A DNA stretch of 60,405 nucleotides, counting the filler, from Ionaspis alba (lineage: Eukaryota): the NCBI GenBank assembly GCA_964255285.1. It is 9 parts of 9 records of this genome, joined end to end, with 100 filler letters (N's around TTAATTAATTAA, not from the genome) between each part and the next. Parts side by side here need not be neighbours in the genome. Positions count along the whole stretch, not along the records: positions 33,668 to 40,288 come from CAXUUL010000903.1; 8 more parts are not named here. One strand, 5' to 3'. Position numbers and translations under genes: made by a program. Of this stretch, positions 1 through 60,405 are shown piece after piece. Every line of letters begins with the position of its first letter. Position 1 is the first letter of the stretch. Below the pieces are notes generated by a model. The model made no database searches and was not told where the DNA came from. It worked only from the letters and a program-made list of their open reading frames with translations.

Positions 1-812
1 GGGGACGGGGGGGGGTTGAAGGGAGGAACTTGGTCGCTTGTATTATAAGGGACCCGGGCTGGTAGTTCACCTAATACCATACCCGGACGGGCACCGAGAG
101 GAAATACACATAAGCTCTAGACCTCATAGACAGCGCCAATAAAAATTGAACCTCTAGAAACATATACTCCCAACAGCAGGACCCTCAGTAGCAAAGATTT
201 CTGACAAGTCGAAAATGCCGAATCTATTTTGGATCTTTTCTTTGATTGGGAAGTCAACCACAGTCAACTTTGAGTCCCTGCCCTTGGCCCTCAATCGAGT
301 CTCTGTCTATGGAGCATGTGACTCTGACGGCCATATCGGGTCGATTACCTCCTGTCAATGTGTTCTGCATAAAGAAATGCGTCCATGACATGACTCAGGG
401 ATCTCGGGGGGTTTGAGCTGAAGGTCCACACGTGTGATTATGATTGAGCTGAGGGAGAATAGACACGTCTGCCTATTATGCGGTAGCACGTCGATTATGC
501 AGTAGCATGTCGATTATTCGGTACCCGAAACCCCTGAGGCTGAATAGACCGTGAGCTTTATCACGGAAATAGGCACAATACAATCTATCTCCGAGACTGT
601 CATTCTTCGGGGCCATACGGAGCAGCCAGAACGGACTTATCGGCCATACGGGGTCCATCAGGATTCTTCGAGCGTGTAGGAGGGTAAGTTCTTTTTGTTC
701 TTACTGCCTTCTTCTAGAGAAAACATACAAACTGAGAAAACGCCTAAGTTCTCTTCTTGCTTCCTCTAACACTTAGTCTTGTTTTTAATTTTGCGGGATT
801 GTCTCCTTCAAC

Positions 813-2764
813 ATGGCTGAGCAAATTCCTGGTGTAGATGAGAAAGGCGAGGGGAAGGTCGGGACAGAATCACCACCAGAGTCCATGGGTAAGGAAGCGA
901 AGCAAGAGCTGCTGGAAGACGATGGAGATAGTGAGGAAGAGGTCGTGTCTGCCAGGAATCTCCTTTTCATCGTCACAGCATTAATGCTCTGTGTTTTCTT
1001 GGTATGCGCATCCCTAAGATCTACGCCAACGATTCACCTATACTCAAACGACTCGTCATTGATCACCACTGACGCACAACAGGTCTCTCTCGACCAGACC
1101 ATCGTCGCGACCGCCATCCCCAAGATCACAGACCAGTTCCACCGTCTCGACCAGGTGGGCTGGTACGCCAGCGCCTTCTTCATCACCATCGGCGCCTTCC
1201 AATCGACCTTTGGCAAGATCTACAAGTATTTCCCTCTCAAGGCGGGCTTCCTCCTGGCCATCTTCGTGTTTGAGATCGGCAGTCTCATCTGCGCCGTCGC
1301 GCCCACCAGCACCGTCCTTATCCTCGGCCGCGCCATTGCAGGTATGGGCGCCGCCGGATTGGGCTCCGGAGCGTACACCATCATCGCTTTCTGCGCGCCG
1401 GAGAATCAACGCGCTGCCTATACCGGGCTTTTGGGCACGTCGTACGGGATCGCATCTGTTGTCGGCCCCTTGCTGGGCGGTGTCTTTGCTGAGAAGGCCA
1501 CCTGGAGATGGTGAGATTTCCCTCTCCTGCTCTGTCTCATAACATATTTTCTTGTCCCGCCTACTCGAGTCGTCAGATCTATGTCTACTTTTTTGGGATA
1601 AGCAAATAATAACTCGAATCTCATCAGGTGTTTCTACATTAATCTACCTATTGGCGGTAAGCATATTGAGCCCGTTGATCGTTCTTCTACTGATTTGGCT
1701 TCCAGCTGTGGCTGCTGCCATTATAACCCTCACCTTCAAGGCCCCGAAACGAGCGGCTCCTGTCCAAGCCACTCTGAAGCAGAAGTTTCTACAGATTGAC
1801 CTCCCGGGAACTTTCGCAGTCATGGCTGCGATTGTATGCTATGTCCTCGCGTTCCAGGTAAGGCACCGATCCCAATATGCAATCCATGTCCATTGACAAT
1901 TTCCAGTGGGGTGGACAAACAAAGCTCTGGAGCGACTCGACTGTCATCGGCACCCTCGTGGGTGGCCCCCTGATTGTCATCCTCTTCATCGTCATTGCAT
2001 ATTTCCAGGGCGAGCGCAGTATCATCCCTCCCCGACTCTTCAAGAAACGCTACATCTGGAACAATATGGCCTTCATGTTCTTCTTCGGTGGCAGTTGGTT
2101 TACCATCCTCTACTACCTACCCATCTATTTCCAGGTCGTATCCGGCGTCAGCGCGTCCCAAAGCGGCGTCCGCAACCTGCCCCTCATCATCAGCGTCGTA
2201 ATAGCAACCATCGTCTCCGGTGGCCTCATCTCCGTAACGGGCCACTACATCTCCTGGCTCTTCGTCGCGGGCACCATGTCGACCCTGGGCGCAGGCCTGA
2301 TCTACACGCTGGGCATCGACTCCTCGTCCGGCCACTGGATCGGCTACCAGATCATCGCGGGCATCGGCTTCGGGGCCGGCATCCAGCTTCCCATCATCGT
2401 CGGTCAAGCCCTTAGCGAGCCCGGCGATATCACCACCTCGACGGCCCTGATGCTCTTCGCGCAGACCATTGGCGGCGCGTTGTTCGTCGGCGCGGCCGAA
2501 GCCGCCTACGCGAACACGTTGATCAAGGCCCTGCGGACAAGTGTCCCAAGCGTCGACCCACAATCCGTCATCGTGATCGGTGCCACGGAAATCCGCTCGT
2601 CCTTTCCCGCTGATGTCCTGCCGGGCATCATCCAGGCTGAGCTGGACGGCGTGCATGTCGCCTTTGCCCTCGCTATCGCGGGCGCTGGCATCGGCATGCT
2701 GTTTACCGTTGGTGCCAAATGGGTGAATCTGAAGGGCAAGACGCCCACGACCGCTGCCGTCTGA
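813..2764 (+). CDS. MFS drug/toxin efflux transporter (DHA2/14-TM, AflT/GliA-like), 5 exons
   Basis: GT-AG introns at about 1002-1082, 1511-1627, 1657-1705 and 1858-1906 join the ORFs into one protein. Motifs include [52 protein letters not shown] and YYLPIYFQ. Confidence 0.93.
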
Positions 2765-3509
2765 GGAGGAGTGCGGAGGGCGATATAGACTTGGATTGGG
2801 ATAGAGTGGCAAGATGATTAATCCTTGACTGATGAAGGAGATCTTGTCTAGAAGGAACGGCAGACATCCTTCGTCGGTTGGGTTTCGAGATTTTATGACT
2901 GTCTTGCATTCAAATGTTATCTTCAAAAGCGGGAAAGAAAATACCCTTCACCCAATGTATAGAGAATCATTTATTAGATAGACGCGGCGTGCGGGACCAC
3001 AACCGCTCGATCTCTAACGTCGTTTAATATTTCTCTCAATCACAGACCTATCAGGGGGTGGGGGCAGACCTTTACGCAGACAAAAACTGTGGCGAGCCCG
3101 CACTCTGCTTATGGACTCTAATATCCTATCTACGTAATCTACTTGGGCAGAATGACCCTTGCATCTCTATGGCACCGACAAAGTCCCAACACACTTTCCC
3201 TTATCCATCCATCTACCCACATTCACATATGACAGAAGAGGAGAAGAAAAAACGTAAGAAATCAAATCTCAAATTACCCTATTACCATCTATGTATGAAT
3301 CGTTACGAGATGGAACGAACACCAGACGCACTGGACTCCTCGCCGCACCCATTCTCAGAGTAGTCGTGAATCAATAAAGCTGCCCATCCACCAAAAGCAC
3401 CGCCCCAATCCGCGCGAGCGAAGTCCAACTATCACAACGCTCGCTCTTCCCCCCCCTCCTCTCTGCCCAGGCCCCGGTCCTCGAGCCCTACACTCCAACA
3501 ATCCATTCC

Positions 3510-4678
3510 CTAAACCGGAAAGATACTCCCCAACTCCCCCGTCGCCTGTACGGGTGCATATTTCTTCAAAACGTCCTCAGTCTCGGCCCACATCTTCTTC
3601 TGTATCTTCGAGCCCTTTTCACTCGTGACGAGATCCCCCGGCCTTTTTATTTCCAACCAAATATCAATCAGCATCGTAACTCCCGCCTCAGCTAAGAAGA
3701 GATGTGCAAGGAGAAAGGGGAAGGGGGGGAGAAAGAAGGAAACTCACGGCTTGATCTCGCCCTCGCTCATGTACTCGCCGTGGCTTTCGGGACCCTGGAC
3801 GAAGAGGGCGTTGAGGGCGAGGGTGGCGCCTTTGTCGGGGGAGCGGCCGACGTATTGGTCGAATTTGCGGATAAGGAGGTTGCCGTCGCGGTGGATGCTA
3901 GGGAGTTGAGGTGCGAAGTTAGTATTCGTATAATTTGAAGAAGGGGGGATTGGGTCTTCCAGACGTACCCCGTGTCCACGGCGCCCGGATTGTAGTAATT
4001 GACAATGACCTCGGAGCGGGGGGTGCGGGAGGCGAGCTCGCGGGCCCAGAAGACGTTGAGCAGTTTGGTGACGCAGTAGCGGTCCATGGCGTCCTTGTAG
4101 AGGTCCTTGTTGTTGAGCTGGTCGATGGAATTGTCGGCGGCCTGCTCGACGAACTTGGTGAACATGTGCGTTTCGGCGGAGGTGAAGGTGAGGCGGGAGG
4201 GCCGCCCGACGTCGCGGGCCGTCTTCTTGAGGATCGGGAGCAGGGCGAGCGCGAGCAGGGCCGTGGCCAGGTGGTTGACTTGCAGGCCTGTCTCGAAGCC
4301 GTTCGTCGACGTCGACCATTCGAATTTGAACACGCCCGCGTTCAGCAGCGCGGCGTCAAGTCGTGGCAGCGTGGCGGCTCGCTTTCCCATCGCCAGCACT
4401 GACTCGAAAGACTGCAGGTCCACGTCCCACACGTCGATCTTGGTCCCGGACGATTGTTGTGATTGCTGGATTGAGGTTTTGGCTGTGTCGCCCTTGGCCA
4501 TGCTCCGTACCGCTAGAATCACCCGTTCGGCGCCGAGGCCAACGCACTTGCGCGCTGTGGCCAGCCCCAGACCAGTGTTGCCGCCTGTTATGAGGATGGT
4601 TTGGCCTTCGAGTCGGAGGGTCAAGGGGAGCGAGGGGATGGAGACGAACTGGCGGAGGACAGAACCGAGGAGAGTCAT
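3510..4678 (-). CDS. Short-chain dehydrogenase/reductase (retinol-dehydrogenase-like), 3 exons
   Basis: TGGNTGLG Rossmann motif, LNAG, VNHL and catalytic YxxxK (YCVTK). Introns at about 3968-3898 and 3747-3643 lead to a last exon ...KIQKKMWAETEDVL...FPV* (TAG at 3512-3510). Confidence 0.9.
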
Positions 4679-5114
4679 TTTGGACCGATTTCGATTCTGA
4701 TTACGGATACGTGTAGGTCTTCTTCTTCTTCTCTTCCTCTAATCCGGGAGAAACGTTTGGATGTGGGATTCGGAGAGGATTAGGGGGGCATTTGTCAGTG
4801 AACTCGCGGCCTCGCTTTGAGATAAGCAAGGGAGGCAGGATAAGAGTGGCTGCCTTTGGGAACGTGGTATTTATGTTTGTGGGCGGCACAGCTGTCAGCA
4901 CCAGTCTCGGGCTTTACTAAACCCCGGCAAATCCAGATAAAGTGGCGCTTTGGCACGGGTATGCCGGTGGGGACGTGTCGTCTCTAAGATAACAGTCTAG
5001 GGCTTGGGGCTCCGGCTTAGTACAAGAGGAGGCTTTCCTCCCTAAGGTATGGCTCTTCGTGCCATTCCCCATTATAACAATATATATCTAGAGTTTTGTT
5101 CTTTCAAATCCATA

Positions 5115-6365
5115 ATGAGCGAGGACGCTCCTCCGGCACTGAAACAACGCAAATTACGGTCTAGTTGTGATCGGTGCGGTGCTGCAAAGCTGAGATGCGA
5201 CCGCAGCCAACCCGAATGCACCCGGTGCCTGTCGATTGGCATCTCATGCGTCTATGGAATGTCACGGAAAGCCGGGAAGCCGCCACGCAACAGGAACAGA
5301 CTGGACGACAGGAGTTGTGGTGGTAACACAGACGGCACTGGCAACGGGATCCTTCCGAGCCCCCGGTCGGTCTCAAGCCTGGAGAACAATACATCCGCAG
5401 CGTGGGGAAAGATGGACGGTTATCACAACAGTCTCATGACGAGTGGTCATATCTCCAATACCTTTCGCGATCATTCCATGGACCTGTCTCTTCCTGCTCT
5501 CGATTCTCTAGAGTTTGATGATAACCTATCCGCCAACCACGACACCGAACCCATCTCCAGCCTCGGATCGCCCGTGTTGGAGCCCTACTCCACTCCTACC
5601 GAGCAAACCAAGGCATCTCAAAGACGGGTCGATGAGAGCATATATTTCACCAGTGAATCCATGCTACCGATAGGCAGCAAAGACCACGACTGTTGTAGAG
5701 AAGCACACGAGATCTTGGGTCGCCTGTCTTTGCTGAACCCTTATGTTGCCTCTTCAGCATCTCGATCAGTAGCAGACTCAACGTCCGCGACATCCGGCTC
5801 CGCTAATCGCGTACCTTTGGATCATATTCTGCGTCTGAACCGCGAGTCGAACGAACAGCTCGGCTACCTCTTGGCCTGTTCCTGTGCTAGATATCCGCAT
5901 CTCGCGTTACTTTATGCATCGATCATCTCCCGTATCCTGACCTGGTATGAGCAAGCTGCGGGCTGTTCGCAGAGTGCTTTCTGGAACCCCGGAGTCGCAG
6001 TCGCGGATGCATATATGATGGGGCCCCTGTCGTCTTGGTCGGGCACCACGGCCAATACCGTCGATACAGGTGCACCCACACTGACTGGAGCCAGCGCCAT
6101 CACACCCACATACCTGACCATGGGGTCCTTCGATATCGATAACAAACAACTGCAAGCTGCCCTGAGAACTCAACTGCTCTTGGGCGAGATCAGGAGGACT
6201 AGCCATCTGATCCAGCTGTTCGCTTCACGCAGTCGCACCAGTAATGATGGATTTACCTTTAGTGGGGTCGATAGTCTATATAAGAGCCTAAGCTCTTGGT
6301 TGAGAATAGAGCATTTAAGGATCACTGATCTTATACAGTCAAAATTAAAAGAGGTGAACTTTTGA
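5115..6365 (+). CDS. Zn(II)2Cys6 pathway-specific transcription factor, AflR-like
   Basis: N-terminal CDRCGAAKLRCDRSQPECTRCLSIGISC binuclear cluster. The middle region LDHILRLNRE..LLACSCA..LALLYASIISRILTWY resembles AflR-type cluster regulators. The gene is intronless; the start is probably ATG 5115, although the ORF is open from 5049. Confidence 0.88.
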   Translation: MSEDAPPALKQRKLRSSCDRCGAAKLRCDRSQPECTRCLSIGISCVYGMSRKAGKPPRNRNRLDDRSCGGNTDGTGNGILPSPRSVSSLENNTSAAWGKMDGYHNSLMTSGHISNTFRDHSMDLSLPALDSLEFDDNLSANHDTEPISSLGSPVLEPYSTPTEQTKASQRRVDESIYFTSESMLPIGSKDHDCCREAHEILGRLSLLNPYVASSASRSVADSTSATSGSANRVPLDHILRLNRESNEQLGYLLACSCARYPHLALLYASIISRILTWYEQAAGCSQSAFWNPGVAVADAYMMGPLSSWSGTTANTVDTGAPTLTGASAITPTYLTMGSFDIDNKQLQAALRTQLLLGEIRRTSHLIQLFASRSRTSNDGFTFSGVDSLYKSLSSWLRIEHLRITDLIQSKLKEVNF

Positions 6366-6643
6366 ATAGAGCATCGTGTATTTAGACTTGACCAATTTTA
6401 TTAGACATTATGAGACTGGCTGTAATTACACGTGATCCGACACCTCACGCGTAGCCCTACTATCCTAGTAGGGCCTACAATCCTTATCATGTACGTAGGA
6501 TTTTGAATTGCTTTGAAGTTTTCGTCAGATATCTTGGCCAATAAGAGGCCTGCAGAGGTGCGTGTATGTGGTAGCTTATTTTATTCGTCTGTTGAAAGCG
6601 AACGACGTGAAATCAACATTTTTCCAAATCAGGCTAATACTGA

Positions 6644-6743
6644 NNNNNNNNNNNNNNNNNNNNNNNNNNNNNNNNNNNNNNNNNNNNTTAATTAATTAAN
6701 NNNNNNNNNNNNNNNNNNNNNNNNNNNNNNNNNNNNNNNNNNN
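6644..6743. other. Artificial contig spacer N44-TTAATTAATTAA-N44 (also at 13380-13479, 20112-20211, 26844-26943, 33568-33667, 40289-40388, 47001-47100, 53704-53803)
   Basis: An identical 100-bp block with stops in all six frames recurs eight times. The segments between them shrink or stay equal (about 6643, 6636, 6632, 6632, 6624, 6621, 6612, 6603, 6602 bp), and genes are cut at the junctions. Confidence 0.98.
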
Positions 6744-9700
6744 CCCCCCACCCCTCTCCCTCTCCAGACTCCTATCCCTCTCATCCACTTCCCTCCTCCA
6801 CTCTTTGCCCATCTTCGCCATCTCCCGCAACTTCACCAGATAATAATTCCCCCAGGCCCCGCCTCCCTCCTCCTCTTCCGGCTCCAGGCGCTTCTTCCGC
6901 CGCGCCTTGCACGCTTGATACAGCGTCCAGGCGCGGGCGGCGTCGGGGATGGTGGTGAGGCTGTATTCGATTGACCAGATGTCCGGCTTGGGAGTTTTGG
7001 GTGAGGGGCGTTTGGGAGGGGGTTGAGTTGGAGGCGATTTGAACTCGGACTCCGGTAATGATAAGATGGAACGGAGATAACCGGGCCGCGTGTCTGCTGC
7101 TTTGGGCCCGGAGTCGGTTTCTGTGAGTGGAGAGGAAGGTGGAGGAGGAGGAGGCGCTGGAGTGAGTTTCGTGGGGCGAAGTACGTATTTCTCGTTTACC
7201 TTGTTGCGGATGGTGAGCGTCATGGCGAGAAGGGGTTTCTGCGAGTCGGAGGCGAGAGCGGCGCTGTGTTCGGTGGCGAGGTCGTCGAGGAATTGGCTGT
7301 CGGCGATGGAGGAGGTGGAGGGATTGATTGCGGAAGCTAGGGTCGAGCCGATGGAGGTGATGGGGGTGCCGTCTTCCAGAGCTGCGAAAGGTGGGACGGG
7401 GGTTGTAGGCGGGGTGGTTGTTGGTTCGGTCTCGAATTGTGGGGAGGACGTGGAGTGGGAGTCTTGAGTCGGTAGTTCTGATTCAGACGGAGAAATTTCT
7501 TCCACTGTTTCACCTGGTGCAACGATATCTTTGACGGTGGTAGGTTGGGCTTGGGTTTCCGGTTGGACTTCTGCTTCTGCTTCCGAGGATACTCCTTCTA
7601 TTATTTCCATGGTGCTTTCAACATCTAAGTCCTCTGTAGCCACGTTCTCTTCGGTCTTCTCCAATTCTTCCCCGTCCTCGGTGGCTTTCTGGCCGTCTTC
7701 CTCCGTACCGTCGTCCGCGATTGCGGTAAGATCTTGAGTTTCGTCCTGTCCTTCTAGCTCACCTGACTCCACTCCTGTAGGTTCCTGACCGATAGCTTGA
7801 GTTAGCTCGTCCACATCTCTTTCATCTTTTTTCATGGCTTCCTGAACCCTGGCTTCGATATCTTCCCAGTTCTGATTATCTTCTTCCGGTTCTTCTGCGC
7901 CCTTCGTGATACCGAGGACATCTCGTTCGAACTCTTCGATCTTCGCAGTATTACGTGATTGAAGTTCCTCGACCTGTTCTTCCGTAACAGGTTCTGCGAA
8001 CACATACATGAATGGCGTTACAGCTTCGCGAGTCTCGAAGTGGATTCGGATAGACTATAGCAATTAATATTGTCACAAAGAAGTAGTGCTGGGAGTCTTT
8101 TACCTGCTCAGGGAATTTCGCTGTCGCTTCATTCAGAATCTTGTTCAGCAAATCCAAACTCAACTTGAATTCTTGATCACCAACTGTAGTATCTAGCTGG
8201 CCATGTAAACTTTGATCCATTTCTTCCAGACTGATGTACTGGAATCCAAAGATCCTCTGGGTATTGTGAAATGCTACGAAGATCCCGTCCATTCTCCCCA
8301 TTCGTACTTGTAGGGAGTATTTCAAGAACGCTGCTCTGATCATGTCAAAGTATTCTCGCTCGTAAGACTCGAACTCGCCGCGGCGGGACTTGATCTCATA
8401 GCCCTGACCAGATTCATGGTTTCTCGAGTCCATGCGAATGCTCACAACCGCTCTCGTCTTGAGGTCAAACATACCTGTTCCTGGCAATCGAGGATCGTGT
8501 GCATCCAGCTGAGACCGCATAAGGAAGTCACCCATCGTACAGTAATGGAAAGCTTCCGGAGCATTTCGTTCCTCCTCCGAAATCTGACTCGAGTTTGGCT
8601 TGCGATAACGCTCATATCCTTCTGTGTCAAGGGTCAAGAGCTTTTCCATCGACTTGCCCAGCATACTGAGGATGCTAGAGTGAGCAAACTCCTTGTCAGC
8701 ATCAATCGCATATACTCCATCCTTCCATCGTAAGAAGATGGCAGACGGACATCGCTGAAGAAGTGTAAATGACTTGAGCTTGTCCGGGAATCCCTGAGAT
8801 ATCATCTCTGTGTTGATCTCTCGCCATTGGGAAAGCAGGAAATGAAAATGTGCCAGTATGCCGGTCATGCTAGAGGAAGAACCCATATATCGCTTTTTGT
8901 GCTCCTGTGCAATATTCTCAAGGGCTCTGTCTCCGGACGAGGTAATATACTCTTTTAAAGCATTGAAATCAAACTCTGAGACGGGCATAATAGTCTGTAG
9001 ATACGGATCGAAGTTGAAAACTCGGGTTCTCGGGTCTTGCAAATCATAGACGCCCGAACTTCAGAGCAATTAGCCAAATACACTTGGTGGCTCAGAATCT
9101 ATACGCACTTGAAGAGGACTCTGTCGAGCCCATATGATAAGGAAGGGACGGGAGGTTGGTCCACCTCAATTGCTGTCTTGGATCAGCAAGGGAATAGTTT
9201 CTGCACGTCGGTAATACACACGCAAAATGGTGAGCTCAGTAGCATCGATGTTTTTGATCTTGGATTTTTCAGCTTTATCCTTAGCATGACTCTCCATAGC
9301 CTTCTCTAAAGCTGCCTTCTTTTTGGCCTTTGACTGGGTAGGAAGATTGAGCTTCTTCACGATACCGTCTAACGTCATAGATTGAGGAGAATCAATTGCC
9401 ACTGCTTCCAATTGTTCCTTAGGTAGTTTGGTTGGTTGCGGCCACTTGAACTGCGTCTGCGTTGGTTCAGGAGCACTCGTAGCTTTGTCAAATGCGTCAG
9501 GCTGCTTGTTCATATCTACACCGCTGGAGAATTTCTTGATTTCAGGCTTTGGATGACTCTGTAGCTTCTATATAGGACCATCAGCGACGTTCTGCCACCA
9601 CAGTAGGTATATATTACCCTGATTACCACACCGCCCTCATCGAGTGGTTTCGCGGACGTGATAGTCCTGTGTTTCCTAAGCTCTTTCTTTTTGCGAGCCC

Positions 9701-10184
9701 GTTCTCTTCGTGCTGCTTTCCCTCTTTTCTTCACCTGGCCTGAAATTTTGCTGGTGCCTTTGGGAGCCTTTGGGTCTTTCTTTTTACTTTCATGCTGCGT
9801 TATTTCTTCGTGCGCACCAGAAGCTTCCGTGACCGATGCTGGACCTCCCAGATCGATTATATGAGGAGATTCTCCTCGTGTCGCAATGCTCGGCACTGAA
9901 CTTCTATGCGTCCCAAGCTTGCCATCATTCGATGTACCCGTGGACAAAGCCTTAATATCCAATTGGGGATCTACTGCTTTCCTATCCTTCTCCTGCTCTA
10001 TTGCGTCTCGATGTATAAAGTTGTCCGCACGTTTAGAGGGACGGGTATCGAGGTCTGCGGCATTTGAAGTCGACCTTCGGGACGACTGCTGCCAAAGTGG
10101 AAGCCGAGAGCTTCTGAGTAGACAAGAGAGACAGACATATCCTCGGTTTCGCCTGAGAGCACCTCGAACGGGTGTGAAGTTCAT
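6744..10184 (-). CDS. PET127: Mitochondrial RNA-processing protein Pet127 (multi-exon, 3' end truncated by contig end)
   Basis: Basic, mitochondrial-presequence-like N-terminus (MNFTPVRGALRR..). Conserved core LQDPRTRVFNFDPYL, EYITSS, SSSSMTGILAHFHFLLS, FLMRSQLDAHDPRLPGTGMFDLKTRA, YSLQVRMGRMDGIFVAFHN. Short introns lie near 9570-9617, 9190-9230, 9060-9105 and 8054-8104. Confidence 0.92.
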
Positions 10185-10595
10185 TCGAATAGAGGATAAA
10201 ATTTTCACTGTGTTTCTCGAATCTCTGGATGGGTTGAATCTAGAATTATTGACAAGGATCTTTGTATGACGCGTGAGCCACACCCATGCATGTCTCGCAC
10301 TGGCCACTAGCCGCATCGCCAGCCTTTCATTTTACAATGCTTAAAATATAGCATTCTGTAGGTTTTCTTGGAAGTAGACGGCTAGAAATAAGTGCACCTG
10401 CTGATCTCATGATCCTCTACAACATTCTCACGGTACCTTGCATGCTGCCAATACAGGCTGAGACAATTACGACCATACCAGACCCTCCGAAGGATTATGA
10501 CCGGACAGCACCCATTGGACCCCAGACTCCAGTATTGAGTTGCCAGCACTTGTACATCCTGCAATACTCTTCGAGCTCTCCTTCCTAGCGTGACC

Positions 10596-11289
10596 TCACA
10601 GTGAAAGGTTGTAGGTGTAATCGTCCTCCATGTTCTGCGACACCCAAAGCACGACGGAACTAGGAAAACAATCAGTAGAATAATCGATCCTATACACAAT
10701 GGGCCATACCTTAGCATAATGAGACCGTTCGCGATGACATTGGCGATGCCAAAGTACATTATCTGCAACGAATGCTCGGGGACGACGTATTTGAGAACAA
10801 GAACAGCCTGTACGTCAACGTGTCAGCTTTCTCCAGTATCTGCCTTTCGCAAAGCCTATCCACTACTCACTACTGAGCCAGCAAGTCCCCCAGCCATAAG
10901 CGCGAAGCCCAAAAACAGTACCAACCGTGCCTTCCAGGCGACACCCGTACCCGAATAACTATAGCTGTCTGCGCTCAATCTCGTCTTTTCTATCGAGTTG
11001 ATGACCAGCATTCCCAGTGCAGAGCAAATTCCAGGTATCCAATCGACGAACTTGATATGGACGTCGCTGCCGTTCCGGTTGGACCCCGAGAAGACGGAGG
11101 CATCGATGAAGAAGAAGAAGCCTAGAGAGAACTTGGAAACAGTTAGCATCTGGCTAGAACTGGAAAGGAAGGGAGGGTTGTAGGAGGAAGGCATACTAAT
11201 GCGCCAGCCAGGTATACGCCTGCTGTTCTTGCATTCGGACTGTTGAGCCACTGTGGTTTCGGAAACCGGAAGAGCCTGTGACTTGACAT
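10596..11289 (-). CDS. VPS68: Vacuolar protein sorting protein Vps68 (UPF0220), 4 exons
   Basis: The spliced product reads MSSHRLFRFPKPQWLN..AGVYLAGAL/FSLGFFFFIDA..FVDWIPGICSALGMLVINSIEK..AWKARLVLFLGFALMAGGLAGS/..VLWVSQNMEDDYTYNLSL*. Confidence 0.88.
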
Positions 11290-11741
11290 TTCTGACTTAG
11301 GTGATTTTGCTTATGCTGGAGTGAAATGATGGCGGATTAGTCGTGACTGAATTAATTCGGGCTGTTCGTAAAGTTCCCGGTGGACGATCTTACTGCCGCG
11401 GGTATTTCCAGCCCGCCTGACTTTCTGCAGCTGTCAGAGCACCCCTTGCCTAGGGACAGTATGCAGCCACGGTCCAAATTAGGCTAAAATCGCGTTTTTG
11501 GTTTTTTATTTATATTTCATCATTACTTCTGCAGGTAGGAGAATGTTATAAATATTCTTGTTACGACTAGGTGCATAGCAATCATACCCTGGCCCGTAGA
11601 TGCAACTTCCTGGAACCACAGGTGGTCAGCCGCGACAGGGTCTCGGGCTGCCGGCTTATAAGCAGATTAGGTTACGTGCAATCGGACGACAGAGCCCGTC
11701 AGGAATCTCTCAAGTCCACGAGGAGCAGGATCTCCAATTGT

Positions 11742-13379
11742 TCAAACCATCTTGACCCTACAGGGTAGATTCTCGCACGGCTGGCCCGCTCCCCATTGAT
11801 ACACTCTCTCCCCATTAACGGTCTTAACGGCCTTGCTTCCTGTACCGGCATCCAGCTCCCTGTATGCAGCTTCTATCTCAAATGTCCTCACCACCAACGC
11901 CAACACAATCTTCATCTCGATCATCGACAACTCCAGGCCTATGCAAGCTCTCGGGCCATGCTCGAATGGCCGCCAAGCTCCTTTTATCGGATGGAGTGGA
12001 TCCTCTGGCGAAACGAGCCAGCGATCGGGTATATAATCATCCGGTTGTGGCCAGTACGCAGGGTCGTGTTGAACAGCATGCGATATAAGCCATAGAAGAC
12101 AGCCCTCTGTCGGATATCGCCTCCCTTCCGAATCGGTAATGCTGAACCCCGGCTCCCCGGAGCGGGTAGTCGATGCAGCCGGAAAAAGGCGAATGCTTTC
12201 TTTGATCACGGCGACTGTGTAAGGTAGTTTATTAAGGCAATATGGATCTTCCGTTATGCGAACGGCCGCTGCCGAAGGATTGAAACCAAATACTTGGTCA
12301 TGCTCGGCACGGAGACGAGCTAGACTGTCCGGATGGATAGAAAGGAGGTAAAGGATGAAGCAGAGCGAACTACTTGTTGTATCGTGGCCTGAGAAGAGGA
12401 AAAGCTTCATTTGGCTTGTGGCGAGTTTTTTGAAAGAGCTGTCTAGGCCTTGACCGGCCTCTGCGCCGGCGTTTTCTTTGAGATAGGCGGTCAAGGCGAG
12501 GTCAATCACGCTTTTACCTTGGGGTTTGTCTTGCTCCTTCCGTATTGCGAAGCGGGCATCGATTTCTGGAGAGATATGTTTGTCCATCTGCCAAGTGTTG
12601 TAAATATGGACGAAAGGCCGCAGCGGGTGGTATTGTTGGAACGGATTGCCTTCACTCCCAAAAGCCATCCAACGCATCTGCCGTCGCAGAGCGTTTACCA
12701 TTGGATTACTTGTCAACTGTGAGTTCAAGTTGGAGTCCCTATCTACAGGTCAGCAAATCGTCTCTCAGAGTCTGGCGGTATTGTCTTACAGCACAACTTT
12801 TCCAATGACATCCATTGCCAGATTGTCCGTCAGAGTCTTCATTGGGAAAACGTTCCGCTTTACAGCATTCTTTTGAAGATTTTCACAGAAGACCGCTGTT
12901 TCTAGAACGATATCCGGCACCAGAGTCATTAAATGTTTGGCATTGAATCCAGGGTTAAAAATGTTCCTCCAGAATTTCCATTCTTGGCCATCCATCGAAA
13001 CGATGTCTTTTCCGTTAGTTAAGGGAAAGAGAAAATCGCGTATAGCTGGAAACTTTGGGAGAGTATGGGCTGTAGTGATCTGAGCCAAAGTTGAAGGAGA
13101 CGCTACCACCAGGGTGAGAGAGATGAATGGCCATGCGTCTATATAGAAGATAGGGCCCATATCAGGATACGTACGCCGCAATTGATCGGGAAGGTAGTGT
13201 TGGTGGGCATCATTTGGTAGCTTCGACATGACTCTGGCGAGGACAAAAATATGACCGAACACCAGGTTCAGCGGTGGCATGGCCTATTATAGTAATAAGC
13301 CATCGCTTGAAAGCACATGTCAAAAACGCATCTGGCGATTCTTTAAGTTACATACCAAGCCTTGCCTCCGTAACTCAAG
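11742..13379 (-). CDS. Cytochrome P450, StcS/VerA (CYP59)-like; 5' end truncated
   Basis: I-helix LFSGHDTTS, ExxR (ESIR), PDRW and heme motif FEHGPRACIG are present. Introns lie at about 12748-12789 and 13284-13356. Confidence 0.9.
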
Positions 13380-13479
13380 NNNNNNNNNNNNNNNNNNNNN
13401 NNNNNNNNNNNNNNNNNNNNNNNTTAATTAATTAANNNNNNNNNNNNNNNNNNNNNNNNNNNNNNNNNNNNNNNNNNNN

Positions 13480-13740
13480 AATTAAAAAATCTCGAAAACG
13501 AATAACGAAAGCGTTATAAATAATTATAATAATATTATAAAAATTACAAAAGCTACTAGGACAAAAAACACAGAAAACAAAAAAAATATAGGGAATATAA
13601 AAAATACAGAAGTTATGGGAGCTACAAAAGCTATAAAAGCTATAAAAACCTGCAAAAAAAAATTATCCAATTAATAATATAACCATTCATTGAAAAACCA
13701 TTTGTATAACTTTAATTATTTGATTTTACTATAGTAAGGG
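13480..13740. repeat. Extremely AT-rich, TpA-rich degenerate sequence (probable RIP-degraded repeat/TE edge)
   Basis: Abrupt A/T-rich, G-poor tract at the contig start, with short tandem units (gctacaaaa/gctataaaa/gctataaaa), in contrast to about 50% GC genic DNA. Confidence 0.55.
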
Positions 13741-13907
13741 GGAAAATACCAAGACCTTAGTGACCATATTGGTGGTAAAACCACTTTGGTGGGGGGCGAG
13801 ACTAATGCTTCATCTGGTCAAGCCTAGCCTTGCCGTATACCTGAGCTTCATGAGAACTGTTGCTCGATGTTTCGAATTGCATGGTGACATCTCCAGGCTG
13901 ACGAACC

Positions 13908-15456
13908 ATGTCTATTACTCCGATCATAACTTTCAAAGCTGGAGCTTGTGACCTTGATGTAAGTTCTTGCCTGCCAATCAGACCGTCTACATTTGTAACA
14001 GCTTGCACGTTTCTCAAACATGTCTAACATGTGCGCCAGGAGTCCGTAAAACCCTACAAAGTATCTCCTAGAGCTACTCCTGGCTACATATACCTCTACA
14101 AGGAAGATGATCTACCTCACTTTTGTTGGCGACCTCGATCCGCGCCTCTAAGCCAAGCCACTCTCGACCTCATCATGTTTCCTGGTGATGGCAGTTTCAA
14201 ACCGTACGAACCAACTTCCTCAGGTCCTGATTCGAAACCTCTCACAAATGGTCGAATCTTTGCCCTCAGATTCTCTTCGAGCTCCTCGCGACATTTATTC
14301 TGGCTGCAGTCAAGAACTCAACATCCAGGAGGAGATCCCAGCTGGTTCAGCCCCAGAGATCTAAAGCTTGGGCAGATTGTGGACAAGCTCCTACAGGGTG
14401 AGGAGGTGAATGTTCAGCACGAGATTGCAAACATATCGAATGATGAGGGTGGGGATGGAGAAGGAGATGAGGACGATGATGAGACGATGGAAGATGCAGA
14501 CGGCCCTGGCTTTGGATCCGATTTACAGCATGCGGCCAGCGGTGGTGCTGGTGCAGATGCCACTGGTGGTGACATAAGGGAGGAAGGAGAAGGGGCGAGA
14601 GAAGGTGGGGCAGATGGCGGAAGAGCGTAGGTGCAAAACTTTTCGATCAATATGATGTTACGAACGGCGTTCGGGACGGACGGCTTCGCAAAGCCATCCT
14701 CAAGATGACGAAGGTCAGCCTTCTTATGATATGTCTGGGGGACAGTTTCTTGTATTGATAAGTGTGTCGAAGTCACCAACAGTTGCTACTTCTACAATTC
14801 AATACCCGGAGAACATTCCTCATGCCCAATTTGCAAAGCATGCTTTGTGTGATGCCTTATTGTAAACGGGCTAATGCATCAACTTCAGGGCTGCTGCTGG
14901 CTCCGCGGATGCTCAAGCAGCTGTGGCAAACTTTCTCAAATCGCTGCAAGGCAACCAGGTCCTTGGCAGCCAACGACAATCTGGCCAGCCCAAACCTTTC
15001 ACTACACTGCCCGATCTACTTCAGACGTCGACCACTCTTCCAATCATTGAGGCTGCGAGCGAGAGCTACATCGATGAGCTTCTATCTAATGTACCACCCA
15101 CACTATTATTGCTTGCCCAAGAAGTGGACGATTCATCCTCGGTAGATGCGAACTCAGAGACTGCGAAGGCTGCCTTAGAGGCCTTGTCTCACGATCAAAA
15201 GAAGGATATCCTGCGAAAGGTTTTGAGATCACCACAATTTTCACAGAGTTTGGGAAGCTTGACAGTAGCATTGCGGGATGGTGGTTTGCCTAGCATATGT
15301 GATGCATTAAAGATCAAAGTGGAGAACGGTGGATTTATGCGGAGGGGAGGAGTACCTCTCGGTGGTGGGGAAGCAGTTGAAGCTTTCCTGGAGGCCATCA
15401 AAGCTTCGGTAGAAGAGGATGAAAAGCTGTTAGAAGGAAGGATGGACACCAATTGA
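13908..15456 (+). CDS. RPN13: 26S proteasome ubiquitin receptor Rpn13/ADRM1, 3 exons
   Basis: Exon 1 is MSITPIITFKAGACDLD followed by GTAAGT. The Pru domain includes GYIYLY..LPHFCWRPR..DLIMFPGDG..GRIFALRFSSSSSRHLFWLQ. The C-terminal DEUBAD-like region includes VLRSPQFSQSLGSLTVALRDGGL and VEAFL. Confidence 0.92.
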
Positions 15457-16196
15457 ATCATTTAAATAGCACTATCTCAGTTGCAGCGTAAGCATAGTGC
15501 AGAGAAAAAGATTTTAATTAGAATCGAAAGACGCCTTTGTGCATAATGATGATTATTTCCGATGTGCTTGGAGCTTTCACCCTCTCAGCAAACTCTCAAC
15601 ACGAACTTGTAGACAGCACTTTAGGTCCCTCTGGTTCATGCAGCGTGCCGTAAACTAATTGATAGTGGCTTTCTCACTCTTCCGCAATAGTCTCCCTTGT
15701 CATTGACCAAGGTACTCTCGCTTTTTACCTGAAAGTCGTCATTCTCCGCAACGGGAAGATGTATGTATGAGGCGGCCACAATAAACATGGGTGTCCCAAG
15801 GAACAGCTGGTCGCTGCTGCTGCCGAGTAGACGACCACTATTGAGATGCAAAAGCTTGGCAGATCCAGATCGATTTGGTGGCGCTCGACCCCTAATGCAA
15901 ATCTCTATAGGGAGCTAGCCAGTGCTAGCTAGGGCACAGTTCATCCCTATCAGAGCTGGGTTGCTACTTCCTTTGCGATATGAGAGACATGTCAGAGACG
16001 GGCAAGCGCAAGGGAGTTATACCTATACTATATTCGGAATACATGATTCTAATCTTGTGGTTTGCCCTGATCTTGGACATTTGTGCGCACCGGGTGGAAG
16101 CGACCTGAGGGAGCCATTCGTTCTACCTCGCCCCTGCGTTCGCCGTTACAGGAGATGCATTGATCCGTGACACTTTGCAAGACATCCGTGGTTCAC

Positions 16197-16296
16197 NNNN
16201 NNNNNNNNNNNNNNNNNNNNNNNNNNNNNNNNNNNNNNNNNNNNNNNNNNNNNNNNNNNNNNNNNNNNNNNNNNNNNNNNNNNNNNNNNNNNNNNN
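16197..16296. other. 100-N scaffold gap flanked by an exact 55-bp duplication (assembler artefact)
   Basis: 16142-16196 is identical to 16297-16351. Confidence 0.93.
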
Positions 16297-16388
16297 GCCG
16301 TTACAGGAGATGCATTGATCCGTGACACTTTGCAAGACATCCGTGGTTCACCTCTTCCTGCTCCCCGTTGTGGAACTCTCTGCCCAGC

Positions 16389-19248
16389 ATGGAGGCTGTT
16401 AACCATCCGGCCCCCGCACATCTTTTTATTCCTCCACGGACATCTCTACGGCCGCAAGAAAATCACCATCCGTCTTCTCCTCGAAAGCCCACCATCTCCG
16501 ACAGGCGCCGGGCCTCCAATCGTGTACGAATCCAACCCGCGTCACCCGAAGTCATTTCCTCGCTCATCTCGTCCCTTTCCGCCATCTCTACTCCGGTCGA
16601 GGATCACTTCGACAATTTGCCACTCGTTGACTCGCCTTCTTCGCCTTCTAAGGGCCGTAAGAGTGCAGCATACGAAAAGAGCGAGGACTTGTTCGCACAC
16701 AATGGCTTTGGCATGGACTATGGCGCATACAGTGCACCTCCAGGACAAAAGGACTTTGCATTTCTCCATCCAGACGATGCTGCCATATCACCTATCGTAA
16801 GGACTGCGAAACCCCCATCAGGGTTCTCGCCCCTAACAGCACCAAAGAGAAGCTCCTGGTCCAACGGTAGCTCCTCAACCTATAAAGGATCTCCCCTGCG
16901 TTCGAGAGATGACGACAGGACATTGACCAGTATCGGCAACCTGAGCATAGAGCCCGGACCACGAAAGTCCTCTGCAAGCATAAAATCTGCCAAAAGCACG
17001 TCTAAGATTAGCCTGAAAAGTCCCAGAAGCCTAGTGTTCCGATCCTCTAATGAGAGAATACGGGAGATGGACCGGGAACGAAAGCGCAAACCACCTAAGA
17101 CTGCGGAGAGTGGTAAGTCGTCTGCCCGCAGCGCAAAGCCGACTGCACGAGCGGCGCCAAACGATCCTTCCACAACCAACGGCAATCAAATCGAAAAGGT
17201 TGTTGTGGATCCACGAGTGACATTGGATTCTCCACGGGAATCTCTGCAACTGGATGCTCAGGAGCCACCTGTTCAACAATCCCCAAAGGCTGACTCAAAC
17301 CAGCACAGCCCTGGCGGCATAGGAGGAGGTCGATTCATACCCAATCGAGATTCGTCCTTGCGACATAGTTTAGGCTCGCCACCTCGGTCGAGGCGCAAAT
17401 CACATCGAACCCATCAGATCTATGTGGAAGACCCGCAGAAGCATATTGAAGGAAGACAAACACAAGGCGAGGCGTCAGAAGCTCGCGATGCGCAAAAGGT
17501 ATCAGATGACCCTGCTGAAGATGAGGTCTCACGAAGGATCAAGGAGTTGAAAGCTCAAAAGGAGTTGAGAGATCGCTCCCAACAAGCGGAAGAGCCGCAT
17601 GGAGATCCTGAGTCCAAACGCAGGATAGGTACGGAACGTAGCCTTCTTCCCTTACCATCGTACAAGAGCGACAAAGGACTGGGAGATTCAACCTCCCCTC
17701 TTGCAGAATTACCGAATGGACAAACCAGACCAAGTCAACAAGCACCTGGCTCGTCTGCTACTTTGTCCGGAGATACCCCAACAGTCTCTCGATCGGGTGA
17801 TATGTCACCCCCTCCAGCCAGCGCGCTTGCCAAATCCAAGCAGAATCAGTCCGGTAGCAAGAGAAGCTCGCTTTCACAAAGCAAGCACGAGCCACGGCCC
17901 AAGGGCCCGGCTCCTCTCGAGGCACACAAGCGAACTTTTTCAAATCCGTTATCGCATGTTGGGCGAACGTCAACATTCGATGATCGTCCATCCACAGCCG
18001 ATTCCATTGATGACGCAGTCGAGGATTATCTGGCATCGGCCAGATTGTCTCAGAAGATCTCTCATCCTCAAACCGGTCGAGTGATTTCGTTCTCTGAAGT
18101 CGGAGACCCAGACGGCTCCGTAGTGTTTTGTTGTGTTGGAATGGGCATGACACGTTTTCTTACTGCTTTCTACGATGAGTTGGCATTGACTTTGAAGCTA
18201 CGATTGATTACTCCAGACCGACCTGGTATTGGAGAAAGCGAGGCATACACTGATGGTTCTGATACTCCTCTTGGCTGGCCAGGTAAGCTGCTTTATTCGT
18301 TAGCCTCCTACAGTGCAGGATTAACATTTTCTCATAGATGATATTCGAGCCATCTGTCAGCACCTCAAAATTCCCAGATTTTCTCTCCTAGCCCATTCAG
18401 CAGGTGCCATCTACGCTCTGGCAACCGCTCTACGCATGCCTCAGCACATACGTGGCCGAATTCATATCCTGGCTCCTTTCATCCCTCCCTCCCAGATGTC
18501 CGTGATCGGCACTCATCAGGAAGCCCTACCGGCCACCTCCTTGCCATATTCGCAGCGTTTTCTCAGATCACTACCTACACCCTTTCTCAAAGCTGCGAAT
18601 TCAAGCTTCTTCAGCCTTACAAGCTCAAGCATCGCAACAAGCCTACCCAAATCTCCTCGAAGAAGCAAGCGTAGGAGTTTAACGCAGGACGTGCTGGAGT
18701 CACCGAACATGCCAGCGCCGGGCAACGCCTCTCGGCCTCGAGACTCGGTCTCACCTCGGCCACCAGCACAGGGGGCAAGAAGTACTCCCCTACCCCGTAG
18801 CGCGGCTCACTCGCCAGAGCCACCTCGGTCACTTGCTACGAGCCCTGCCCGAGAGCGCTTGACGGAACGAGAGCGCCAATCGGAATATGATGCCCGTCTT
18901 ACACATTCCATCTGGAATCTTGCGACCACGAACGCAAACCCCGCGGTTGATCTCCTTGTCTGTCTTGAGCGGCGTCAGGAAATCGGTTTCCGGTATGTCG
19001 ACATCACGAAGTCGGTGGTTATCCATCATGGTAGCCGAGATACACGGGTCCCAGTGGAGAACGTCAAATGGCTCGGGAAGACAATGCGGAACTGTGAGGT
19101 CAGGGTGCTTGAGGGTGAGGGCCATGGCTTGATGGCTTCGGCCCTCGTGATGGGAAATGTGCTTATGGAGATGGCGAAGGAGTGGGAGGATTGGAATTTG
19201 GTGGTTAAGGGGAAGAAGGGGGACAGGGGAGCGATATTGAGAGCTTGA
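16389..19248 (+). CDS. Alpha/beta-hydrolase-fold protein with long disordered N-terminus, 2 exons
   Basis: An intron at about 18283-18337 joins GRVISFSEVGDPDG..LITPDRPGIG to AHSAG (nucleophile), HHGSRD and GEGHGL (triad). The start is uncertain because of the upstream gap. Confidence 0.85.
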
Positions 19249-20211
19249 GAAGGTCTCAACGAGTCGCCGGGATTAATGGGTTTGATCTGGATAGTGGTGG
19301 CTTGGGAGAGGTTGTGCATGATCTATGGGTATAATAATTGCTTTTGCTGATCGCGAGATACCCATTGCATGAGCTTCTTTTTGATTGGGTTTGATAGAAT
19401 GGCCGGGCGCTGCTGGAATATGGGAGAGGTGTTCTGGGAGGAATTATCTTTAGATTTTTGCGTTGTATGATCTTAGTGAGGTGCCCTCTTCATGATTGCT
19501 GTAAGAGATGTAATTATCTTAATCATCGACTTCCAATAAATAGAGAAACTCTGTAGCAAAAACCTTTAAACTCGATTGGTCAAGGGCGCACTATTACACT
19601 TCGTTAAGTGTGCAACCTTCACCAGAGCCTAAGCTAATTGCTTTGGGCCCACAGTGCCGTTGAGAGCCACGGCGTATAATGATTGCTCGGCCCGTTGAGT
19701 GTCTCTGTATGGTCACTTGGTGGTAGGTGTACAAGCTTTAGCATAGGTACCATCAAATTGAGACTTTATAGATGGCATAGATGGCCTTCGATAGAGTATG
19801 AAAACATAGAAATGAACATCTTTGTTTATTGTGAAGGAATATACATGACTTGTAAACTGAGACTGTCGGTTGTTTAATAATGTTGAATTTACTTCAATCT
19901 AATTAGAATAGCTTTGCAATTGCGGTCTTGCCCCAGCACCTCTGGTCGAGGAATTCAAGAGCAGACTGGTCCAGAGAAGTAATACAATATCAAAAATGGA
20001 CATCAGCATGCCTGCTCTGTCTTCGCGCTCTGTAGCAGAAAGTGCCAAAAGACACAGCAAAAACATACAACAGCTGGTATTCGCTGGTGGTCACCCACCC
20101 AACTACTAATCNNNNNNNNNNNNNNNNNNNNNNNNNNNNNNNNNNNNNNNNNNNNTTAATTAATTAANNNNNNNNNNNNNNNNNNNNNNNNNNNNNNNNN
20201 NNNNNNNNNNN

Positions 20212-20473
20212 ATTCAATGTCGACTCTCTCGTCCCCATTAAAAGTACCCAAGCACCAAATAGCAGCATCAGCAGTTTTTAGCTCGTTGATGGTAGGTTCA
20301 TCATGTGAGGTAAAGTCTTTCACCACGATCACTGTAGCTTTAGGATTCTCAGCCAAGTTTCCAGGATCTCGACGAGTGAGAACAAGAACAGAAGTTATAG
20401 ATGGATGATTTAGGCATTGGCGAAGAACTTCACCCCCAATGTACCCTGTACTACCAGATAGAACAACTTTCAT
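20212..20473 (-). CDS. NAD(P)-binding Rossmann protein (atypical SDR/TIP30-like), 3' end truncated
   Basis: MKVVLSGSTGYIGGEVLRQCL..VLVLTRR..DF..AAIWCLG, running into the spacer. Confidence 0.8.
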
Positions 20474-20829
20474 GCTCGAGATCGAATTAGATGGTAACAA
20501 GCTGGCATTCCTTGCTGAAACAAGATCTTGCGTGGCAATAGAGAAAGAGAAAACATGAAACTGATTTGAATTCTAAGCTCGAAATAGATGCCTAAGTAAG
20601 CTGACTAGGCGCCAAGGCCTTGGTGGTCTCAGCAGGATCGGAGATAAGACCGAGCGCGACACCCCGATCCTCAAGCCACGCGGATGAGCGCTGCGCCAGT
20701 GTACAACTGCCAGTTCGAGTAGATTCTTCTCACGCAGTACAGCAAATCTGGTCATTTCGGCCTGAAGAGCCCTGGTAGATTGTTCGTGGTGTAAATCTTA
20801 AGAATCCCTTCTACAATTCATCCCGTATT

Positions 20830-22257
20830 TCAGGAGATGTCCGCAATCAGATCTACTACTTCCCTTGATTCTCTTCGGACCTCAAGCCAGCCTCTTTCCG
20901 CAACTCTAATGATCTTGCCATCTACACATACCCGTCGCCAACGACTATCTGCTTCTTCGAAGTCAATCCGCATGCCTTCAATATTATCATAACCAACACC
21001 TTCTTCCTCAACATGCCGGCCGTCCGCAAAAGCCAATCCAAGGATACGCATGACTTCTTCACTTGACGTATTACCGAAGTGAACTAAGCGCAACTGGCCG
21101 TCGAGCGGCTTCGAATATGGTGAGATCTTGAGCCTTTCTTCCAGATTCGAAACCAGGGTTGCTAGCACATATAAGTGCTGCGTTCGGTCAAGCTGCGTAG
21201 AGTACTCTTGTCCATCATCGGTCTTCTTAAAGAGAGTGATACGTCCTTGGTAGACGTGAGGACTGGATCCATCAGAAGGGTGGAGGAGCTCCTGAGCAGC
21301 CATCTGAAACCTCTGTGCTCCGTATTTCCGATATTCCGTCGTATCGCTATCCGCCACAAGAGAAGCATGGAGTGCCCAGCTGCAGACAACCGCTCCATGT
21401 ACTACCCCGTATTCTGATCCTTCTGTACCGAGGGGCTCGGATTCTTGGCCTTCGTTCAATAGGTACTCCGTACCAGCAGAGAATCTTACAGTAAATATAG
21501 GTAAGTTATGCGGATTGCCTCGGAGGAAGCTTCTGATTCCTCTGGTTGGGCCGTTATTCAAACCAGTAGAGTTTGCTAAGGCATTTCCTGTCCCCATAGC
21601 CAAGAGCCCAACGATTGGCTTGACGAACTGCGGGCTGTGTGAGCTTTGCAGTAGCCCATTGACAATATCGACCATCCCACCATCTCCCGAGAGAAGCAAG
21701 ACCGTTTGGGCAGAGCCTTCATTCGCACGGATAGCAAGTGTTTCCGAGACAAATTCCTTGACTGATCGATCTGAAGTCGTGATATGAACATCGTAGTCCC
21801 CTTTAGTGAGGCCGAAGCTTTGTAGTACTTTCTCAACGATCTGGCTGAAAAATGTAGCTGCCATACATGTGCCAGACCTGACAGAGACGATGATATGAAG
21901 ATTGCAGTTTCCTTGAGCATCCCGAGCAACATGTAAATGCTTCGGAAACCCAAGGATGAGATATTCTCTCAAGATCCTCTCTGGCAGACTTCTAATATGC
22001 TTCCGGCTGACCATAATATGATTTTTCTCGGATGATTTGTCAACTTCACCGAGCGCTTCCTCTCCAAGGTATAGTAATTCATACTCTCGCACCCGTTGTC
22101 CCTCGACCTCGGATTCTGAATCCAGTACAGCTATCACATTCCCCAATGCTATCTCTTCCTTCCCGTCTTCACCGTTTCGATGGAGTATGAGGGTTTGAGA
22201 GTTATTGAGTTCAAGAGATCCCCAGAGTTGGCCATTCCGAGCAGCAGGAGCTGTCAT
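20830..22257 (-). CDS. Diacylglycerol/sphingoid-base kinase catalytic-domain protein
   Basis: 475-aa single-exon ORF with SVRSG, LLSGDGGMVDIVNGL, MGTGNALANS and C-terminal CVDG motifs. Confidence 0.85.
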   Translation of the reverse strand: MTAPAARNGQLWGSLELNNSQTLILHRNGEDGKEEIALGNVIAVLDSESEVEGQRVREYELLYLGEEALGEVDKSSEKNHIMVSRKHIRSLPERILREYLILGFPKHLHVARDAQGNCNLHIIVSVRSGTCMAATFFSQIVEKVLQSFGLTKGDYDVHITTSDRSVKEFVSETLAIRANEGSAQTVLLLSGDGGMVDIVNGLLQSSHSPQFVKPIVGLLAMGTGNALANSTGLNNGPTRGIRSFLRGNPHNLPIFTVRFSAGTEYLLNEGQESEPLGTEGSEYGVVHGAVVCSWALHASLVADSDTTEYRKYGAQRFQMAAQELLHPSDGSSPHVYQGRITLFKKTDDGQEYSTQLDRTQHLYVLATLVSNLEERLKISPYSKPLDGQLRLVHFGNTSSEEVMRILGLAFADGRHVEEEGVGYDNIEGMRIDFEEADSRWRRVCVDGKIIRVAERGWLEVRRESREVVDLIADIS

Positions 22258-22597
22258 GGTGGAGATCTGGTGGTATACAACTATCCCAGCTCCAGAAGGG
22301 CCGGTTTCGAAGCAATTGAGTCATCCTGGCCATTGTGCGACAAATCTGTCCTGCAACAATGGGATTGATAAGCTCGTGATGATGAGTGCTGCGGATTACT
22401 GGGCATGAAAGGTAAATCTGCAAAAGCGCGCTAAGGAGCTCATAGAGGGCCAATGCCAAGCTCGCAACACCACTTCTCGCATCAGCTTTGATCAGCCAAT
22501 TATAGGCGGTGCACCTCTGCTATCTCCCACTCCATCAAAACCATGGCCGCCTTACTTTGATGAACATTTTTCAACTTATCGAACGACGCCCGCCATT

Positions 22598-23317
22598 ATG
22601 AACGGCGCCGGTCTCTTCTTCCTACTCCTCCTCCTCCTCGTCATCCTACCTGCTGGTATTTGGGTTGGCTATACTCGCTGGCGCGCTCATAAGAATGATC
22701 TACCACCACCTCCCCTATCGGCTTACATACCATTCTACAAATCGTCACCCTCCAATTTTCCGGCGGCGCCTCGCTCTTCCGGGGTCGTCGGCTGGGTGCA
22801 GGACAAGTTTCGAAATCTCAAAAATTCCCGGTCAGCAGGTGGAGCCTATGAAGGAGGTCGAGGCGGTCGCAGAGGTTTTGGGCCGTTAGATCCAGATGGA
22901 GCTTGGGATACAAGAGTTGGGGCTGAAGCCGATGCTTACGGACCAGTGGGCGACTACGAGGAGCAGGAGCTTGGACTTCACCCTCCTCCCCCTGGCGCTT
23001 ACGGGGGAAGTGGATATGGGGCTCCGACTTTACCAGAGTATGGGCATGAGGATATGGGAAGAGGGAGAAGTAGGAGTCGCAATGGGGATGCTTACATTGG
23101 AGGAAGTCAACGGGGATTGGATCAGAGATATGATGAGCATATGCGCGGCGACAATCCTTTCGATGATGGAGCTGAGAGGAGCAATTTGAGAGGTGTAAGC
23201 CCTAGACCTGTAGAGACAGACGGAGGTGCGAGCGGTCACGCTAAGAAGGGGAGTGGTGGTGGAACGCATGACGATAGTCCTACGGAGAGAAAATCGATGT
23301 TTCGAGAGGCGGTCTAG
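22598..23317 (+). CDS. Conserved fungal single-pass membrane protein, function unknown
   Basis: 239-aa ORF with an N-terminal hydrophobic helix and a Gly-rich tail containing GFGPLDPDGAWD, NPFDD and RKSMFRE. Confidence 0.72.
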   Translation: MNGAGLFFLLLLLLVILPAGIWVGYTRWRAHKNDLPPPPLSAYIPFYKSSPSNFPAAPRSSGVVGWVQDKFRNLKNSRSAGGAYEGGRGGRRGFGPLDPDGAWDTRVGAEADAYGPVGDYEEQELGLHPPPPGAYGGSGYGAPTLPEYGHEDMGRGRSRSRNGDAYIGGSQRGLDQRYDEHMRGDNPFDDGAERSNLRGVSPRPVETDGGASGHAKKGSGGGTHDDSPTERKSMFREAV

Positions 23318-23389
23318 GCTATCATATAATGGAGTTATTGGTTTTGTGGGGAACTCGAAGCGCATACGAAAGTTTTGTATCATATTGTT

Positions 23390-25295
23390 CTATGCCAGAA
23401 CACTATATGGATTGTCCGAACGCTGATCAGTGTGTGCTAAATGCTTCCTCGTTCCACCTTCGTCTTGTTTAAATTTTTGATATTTCTTTTTGGTTGACTT
23501 GATGCTTATCCATCCGACATCGACATGCGATGGATCCGTGGAATGTTCTTCTACCTCCTTTCCCTTTGCTGGTTGTGCTTGACCCCCTCCTGTTTTTCCA
23601 TCATTTATGATGAATTCAAGGACTTGATCGGTAGTCACTATCGCTGTGGAAGACTTAATCAATTCCGTTCGAGAAGGCATCAAGATGCCTAGTGGTGGCA
23701 AGCTAGCCAGACGCTGGTTGAGTTCAAGTAGCTCAGGTAACGCACTATTACCATTGATCTGAATTACGTATCCCAGAACCTGCTTGAGAATTCTGACAGA
23801 ATACAGAGCGGCCTCGAGCTGGGCGGCAAGATGGATGTCCTGCCAAGATAATCGTATCTCATCTCTTCCCACGAATGCTTTGCTTGACATATTGCTTGGC
23901 GGTAGAGTTCTGCCCTCCAAATACCAAGAAAAGACCTCCATCATGCCAAAGATCCTCCAGGTGAGCCAAGCCGGCATTGGACCAAACTCCTCGTCGATAG
24001 CGGACAGTCTGCGACAGATTGTAGCAGCGTCACTTGTACAGAGGTATCCCTCCTCAGTCTGAAACATAGTAGGTTGGATTCGAGAACCTCGTCGACCATA
24101 CTCTAGCACTACGCTCGAGGAGTTTTGGGTGAGAAGAGCATAAGCGAAGCGGCGGAGATTCATGGCAATAGCCCAAGCAGAAGATCTCGATGGGTCGTCA
24201 ATAAGAACGGGCAGAAACATATATACTGGTTCGTGAGAAGGAGAACGATATTGCAAAATGAGCTCCGATACTCGAGCATCCATAAATACCTTTCTCGCAC
24301 CTTTAATGGATGCTCCAGGTGGATGAGACTGAATTGGCTCCAGACAATAGAGTTTGCCAAAATCCCGGAACGCTGATATTCTGGCTGATATCTCAATGTC
24401 CAGCTTTGAACGCTTAACAGCCTCGTTCAACGTGATCGTATAATCTTCGCTCAGCTCAAAAGCCAGTCGAATGAGGTTGCTAAGACCTAATTGCTTTGCT
24501 ATCTCGACTGGTCTTTGGAGTCGCGCTCTCAAACATCGACACCTATCCTCACAACTCTGGAGCTCGATACTACTGAACGAGGTCAATGCGCCTTTTTCTC
24601 CGAGATCATAGACCAAGAGGTCCGAGTCGTTGGTCAGGACAATGCTATCCGTACTCCGAGCAGCAGCCGCACAGTATGGATCCGCTTCTCCGGGCACAAC
24701 TTCCGTGATAGACGAATACTCGCTGGCACCCAACCTATCGAGAATTGCCGGCACTAAGAATGGGGCGTCGATAACACCGCCAACTCTGCTAGGCAACGGT
24801 CTCGAGGAGTCAAATAAAATCTCCGCGTTGAGAGGCGCTACATGAGACCCTTTTTTCGCAGACTTGAAATCTCCGTAACTCGCACGAACTGCTACCAATT
24901 TCTGAAGACTGAGCTCCAAGCGCTTTAAGCGTGTGGATTGCTTTTCAGGAGGGAGAAAGCCATCGAAATAGATCTTCTCACTGCATAAAGTCTCAGTTCA
25001 GGCATATATTGGATTATATCTATCCGTACATCACAATCCCATGCTTAGACAGCTCTTGGAGGAATAACAGCGTAGCGTCACCTATCTCCTTGTACGAAGG
25101 CAATGCATCAAGCGCGTGCCAGGACGCCGGCTTCCATGCGAGGATCCTGTAGAATATGTGATATGCTAGACCTGGTCCGTCGATAACCATAGATGTAGGT
25201 CCATCTTCATGAACAGAGCATGTTGAATTGCTACAGCCTATAGTAGCTGCTGTTGCGTATGGCTCTAAGTAGGTAGTTAGACGACGAATGCCCAT
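23390..25295 (-). CDS. Asteroid/XPG-like (PIN-fold) nuclease domain protein, 2 exons
   Basis: MGIRRL..VIDGPGLAYH..PSY, then an intron at about 24983-25029, then YFDGFLP, VPGEADPYCA and LTNDSDLLVYD (acidic residues of the XPG/FEN-like family). Confidence 0.85.
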
Positions 25296-25809
25296 GGTCA
25301 GGTTTGTAGCTGTATCAAGCTGAGGTGATGAACTTCACCGGGTGCAAGGGAATGGCGCTATCAAAGCACTGAAAGCACAGCATGCTGCTTATGTGGAATT
25401 GATGAGCGGAAGTTAAGGAAGGATTTACAGAATTTTTCATGTCTGTACCCGAGACAAATCATACAGTGGAGCAGCTTGCCAACACAACACGCAAAAGAGG
25501 GGACTGGCCAGCAGACAAAATTGCATAACATTCATCGATGGTCTTCGCCGCCATCAGCAGAAACCACTCATACGTTGAATGCAGAGGGACAAAGCGGCGA
25601 GGGCCCTTAAAATCGATTTTGGGTATAGTCATATTGCATACGTCTCTAACATTGAAAGACCTAATCTATTTACGACCCAGGACGATCGTCCATATTATGC
25701 TTCCGAGCCCTGGACGCCATGCTGAGAATCACACACGCACGACTTGCAGAAACACAATCCCAACAGAAATATAACAATGATATGAGTCCTTTCGCAAGGC
25801 GATACCACA

Positions 25810-26843
25810 CTAGAGCTCGAATTCTTGATCCAGCCAATGCTTGACCACAATCTTTCCTTCCGCAAATCCCTTTCGCTTTCCCCTGACAATGATAGCGGCG
25901 TGAGAATGTCGCACAAGCTGGATATGTACAAGGTTCTTCTTGAAGCCAACGGCATCCAGACTAGAAATCATCTCAAATTGCTCTGGCGAAAGAGCAAGTG
26001 TGGAAAAGCCAGAGTTGGTGTTCGACCTTGAACGACTGAGTTTTAGACTCCGCTTTTCCTCTTCGTTGTCCCTTGATGACTCAGAATCGGTCGAATCGAT
26101 TTCGGTTGAGCTCTCGGGGTTGTCGGTAAGACGTTCCTGCTGCTGATTTGCATTCGCGCTTTCGAACGCTCCGGAGACCGCTTGCCGAGCGTTTTCCACC
26201 ATTAGAGGGATTCTATAATTCTGAAGGCCTACTCCTGCCTTTCCTTCTTCGTGTAATCGGATTCGCGCATTGCTTCGAAATTGTTGAATGCCAGAGTTGA
26301 CAAGGAAGACCATGCTACCGATTGGTATGAGCACAGTAAGTGCAGCGTATAGTGGGATTTGAGTGAGAAGGGAGGTTCCACCACCCACGAGACGTGAGTA
26401 TACTGTGAGCTCTTGTCTTTTCGGCGAGACTGGATGTTTTGGGTCGAGAATGGCCGGATATTCTTTGAGGTATTCTATCTTGACGCTTTCTATGTCTTCA
26501 AACGGATCGACCTTGGTGATAGCAGTTGTGTAATATGGCGCAGATCGATCATTTTGGATGTTTGCATATAGGACTCGGTTTTTGAAACGAGAAAGACCTT
26601 TAATGAAGATACTAGATGGGTCTGCCAGCACGCTGAGTAGCGGCCGTCCTTGATCACGGAAAGAGTCGATCAAGAAAAGCTGGGTTCCAGATGTCGAGAG
26701 CGTTCTTGAGCCGAGAAAGTTCCAGGCCGAACTATGGTACCCCCGTAAAGGCGTCCGGACACCAAGATGAGGAGCGGCGAATGTAGTGAAGTTCACGGGT
26801 TCTATCCTGTCGAACATGCCCCGTGCATACAGAAGACCGCAAC
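25810..26843 (-). CDS. DUF676 putative serine esterase/lipase (Rog1-like), 5' end truncated
   Basis: NFTTFAAPHLGVR, RTLSTSGTQLFLID, LYANIQNDRSAPYYT, a TM segment and HSHAAIIVR. Confidence 0.85.
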
Positions 26844-27219
26844 NNNNNNNNNNNNNNNNNNNNNNNNNNNNNNNNNNNNNNNNNNNNTTAATTAATTAAN
26901 NNNNNNNNNNNNNNNNNNNNNNNNNNNNNNNNNNNNNNNNNNNTTCGGTTGCAGGACTTGGGCGGAATTATTGGCTTCACGGGATGAATCATGATGTTTT
27001 GATTTGGGAGGACTACGGTGACGGAATTCTTGGGAAGTTTGGCGGCTTTTTGTGGTTGCGAGCGGGTTTTGGGAGGGCTTTTGGGACTCGTGACGATTGG
27101 CTTTGGCTTGAGATGAGGAATTCAAGGAGTGTACTTTGGTTGTGTTGTACTATTAGGGTACTGTACCCGATACTTCTAGACTGACGAAGCTATGAAAAAA
27201 ACCATATAAGTCCCCTGCC

Positions 27220-27394
27220 GGTTATGACCTCTTTCGCAGCATGTATCAATCTTTTTGAGGAGATCCTAAATATCTTCTGGGGCATCTTCGATGGAACACT
27301 AGAAGTCGAGTAGTTGCTGGATACCGCTGACGATTCGGATTGCAAGAGACCAAACACTGACTCCACTGGCTACTTCACCGAGGACTTCTGCCAT
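27220..27394 (-). pseudogene. Degenerate gene starting with a fungal HeLo-like (STAND N-terminal-type) domain
   Basis: It reads MAEVLGEVASGVSVWSLAIRIVSGIQQLLDF*CSIEDAPEDI*DLLKKID, with in-frame TAG stops at codons 32 (27301-27299) and 43 (27268-27266). The downstream extent is unclear. Confidence 0.65.
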
Positions 27395-28269
27395 GATTCT
27401 GCCAGCAGATGGATAAAAACTTCATTACGGCTTTTTTGGTAGACGTTAGATGTAGTCGTAAAAGGTGAAGCTGAACCTGCAACCTCCCGTACTCTATTTT
27501 GTGGCACTGTAGTCACGAACCAATTGTTTCGAATGCTTTGAAGGTTGAACCAGAAGCGTTAGAGGCATACACAAACGCGAACTCTATAAGAGAATATGCA
27601 AAAATGGAGTCCATAACTTCTGGCAGCTTAGGCGTAGAATCTGCTGGTGAAGACAACATCAAATGATTTCGTTGTCAAGCAAAGTACAGAAAAGTTGCAT
27701 TGTACATAGTATCCTACGTCTTGAAGAAATCTTGACCAACAGGAACGATATCTTATCAACGGCGGACCTTCAATCAAGCATCAACAATGGCCGACCTTAC
27801 CATGTTGTGCATGGCGTGGGTGTTTTAGCCTTGATCCTTACTGCTGCAGGGTGTTCTGCTTCCCTGTTTCTGGCTGCAGCTGCCCCCGAAGTCAATTGAA
27901 CAGGGATACGCCATAATCTTTCGCCTCTGATACCCGGCATCTTGCGATCGCTCTCGTCTCTCCTCTTTCCTTTGTCGCGCTATCCTGCCTTGCTGAGACG
28001 TCAAGTTCCTTCCCGTAGAAGGCAGGCAGGTAGGAAGGGAAGGAAGAGAAGCGGAAAGGGCAATTGCGACACCACCTACTTTCGTTTCAGATACTTTGTT
28101 TCTGCCAGAAGCTCTAATCGATAATCAACAAACTCGCTCGCTCAGTACCACCACACGAGTTTATCCATACTCAGCATTCGTTCACAATACTTTGAGAGAG
28201 GACACAACTGGCCATTGGTCGTCTCCTCCAGTACACACAATAAGGTCGCAGAGCGACCTCCATAACATA

Positions 28270-29839
28270 ATGTTTATCAAAGCCCTTACAATCGCTGCGC
28301 TCTTTGTAGCCGGGGCTGTCCAAGCTGTCACACCGATATCGAAGATATCTATCGTTGGGTCCAAGTTCTTCAAGGAGAACGGCGACCAATTCTATATCAA
28401 AGGTGTGTGACAGACCAGTCTTTTTGTCTCCCGGCTCGCAAGCTAATAACCTCATGATAGGCGTGGCATACCAGCTTACAGAACATGATCCTCTCATCGA
28501 CACCAACCAATGCCAGCTCGATGCAAAGCAGATGCAGGATGTCGGTGCCAATGCCATACGGGTTTATCATGTAGATCCCATGGGAGATCACAGCGGTTGC
28601 ATGAAGGCTTTCGCCGATGTTGGCATCTATCTTTTCGTGGACCTAGACACCTTCAGTACTCAGATTACTCAGGTAGGCAGCTCAAGGTTGTCAAGCTATA
28701 AGGTCAATTAGCTCACAGTGAGGTACTAGGAATTACCTAGGTGGAACGAGACCCAACTGTCGGCGTTCGAGAAAGTGCTCGATGAATTCCAGGTGAGCAG
28801 GCTCAGTCAAGCATTTGAATACGGCAGCATTGACTTTACCACAGAAATACGACAATGTTGCAGGCGTCTTTGTGGGGAACGAGATCATCACCTTCGGTAT
28901 GGCATATGTGATCATTGATAAGTGTTCATACTGACTGCTTACAGCTAATGGCTCGGATGCTGCCCCGTACATCAAAGCTGCCACGAGAGACGTCAAGGCA
29001 TACAGGGACTCCAAGGGATACCGGGCAATTCCTATCGGCTACTCCGCAGGTGAGGCGAGGATCTTGTCAGCAGGATACGACAGACTGACGCCAATGCAGC
29101 CGATATATCTAGCCTGAGACCCATGCTTCAGAATTACCTTGCCTGTGGTGGCAACACATCCGAAAACCTCGACTTTTTCTCTCTAAACGCCTACGAGTGG
29201 TGTGGTGCTGCATCGTCTTATCCGATCTCGGGCTATATCGACCTGCAAAAGAACGCCAGCGACTACAACATTCCCATATTCCTGTCAGAGACAGGTTGCA
29301 ATACAGCCCCACCGCGGCTATTTGATGATCAATCCGCGATCTTCGGCTCTCAGATGGCAAATACATGGTCCGGATCTATCATCTATGAATGGCTTGAGGA
29401 AGCAAATAACTACGGCCTCATCAGCTACGGACCAAAAGCAGCTGCAACGGCAACGGATGCCTTGGCAGGATATACACGTTCTGGCACTCCCACTCCCATC
29501 TCACCTGACTATACCAACTTAAAGAATCAATGGAAGACACTCACACCCACCGGTGTCAAGCTCTCAGACTATTCTGCCGAGGCATCGAAGCTATCTGCTC
29601 CCGCCTGCCCATCCTCCACTGCGGACGGCTGGCTAGTCAACGGCAACCCTGCTCTTCCCACTCTCGGCCAGACACTTGATCGCCCCGGCCCCACTGCGAC
29701 CGCCGCCTCTGGCGCAACAGGCACCAGCTCCTCCCCTTCCGCTTCAGCAACAAAGGGCACCGCAAATGGAGGCAAGGAGATTGCGGGCATGACCATCGGC
29801 TTAGCAGGTGTGATGTTGAGTTTCATTGTATGGTTGTAA
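28270..29839 (+). CDS. GH72 beta-1,3-glucanosyltransferase (Gas/Gel family), GPI-anchored, multi-exon, no CBM43/X8 domain
   Basis: Signal peptide, FYIKGVAYQ, NAIRVYHVD, GNE, IPIGYSA, NAYEWCG, FLSETGC and WSGSIIYEW, followed by a Ser/Thr linker and a hydrophobic GPI tail. Confidence 0.95.
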
Positions 29840-30515
29840 AAAGAGCGAGCACCAGACTCCTGTGGAGTTAGCTTTCTATTCTTCTGTACAAAGTTTTGAG
29901 CCGGGCCTTGTGGCTGGCTTTTTGCCAATACTTCTTATAATATCGTGCATAGATTTGTTGTACGACGCATAACATACATGAGCTTGGGCGTTAGGACAGG
30001 TAGAGCGATTGAGACAGAGCGGCTGGCTTAGCAGTGATGAATGACAGATTTTTGAGACCACTATTTGTATGACGAAATCCTACATGTTTGAGGATCTTGA
30101 TGACCATCTCTGAGCGCCGTGCGAATATCACCAGCCTCGACGTCTAAAAGCAGCGATAAGAAATTTTTTCAATTAGCTGGCTAAACCCTCCTATTCGAAC
30201 CTCAAGAGCGCCTGGCACGTTTCATTGGAAGGCGCAAATAGCTCCTCGGAGTAATTGCGGAAGCGAATGTTGAGATATAAGCCTTATGCAGTAAGTGCCT
30301 TCCTCTAGGTCTTCCAGCTGTTTCGCTTGCCCTAACATCTTCGACCAATCTGATTAGTGCAAACCCGCTTGTAATTGAACGTACATCTCAGTCACTGCAT
30401 CCTAAGCCCTCTCGCTATCTAAAAACCATGTTTGTGTCATTCCAGACAACATTCTAGATGATTTGTGCCACCTTACAGCAGGTTGCGTTCTCAGTCATGT
30501 CAAGAGCAGTCTAAG

Positions 30516-32351
30516 ATGAGCCTCTCAAGAGCTATTATGGCTACCATGGTACGAGGAAGAAGATCTCGCATACCGACAATACTGTTGATCTGTCTCCTGG
30601 TGCTCTTGTTCTGGGTCTGGAGAGATCTTGATGAGGTATAGCTCGACCATACTCAGCTCGGAGCGACGCTAAATGTTTATTAGAGACCGGGATTTTCATT
30701 ATCTCGACCTCGATACAGATCCTCATTAGATCTCAACCTACCGTTCGCTTCTTTGTTCGCTGGTCAAGACTCGACCGCATCAACCTCTGGAGCCCTACAT
30801 CTCAATTCGACCCCCGGAAATAGACCGCGCCAAGGTCCTTTTTTCCACGTATTAATTCCGGCGTCTGAAGCCAATGGAAGATTGTGCAAGAGTGTGCTGT
30901 CAACACATCTGCTAAACTTCCCCGCACCCACCCTCATCAACTTCGGAAAGGTCTTCGATGGTGAAGGATGGGACAAAGGCAGTCACACGGGCAAGATCCA
31001 AGGCGTTCACGAATTTCTTAGTCGAGAAATAGACTTCCACGACGACGATCTGGTCTTAATCATCGATGGCTACGATGTGTGGTTCCAGCTCCCTCCAGAA
31101 GTACTGGTCAGGAGATACCATGCCATGATCGAAGAGGCGAATCAGAGGCTGAGACGCGAGTACGGGACTGTCGTTCGCGAAACGCCATGGAAGATTTCTG
31201 GGACGGAGACAGTACAGAGATACAAGCAGACCGTTGTCTTTGGTGCAGATAAGCTATGCTGGCCAAATGATACTGACGCTCCGGCTTGTGCATCTCTCCC
31301 GGAGTCAACGCTTCGAAAGGATATCTATGGTCCACAAACAGACAAGGATCCCGAGGGATTTGCCAATCGACCCAAATATCTGAATTCGGGGACAGTCATT
31401 GGGCCTGTCGGTGATGTCCGTGCAATCTACAGGCGAGCAATGGAAATGGTTGAAGATGGTCGTGGCATACTAGGCGATCAGTTTGTCTTCGCCGAGATCT
31501 TTGGAGAGCAAGAGCAGCAACGTACGGCTGTCAAAGCCTCGAGTAAAGCTGATAGTAGCAAGTGGCTACTCCATCTCTCAGGGATGCAGTCGACAAACAG
31601 TCTGACTGACTATATTCCCGCCCCAGTTCAGAACGCTAGTCGGAGTTCAGAGTCACACTTCGAATTTTCCATCGGACTAGACTATCATTCTTACCTCTTC
31701 CAAACCTTGACCCATTCGATTGATGACATCGAATTCATTAACTTCACCAACACGACGACGCTCCTCAATGCGCAATCACTTCGCCAGATTCCAAAGCCAC
31801 AGCCTCTCACATTTCCTCCAGATCTCGAGCAAGCGAGGCCGCCATACCCATCTAAAAACACCCTCATCGACCTCGCAGCCAGTACGCTGCTTCCCACATC
31901 ATCCAACTACGAATCTCTCCCGGATAACACCACCTGGCACAATACCACCTTAGCCACAAATGTGCACACCCAACAGATCCCCACTCTTCTTCACATCAAC
32001 GGTGACAAATCCCCGCTTGATACATGGTGGTCTTCCATGTGGTTCCAACCGCACGCCCGGACTCTTTTACGGCACCAGATGAGATCGCCGCAGCCATTCA
32101 TCTGGGGTACTGGAACTGACGAAGAGAAGACGTGGGATATGAGAGGAGGGCGAGGTGGAGCGTGGATGACCAATGGAAGGTGGATGGAATGGGGCGAGCT
32201 GTGCAAAGGGTTTGAGGAGGAGGTCTTCGGAGACGGGAAGGGAGTTTGGGGAAAGGAAGAGGGCGATGGAAGGACGTTCAATTATTGGGGCCAGCAAATA
32301 ACGGGTGATGTGGTTAGTGCTAGAAGTGCGCAGAGGGATATAGAGTCATGA
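30516..32351 (+). CDS. Uncharacterised type II membrane protein with PLOD-like GT-A glycosyltransferase domain, 2 exons
   Basis: Exon 1 (30516-30635, ..RGRRSRIPTILLICLLVLLFWVW..) splices in frame through intron 30636-30683 into the 30753 ORF. Motifs: DDDLVLIIDGYDV, VFGADKLCWP, YLNSGTVIG, GDQ, LDY..LFQ and LLHING. Confidence 0.75.
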
Positions 32352-32730
32352 TATAGAATGGCATAGGAGAAAAGAAAGAGATAGAGAACGATTATGCGAA
32401 TTGAGAAACGGCACAATTGCACTCTGCCAGACAAATACTGAGCTGCGCGGACCACGACTGTTCCTGATTTATTGGGTGCTGCAGTGCTGAAGCCCGGCTT
32501 GAGCCGTTCGTTCCGTTCGGCGCGACGCACAAAGCTGTCTTGCCATAATGTTGAACCAACTATGAACCCTCCTTAGCAGAATTAAGCGAGGAACCTGCCA
32601 AGCGTTTCTATCGAACACCTGCGGAACAAGGCGAGCTAGGGTTATCCTAGATGTCATCTGAACCCTACTCTAAACATTCTCCACCGAGCTCATATCTGAT
32701 CCCTCTACCTTGGGAAATTGCACAGAAACG

Positions 32731-33567
32731 ATGGGTAAACCAAGGCTAAGTCAGTCAGGACATCGGCAGTTCCTCTTTATCGTCCAGCTAATGCAATCAT
32801 AGTCCTCCTTATCCGGCACGCGCAGAGCGAAGGGAATAGTACGTACCATATTTCTACAGCGGCAGACTTCTATATCTGCTAATTCAGGATACCAGAAAAC
32901 CGCGATATCCACCAGACCATCCCCGACCACCGTGTCAAGCTTACCCCCGAAGGCTGGAAACAAGTACTTCTCCCCTCTCCTGCCTCCTTCCGACAACCCA
33001 CAGCTAAACGATCTCTACCAGGCCGAAACAGCCGGTCGCAAACTCCGCTCTCTCCTCCGCCCTTCCGATACCCTTCACTTCTACACCTCGCCCTACCTAC
33101 GCACACGCGAAACAACCGAGGGCATCCTCCGCGCCTTGACCTCCGACTCCCCCACTCCATCCCCATTCCCCAGACACACCATCAAAGTCTACGAAGAGCC
33201 CCGCCTCCGCGAACAAGACTTCGGCAACTTCCAACCCTCCTCCGCAGAAATGAGCAGCATGTGGCGCGAGCGCGCCGCCTACGGGCATTTCTTCTACCGC
33301 ATCCCGAACGGGGAATCAGCCGCCGATGCCTATGACCGCGTAGCGGGCTTCAATGAATCGCTATGGCGGGGTTTCGGCGAAGAGAATTTCGCAAGCGTGT
33401 GTGTGCTTGTCACACACGGGTTGATGACAAGAGTGTTTCTGATGAAATGGTATCATTTCAGCGTGGAATACTTCGAAGACTTGCGGAATGTCGAGCACTG
33501 CGAGTTTGTGGTCATGAAGCGCGATGAGGGGAGTGGGAAATACGTGTTGCAGAATCAGCTCAGGACG
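32731..33567 (+). CDS. Histidine phosphatase / phosphoglycerate-mutase family (Det1-like), multi-exon, 3' end truncated
   Basis: The spliced product reads MGKPRLILLIRHAQSEGN..PDHRVKLT..FYTSPYLRTRET..EEPRLREQDFGNFQ..FFYRIPNGES..LVTHGL. Confidence 0.88.
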
Positions 33568-36173
33568 NNNNNNNNNNNNNNNNNNNNNNNNNNNNNNNNN
33601 NNNNNNNNNNNTTAATTAATTAANNNNNNNNNNNNNNNNNNNNNNNNNNNNNNNNNNNNNNNNNNNNGGGTGCGGGGTGAGGAGGAGGTGGAGGATGATG
33701 TGCTGGTTGAGGAGGGGGAGAGCGAGAAGTAGTCGATTGAGGTTATGGTTGAGGCTGGTGAGAGGGTTGATTTGGATGGTAGTGACCAGGTTGTGCCGTG
33801 GAGGGTTGGGGGTGTTCGGGCGTGCATCTTTGTGGTTGTGGTGGTGATGATTAAGAGGTGTTGCTGTGAGAGAATGTGGGCGCGGTTTGCGCGTGTGGTT
33901 ATGCTGCTGCTTTGAAGTGATGCTTTGTGGAGCACGACGATGATAGAGAGGGCATCGATATCGGCTTGCTTGCTTGCTCGGAGTCGCGCGAGTCGAAGGC
34001 GTGGATCGCGGTTCGATAGCGGAGTGGGGAGTCAGAAAGCGAAACCCTAGAAGCAGAGCCGGACGCGTCGATTATGTAGTGCGGCAAACACTTTTTTTTC
34101 TTTCTCGCTGGTTCCAACAGGTTTGTAAACGTTCCGGGATTCCGTGACGGAATGTTTGCGTTTTGATTATGGTTATAGTAGTGGTTGGCACGGTTTGCGA
34201 TGTGTCAAAATCGGATTATTATTGTTGTCTGTAAGATCTTGTGCGCCTGGGATGGATGCGTGCGCCACGTTGCCAACAATCGACGTGTTGTTTCTTTGCC
34301 CTTTCGCGTTGCGGACGGACGGGCTGCCGGGGGCGTGGTTTTCCCCGGTTGGCGTTTGTCGGTGTTTCAGGATATTTCTGATACCCGGCGCAGGTGGAAC
34401 GTGGGAAGAGCAGCAAGGCTATGCTCGGTCTGTTTTTGTGGGGGATGAAGATGAAGTTATATTCGGAGTGCTGTGGAGGAGGCTTAGTCGGTGAGGGTTT
34501 TTTTGATTATGTATTGTAGGAGCAGAGGATTACTAGAGGAAGATTAGATGGGATGAGAGTGTAGTTGTAATATTTGGGATTATGGAGGAGTAAGCAGAGC
34601 ATGGCACAGTCATATGGCTATTTGTATTATTGATGAGCATCCACTCCGATCATGCGAACGAGGAGTCAGGCAGACCGCCAAAAGCGAAAAGCACCACTCG
34701 TAAAGCAAGAAGGAAACCCAAGACAGCATGCTAGCCATATAGCATCGCGCAAGAGCGAGTGCCTCGTGGTTCTCGCGACCATATCTTGTCACCGTTACGG
34801 TAGAGTCATCCTCACTCGTCCCCAAGCACCACCAGTTGCAACTCCAGGAAGCGTGGCAGCCTTGAACTAAGCATATGCTTCCCGGACTCCCCAGCCAGCC
34901 AGATGATACCCGTTGGCTGCCTGACTCACCGCAACCACGCCCGTCGGATGCGGTCAGCCTCAGATCCGCATGGCAATCCAGATGCAAAGCATGCAGGGCT
35001 GGTCGGGGAAGAAGGAAAGAAGGGAGAAATACGGACGAAGGTGTTGGGCTGTTGTGGGCATGAGACGGATTGGTTGCGCTGAGGGCTGGGCAGCGTGGCG
35101 GCGTTGCGGTCGCCCCGAGGTAAGGCGATGGGCTGAAGGATTGGGTGGGAGAAGAGGGTGGTGAGTGGTAAATGCTGTATGGTTATTTCGCAACGGGCAA
35201 ATGGGGCCAGTCCGATGGAAGGGGAGATGGAGATTGGTTGGAATTGGCGGTGTGGTCACCGCTTGTGCAAGAGATTCGGCCTGGACTGGCCAGTCCGGCG
35301 TTGGTGATGGGAGAAATCGGATTGAGGATGAGGAGGAAGTGTTTTGTGCTGTTTCTGGTGAAAGGTGCGATATCCGACGGTAGGATGACGGTGAATCAGC
35401 GGGGCCGCAGTCAGCTGAAGCGGCGTGGAAGGAGCGTAAGAATTTCCACTCCGGGGAGTCAATAGAGGACGGCTCACCGTGGCATTACAAATTAGGGGCG
35501 AGATGTCCGGGGAGGACCAGCGGGAAGAGCCCCTGGTTCGCCGAGATGTGCTGTGCCCGGGGACTTCGTCAACTAAAACAATTATCCATCGATTATTACA
35601 TATTACCAACCTCCGCCTACTCTAGCCTATCACCGTGTTGCTTATAATTCTCTCCGGGTCTGGCTCCTCGTAACACACAAGGCAACCTTCACCAGTCCTA
35701 GCAGCATCCATCAATACCGGCTTGAGATTGTTCAAAGAAAGATTCTGACCTTGGATGGCATATTTCGAGTAACGGCGACTCCGTACAAAGTTACCAAACA
35801 TTCTACTAGAATGATTCTTGAATCATCAATATCTTTCAATATACACTGTTAAAACTCCTCGTATACTGTCAAATCATCAACGCAGCGACCAGCTGCCAGT
35901 CCTACTTCACCCTAATCCCCACGCTCGCCCAATCTTGGCCGACAAGGCGGTGCGCCATTTCTAATGCAGCAGTTGCCTTAGATCAGAGCCGCAGACTCGC
36001 CGACTACTTACTATATTGACCCCGCCCATTTGTGAAATGCGGCTGAACGATGATCTGTGATTCTAGATGTACTTGACATGTGAGACTTGCAACTAGATAC
36101 TTGAAATATTTGTGTACAGTCTTGTTGAATAATCCTTCATCCTAAGAGTTGTTGTGATTTGTCTAAATCCACA

Positions 36174-37564
36174 ATGGAGCCGCTGGCGGTAGTTGCGAGC
36201 ACTTTGACATCCCTTGACAATACAAAGAAGATCGTGTCAATCACACTCGATCTATATAAGGCCCCGCAAGAGCTCAAGGCGTTCCAAATCTCGTTGGGAA
36301 AGGTCGACAACACACTAAAAGAAGTCCAGAGTCTCTCCAAGCAGCGCCTGCGAGCTCCATTTCTCGTTGCTGTACTTGGCCGAGCTCATCTTCTCAGCGA
36401 ATATGCTTGCGAGTTTGTTCGTCACCAGCTTCTCAGAATTGGATCTAAGGCGAGGGTCAAGCGATTAGCATGGCTCCGTTACCAGCGTAAGGTACAGGAG
36501 TTGACGCTCAAGTTCAACACCTCGCGAGATGAAATTAGGGCGGGAATGAACTATGTTGCCATGTGAGTCTTTATGACGGATTTATTTTTCTTCAAGCTTA
36601 GCTCGATCAAAGCGTGTATCTGATGGGAGACAGCACCTTCACCCCGAACGGAAAACAAGAAACTGCCTTGAATCAAAACCTGCAAATTCTCGAGAAATAC
36701 ATTTGCAAATACGATCCGGGTTATCAGCATATGCTTGCCAATGGAGTCTCCAGTACCGCCATCGTCTACCCATCAGTCTCTAACCTTGCCGAAATCAAAT
36801 GTCCGGTACATATCGAGAGCGATATCGCTCTGGTCGAGCGTCTCGATAGATTCTCAAACAAAGTCCGTGTTAACGACAACCCAAAGGCCTTTATCAACAA
36901 AGGCATGCCAACGGCCCGTCACGTGGATCAGTTTCTTTACAACGTCTTGGTAATGAACGCCCTCCACAATTCCATGGATATGCTGCCCTTAAAAGGAGTG
37001 GTGCTCGACAACAAGCGCACCGTGATTAAAAGCTTGCTACTCGCCACCGCCGAAGGGAATCTCCGCAAGATTTTGCAGAAACCTCAGCAATTCATCACGA
37101 ATCTCGCTCCAGGTGCCCAGATACCTTGGCCCCAACGAGAACGCTGGGCTTGGCAGATCGCCCGCGGCCTCGGCGAACTCCACGTCCACGGCTTCATACA
37201 CGGCGACTTAAAGCTTTCGAATATCCTCGTTACAGGAAGCAATAACGCGAAGATCTCCATGCCCGACGAGGACGAATTCAGTGTGGGGTGGGAGCCTCCC
37301 GAAATACTACCTTTGATCAGGGCGGGCACCGAAACCAGCCGCCTCAGGGGTACGAAAGCAGACATCTACCAGCTGGGCATGATACTGTGGGCCCTAGCAA
37401 CCCACGAACCGGAACCCGAAGCTCAGGAAAGACCCTTTCCCGCGATCCCCTCTCAGATTCCGAAGTACTATCGCTCTCTGGTGGAGAATTGCCTGTTCGA
37501 GAAGCCGAGTCACCGACCGCGAATAGGGAGGGTGTGGGATGCATTCCCTCAGAACATCCGGTGA
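36174..37564 (+). CDS. HeLo-like N-terminal domain fused to a degenerate protein-kinase domain (about 439 aa, 2 exons)
   Basis: Intron 36563-36633 (GTGAGT..CTGAT..CAG) joins the 36159 and 36614 ORFs in frame. The N-terminus reads MEPLAVVAS..KAPQEL..KRLAWL..KVQEL. The kinase region has QIARGLGELH..IHGDLKLSNIL, GWEPPE and ADIYQLGMILW, but no DFG. Confidence 0.8.
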
Positions 37565-39051
37565 AGAAACGCCTGAGCCGTATGACCCGCATGGTCTCAG
37601 TCGAGGTACGTCCACTCCCTTTCTGTTTTCACGGCCGCCAAAGGTTCCGTACCAGCTCCAGGGCGGCTCGTTGGGCTGGCCTTTGGGGATTCCCGTGCAA
37701 GATTTTGAGCCAGCCATTGTGATATGAGGCTGCTTTGGTTCTTGGACATACTTGAGTCAGATCTTAATCTGCTCACAGGATCTCACTCTCCTGACGCTTC
37801 AGTTTTATCTAAGGCTTGTAAGGCCGTCTTTGAGATCTGCGTGATCTCCTCTATTACATTGTCTAGACGACATTGCTGTGAATCTAGTGTTCCAAAAACT
37901 CCATCGCTCCCTGTGCTTAAGTGGTCGATCGACATACTCACGCACCTTTGTGGCTATGCCGAGTGGGATCTCGTCAATCTAATTGGCTGACTAGGCGCGG
38001 CTCTTCTCCGAGCACTGATCGAACTGTCTCTACCTTAACGGCCCGAGGCTTGTCTAAGACATCTCCGTCAATGTCTGGTTCTCCCTGCACATCGACTTCG
38101 ACGCCCGAGAATACCACCTCGTGACGGACTGGTACCTATTTGCAGGTTCCAATCCCGCTTCAACTCGTATTTTGGAACCGAGATATTGCAGGATGGTTCG
38201 CATGGACCTCGGCTGGCAAGTCGAATAGTATTTCGACGCAAATGCATGATAGGGTCTGATGAGCTGCTGGCGATCTCCTGTCATACGTCATCGCAGGCGA
38301 GAATCTTGAATGCTCAATTGAGCATGACTCTTCATGGACATCATCTCAAGGGCATATCATGAGGTCCTATTGATCCGCTTAGTTAGATATAGTATGCCTG
38401 GTACCCCACACTCTGTGCGACTGTACTGTGGTCTTGTCGAATAAATTTGTATGTATTGGCATTCCGATCCTACTTGCATCTTGCCTTGTTTCGTCTTTAT
38501 TACCGTGATTTTTGACAGGATCTGCTGTCGTTGTCCCATTTCCAGATACTCCTCCGCCAGATACAGGGGAGCCCTTGACCTGAAGAACAACGTCCGTGAG
38601 GCATACCACACTATATTGTTTGCTAAGACCTCCCGTGGCTTTCGACGTTCGTTTGTTCGAAAGACATCATCTGCTGCAAGTTCCTAGACGATCACCACGG
38701 ACATACGTCCCAGATAGAACTCAGAATATGTTGCTGAAATGCGTTTTTCGTCTTCCTCTTTCTTGTTTGGTGCTTTGCGGCGAAAGCTAATATATGGTGC
38801 GGAAACAACCATCTAGCCGCGCCGTACAATTTTCTCCTCCATTTCCTGCTCGATCCTCTCTCATCTCACATTCTATTCTCAGCCAATTCCCCGCTTCTAG
38901 TGTAACAGTCCTTCGATTCCACGTGAATCATGATGACTTTCATCTCCGGCTTCAAAAAGGTACTTCATGTCGCCCTCTCTCCCACTTTCTGGGTCTTTAT
39001 ACAGGAACGGAGAACATAGAACACATCTCCTACAGCATATACACCGTTGCC

Positions 39052-40288
39052 ATGACGATGCTCTATATCTATTCTATTCTTTCAGTCTCTTTACTCTATT
39101 TTAGCATACTTGTGAAATGCTTTCCTGATCCGGGGAGCTGCGCAGGTGAATGTGGTTACGTCCACGACCCTTATGTTGTCAGGCGTGATGATGGCACCTA
39201 CTTTCGCTTTGTGACCTTCAAGGACATTCAGATTGCTTCGGCTCCATCTATCAAAGGGCCATGGCGTGGGCAGGGCTCTGTTTTGCCTAGTGGTTCGATG
39301 ATTCCACTTCCTGGGAATGATAGCTTATGGGTAAGTCGACCATTCATATACTAAGACATTAACATACCATGGTATGGGCAGTCTGTCTATTGGCAGCGGT
39401 CACCAAGCCATGGCCTGCTTTGTGTGCCAGTCACCAAGCCGGTTCAAAGTCAAGCACACCTTCATCTCATCTATCTCCCTATTTGCCTATACTCTTCGTG
39501 CCCAGAACCACTAACCCCTCCTCCCGTCCAGGCACCCGATGTCCACCAAGTCGGCTCAACCTACTACCTCTACTACGCTGTCTCTACAGCAGGAAGCCAG
39601 AACTCCGACATCGGCCTTGCTACCTCCCAAACCATGGAACGCGACTCCTGGACCGACCACGGCAGTCTCGGTATCCCCCGCTCCGAGCACTACAATCTCA
39701 TCGACCCCAACCTCCTCATCGTGAACTTCAACACCTCAGACCTCTACATGACCTTCGGCTCCTTCTGGGACGACATCCATCAGATCCGTATGCTCGATCC
39801 TGCCACCCCCATGCCGGGCGCTGTACCCCAGCAGGTGGCTTACACGGCTGAGGGTGCGCATCCGCTCGAGGGAAGTTTCCAATTTTGGTGGCCCATCCAG
39901 GGGGTGCCTTATTATTATTTGTTCGTCTCGAGGGGCGCTTGCTGCAACGAGCCACCGAATCTGGCGCCGCCGGGTCAGGAGTATCAGGTTATAGTCTGTC
40001 GGTCGTTGCAGCCGACGGGGCCGTTCGTGGATAGGCAAGGGAGGGATTGCAGGGAGGGAGGTGGAGAGTTGATCTTGGCCAGTCAGGGCGATGTGTATGC
40101 GCCGGGCGGAGAAGGGGTATATTATGACCCGGATCTGAATAGTCCGGTGCTTTATTATCATTATGGTGAGTTTGAGCAAGAGGATCTGGGAGAATGGTCA
40201 GGAGTACTGATTACAGAATAGTGAACAAGACGATTGGTTACAGGGAAGCAGATTTCCAGTTTGGGTGGAACCCTATGGTTTTCCGGGA
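39052..40288 (+). CDS. GH43 endo-1,5-alpha-L-arabinanase (secreted), 3 exons, extreme 3' end truncated
   Basis: Signal peptide, [43 protein letters not shown] and LYYHY. Introns at about 39331-39531 and 40166-40221. Confidence 0.92.
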
Positions 40289-40388
40289 NNNNNNNNNNNN
40301 NNNNNNNNNNNNNNNNNNNNNNNNNNNNNNNNTTAATTAATTAANNNNNNNNNNNNNNNNNNNNNNNNNNNNNNNNNNNNNNNNNNNN

Positions 40389-41774
40389 CCAGACCACAAC
40401 CACCAAACGCCCATGTCCGAAGTCGATCCAAAGCGGCGAGTCGAAAGAGCAAAGAACGTCGCAGCAGGCTATTCCCTATCAAACATCATCAAGTCCGAGC
40501 CCTTCATCGACGAATCGATTGCACTACTCGAAAAGCGCCTAGACGAGCTCTCGCAGGCCAACAAACCCGTCGAGTTCGACAGGTGGTTCAACTACATGGC
40601 CTTCGATATCATAGGCGAAGTAACCTTCTCCAGCCGCTTCGGCTTTCTCGAAAGCGGCCGTGATATCGGCGGGGCGATTGCCAATAGCCGTGTCCTGACC
40701 CTCTACGTTACCATCATGGGCTACTTCCAGTGGCTGCATCGATTGACATTGGGAAATCCTTTGATCGCCTATTTTAACATGACTCCCTCACAGCATATCT
40801 TCGACACCTGCCTCCGAGCCGTCGATGCACGCAACAAGAATCCCAATGTTAGAATCGATATGATGGAGCAGTGGAAGATGTCGATGGCGGCGCATCCGGA
40901 GCGCTTCGAACAGAGGGAGTTGTATGGAGTGGCAAATGCTACCATAGGCGCTGGCGCGGATACGATAAGCGCGACGCTTCAGGCGTTTTGGTACTACTTG
41001 CTGAGGCATCCAAAGTACCTGGCGCGACTGAGGGAGGAGATCGATGCTGCGGACTTTAATAAGTCTTCGAAGATTGTTAGTTATGCTGAAGCACAGGAGC
41101 TTCCCTTCCTGCAAGCCTGCGTATGCTCCCGCTGATCACCATCAACTGACTCCCGGCTAATTTCCTTGACCGTCTAGATCAAAGAGACATTCCGATACCA
41201 TCCAGCTGTTGCCTTTGGTCTCACACGAGTGGTGCCAAAGGATGGGGTGACTATTGGAGATCGTTATTTCTCTACCGGTGTATGTTCCCGTTTCAGAGCA
41301 TCGTGGATGATTCTCTACTCTGACACTCCGACACAGACCCACCTCAGCGTCAACCCTTGGGTAATCCACCGTAGCCCTGCTCTCTTCGGCACCGACGCCG
41401 ATGTCTTCAATCCCAACCGCTGGCTCGAGTCTCGAGGTCGCGAAATGGAGAAGTACATGATGCAGGTACGCTTCAACGTAATTCCCTTTTCTACCTCTCT
41501 CTCCACTTCTCCTATCTTTTCTCGATGCCCGTTGAGCTCCCTTACTTACACCCTCAAACAGTTCGGCGCAGGCTACAATTCCTGTCCCGGTCGTAACCTC
41601 GCGAACCTGGAAATCTCTAAGGTCACAGCAACGATGATCCGGGACTATGATATCAGGCAGGTGGAGCCGGGAAAGGAGTGGAGGTACGAAGCGCACTTTA
41701 CCGCGGTGCCGTATGAGTGGCCTTGTTATGTCAAGCGGCGGGACAGGGAAGGGGAGAGCGGGAAGGTGGAGTGA
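40389..41774 (+). CDS. Cytochrome P450 (pisatin-demethylase/CYP57-like clan), multi-exon, 5' end truncated
   Basis: AFDIIGEVTFS..FGFL, AGADT, LPFLQAC/IKETFR, FNPNRWL and heme motif FGAGYNSCPG. Confidence 0.9.
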
Positions 41775-42131
41775 GCGGATACCCAGGCATAGGTCACACA
41801 GATCTCAGCATAGTTTACGTTCAGATTTTAGGCAATTCTACCGGGCGCCACATGACAGTATTCGGTGCTAGTAGTCATTGAGTATAGCTTCTAATGTACT
41901 GTGGATAGATGATGACCATTGTGCAAGCAACAGTGCTGTTGTTTCGTCATTGCGGTGCTGATAACAGGAGGAGGATGGAGCGCCCTTCCAGACAAGAACG
42001 CGCCGTGGAGAGACCCGGTCGAACAGTCACCTTTCTCCGATCTCAACATAAAGCAGTATAACGAGTTGACTCTGGCAGAGATTCCGGTTGCGTGTCCATG
42101 TTGGGTGCCGGTCAGCACTGTTGAGTCACGA

Positions 42132-42231
42132 NNNNNNNNNNNNNNNNNNNNNNNNNNNNNNNNNNNNNNNNNNNNNNNNNNNNNNNNNNNNNNNNNNNNN
42201 NNNNNNNNNNNNNNNNNNNNNNNNNNNNNNN
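42132..42231. other. 100-N scaffold gap
   Basis: Run of 100 N with no spacer core. Confidence 0.95.
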
Positions 42232-42692
42232 TGGAGAGCATGTAGCCAACTCTTCCGTCGGGCTGATGCGTCTTGATTCGGCAGACCACTAGTTCTTGAA
42301 TCCAGCTTTCCACACAAACACCTCATGTCGCTGCCCGTTGCGAATATTGCTATACGTTTGCATGATCCAAGCGGTCTGTCTAATCAGCTCGGATGAGAGA
42401 CGCACTAGAACGGGGAGAACGAAGAATGGTAAGTCGAGCAAACTTGTGCATATATATCTACGCGACATAACACATCTTTGCTTGCTGCTCCTCCACGCGA
42501 CTGGTCAACTTTTACACATCCGAGTGACTCCATGTAGAGGGCGGAATTACTTCACCTTTAGTCTGCAGCCTTCTTCGGCCATTCTTCCAATACTTTGAGG
42601 TCCTCCCTCAAGCAATCAACAAGTTTCACCAGTCGATCTTGGTATAGCGCCAATCTTTGGCTCTATTTTAGGACTTTTTGGATACGTTGGCA

Positions 42693-45032
42693 ATGCCTCA
42701 TAGAAAGCCCAGGGCTACCAGCGACATGAACAGCAACGAGCACACCCCCGGCACCCTGACCGATCCCATCTTGCTAAGCAAGATAGACAAGCTGTTTGCC
42801 TGCGGCGTTGGCGAATATATCGCGCTCCCTCAGCTAGTTGTCGTCGGAGATCAGTCCAGTGGCAAAAGCTCTGTGCTGGAAGGACTGACTAATCTACCTT
42901 TCCCGCGAGACAGTGGTCTCTGCACGCGCTTCGCCGCGCAGATCATATTCCAGCGGTCTCAGGAGTCAAATATATCAGTATCTGTTATCCCTGCACCAGG
43001 TGCAAGCCAGGAACATATGGAAGCCACCAAGAAATGGAAAAAGACAAACCTCAAGACCTTGGATCCAGCGTCTTTCTCCGAAATCATGAAAGAGGTTTGC
43101 CCGCCAATGCAGAAGGTACGATGTCCACTGATTGTGGCAGGTCCATATGGTCATGGGGCTGGGCGAACAACAAAACGCTGCCGGCCCAGCAACTTTCTCC
43201 GAAGACGTTCTGAAACTGGAAGTCAGCGGTCCCGACCAAGAACACTTCTCCGTCGTCGACGTTCCGGGCATATTCAGGAAAACAACAGAAGGAGTCACTA
43301 CTAAAGCGGATATGCGGATGGTGGAGACCATAGTGCGAGGCTACATGGAGAATCCCCGGTCCGTGATGTTGACAGTCATTCCCAGCAATGTGGATATTGC
43401 GACGCAAGATATCCTGACAATGGCAGAAGATGTGGACGGCGACGGACATCGAACGCTCGGTGTTCTAACCAAGCCGGACTTGGTCGACGATGAGACACCC
43501 GTCATGGATCTCATCGAGGGCAGACGACATAAATTGAAGCTCGGCTGGTGCATGGTTCGTAACCCTAGCCAGAAGCAGCTCAATGATCGGAACAATGATA
43601 GATACGCCACAGAGGAGGACTTTTTCCGAACCGTAGCCCCTTGGAATTCATTGCCAAAGGATAGAGTGGGTGTAAAAGCATTGCGGATCCTTCTACAAGA
43701 AATACTGAGTGCTCATATTCGCCATGAATTCCCAAAGGTATGCGCCGAGTCTAGCAGCGAACCCTTCCGACTGATTTTGCCCTAGGTTAAGTCCGAGATC
43801 CACAAAAAATTGACCGCCGCCAAACAAAGCCTCGATAAACTTGGCACCAAGCGGGAGACGACCGACCAACAGAGAGGTTACCTATCAGATATCAGTATGC
43901 ATTTCCAAGAGATTGTTGCCCTCGCATTGAATGGAAATTACGTAGGGAACGACTGGTTCGATCACTATCCTAGCCTGAAATATGCGAATGCCGTGATGAC
44001 TCGTAACGAGGTTTTCAGTGACAACATAGAGCAGTATGGCCAGTCCTACGAATTCAAAGCAGCCGAATCAGATACAACCGACGAGGTAACGATGTCCCCA
44101 GCTCTTCCAGGATACTCGCAGGAGTCGGCAGAAAAGTTGGAAGAGCCAGAGGAGCAGATAACTCTTCGAACAACCCAGAGCTACTCTGAACTGGAGGACG
44201 TCATGTTCGAAAAGGACACCACCAGCAAGCCCAGTGGTTTTGATATCATCAAGTGGCTGACGAAGGTATACAAGTCGTCGCGAGGTTTCGAGCTCGGTAC
44301 TTTCGGCAGCTCTATCCTTGCAATAACTATGAAGGCCCAATCCTCTAAGTGGGAAGAGATTGCATTGGCATACATTAGCGACGTGGTCACTTTGGCTCAC
44401 ACGTTCATCGTTGACCTATTGCAATTAGTTTGCCCGAACCCACGCGTCCGTGAAGGTCTATTGTCGATCTTGATGGATGATCTAATGGCCAGATACAAGA
44501 CCGCCTTTGCCAGTGCTCGGCATCTTCTTTGCTTGGAGAGAATGGGAACTCCCATCACTTTGAACCACTATTTCAACGACAATCTGGAGAAATGGTAGGT
44601 GGCGACCCGAGCTCTCCCGCTGATCGCTACAGCTAACATATGACCAGTCGGCAGCGTCGCATGCGTGCAGCCATGGCGAAGAAGTCTGTGGACGGTTGTC
44701 AGCACGGTGCCGTGGTCCGACTCGACGACATTATGGAGCATCATCCAATGTCGAACACGGAGCACGTTGTGCTTGATATCCACGATGTCCTCCAGTCTTA
44801 TTACAAGGTCGCTTGCAAACGCTTTAAGGACTACTCGTGTATGCAGGTTGACTACCACCTGGCTACGGGCCCGGATACGCCTCTGAAGCTTTTTTCGCCT
44901 TCTTTCGTAAGCGGCTTGTCCCCGGAGCAATTGGAAGAGATTGCCGGGGAAGACAGCAGTCTAAAAAGAACGCGTAAGTATCTGGACAAGAAGATCAAGG
45001 ATCTGGAAGCGGGGAAGAGAGTCCTTACTTGA
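42693..45032 (+). CDS. Dynamin-family (Mx-like) GTPase with stalk/GED, 4 exons
   Basis: G1 GDQSSGKS, G2 CTRF, G3 DVPG, G4 TKPD; SRGFELGTF; TLNHYF; GED LQSYYKVACKRF..IAGED. Introns at about 43096-43140, 43738-43786 and 44596-44648. Confidence 0.93.
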
Positions 45033-45530
45033 GCTCAAAGTCAATGGATGCAGCACTACAAAATAGTAGTGGGTGGCTTGGTGATGACTGGTAAAGCCGG
45101 ACCAAAGAGATAAAAACAAAGATAATACGCAGCCTCCTTCCTCTTCATCACCAATCGTCAATATCCCTTCTGCCGATGAGAAACCATGCATGGTAGGTGC
45201 GAGTCATGGATAACGACGATAGGGCAAGAGTAATCGAACGAACGGGGTCGTCTTAGATTGCAGTGAGGTGAATAGAAATTGGACTTAACGAAAGCAAGAA
45301 TGTCATATATAATGCTTGTTCATTCACGAAAGTAACGTTAGAAGACGGACCCACCAGGCACTGCTGGAGGGTTCAACCAGAAGAGTTTAGGCAAGAAGGT
45401 TGCAGCTTCATAAGAACAGAAACGCACGCGTACGAAAGGAGATTTGACATCGAAATAGCATTGAGATCACTATATCAGTGACATGACATGTAGAAGCTCT
45501 TGACTCCCACCTATATACTATACATCCCAT

Positions 45531-47000
45531 CTACCCACCCAACACCTCTCCCACCCAATCCATCTGCACAGCACTAACCCCCCTCGCATAACTGCGATTC
45601 GTAAATACAAACTCATTATAAACAATCGCCTCTACCTTCTTCCCAAAAAGGATACTTGACGGATGAATTGCAACAGTCTGATTACCCAGCAGAGTCTTGT
45701 AGCTGCCATCTGGAAAGAGACGAGCAGTATTAGTGGCAAAGCCTTTGAGAAAAGCTTTGAGGATGGAGGTCGCTTGTTCCGATGTCGGAGGCTGTGATGA
45801 TTCATCTGTTGATGAGCCGAGGAGGTGCAGGTGGTGGCATTGGGCGCGGAGTTGTTTGCGGACATCCTGTAACGGTGTTAGCAATATGAATCGTGGAGCA
45901 GGCAAACCCGAGAGAGCGGAAGGGCCGCGAGGAAGGACTTACCATAACAGCTTGCATCGCCCGATGCGAAACAAAATTCCTCTCCGCCCAAGCCTTCCTA
46001 TCCGCCCTCTCAGCCGCATATGCTTGAACAGTCGCCAGCAGCGTCAAATGATCGCCTTCTCTCCTGAAGAGCGCACGCCGAGCGGTCTCAGCCTTCTCTT
46101 TCGTCTCCTCGGACGTCAAGTTTAGGAAAATGTTCTCGACACTGAGGCAGGAGATGATATCTATAGCTTCGAGGAGGCAATCTGCCTCGGGTGTAGCAGC
46201 GGCGAGCAGGACTCGGCCTAGTGGTGCGGAGAGAGGGAGTTTGGCGATTTGGAGACCGAGGTCGCTTATGGTGCCTGTTTCTGTCAAGGCCCCGAGTTGG
46301 AAGAGCTGCATTAGGGCTTTTTCGAGGGCTTCTCGGGGTGGGCGGTCTAGGAAGGGGAAGTCCATTATGTTTGTGACGCCTCGAGCTTTCATGGTGAGGA
46401 TGGCTTGGCTGAGATCGCAGCGTAGGATCTCAGGGGTATTGGATTCCGCGAGAGCATGGTAGTCTTTTTCCGTGTAGAGTCTGTAACATTGGCCTGGAGC
46501 TTCTCGACCAGCACGACCCTTTCTTTGGATAGCAGCTGACTTTGATATTGGCTTCACGAGTAGTGAGTCGAGACCTAGCCGGGTCCGGAACTGCTTGATC
46601 TTGGACTTGCCGCAGTCAACGACGAAACGGACGCCAGACACAGTGACAGATGTTTCTGCGATATTTGTTGCAAGGATAATCTTCCTTGTCCTCGGTGGAG
46701 GCGGTTGGAATACTCTCTGTTGAGCTGCTTGAGGGAGAGCTGCGAAAAGAGGCAGGACGAGAAGTTTTGGCACTTCGGCACTGAGCCCAAGAGCATATTC
46801 CGTGACCAGGTTCTCGAGAGATTCAACTGCTTCCTGCCCAGTCAGGAAAACCAGTACATCGCCGGGTAATGGCTCTTTGTAGTGAATCTGAAATATAGTC
46901 CGTAATGCGGCATCCACGAAATCCTGGACTGGTTCTGGCGAATAGATAACTTTCACGGGATATTGGCGGCCTTCGATGTGGCAGACAGAAACGTTTGTTG
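45531..47000 (-). CDS. DHR2: DEAH-box RNA helicase Dhr2/DHX33-like, 5' end truncated
   Basis: LVFLTGQE, ATNIAETSVT, QRKGRAGR, HA2 domain and OB-fold IHPSS. The segment FRTRLGLDSLLVKPISKS is typical of Dhr2/Prh1. One intron at about 45868-45942. Confidence 0.82.
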
Positions 47001-47330
47001 NNNNNNNNNNNNNNNNNNNNNNNNNNNNNNNNNNNNNNNNNNNNTTAATTAATTAANNNNNNNNNNNNNNNNNNNNNNNNNNNNNNNNNNNNNNNNNNNN
47101 GAGCGATGGGAACAACTATTTCTTCCCTATTCTATAAGTAAACATTGACAGGTCCGGCACAGCTGCACGAGAGACTGGTGGACGCCAGACCGAGACTCAA
47201 AATACACCAACGTCAGTGCTCCAAGTACAAAAAACCTTGACCTAACCAACCTCGAATTACTCCCTTGACATAAGGAATAGGTCATTATTATGCACATTTC
47301 GAACAGAGGTAGTGCAGCAGATACACATAG

Positions 47331-49109
47331 CTAAACCCTGGAGCTTGAGTCCCTTATGCTGTGCATCTCCGTCTCCTTCTGTCCAGGAGCCGCCATCATC
47401 ATCATGGCGTGGTGATGGCCATGTTTGCTATTCATCCGAAGCCTGGCTCCAAATTTCCAGATGATCCAAGGAATGGGAACCATGGCTGCAGAGATGAACC
47501 CAAGAAGGCTGTATGCCCAGCCACCAGTGAGACCCATGATCACTAAGCACAGTCAGCATGTGTTTCCATGGGCCTTTTGATGAAAGGTGGACTGACTTTG
47601 GATGATCACCAGTGGAAGGAAGCCAGCTAGAAGCAATCTGAGTGAAGCAGCAGCGGTAAGGGCAGATAAGGCACCTCTGGGCGGGTGGGAGTCAAATAGA
47701 TAGGATACAAGCGAGATCTGTAGACGATATTAATTAGTCTTTCTCTTGAGGCCGGCAATGAAGTTGATGCTACCTACCAGAACCATCATGTTTCCCCAGA
47801 CGTAAAGCATCGTTCCCAGGACAGGACTAGCCCAGGAAATTTTTGGGTCTGCTGTCCAGCCTATCCAGAACAAAGACGCGGTAATTAGAGGACCTCCGAC
47901 TATCGCGGAGTACATTCTATACTCAACGTCCACCATCCCATTTTGGCTTTTCTTGAGTAGACGTGGGAAAGTGAGCCTGTCGATCATGGTGGATGACGCA
48001 GTCGCTAAGAGGGCACCGACAATAGCTGCGATGAAAGCCATGCCGGCTTGTTGGACGGTAAAATCATAGACCAAGTGGAGAACAGCCGGAACGGCAATGA
48101 ACCACTGGAAGATGACCGCGAAATTGAATCCGAGGTATAAACTGGCGAGGATGACGAGTGGTTCGGAGACCAACATCGCTGCAGGAGTGATGAAAGTCAC
48201 TTGAAGCATGTCCTTTACGGTGACACCAGTACCGGGCTCCGCGAGTTTCGGAGGTGGGAGACATCGATGCTTTGCTCTCCGAACTACAATGGCCCTTCCG
48301 TAAGTCTCAGGCATTCCTATACCCAAGAGATATATCGGGAGCGCAATCATAAGGGTGACCCATTGGGTCCATCTCCATCCCTTAGCTGCAAAGATAAAAC
48401 CCGCCACTAATGGACCTGTCGAGAATGATCAGTGAAGGTCAGGGAGAGTCGAGGCGTAGCACAGTAGCATGCACGTACCGCATGCAGCGCCAACATAGGA
48501 AGCCAAAGACAGAAATGAGTAATAGGTGACTGTCGCATCTGCGGACCAAACGTCTGCAAAGGTACCTTCGATAAGAACCAGACAGGGACCACCAAAGAAT
48601 CCAGCAAAGAAGCGGCAGACAGCAAGGCTTGCGAAGGTCTGCGAAGCTCCAGCACCAAGTATGAACAAGCTGCAGATAGGCAGGCTGACGAGATAAACCT
48701 TTGATCGGCCTAAGGCTTCTGTGAGGTGGGGTGTCATGATGGGTGCAAAGGCAATGCCCCAGAGATACAACGACAGCCCCAATATTGCAGTCGTCATTGA
48801 CACATTGAAGTCTGTAATCACTTCAGTGATACCAGCAGTGTATGCAGTTACTCCAAAGGCACTGAGTCGAGAGTCAACATTGGTATAGGATCATAGTAGC
48901 GAGACATGAACTTACACTGCGAACCCGAACGCCTCTGCAACAAGAGACACATATATCTTCCGATGTAAAGGCCAGTTCTGTGGATTATCATGATCATTAT
49001 GAGCCATCATTTGTCCCATTGGTTCTTCCTGTTCTGTCATGACGGATTTGTTGGGATGACCAGCCTCCATCATGGTATGCTGCATGGCCATGTCCGATTG
49101 ATTCTCCAT
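47331..49109 (-). CDS. MFS transporter, DHA1 (12-TM) family, with Met/His-rich N- and C-termini, 5 exons
   Basis: DNPQNWP, LGLSLY, EALGRSKVY, CRFFAGFFG, GWRWTQW, MPETY, SEP, IGWTA and YSLLGFI; GT-AG introns separate the ORF pieces. Confidence 0.9.
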
Positions 49110-49835
49110 GAGTATTGTCGAAGGGGAGCGGGCTCAAGATAGAGAGAGATAGAGAAACCAGAAAACCGAATGGATAGTTCAATATATAAGAATACGGGCT
49201 GCTGGTAAGAGGAGAAGACACGAGGAACAGCCATATTAATACTTGACCTTTCTCAGCCATCATGACCAAGGGGAAACAATATTTGAGATACTCTGCATAA
49301 CAACTTCACACAGCCAGGGCCCTCGACGAGACCGATATCAATCAACCGTAGTCATAGACGAGGCGAAGGATGAGGTATTTGGAAAGACAGACGATCATCT
49401 CGCGCGCAGTTTCAAGAAAAGTCACAGTAGGAATATCCGGACTAAGAAAGCCGATTCTGATTGGGCACAGCCTCAACGTGCATGTACTCTTTGAAATGCA
49501 GACCTTATCTCGCTTGCCATTGATCGCTATAGTAGGTAGGATAGAGAATAGCTTCAGCTCTTGTCTTGCTGCCAGGGGACAAAGGACCCCAATTGCAGGT
49601 ATTTGAAATATTGGATGCCTAACCGTCTCGGAGTCTTACCCGCCGTGACTAGGATCGTGCCTTGCAGCGTCACACAGCCAAACTCGTGCCGACTCGGTTG
49701 ATTTGAAAAAGATTCTTGAACAGTCGGCAAGATGGTCAACGATAGTAATTACATTTGTCCAATCAAATACTCAAAAGAAGGTCATCATAGGATACTTCGT
49801 CGTAGTACGCCTCGACAGTCGTGACTGTGAATTTT

Positions 49836-49853
49836 TGAGCACGGCTGAGCACA
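49836..49853 (-). promoter_or_regulatory. Candidate tandem copper-response elements (TGTGCTCA + CGTGCTCA)
   Basis: Two GTGCTCA cores 10 bp apart, about 740 bp upstream of the MFS start. They resemble Mac1/Cuf1-type GCTC elements. Confidence 0.3.
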
Positions 49854-49889
49854 ATGTGGACCAGCCAGAGGCCGAACAACGGATACGAG

Positions 49890-49989
49890 NNNNNNNNNNN
49901 NNNNNNNNNNNNNNNNNNNNNNNNNNNNNNNNNNNNNNNNNNNNNNNNNNNNNNNNNNNNNNNNNNNNNNNNNNNNNNNNNNNNNNNNN
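49890..49989. other. 100-N scaffold gap flanked by an exact 55-bp duplication (assembler artefact)
   Basis: 49835-49889 is identical to 49990-50044. Confidence 0.93.
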
Positions 49990-50915
49990 TTGAGCACGGC
50001 TGAGCACAATGTGGACCAGCCAGAGGCCGAACAACGGATACGAGGGCTGTTACAGCTGTCCAAACCTGGAAGCAATCCAATTGACAATGGACGAGCTTAG
50101 CATGGGGCTTTGTTCTCGGAGCAAGATCTCGTCTTCTCCGATGCTCTGCCATCCCTAGATCGGAGCATATATTGGCTCACTGCGAAAGGAAGAGTAAAAC
50201 ATCCTGGAACCCAGGAGCTCAGCGACCTAGGAGACGCTCTGCTATAACTGCATTCTTGACCGTTTGTCTCCACGACGAGTCCTTGCTGCTGCGTGACCAG
50301 AGCGTCTCCCCTCAGCGACAGCCTTGTTGCTAGTAATATAATCAATGAGGACTGAATAAACCGAATTGCAATAGCAGTGTACCTCTGCCCAGTAGGAAAT
50401 CATGTGTGAGCAAGAAGTTGAGTGTTGGAAAGCGATTTTGAATTAGTCAGTGAAACAGGCTTGGCGGTGCGCTCTGTGAGGTCCAAAACTGTTTGTTGTG
50501 GCGCAGCAACCTCGCAATATTCCAACCACCAAAGCTTTTCTGAATAACTGGCCCCAAACCATTAGGTTTGAGCCTTCTGCAGTTGCAATGACGCTCACAA
50601 TGGATAGACTCACACTTATGCCTATCGTTGCTCGGCCATTGCAATCCGAGGATGTTGCTGTTCCTGTTTTTCTAAGGTTGCCTCACCGCAGTCATTGCAA
50701 CGTGCCAACGCTGCAACCAACCTCCAACCAAGAGAGGATCGTCTATCGGACGGCCGATGGTTGGCTTGTAGTGGGTTATGCCTAAGCAATGAACCATATC
50801 TTCCTCGCCTGCCCTGTCACTTCCCAAGACCACTCTGGATAGTCTGTGTATTCTTGTACCCATATAGCTCTTTGATTTAGTATCTTTTGCGGGTCAAAAG
50901 ATAACTTTGCCCGTC

Positions 50916-52216
50916 ATGTCTAATTGTGAGTCCCTCCATCCATCAAATGCTCAAGCTCAGTAGAGGCTAATAGGCATCTAGCAACTGAGAACTCGACCTC
51001 GACAATGGGCAATGTATGGTTCGGCTACGACCCGTCCATGCCGATGGCTTGGATAGGCGGTATCCTCTTTACCATCTCCGCTATTATCCACGTGATTCAA
51101 TATGTTCGACATAGAGCATTCTACCTCTACCTCTTCTTGCTCGGCGCGTTCATGGAAGTGGCAGGCTACTGGACTCGGGTGATCGCTATCAAAGACATAA
51201 GGAATAATGGTGCCAACTCGTTGACATGGTTACTCGCAACGTAAGTATCATGATCTACTGCTGCTATAGTATCGCGCTGAGTCTAGCGCTACAGTCTTGC
51301 CCCTTCCTTCCTCGCAGCCGCTTGTTACATGACATTCGGCCGTATCGTCTATTGGGCAACTCCAGAGAATCGTCGTAGCGTCCGGTACCTTTGGATTCCG
51401 GCTCGATACATTACCTTGTTCTTTGTTTCTTTTGACATACTATCCTTCCTAGTAAAAGCTATTGGGGTACTCGTGATGATTGCTCATCTGAATAAAAACG
51501 ATCAGAGTGAAGAAGATCGGAAGAACGCTTTGACGATGACATATGACATCTTGAGAGTCGGATTCATCATGCAACTCATTGTGTTCGGAACTTTCATGCT
51601 GATCGCTTTCAAATTCATGTTCTCGAGCAAGAATTGGAGGTTTGACTGGCCGGAACGAGGAAGTGGGAAATGGAGGAAGATGGCTTGGACTGTCGTTGCC
51701 GCGGCGTTCTTGATTTTTGTGAGTCGAATTACAACCGCATTGCTGACGACCTTATACTGATTGTGGTAGGGTCGAACTCTCTATCGATGCCTCCAATTCT
51801 CGCTCAACCGAGGAGTCAACTATATCATGAGCCACGAATGGCCTTTCTACCTATTTGACATGGTTCTCATTCTGTGTGAGTTACGCCAAATAGGATAAAC
51901 GTAACAGAAGTCTGACAGTGAGAGTATAGTGGTTCTAATTGCCTTTAATGCTTTTCATCCTGGAAGCCATATGCCTGCTGAATACACTACCATACGGCAC
52001 GCATACAAGAAGGATGGGTTCAAGGCAGTCTCATCTGCCAAGGAGGTTGAGGAAGAGCAAGTTACCGCCGGATACTCTCGTGTTTCCTTAGTGCCACCTC
52101 CATTGGCTCCACAGCCGAATCAACCTGCTCCACCCATGAACCACATTCCACCCTCCTCGATGAATTTCTCGGACCCATGGAACAATCGGCCTTCGCCTGG
52201 AGCTGACCGCTATTGA
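50916..52216 (+). CDS. RTA1-like (lipid-translocating exporter family) 7-TM protein, about 5 exons
   Basis: YDPS..., MEVAGYWTR, LAPSFLAAACYMTFGRIV, FVSFDILSF, GFIMQL, RTLYR..F..HEWPFYLFD and FHPG. Confidence 0.88.
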
Positions 52217-54754
52217 GCACCGAGAGTGAGACGAGGTCAACAAAATGTAAGCAGTCGCATCCATACGGGAACAATGATGGTCCCTATAGTGGTGCTGCAA
52301 AGAAAAGTCCATTTAGGCGTTTCCGGATGGAGTTACGTGCCGACAACGTAGGCAAGACGGTTAATGTAAGCCCGGCAAGCCAGATGAGAGTAGTATAGAA
52401 TGCAGGTGCAAATTATAGAGATAATGAGAGACAGTTCTATCAGAGCCTTATCAGTTGTTCATTCTATATATACGCATCCCCTAGCAATTTGTATTCAACC
52501 TATGGACGAAACGATGTCACCCACGGCCTTATTTCGTGAACATCGCCAATAGCAGCATTCGCTTGAAAATCGTACAGCTTCGAAATCCTGTGAAATGGCT
52601 ACCTGACTGGTATGCTGGCGACTGAGATGAGTAGACAACGGGCTAACCCCTGAACTTAGGGGTGGCCCGGCTCAAACGCCAAGCATTGAGATCGAAGCTT
52701 CGTACTAATTTGATCCAGACTACAAGTATCCTCCTCATCTAACAGGCAACCTCAAAGTTGGGAGACGTGGGGGGTGGTTTTGTTGCGGAGTGGCCAGAGA
52801 TGGTGCCATTATCTCTAGCGCTAGCTTCTGCAAACAAAAGACAGAGTAGGGTTTTACGGACTAGTAAGTAGAGCAACGAGGTTAGAGAGAATTTTTGGCT
52901 ACTGGAGCAGCCAAACAAGAGGCGAAAAAACTCATACTGGAGTTGTCTGGCAAGAAGTATTACATAACAAATGCCTTCCCATGCATAGTACGACATCCTC
53001 TGGCCACGTTTAACAGGCTTGGCGCAATGATGGAACGGTTTTACGTAAGATTACTTGGTTGCGATGACAGGTTTGCCACGAAGTTCAGCAGATACAACTT
53101 TCGTGGCCGTTGCTCGTCACCGATCTATACATTAGAACGGCATGCCGGATATCTCGTGCAGGTTGAGGAAGGGGATTTGGGCGCTTAAGAGAGCAGAAAC
53201 ACGACTCGGACCTCGGCTATGGAGGCGCTGGCGCGGGATGACGTGGGCGGTCACACGAGGGTTACAAACAAAGCGGAAACTGTTTGGGGCTGGTGTTAAC
53301 TATTCGAGCCGTTCCATTTATTTTGCACACCGCGTAGCTGTATCGGGCAGGGTGACCTCCATTCTTGGAGACACTCGAACTCCAGAAAGGTGGGATCGGA
53401 GACAAGGTTTGTGTCGTACTCGGTGGGTTCTGTTGGATGCTCTGCCTCTGCAGAGACTCGATCTCCATGTACAAGAATGCAAAGATTGACATGAGCGGTC
53501 GTTGCGAATGCATCTTTCTCGTTCTTGTAGCTGAATATACTCATTATTTCTACCGCAACTTGAGGATGAGATTGATCCGAGTGGGGTGTGACCAGGCAAG
53601 ACGAGACCATCAGTATAGTTTCATGTTACAGCACTCCATAGCGCTCAGAAGGCAATCGGTCTGAGCTACGCGGCCTAATCCGCAAAGTTGGATCCAACCG
53701 CCCNNNNNNNNNNNNNNNNNNNNNNNNNNNNNNNNNNNNNNNNNNNNTTAATTAATTAANNNNNNNNNNNNNNNNNNNNNNNNNNNNNNNNNNNNNNNNN
53801 NNNTTCACATAGGGCCTCACTTCGCGAGCAAGAGCACCAAAAACGATCTCAACGACGACTGCATATGTTGTCGCTCCATTAATATCTACCTCCCTCACTC
53901 TCACAGAAAATGGTATTTTGCTTCCCCCTCTCTTCAACAAACGGCCTCTTTTCCAGCCAAATCAACAGCTAATATACAGAGAGCCATCTCCTCTCTCCCC
54001 AATCGCATGTCAACAATCTCTCACCTCTCACTCACTCTCTCATTCGCTCTTTTTCACCAATGCAAACAATGCAGTCACCCCCACCACCGACACACAAACA
54101 CACAACACTCGCAAACCAAGTAATTGCATGCGTCGAAGCCTACAAAAGTTGTGATATAGAAGAGGTAAAGAACCGGGGGAGGTTACAATCAACAACAAAT
54201 AACCCGCCGAAGACGCTTTCTGATGCAAGATATTAAGGTAGAATGGCTGTCTCTCTCTCTCTCGCGTGTACTGTTATTTTTTGGTGGAAAAAAAAACTGG
54301 GACAAAATAGTGGTCTCGTGTACGTAAATGTGCGAACGCCGTGAGGGAATCGTGTACGTCTCGGAGGCGTGCGTCGCCGATGTGGAAATTGGTCTATTCG
54401 TCATTAGAGTATCTTGTGGGAAATAAGATGGTTGCGACTGTTTCCTTCACTCGGTGTTTTCGAGGAAAGGGTGATATGAGTCGCTGGAAAATGCCGAGTT
54501 TGTGTGTGTACTGTTGTTGCCGAATGTATTGAGTAGAGAAAATGGATGTTTTTCGAATCGCATGCCGAAGCTGGGAATGAAGAGGAGGGCAAAATGTTGG
54601 AGGTCGAAGAGGCGGAGTCGTGCATGACATAGCGACGATGAGTGGTCTGAGTTGCTGAGGTTATCGAGAAAAGCACGTTGCTGACATGCTATACCGGACT
54701 AGCACAGCAACATTCGTCATTCTCAGTCATCGTGGTCGCTGCCGACATCCACAA

Positions 54755-57370
54755 TCATCTAACGCCGATCTGTCGTCGAGGCCCCAGACTGCTCTGGCTG
54801 CTATGGGCCGAATTCTCCGAATCTATGAGAGCGCTGGCACCACTATCACCACTCCCCGCGCTAGCGCTCGCACTACCCGTCAGACTGCGTACGTTTTGAA
54901 ATAGAGGCCTTTTATTGGGTGGGTATTGGTTGCTCACCCCAGCATGTTGCTCGACCTGATGCGGTGCCACCGCGTTGCCCTGTCCAGGCGGGTGTCTGGG
55001 TACTGGTTGTCGCATCATGCCCGGTAGCGATGGTCCGCCGTTGCCTGACATGCCGTTCGGCGTCAGGTAGCCATCGCCGGGTGGTGACGGTCTGCCGTGA
55101 GGTCTGCGCCCGGGGTTGAAGGGGTCGCCAGGTGAGAGACTTGCGCGGCGAGGGCTTGGGTATGCGCCGTTCATGCCGGCGTTGTTGCCTGCACCCTGGA
55201 GCTCTGCCAGCCGCTCCCTCGTCAAGGAATTTGTTCGTGATTCATCGCTCATGACTTTTCTGTCGACATTGCCATATCGATTGGACGAGTATCCCATCAA
55301 AGGATTCTCCATCAGAGGCTCATGCAAGCCCGGAACATCCGACATCAGCCGCGAAGATCCTCTATTTCGAGGCATCCCTGGGCGTGGTCCTTGATATGAA
55401 TGAGCACGCGCGCCTTGTCCTCCACCCATGGCTTGTATTTCGGGATTTTTCCGCAACTGACCCGCGCTCGGAGTCTTTCGATTTCGACGAGATGTAACAC
55501 TCATCATGTCGAAGTTGTCAGGATCGATTTGAGGAATAGGCGGTCCACCAGGAGCCATCGGATCGAAGTAATCATCCTCATCGTCATCATCGTCAAATCC
55601 GCCCCGATGTGATGGAGGTGCTCTTCGTGGTCCATTTCTTCTCATGCCATACTCCTGTTCTCTCATCTGCACTTCACGTTCCCGCAACATGAGTTCTCGC
55701 TCTCTCTGGGTCAGCTGGGATGGGCCATTCCCATTAGGCATGTTGGGATACCCTGGTACCACGTCGCCTTCTGGAATATCGTCATACAGGACGACGTGGC
55801 TGAACTCTTCGAGGTCGTTATTGTCAAAAGAAGTGCGCCTTGACAGTTGATTTGGAGGAGGTCCACGCGGATATCCGTTCGGTGGGCGAGGAGGATACCC
55901 GTTCATTGGAGGAGGACCTCTTCGCATAGGCGGGCCCATGGATGGTCTTCTCGCTCCATTCGGCGGCCCGCCGTTCATTCCACCATTCATCGGACCATTC
56001 ATCGGTGGTCTGGGAGGAGGTCCTGAAGACAGTCTAGGCCCGTTCGGATAACCAGCAGCGGAGTTGGGTGAAGTGGAGAGAGGTGGTCTGCTTTGATTGA
56101 GGATGTTGCAGTTGTGAAGGAGCGAGTAGAGGGTTTCGATTCGAGGGACTTTAACACCAGCGGCTTCTGCAAGCTTGATAGGCGATCCGAGATATGTCTC
56201 AACCTCCATAGGTCGTCTTGCCGAGAAATCCTGATACATGATGCTGTTTGTATCTGTTGGCTTGAGCATGGTCTGGATCGTCTTGTCCTTGAAATCGCTG
56301 GGAAAGGTACAGCCTTGGACTGTTGCTATCTGCAGCAATTCGCTGATGACGTCCGATACCAAGGACCGAACCCCAACTTTTCCGATCAGGTCGGTGTGGG
56401 AGGGTGTCTCGAATAGAACGCTGGCTGGGTGGAAGGCGATCGGACTAGAGAACGTTAGCTTGATGATCATGCCAATACAACAGACGAATCATACCCAATC
56501 ATCCGCTCGTATTGCTGCTGTCTGATGTTTGTTGAGACCTTGCAGTCAACTCTGCCTGTGCTTAGCGTCATGGCAAGAGCTTCCGCCATGTCGTTCTGTA
56601 TCGAAGCTGGTATAGATGGGTTCTTGTTGGCTGGTCCAACCCAGATATCTGTTGCGCCAAGGTGCTCAAACTCGCTGGCTCCAAGCTGTGTAATCTCTGC
56701 ACCTGAGACCAAAGATAACACCACATTGGTGGGAAACCTTTCCTCCAGATGTGACTCCACTCCCAATGTATGTGTGGTATTGACGAGGATGCAGGTGTGC
56801 TGTGGAGTGACAACAGATTCAATGACAGCGGCCAGGTCGTAGACGTCTGGTAGAGCTTTGACGCAAAGGAGGACATAATCGAAGGGTGTTTTTGTGCCGG
56901 CTGCATCTTCTGGTGTTCTCACCACTATGAAATGCTCAGTACTCGTCAGTGGGATTGGAGTCATGTCGACTCACCTTGCCGTGGCTTGAAGCGCTCATTC
57001 CCGAACAGTTTCGACCTAGCCACGGTATTAGGACCTCGATTCAAAGCTTTGATGGTGAACTCTGATGTTTTAGCTCACTTGAACGATATGCCATATTGTG
57101 AGACGGACTCAAATCCAGACTTCCACACTAGTGTTACGTCGCAGGCATTGGTAGCTTGCAGCCGCCATGATAGGAAAGCTGATACCGCATTACCGCCAAC
57201 TATACAATGTTTGTTAGCCCTCGGAGCCATTGCAATATGTGAAGCATCCAAAAATGAGATGTGATTTTCGTGAATGTGAGATGTGAGGCGGGCGGCCGCG
57301 GACGCATATGATTGCGTCGGGTGAAGCACGTACCTGAAAGTATGCGGAGTCTCGGCGGAGAAGGAGCCAT
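54755..57370 (-). CDS. Ketopantoate-reductase (ApbA/PanE)-fold protein with long low-complexity C-terminus (Svl3/Pam1-like), multi-exon
   Basis: The spliced product reads MAPSPPRLRILS/VGGNAVSAFLSWRL..FDYVLLCVKALP..SIMYQDFSARRPMEVETYLG..VPRIETLY, followed by about 440 aa rich in P/G/R/N/M. Confidence 0.85.
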
Positions 57371-60300
57371 TGCGTCGCCACAAACTACCTAGCACGCGCA
57401 GAGCAACTGAAATTATGTCGCTACTACCGTGGCCAGTTCGACAAGCAGTAGATCACAACGCGGCGATTACTGTATCGACTTCGTTGTCGTGTGAACGGAA
57501 GATGCTCTGGGAAAATTGCGCTGAAGTAAAAACTGACAGTAGCCCCCCTCGGGATTATCGAAGACAACGCGACCAGTAGCGAACGTAGTAAGAGAAGCAA
57601 GCCGTATGTTAGATCAGATGGTAAAGAATGACCGGGCAATTTTTCGGGTGGGTATCTGGGTCGTTGCTGAGAAGTCCGTTTGACTTTCTCTCCTAATAAC
57701 GAATCTTAACGGTCGGGCAGCACACGCCAATCTCGATTCGGCAATCACGGATGGGGGGAGAGTGAAGGACCGTTGAGCCGAGCTGCTGTGGTTCCACCAG
57801 ACATGTAGTATGTGTAGAAGATGATCGCGAAGACGGAAAAGCGAGTGGACTGCGATATGCGGAGGATGTTGAGGTTGGTAGTCGGAGGTGGTAAGGGACA
57901 AAAAAATAAAGATGTGTGAAAGGGACTCCAGGCGTTTTGGGGATGATTATTTGCTGGTTGTGTCAGGGAGGATTGGGGTTGGATGGCTCTGCCGGTCGAA
58001 GCTAGCTTCAGGCAGGGAACCAGCAAAGATGACGGGGATGGAGTCGGCAACGGCAGGGGCTTGTGGTCGTACGAGAATTTTTGGTGGTTGCCTTGCTTGC
58101 TTCTGTTGATCCTGCTGCTATGCTTAACGTTTTTCTTCGTTTCTTCGTTTCTTTGTACCACCTGACCGTGTTCGCTGTGTCTGTGCTGTGGGGTGTCGCA
58201 GTGGAAGGAACGGCCTCGGATTATTATGTCCGGCCGTTGAGGCTTGACAGTTTGAAACGAAAGGGGCTACGTAAAGTGACACCAGATAACGGGTTTCAAC
58301 CACAAGTACAGCTATGCCCTTCCCTGGGAGAGCACTGCCCTTTGGAGAAGTGGCAGATGCGGGCAATTTAAGAGGACGTGCAGGTCTCGGTGCGCAGTCG
58401 CAACGTTCCTATTATTTATTCCCTTGCCCCCACGTAGCAGGGTGCATCACCGTTGAGAAGCGCCCAACCTTGGATGAAGTCACGATATACAGAGTGGCGT
58501 GGTGAAGAGTGACATGGCCAATCTGGACTAATCCACAGGAGGCTCTCCTACGTTGCATTACTAGGCACGAAATGGATCACAATCCTCAAGGCCGACGTAA
58601 ATATGGGGCGGCGTTATGGACGAGCGACATTATCAGCAAAGCCGAGAGTCCCTTTAGCAGTACCAAAGGAGGATTGGCGTCATGCAAAAGAAGATTAGTT
58701 GTAGACTAACGTCCGGGAGTTGATTTTAATCTTCTGGGGTTGATGCGAGATGATTTCCAGAAAGTCACAGTCAGCACAAGGTCTCATCCAGGGATTCCTC
58801 TGCCACAACCACTCTAGACCAGGTACTGGATACCTTTCGGTTTTCCGAACTCGTGCTGATGATCCGAAAAAGATGATAGATGTGGCTAAGGTGTGGCGAC
58901 AGCTATTCTTGTGATAATAAGTCATCGCAATCGCGGATGTATCCAGAGCTTCAACTAGACCATTGTCGAAGTCACCGAAGATCGTCAGGTCCCGTCCATC
59001 GTTTCAGCACTCAGAAATAGCAATCCGGCAACTGGTCTATGCAGGGCGAACGGGTGATGCCTCTTAGCCTTTGCGCATCCTCTCGTCGAATTTTTACTTC
59101 TTCGGGATCATGTCATGAGAGTGGTCGTACTTCTAGTGCTCATTTCGCCTGCCACGGACTGACGATCGACCGCTCACCGTTAGGGAGCAGAAGGGACAAC
59201 TTTGGTAGACCCTCGAACCTGGACAGTCTATTTCGGGATTCTCGGAACACCTTCCTTACCACTGCCGAGCAACGCGACGGGGAAGAGTCCATGGTCGAAT
59301 GAAGATCTTCAAGCGATGATCTTTGAGCGACAAAGAGCCTCCCAAGTGACTATTCTGGGTGTCTTTCTAACGACATCGGGATGATTTTGGTACTTTGGTC
59401 CACCATCCAAAGCTCGACGACAACCAAAGAAGAAACCAGGCCTGTAAGCGCGTGCAGCCCAACGACTTGACAGTTCCCCTAAGGCACGCGATGCACGCGC
59501 TGATTGGCGAAGGAGCTTAAAGTGCACATTTCCCATCAAAGTAGGGACCAGATGCAACATGCAGGGCTCGGCACTTGTGACCCTCCGCAGCAGCCTGAGC
59601 CCTGACCACCTCTAAGATTCCTCCCCATCCGCTCCAGTGCAGTACGCAGAATAATCGTCAGTTGTCTTCGCCACCAAAGATCGACAACAACCAAGAGGCG
59701 AAGTTTCTAATCATAGCAATATCATGTTTCAAGTACTATTCAGAAAGCATCATTCTCCATCATTTGTTTCACTTGCTCCTAGGGAATTTCGATCGAAAAT
59801 CGATCTAGACAACCATCCCCATTCTCCCCAACAATTCCACTGACACGTGCAGGCCGAAAACGCCGCCCTCGCACAACATTGCATCCCCCAGCCATGGAAG
59901 ATTAAGAACTTGCCTCCCTTCGCTTCCAGCTGCACGTCTTACTCAAGCCCATTTCATTTCTGACAGGTCCAGCTGTGCGCCAATCGACAAGGTCGAGGCA
60001 TCTGGAAATGAAACGCTGTCCTACATTCGGGCTAGCCCTGCCAGAGCCTGGGCAGAAAGAGGTGTGCCAAGCATTTCAATAAGCGAAAGGAGGCCGGCAA
60101 CTTGACTCGATTGGGGAATGTTGTTGATGCCCTACTTTCCACCTCCATCACTTGTGCTTCTGGAACGGGATAGGTAGCGGTTGATTTGCCGCTTGGGGCG
60201 AGAGTGGGTGTTTGACTACTCCAAGAGGCTTTGCTCCTCGTGGTTGTTATAGGTTGTCTATCGCTATGTACACGTTGGTTTATCTGAACCCGATTTTCTT

Positions 60301-60405
60301 TAATACTCTACGGTCCAAGGTTGACACTGGAAATCTAGTTCTCGTTCATCTTGATCAAGGATGTTTCTTGTGCAGCTCGCGGGAAGGAATTGTTGGATCA
60401 TGGGG

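Follow-up and report, generated by a model that had tools for sequence, protein, structure and literature searches.

A two-exon gene of Ionaspis alba, found in the 60,405-nucleotide stretch of joined genomic records analyzed here (the window), encodes a predicted protein of 439 residues in which a single spliced gene very probably brings together a helical domain and a kinase fold (Table 1). We lean towards the view that this protein consists of a putative HeLo-like/SesA bundle, a linker of ~40 residues and a pseudokinase, and that, by analogy, it would be gated in the manner of MLKL.

Table 1. Positions of the gene and its features in the window. Residues are numbered within exon 2; adding 130 gives the full-length position.
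Feature	Position	Strand	Details
Gene, ATG..TGA	36174..37564	+	2 exons; source Ionaspis alba, contig CAXUUL010000903.1
Exon 1	36174..36562	+	389 nt; ATG at 36174; 129 full codons, then bases 1-2 of the split Ile codon
Predicted intron	36563..36633	+	71 nt; donor GTGAGT, acceptor CAG 36631-36633
Branch motif CTGAT	36620-36624	+	branch A 10 nt upstream of acceptor
Exon 2	36634..37564	+	931 nt; last base of split codon, 309 codons, TGA 37562-37564
Linker	36635..36751	+	residues 1-39 (full-length ~131-169); low confidence, one short predicted helix 12-19
Kinase-fold domain	36752..37561	+	residues 40-309; TKL/RIPK-like, predicted catalytically impaired
Degenerate Gly-loop position	36839..36865	+	residues 69-77; no Gly; family consensus there has a single Gly
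Beta-3 FINK	36890..36901	+	residues 86-89; strand 85-90 in AF2 model
Asn103 at alphaC Glu position (FLYN 100-103)	36941..36943	+	Glu in 149/149 listed relatives
Catalytic loop HGDLKLSN	37199..37222	+	residues 189-196; H189, D191, K193, N196
SMP at DFG position (KISMP 206-210)	37256..37264	+	Met 37259-37261; M209 in place of Mg-binding Asp

An earlier note on this DNA had proposed that two open reading frames (ORFs) form one gene, and the sequence bears this out, with a structure that fits a spliced gene. ORF 1 spans 36174-36566, with its TGA stop at 36564-36566, and ORF 2 spans 36614-37564. Removal of the predicted 71-nt GT-AG intron, which has a branch motif, joins them in frame into a coding sequence of 1320 nt (439 codons plus TGA) that has no internal stop and in which an Ile codon is split between AT and C. 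The scanned stretch holds 24 in-frame GT..AG pairs, so in-frame joining alone is not rare; among these pairs, the donor at 36563 is the only one that combines the consensus hexamer with a position just 5' of the ORF-1 stop. A second in-frame acceptor, at 36612, would give an alternative intron of 50 nt. Codon-usage log-odds in the proposed frame were 0.161 for exon 1 and 0.112 for exon 2, within the range of 0.09-0.18 given by the reference set of 11 confident genes of the window, and the remaining five frames all scored negative. GC content was 0.41 in the predicted intron versus 0.50 and 0.53 in the exons, and GC3 of the coding sequence was 0.61. A second haplotype (run X1) showed 6 differences, 5 of them within the predicted intron. 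In a public protein collection the two ORFs are listed apart, as P0153 (130 aa) and P0003 (313 aa), which prokaryote-style ORF calling explains. The motifs quoted in the earlier note (FINK, FLYN, HGDLKLSN and KISMP) are all present.

Pfam profiles placed exon 2 in the protein kinase superfamily, with scores above the cutoffs for both PK_Tyr_Ser-Thr (PF07714; E 8.9e-15, 55.1 bits, cutoff 23.1) and Pkinase (PF00069; E 3e-13, 50.2 bits, cutoff 31.7), and AF2 with an alignment predicted a bilobal kinase fold (pLDDT 87.1, pTM 0.83). In the linker, pLDDT was below 50 at exon-2 residues 1-9 and 11-38, and similarity to kinase relatives starts at about residues 26-40 (phmmer query starts 25-41 or later). 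Foldseek with the exon-2 model returned at least 500 kinase matches in the PDB at E <= 0.001, headed by RIPK1, BRAF and FGFR4 at ~1e-13; the MLKL pseudokinase occupied ranks 36, 40 and 49 (5knj_B, 4m69_B and 6vbz_A; ~3e-13), behind RIPK1, BRAF, FGFR4 and Eph kinases. When the PDB was searched with the single exon-2 sequence, the best match fell within GCN2, at residues 391-522, which we take to be the GCN2 pseudokinase region, and the rat MLKL pseudokinase (6vbz_A) was matched at 6.2e-5.

The closest sequence relatives of exon 2 form a conserved Pezizomycotina 'TKL protein kinase' family, with 245 representatives at E < 1e-30 and named members in Pyricularia oryzae (G4MVS1/EHA54987) and Decorospora gaudefroyi (KAF1829957). 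The best PDB match of the family profile was RIPK1 at 1.7e-10; a threshold of E <= 1e-10 had given no rows, and E 0.001 was used. Exon 2 is 33-46% identical to the 149 listed relatives and ~39% identical to the family, versus 68% identity within the family. The window copy also departs from the family in its signature stretches, having FINKG, LYN, HGDLKLSN and ISMPDEDEFS where the family has IKKE, LYE, QGDFTLSN and IIDINRRGCP. By sequence comparison, the exon-2 kinase appears to be a strongly diverged paralogue of the Pezizomycotina TKL family that lies outside its orthologue group. A word-indexed search with exon 2 returned its own ORF only, with no orthologue above 50% identity in a collection of 5.8 billion proteins, and tblastn with both exons detected no paralogue in the window.

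To assess the catalytic motifs, we took motif counts over the 149 listed relatives and column conservation over 46 relatives. In the alignment of the family profile with the PDB, the family LYE falls on the LEE motif of RIPK1 and the family IID on the IAD of its DLG motif. At the positions anchored in this way on RIPK1, the window copy has Asn for the alphaC Glu (Glu in 149/149) and Met for the DFG Asp (Asp in 148/149), so both losses asserted in the earlier note hold; under an operational definition, which calls a kinase domain that lacks one or more of the VAIK Lys, HRD Asp, DFG Asp and alphaC Glu a pseudokinase, the domain counts as one. The earlier remarks that no clear Gly-rich loop is present and that HGDLKLSN is kept hold as well; the changes at the loop position are S71D, G72R, V74S and Y75N (family residue first). 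The VAIK Lys may lie at position 88 or 89: K89 is Lys in 149/149 relatives, in agreement with the beta-3 Lys that had been suspected in FINK, and N88 stands where 146/149 have Lys. A 95-aa N-lobe stretch of relative P0023 aligned with the PDB only from the alphaC region onward (ACK1, E 0.13). The relatives' catalytic loop has Q189 in 146/149, D191 in 148/149, and T193 and N196 in 149/149, and HGDLKLSN of the window copy is nearer the canonical motif than the family QGDFTLSN. The activation segment starts with an acidic run in the window copy versus the basic NRRG of the family, with substitutions from I208S through P216S, and the Asp two residues past the lost DFG Asp is kept.

At 67 of the 108 columns with a conservation of 90% or more across the 46 relatives the window copy agrees with the family, and it does so at 33 of the 41 invariant ones. 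Losses are concentrated in four places, the Gly loop, beta-3, alphaC and the beginning of the activation segment, and the core motifs of the C-lobe are kept, a pattern that fits a pseudokinase better than random decay. Given Asn and Met at key sites, the missing Gly loop and the low identity to the family, the domain is therefore a probable pseudokinase, and we predict with good confidence that its catalysis is impaired. Residual or atypical catalysis may remain because D191, N196, K89 and the Asp two residues past the DFG site are kept.

For the exon-1 domain (P0001), which takes up ~125 aa at the very start of the protein, an all-helical structure is predicted. In the AF2 single-sequence model, for which pLDDT was only 43.6, DSSP assigned four long helices and one short one (3-27, 31-56, 61-86, 93-114 and 118-126). 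Foldseek with this model found no match at E <= 0.001 and returned generic helical proteins only, a result that we set aside as meaningless. In the Pfam comparison suggested in the earlier note, SesA (PF17107) was the sole family at E <= 10 for exon 1, with residues 7-58 aligned on profile positions 1-52 of 122, and its score of 14.9 bits (E 0.03) is below the gathering cutoff of 26.3 bits; hmmscan at E <= 10 gave no match to PF17111 (Helo_like_N / PigL_N). SesA and Helo_like_N have been treated as MLKL-related profiles (PMC9815663). In the ESM Atlas, exon 1 obtained a recognition of 2740 and a top score of 0.96, and 27 of its 30 best clusters belonged to the PF17111/SesA sets (19 of the 30 to the PF17111 set), in which just 11-18% of members carry a PF17111 and/or SesA annotation. 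These best clusters were from Ascomycota throughout and comprised proteins of 129-145 aa. The Atlas label of PF17111 is PigL_N, and one neighbor cluster bears the title 'Pigment biosynthesis cluster protein PigL N-terminal domain-containing'.

Residues 2-14 of exon 1, with a mean Kyte-Doolittle value of 1.18, are moderately hydrophobic, and internal stretches of 19 residues that begin at residues 61-64 score at least as high. Searches for exon-1 relatives among longer and similar-length proteins recovered only exon 1 itself, a metagenome scan gave 223 pattern matches of which none was confirmed, and a comparison with PDB sequences produced chance-level rows only (E 0.77 and 0.89). Of the HeLo-like N-terminal domain put forward earlier, the helical character stands by prediction and the family assignment is putative. 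Because the family evidence consists of the sub-threshold SesA match and language-model neighbors, we regard membership of this domain in the HeLo-like/SesA superfamily, a group akin to the four-helix bundle of MLKL, as probable.

The exon-1 domain sets the window gene apart from its kinase relatives. None of the 149 listed relatives matched this domain (best E 6.6), none of the 46 scanned relatives had an N-terminal Pfam family, and the relatives carry another conserved region upstream of the kinase, after a disordered N-terminus. At the level of the predicted proteins, this amounts to a domain swap. The absence of the exon-1 domain from all 149 relatives therefore points to a fusion by domain shuffling within fungi, and the exchange of the family's N-terminal region for the helical domain suggests that fungi arrived independently at the MLKL-like layout. 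The convergence proposed in the earlier note is borne out to this extent, with a different N-terminus in the fungal kinase relatives and MLKL no closer to the window kinase than RIPK1, BRAF or FGFR4.

Like vertebrate and plant MLKL, the window protein has, in this order, an N-terminal helical domain of ~125 residues (here a putative bundle), a linker and, at the C-terminus, a kinase fold of TKL type lacking catalytic residues. Unlike a true MLKL, its kinase matches RIPK1, BRAF and FGFR4 as well or better, has the fungal TKL family as its nearest relatives and shows a distinct pattern of motif losses, with Asn for the alphaC Glu, Met for the DFG Asp and HGDLKxxN retained. Counterparts of the MLKL brace helices were not confidently predicted in its linker, which has one short helix. 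With MLKL at low Foldseek ranks and a fungal TKL family as the closest sequences, the window protein is not an MLKL orthologue. Like the Pezizomycotina TKL family, the window kinase has no Gly-rich loop, its activation segment is short and closes with GWEPPE, and the two have C-lobe motifs in common. It differs in having neither the family's disordered N-terminus nor its conserved pre-kinase region, in lacking E103, D209 and K88, in having HGDLK where the family has QGDFT, and in an ORF that stops a few residues past the kinase, whereas most relatives are proteins of 600-1400 aa with the kinase at ~300-600 and a long C-terminal tail.

The exon-1 domain resembles the N-termini of HET-S, HELLP and NLR proteins (HeLo/HELL, PF17111; SesA, PF17107) in its extreme N-terminal position, size of ~125 aa and predicted helicity, in the weak SesA match that begins at profile position 1, and in Atlas neighbors enriched in PF17111/SesA clusters of Ascomycota. 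In contrast to those systems, the match in the window is sub-threshold, what comes after the domain is a kinase fold in place of an amyloid motif or NACHT/NB-ARC module, and no NLR gene adjoins the window gene on its contig. The layout is not as new as the earlier note took it to be, since a 2025 review already mentions some fungal HELL domains on kinase or pseudokinase proteins (PMC12881547, Cell Death Differ 2025). The passages of that review considered here give neither named examples nor an analysis of such proteins (PMC12881547), and the literature searched yielded no functional study of a fungal HELL protein with a kinase or pseudokinase. The combination of a HELL domain with a kinase or pseudokinase has been noted in print, and the window gene is probably a further, uncharacterized case.

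By analogy with MLKL, HELLP and HET-S, the probable pseudokinase may act as a regulatory or receiver module that holds the helical domain in check. Phosphorylation, a binding partner or oligomerization would then release the helical domain, which would target a membrane and serve as an effector of regulated cell death or immunity. The fungal N-terminal HeLo/HELL domains that have been tested, those of HET-S and HELLP, are membrane-targeting death effectors (PMC12881547, PMC10197012); we consider it possible, if somewhat doubtful, that by the same analogy the window protein is one as well. A more specific version, to which we give little credence, is a fungal counterpart of the RIPK-to-MLKL module with an independent origin, with the conserved Pezizomycotina TKL kinase (best profile match RIPK1) as the active partner and the window gene as its degenerate paralogue bearing a captured HeLo-like/SesA killing domain. 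Here the TKL kinase would activate the pseudokinase-executioner by heterodimerization or phosphorylation, as RIPK3 acts on MLKL, and the place where the activation segment begins, with its charge reversed from basic NRRG to an acidic run, may be a docking or switch site. A predicted complex between the kinase exon and the N-terminal domain scored 0.71 versus 0.55 for the control and was used neither way.

The strongest competitor, though in our judgment rather unlikely, is a non-lethal signaling or scaffolding role, in which the helical domain would dock to a membrane or a partner, or oligomerize, and the pseudokinase would be paired allosterically with an active kinase such as its conserved TKL paralogue. 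The naming of PF17111 as PigL_N, together with the PigL N-terminal neighbor cluster, indicates that the fold is not confined to death effectors, and plant MLKLs can confer immunity that is separable from cell death (bioRxiv 10.1101/681015). The contig part (33668-40288) contains no NLR or amyloid-motif partner gene, which would also suit a non-lethal role, as would the moderate hydrophobicity of the N-terminal helix; the flanking ORFs on the contig match no Pfam family, and no direct or inverted repeats surround the gene. Against such a role, the HET-S and HELLP domains that have been tested target membranes and kill (PMC12881547, PMC10197012), and the window sequence indicates no other specific function.

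It is unlikely that the gene is a young chimera or decaying relic, that is, a duplicated kinase fragment behind a HeLo-like exon with no maintained function, its losses being decay. Such an origin would account for the lack of an orthologue above 50% identity and of any exon-1 relative in our searches, and for the gap between 39% identity to the family and 68% identity within it. The gene is, however, open over 439 codons with its canonical intron retained, codon usage in both exons is typical of the host, the 33 of 41 invariant columns and the C-lobe core are kept with the changes clustered rather than scattered, and the kinase model is confident (pLDDT 87.1). The gene also occurs almost unchanged in another organism from the same study, a close relative (organism B, run X2), with 4 differences over the 954 nt covered, which speaks against a relic; hand translation at the 3 listed places gave 1 synonymous and 2 non-synonymous differences, which do not look strongly purifying.

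We find it improbable that exon 2 encodes an active atypical kinase with a helical targeting domain, rescued by the Asp two residues past the DFG position, K89 and HGDLKxxN. In favor of this, D191, K193, N196 and K89 are retained, HGDLKLSN comes nearer the canonical motif than the QGDFTLSN of most listed relatives, an acidic run follows the DFG position, and the TKL family as a whole, if functional, already does without a Gly-rich loop. Activity would nevertheless have to survive the joint loss of the alphaC Glu, the DFG-position Asp and every Gly-loop glycine, in a domain whose single-sequence PDB search finds GCN2 391-522 first and also the rat MLKL pseudokinase at 6.2e-5. Least credible of all are two unspliced genes, one (36174-36566) for a helical protein of 130 aa and the other, from the ATG at 36623, for a kinase-like protein of 313 aa: each ORF has its own ATG and stop, an automated caller entered them apart (P0153 and P0003) and exon 1 has as its Atlas neighbors clusters whose proteins are 129-145 aa long, but just 57 nt on the same strand separate the ORF-1 stop from the next ATG, leaving no room for a eukaryotic terminator and promoter, that ATG lies inside the consensus intron and overlaps the branch motif, and the 313-aa product would open with ~40 disordered residues.

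On balance we lean towards the MLKL-like reading, a putative HeLo-like bundle that would be gated by a probable pseudokinase. HeLo/HELL domains connect regulated cell death in fungi with necroptosis in animals and CC/RPW8 immunity in plants. To our knowledge, they have been studied in fungi only on amyloid-controlled effectors and NLRs. At present the case consists of one predicted, lineage-restricted gene of an architecture already noted. If the reading is true, the MLKL way of gating a bundle by a pseudokinase would also have been reached in fungi, apparently by shuffling of a domain onto a paralogue of a fungal kinase that resembles RIPK1, and the 439-aa protein would offer a small candidate for pseudokinase gating of a HeLo-like domain in fungi.

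The predicted protein joins an N-terminal helical domain, through a consensus intron, to a kinase-fold domain that lacks three nucleotide- or Mg-handling elements. When exon 1 was modelled by AF2 as a single sequence, helices were placed at residues 3-27, 31-56, 61-86, 93-114 and 118-126 at a low pLDDT of 43.6, and Foldseek returned no match for this model. The only Pfam family reported for exon 1 was SesA (PF17107; E 0.03; residues 7-58 on profile positions 1-52), at 14.9 bits, which falls short of Pfam's own membership threshold of 26.3. No sequence relatives of exon 1 were found in searches of the protein collection, metagenomes and PDB sequences. PF17111 is the Helo_like_N profile, and both it and SesA are handled as MLKL-related in part of a published study (PMC9815663). 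The ESM Atlas recognized exon 1 (2740; top score 0.96), and its 30 nearest clusters comprised 19 of the PF17111 set, three of PF17111 plus SesA, five of SesA and three with no common family. The clusters listed were all from Ascomycota and 129-145 aa long, with PF17111 or SesA on only 11-18% of their members. As for the HeLo-like domain proposed in the earlier note, we consider that exon 1 quite probably encodes a member of the HeLo-like/SesA superfamily.

In MLKL, a four-helix bundle is restrained by the pseudokinase domain until phosphorylation by RIPK3. By analogy with MLKL, with plant MLKLs (10.1101/681015) and with fungal HET-S/HELLP (PMC12881547, PMC10197012), as parts of these sources describe them, the pseudokinase might serve as a switch or receiver that keeps the helical domain inactive; a trigger would then free the helical domain, which would oligomerize on a membrane. 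A death-effector role suggested by these analogies is possible but tentative. On paper the architecture would work as MLKL does, but as a gene it is no orthologue of MLKL. It is appealing, though unsupported, to suppose that the fusion protein is activated by the conserved RIPK1-like paralogue. A non-lethal role, in which the protein would act as a scaffold, is unlikely.

Coordinates of the gene, its contig and its neighbor
Feature	Position	Strand	Details
Contig carrying the gene	33668-40288		6,621 bases
ORF 1	ATG 36174; TGA 36564-36566	+	130 codons
Intron	36563-36633	+	71 nt; donor GTGAGT, CTGAT 36620-36624, acceptor CAG
ORF 2	ends at TGA 37562-37564	+	read from sequence
GH43 glycosidase gene	~38.8-40.2 kb		downstream of the gene, same contig

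The window consists of separate contigs of ~6.6 kb chained in descending length, with eight spacers ~6.7 kb apart within 6644-53803, and the neighborhood across spacers is not real. In each spacer 12 bases separate two stretches of 44 N, these bases being TTAATTAATTAA at the two spacers read (33568-33667 and 40289-40388); three separate 100-N runs lie at 16197, 42132 and 49890. The gene's own piece, 33668-40288, has exactly the 6,621 bases on record for the contig of P0003, the public entry for ORF 2. On this contig its only true neighbors are the GH43 gene and the upstream ~2.5 kb, which holds no Pfam-recognizable ORF; neither NLR nor amyloid-motif genes lie beside it, and it has no flanking repeats. 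The remaining apparent neighbors (histidine phosphatase, P450s and others) are on other contigs and resemble ordinary Pezizomycotina genes. An AflR-domain Zn2Cys6 regulator, a short-chain dehydrogenase, an MFS transporter and P450 fragments at 813-6362 and 11745-13280, also on other contigs, may be parts of secondary-metabolite clusters split over separate contigs.

Exon 2 matched PK_Tyr_Ser-Thr (8.9e-15) and Pkinase (3e-13) in Pfam, the matches beginning only at about profile position 42-48. An exhaustive HMMER search with exon 2 against 1.84 billion representatives gave 2,176 matches at E <= 0.001 (245 at E < 1e-30), of which we used the best 150, namely the window's own ORF (P0003) and 149 relatives. 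These relatives share 33-46% identity with the window copy, and most are 600-1400 aa long with the kinase at ~300-600. Ten proteins were looked up; the named members are a Pyricularia oryzae protein annotated as 'TKL protein kinase' and, in Decorospora gaudefroyi and Sarcosagium campestre, hypothetical proteins. The TKL family (P0004-P0152, e.g., G4MVS1 of P. oryzae) is conserved in Pezizomycotina; its kinase reads QGDFTLSN at the HRD loop and IIDINRRGCP at the DFG position. An AF2 model of exon 2, built on an alignment of the window copy with 46 relatives picked for shortness, reached pLDDT 87.1 and pTM 0.83, disorder being limited to residues 1-38. Foldseek matched it in the PDB to RIPK1, BRAF, FGFR4 and Eph kinases at ~1e-13, and MLKL pseudokinase domains ranked 36, 40 and 49 with similar scores. 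The best PDB matches of the family profile were 13 RIPK1 sequences (1.7e-10 to 8.3e-10), with LYE aligned on LEE, QGD on HKD, and IID on IAD of the RIPK1 DLG motif.

Exon 1 has no counterpart in any of the 149 relatives (E 6.6 and 9.3 at best), and homology between the window protein and the relatives begins only at about exon-2 residue 26-40; therefore, the helical domain has taken the place of the family's own N-terminal region. Relatives with complete N-termini carry a disordered, motif-bearing head followed by a conserved ~110-residue region before the kinase, as observed in 50 aligned relatives drawn from 76 with at least 240 upstream residues; no Pfam family was found in the N-terminal region of the 46 scanned. 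A conserved basic motif lies in the family's disordered N-terminus. As judged by these sequence comparisons, the layout is apparently a product of domain shuffling within fungi, not an inheritance from an MLKL ancestor, and the convergent origin put forward previously agrees with the different N-terminal region of the relatives.

That the gene is decaying or a young chimera is improbable. Three runs were compared as contigs, none on record as RNA. A second haplotype is present in run X1 at roughly one third of the depth. A 128-nt bubble (36515-36642) in it carries six differences from the window, of which five fall within the intron and the sixth, at 36545, is a synonymous change in a Gly codon (codon effects translated by hand). 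The haplotype's 5' flank and both exons are nearly identical to the window, and many substitutions and indels occur after the stop codon (37564-37800). A 981-nt contig over exon 2 has a single, synonymous difference. Run X2, which bears another organism code within that study, shows four differences over the 954 nt of the gene that it covers; those listed, three in number, comprise a synonymous change, an Asn-to-Ser and a Gly-to-Ala replacement. These data fit exons more constrained than intron and flank, a signal given little weight because the variation is uneven and some variants are lost in contigs.

Alignment of the fusion protein's kinase domain with its fungal relatives bore out the residue calls of the earlier note (exon-2 numbering). 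The alphaC Glu, present in 149/149 relatives, is Asn103 in the window copy, and the DFG-position Asp (148/149) is Met209; the Gly-loop position has a single Gly in the family and none in the window copy. Lys89 is shared with all 149 relatives, whereas Lys88 (146/149) is replaced by Asn88. Also kept are the catalytic Asp191 (148/149) and the catalytic-loop Asn196 (149/149), within a loop, HGDLKLSN, that is more canonical than the family's; its His189 is common to only two relatives, and Lys193 is unique among the 150. Over the 46 aligned relatives, the window copy retains the C-lobe core and 67 of the 108 columns conserved at >= 90%, including 33 of the 41 that are invariant. Its 41 lost columns are concentrated at the Gly loop, in beta-3 and alphaC, in the flanks of the catalytic loop and over nine consecutive residues that open the activation segment, where a basic motif of the relatives has become acidic. 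Median identity is 0.39 between the window copy and relatives versus 0.68 among relatives. An active, atypical kinase, a reading on which the kept catalytic residues bear, is very unlikely. Given the losses relative to 149 homologues, a pseudokinase paralogue of the TKL family is the best reading of the window copy, and we infer that it would have no catalytic activity.

Excision of the intron fuses both ORFs in frame into 439 codons with no internal stop (exons of 389 and 931 nt), the split codon being AT|C (Ile), and the branch A of CTGAT lies 10 nt upstream of the acceptor. In-frame joining is by itself not rare, as a scan found 24 in-frame GT..AG pairs; among these, only the donor at 36563 combines a consensus hexamer with a position directly before the ORF-1 stop. 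An alternative in-frame acceptor at 36612 (AAAG 36609-36612) would give a 50-nt intron (36563-36612) and seven more residues. With a codon-usage table trained on 11 confident genes of the window (own scores 0.09-0.18), the log-odds in the proposed frame came to 0.161 (exon 1) and 0.112 (exon 2), and those in the remaining five frames were negative; because codon usage favors this frame, the coding status of both exons is independently supported. GC content was 0.41 in the intron versus 0.50 and 0.53 in the exons, with a CDS GC3 of 0.61. The public collection holds the ORFs as separate entries, P0153 (130 aa) and P0003 (313 aa), the latter starting in automated calls at ATG 36623, inside the intron and overlapping its branch motif; such entries are the expected product of prokaryote-style ORF calling on a spliced gene. 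Two separate genes are therefore hardly credible, and the earlier claim of one gene holds, as a predicted splice with coding-type codon usage on both sides.

Overall, the original observation was confirmed and its interpretation supported in part. The fungal layout of HELL with a kinase or pseudokinase is already in print, with no examples named in the relevant part of the review (PMC12881547). No functional or comparative study of fungal HeLo-like plus kinase/pseudokinase proteins was found in the open-access literature searched, and a collection of 5.8 billion proteins yielded no orthologue of the fusion gene above 50% identity. Our additions to the published layout are that the kinase part goes back to a fungal TKL family resembling RIPK1, and that the residue losses are measured against 149 relatives. 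Although we are dealing with one lineage-restricted gene on a contig of 6.6 kb, with its layout already published, a putative HeLo fold and a predicted splice, it makes a well-defined and testable candidate.
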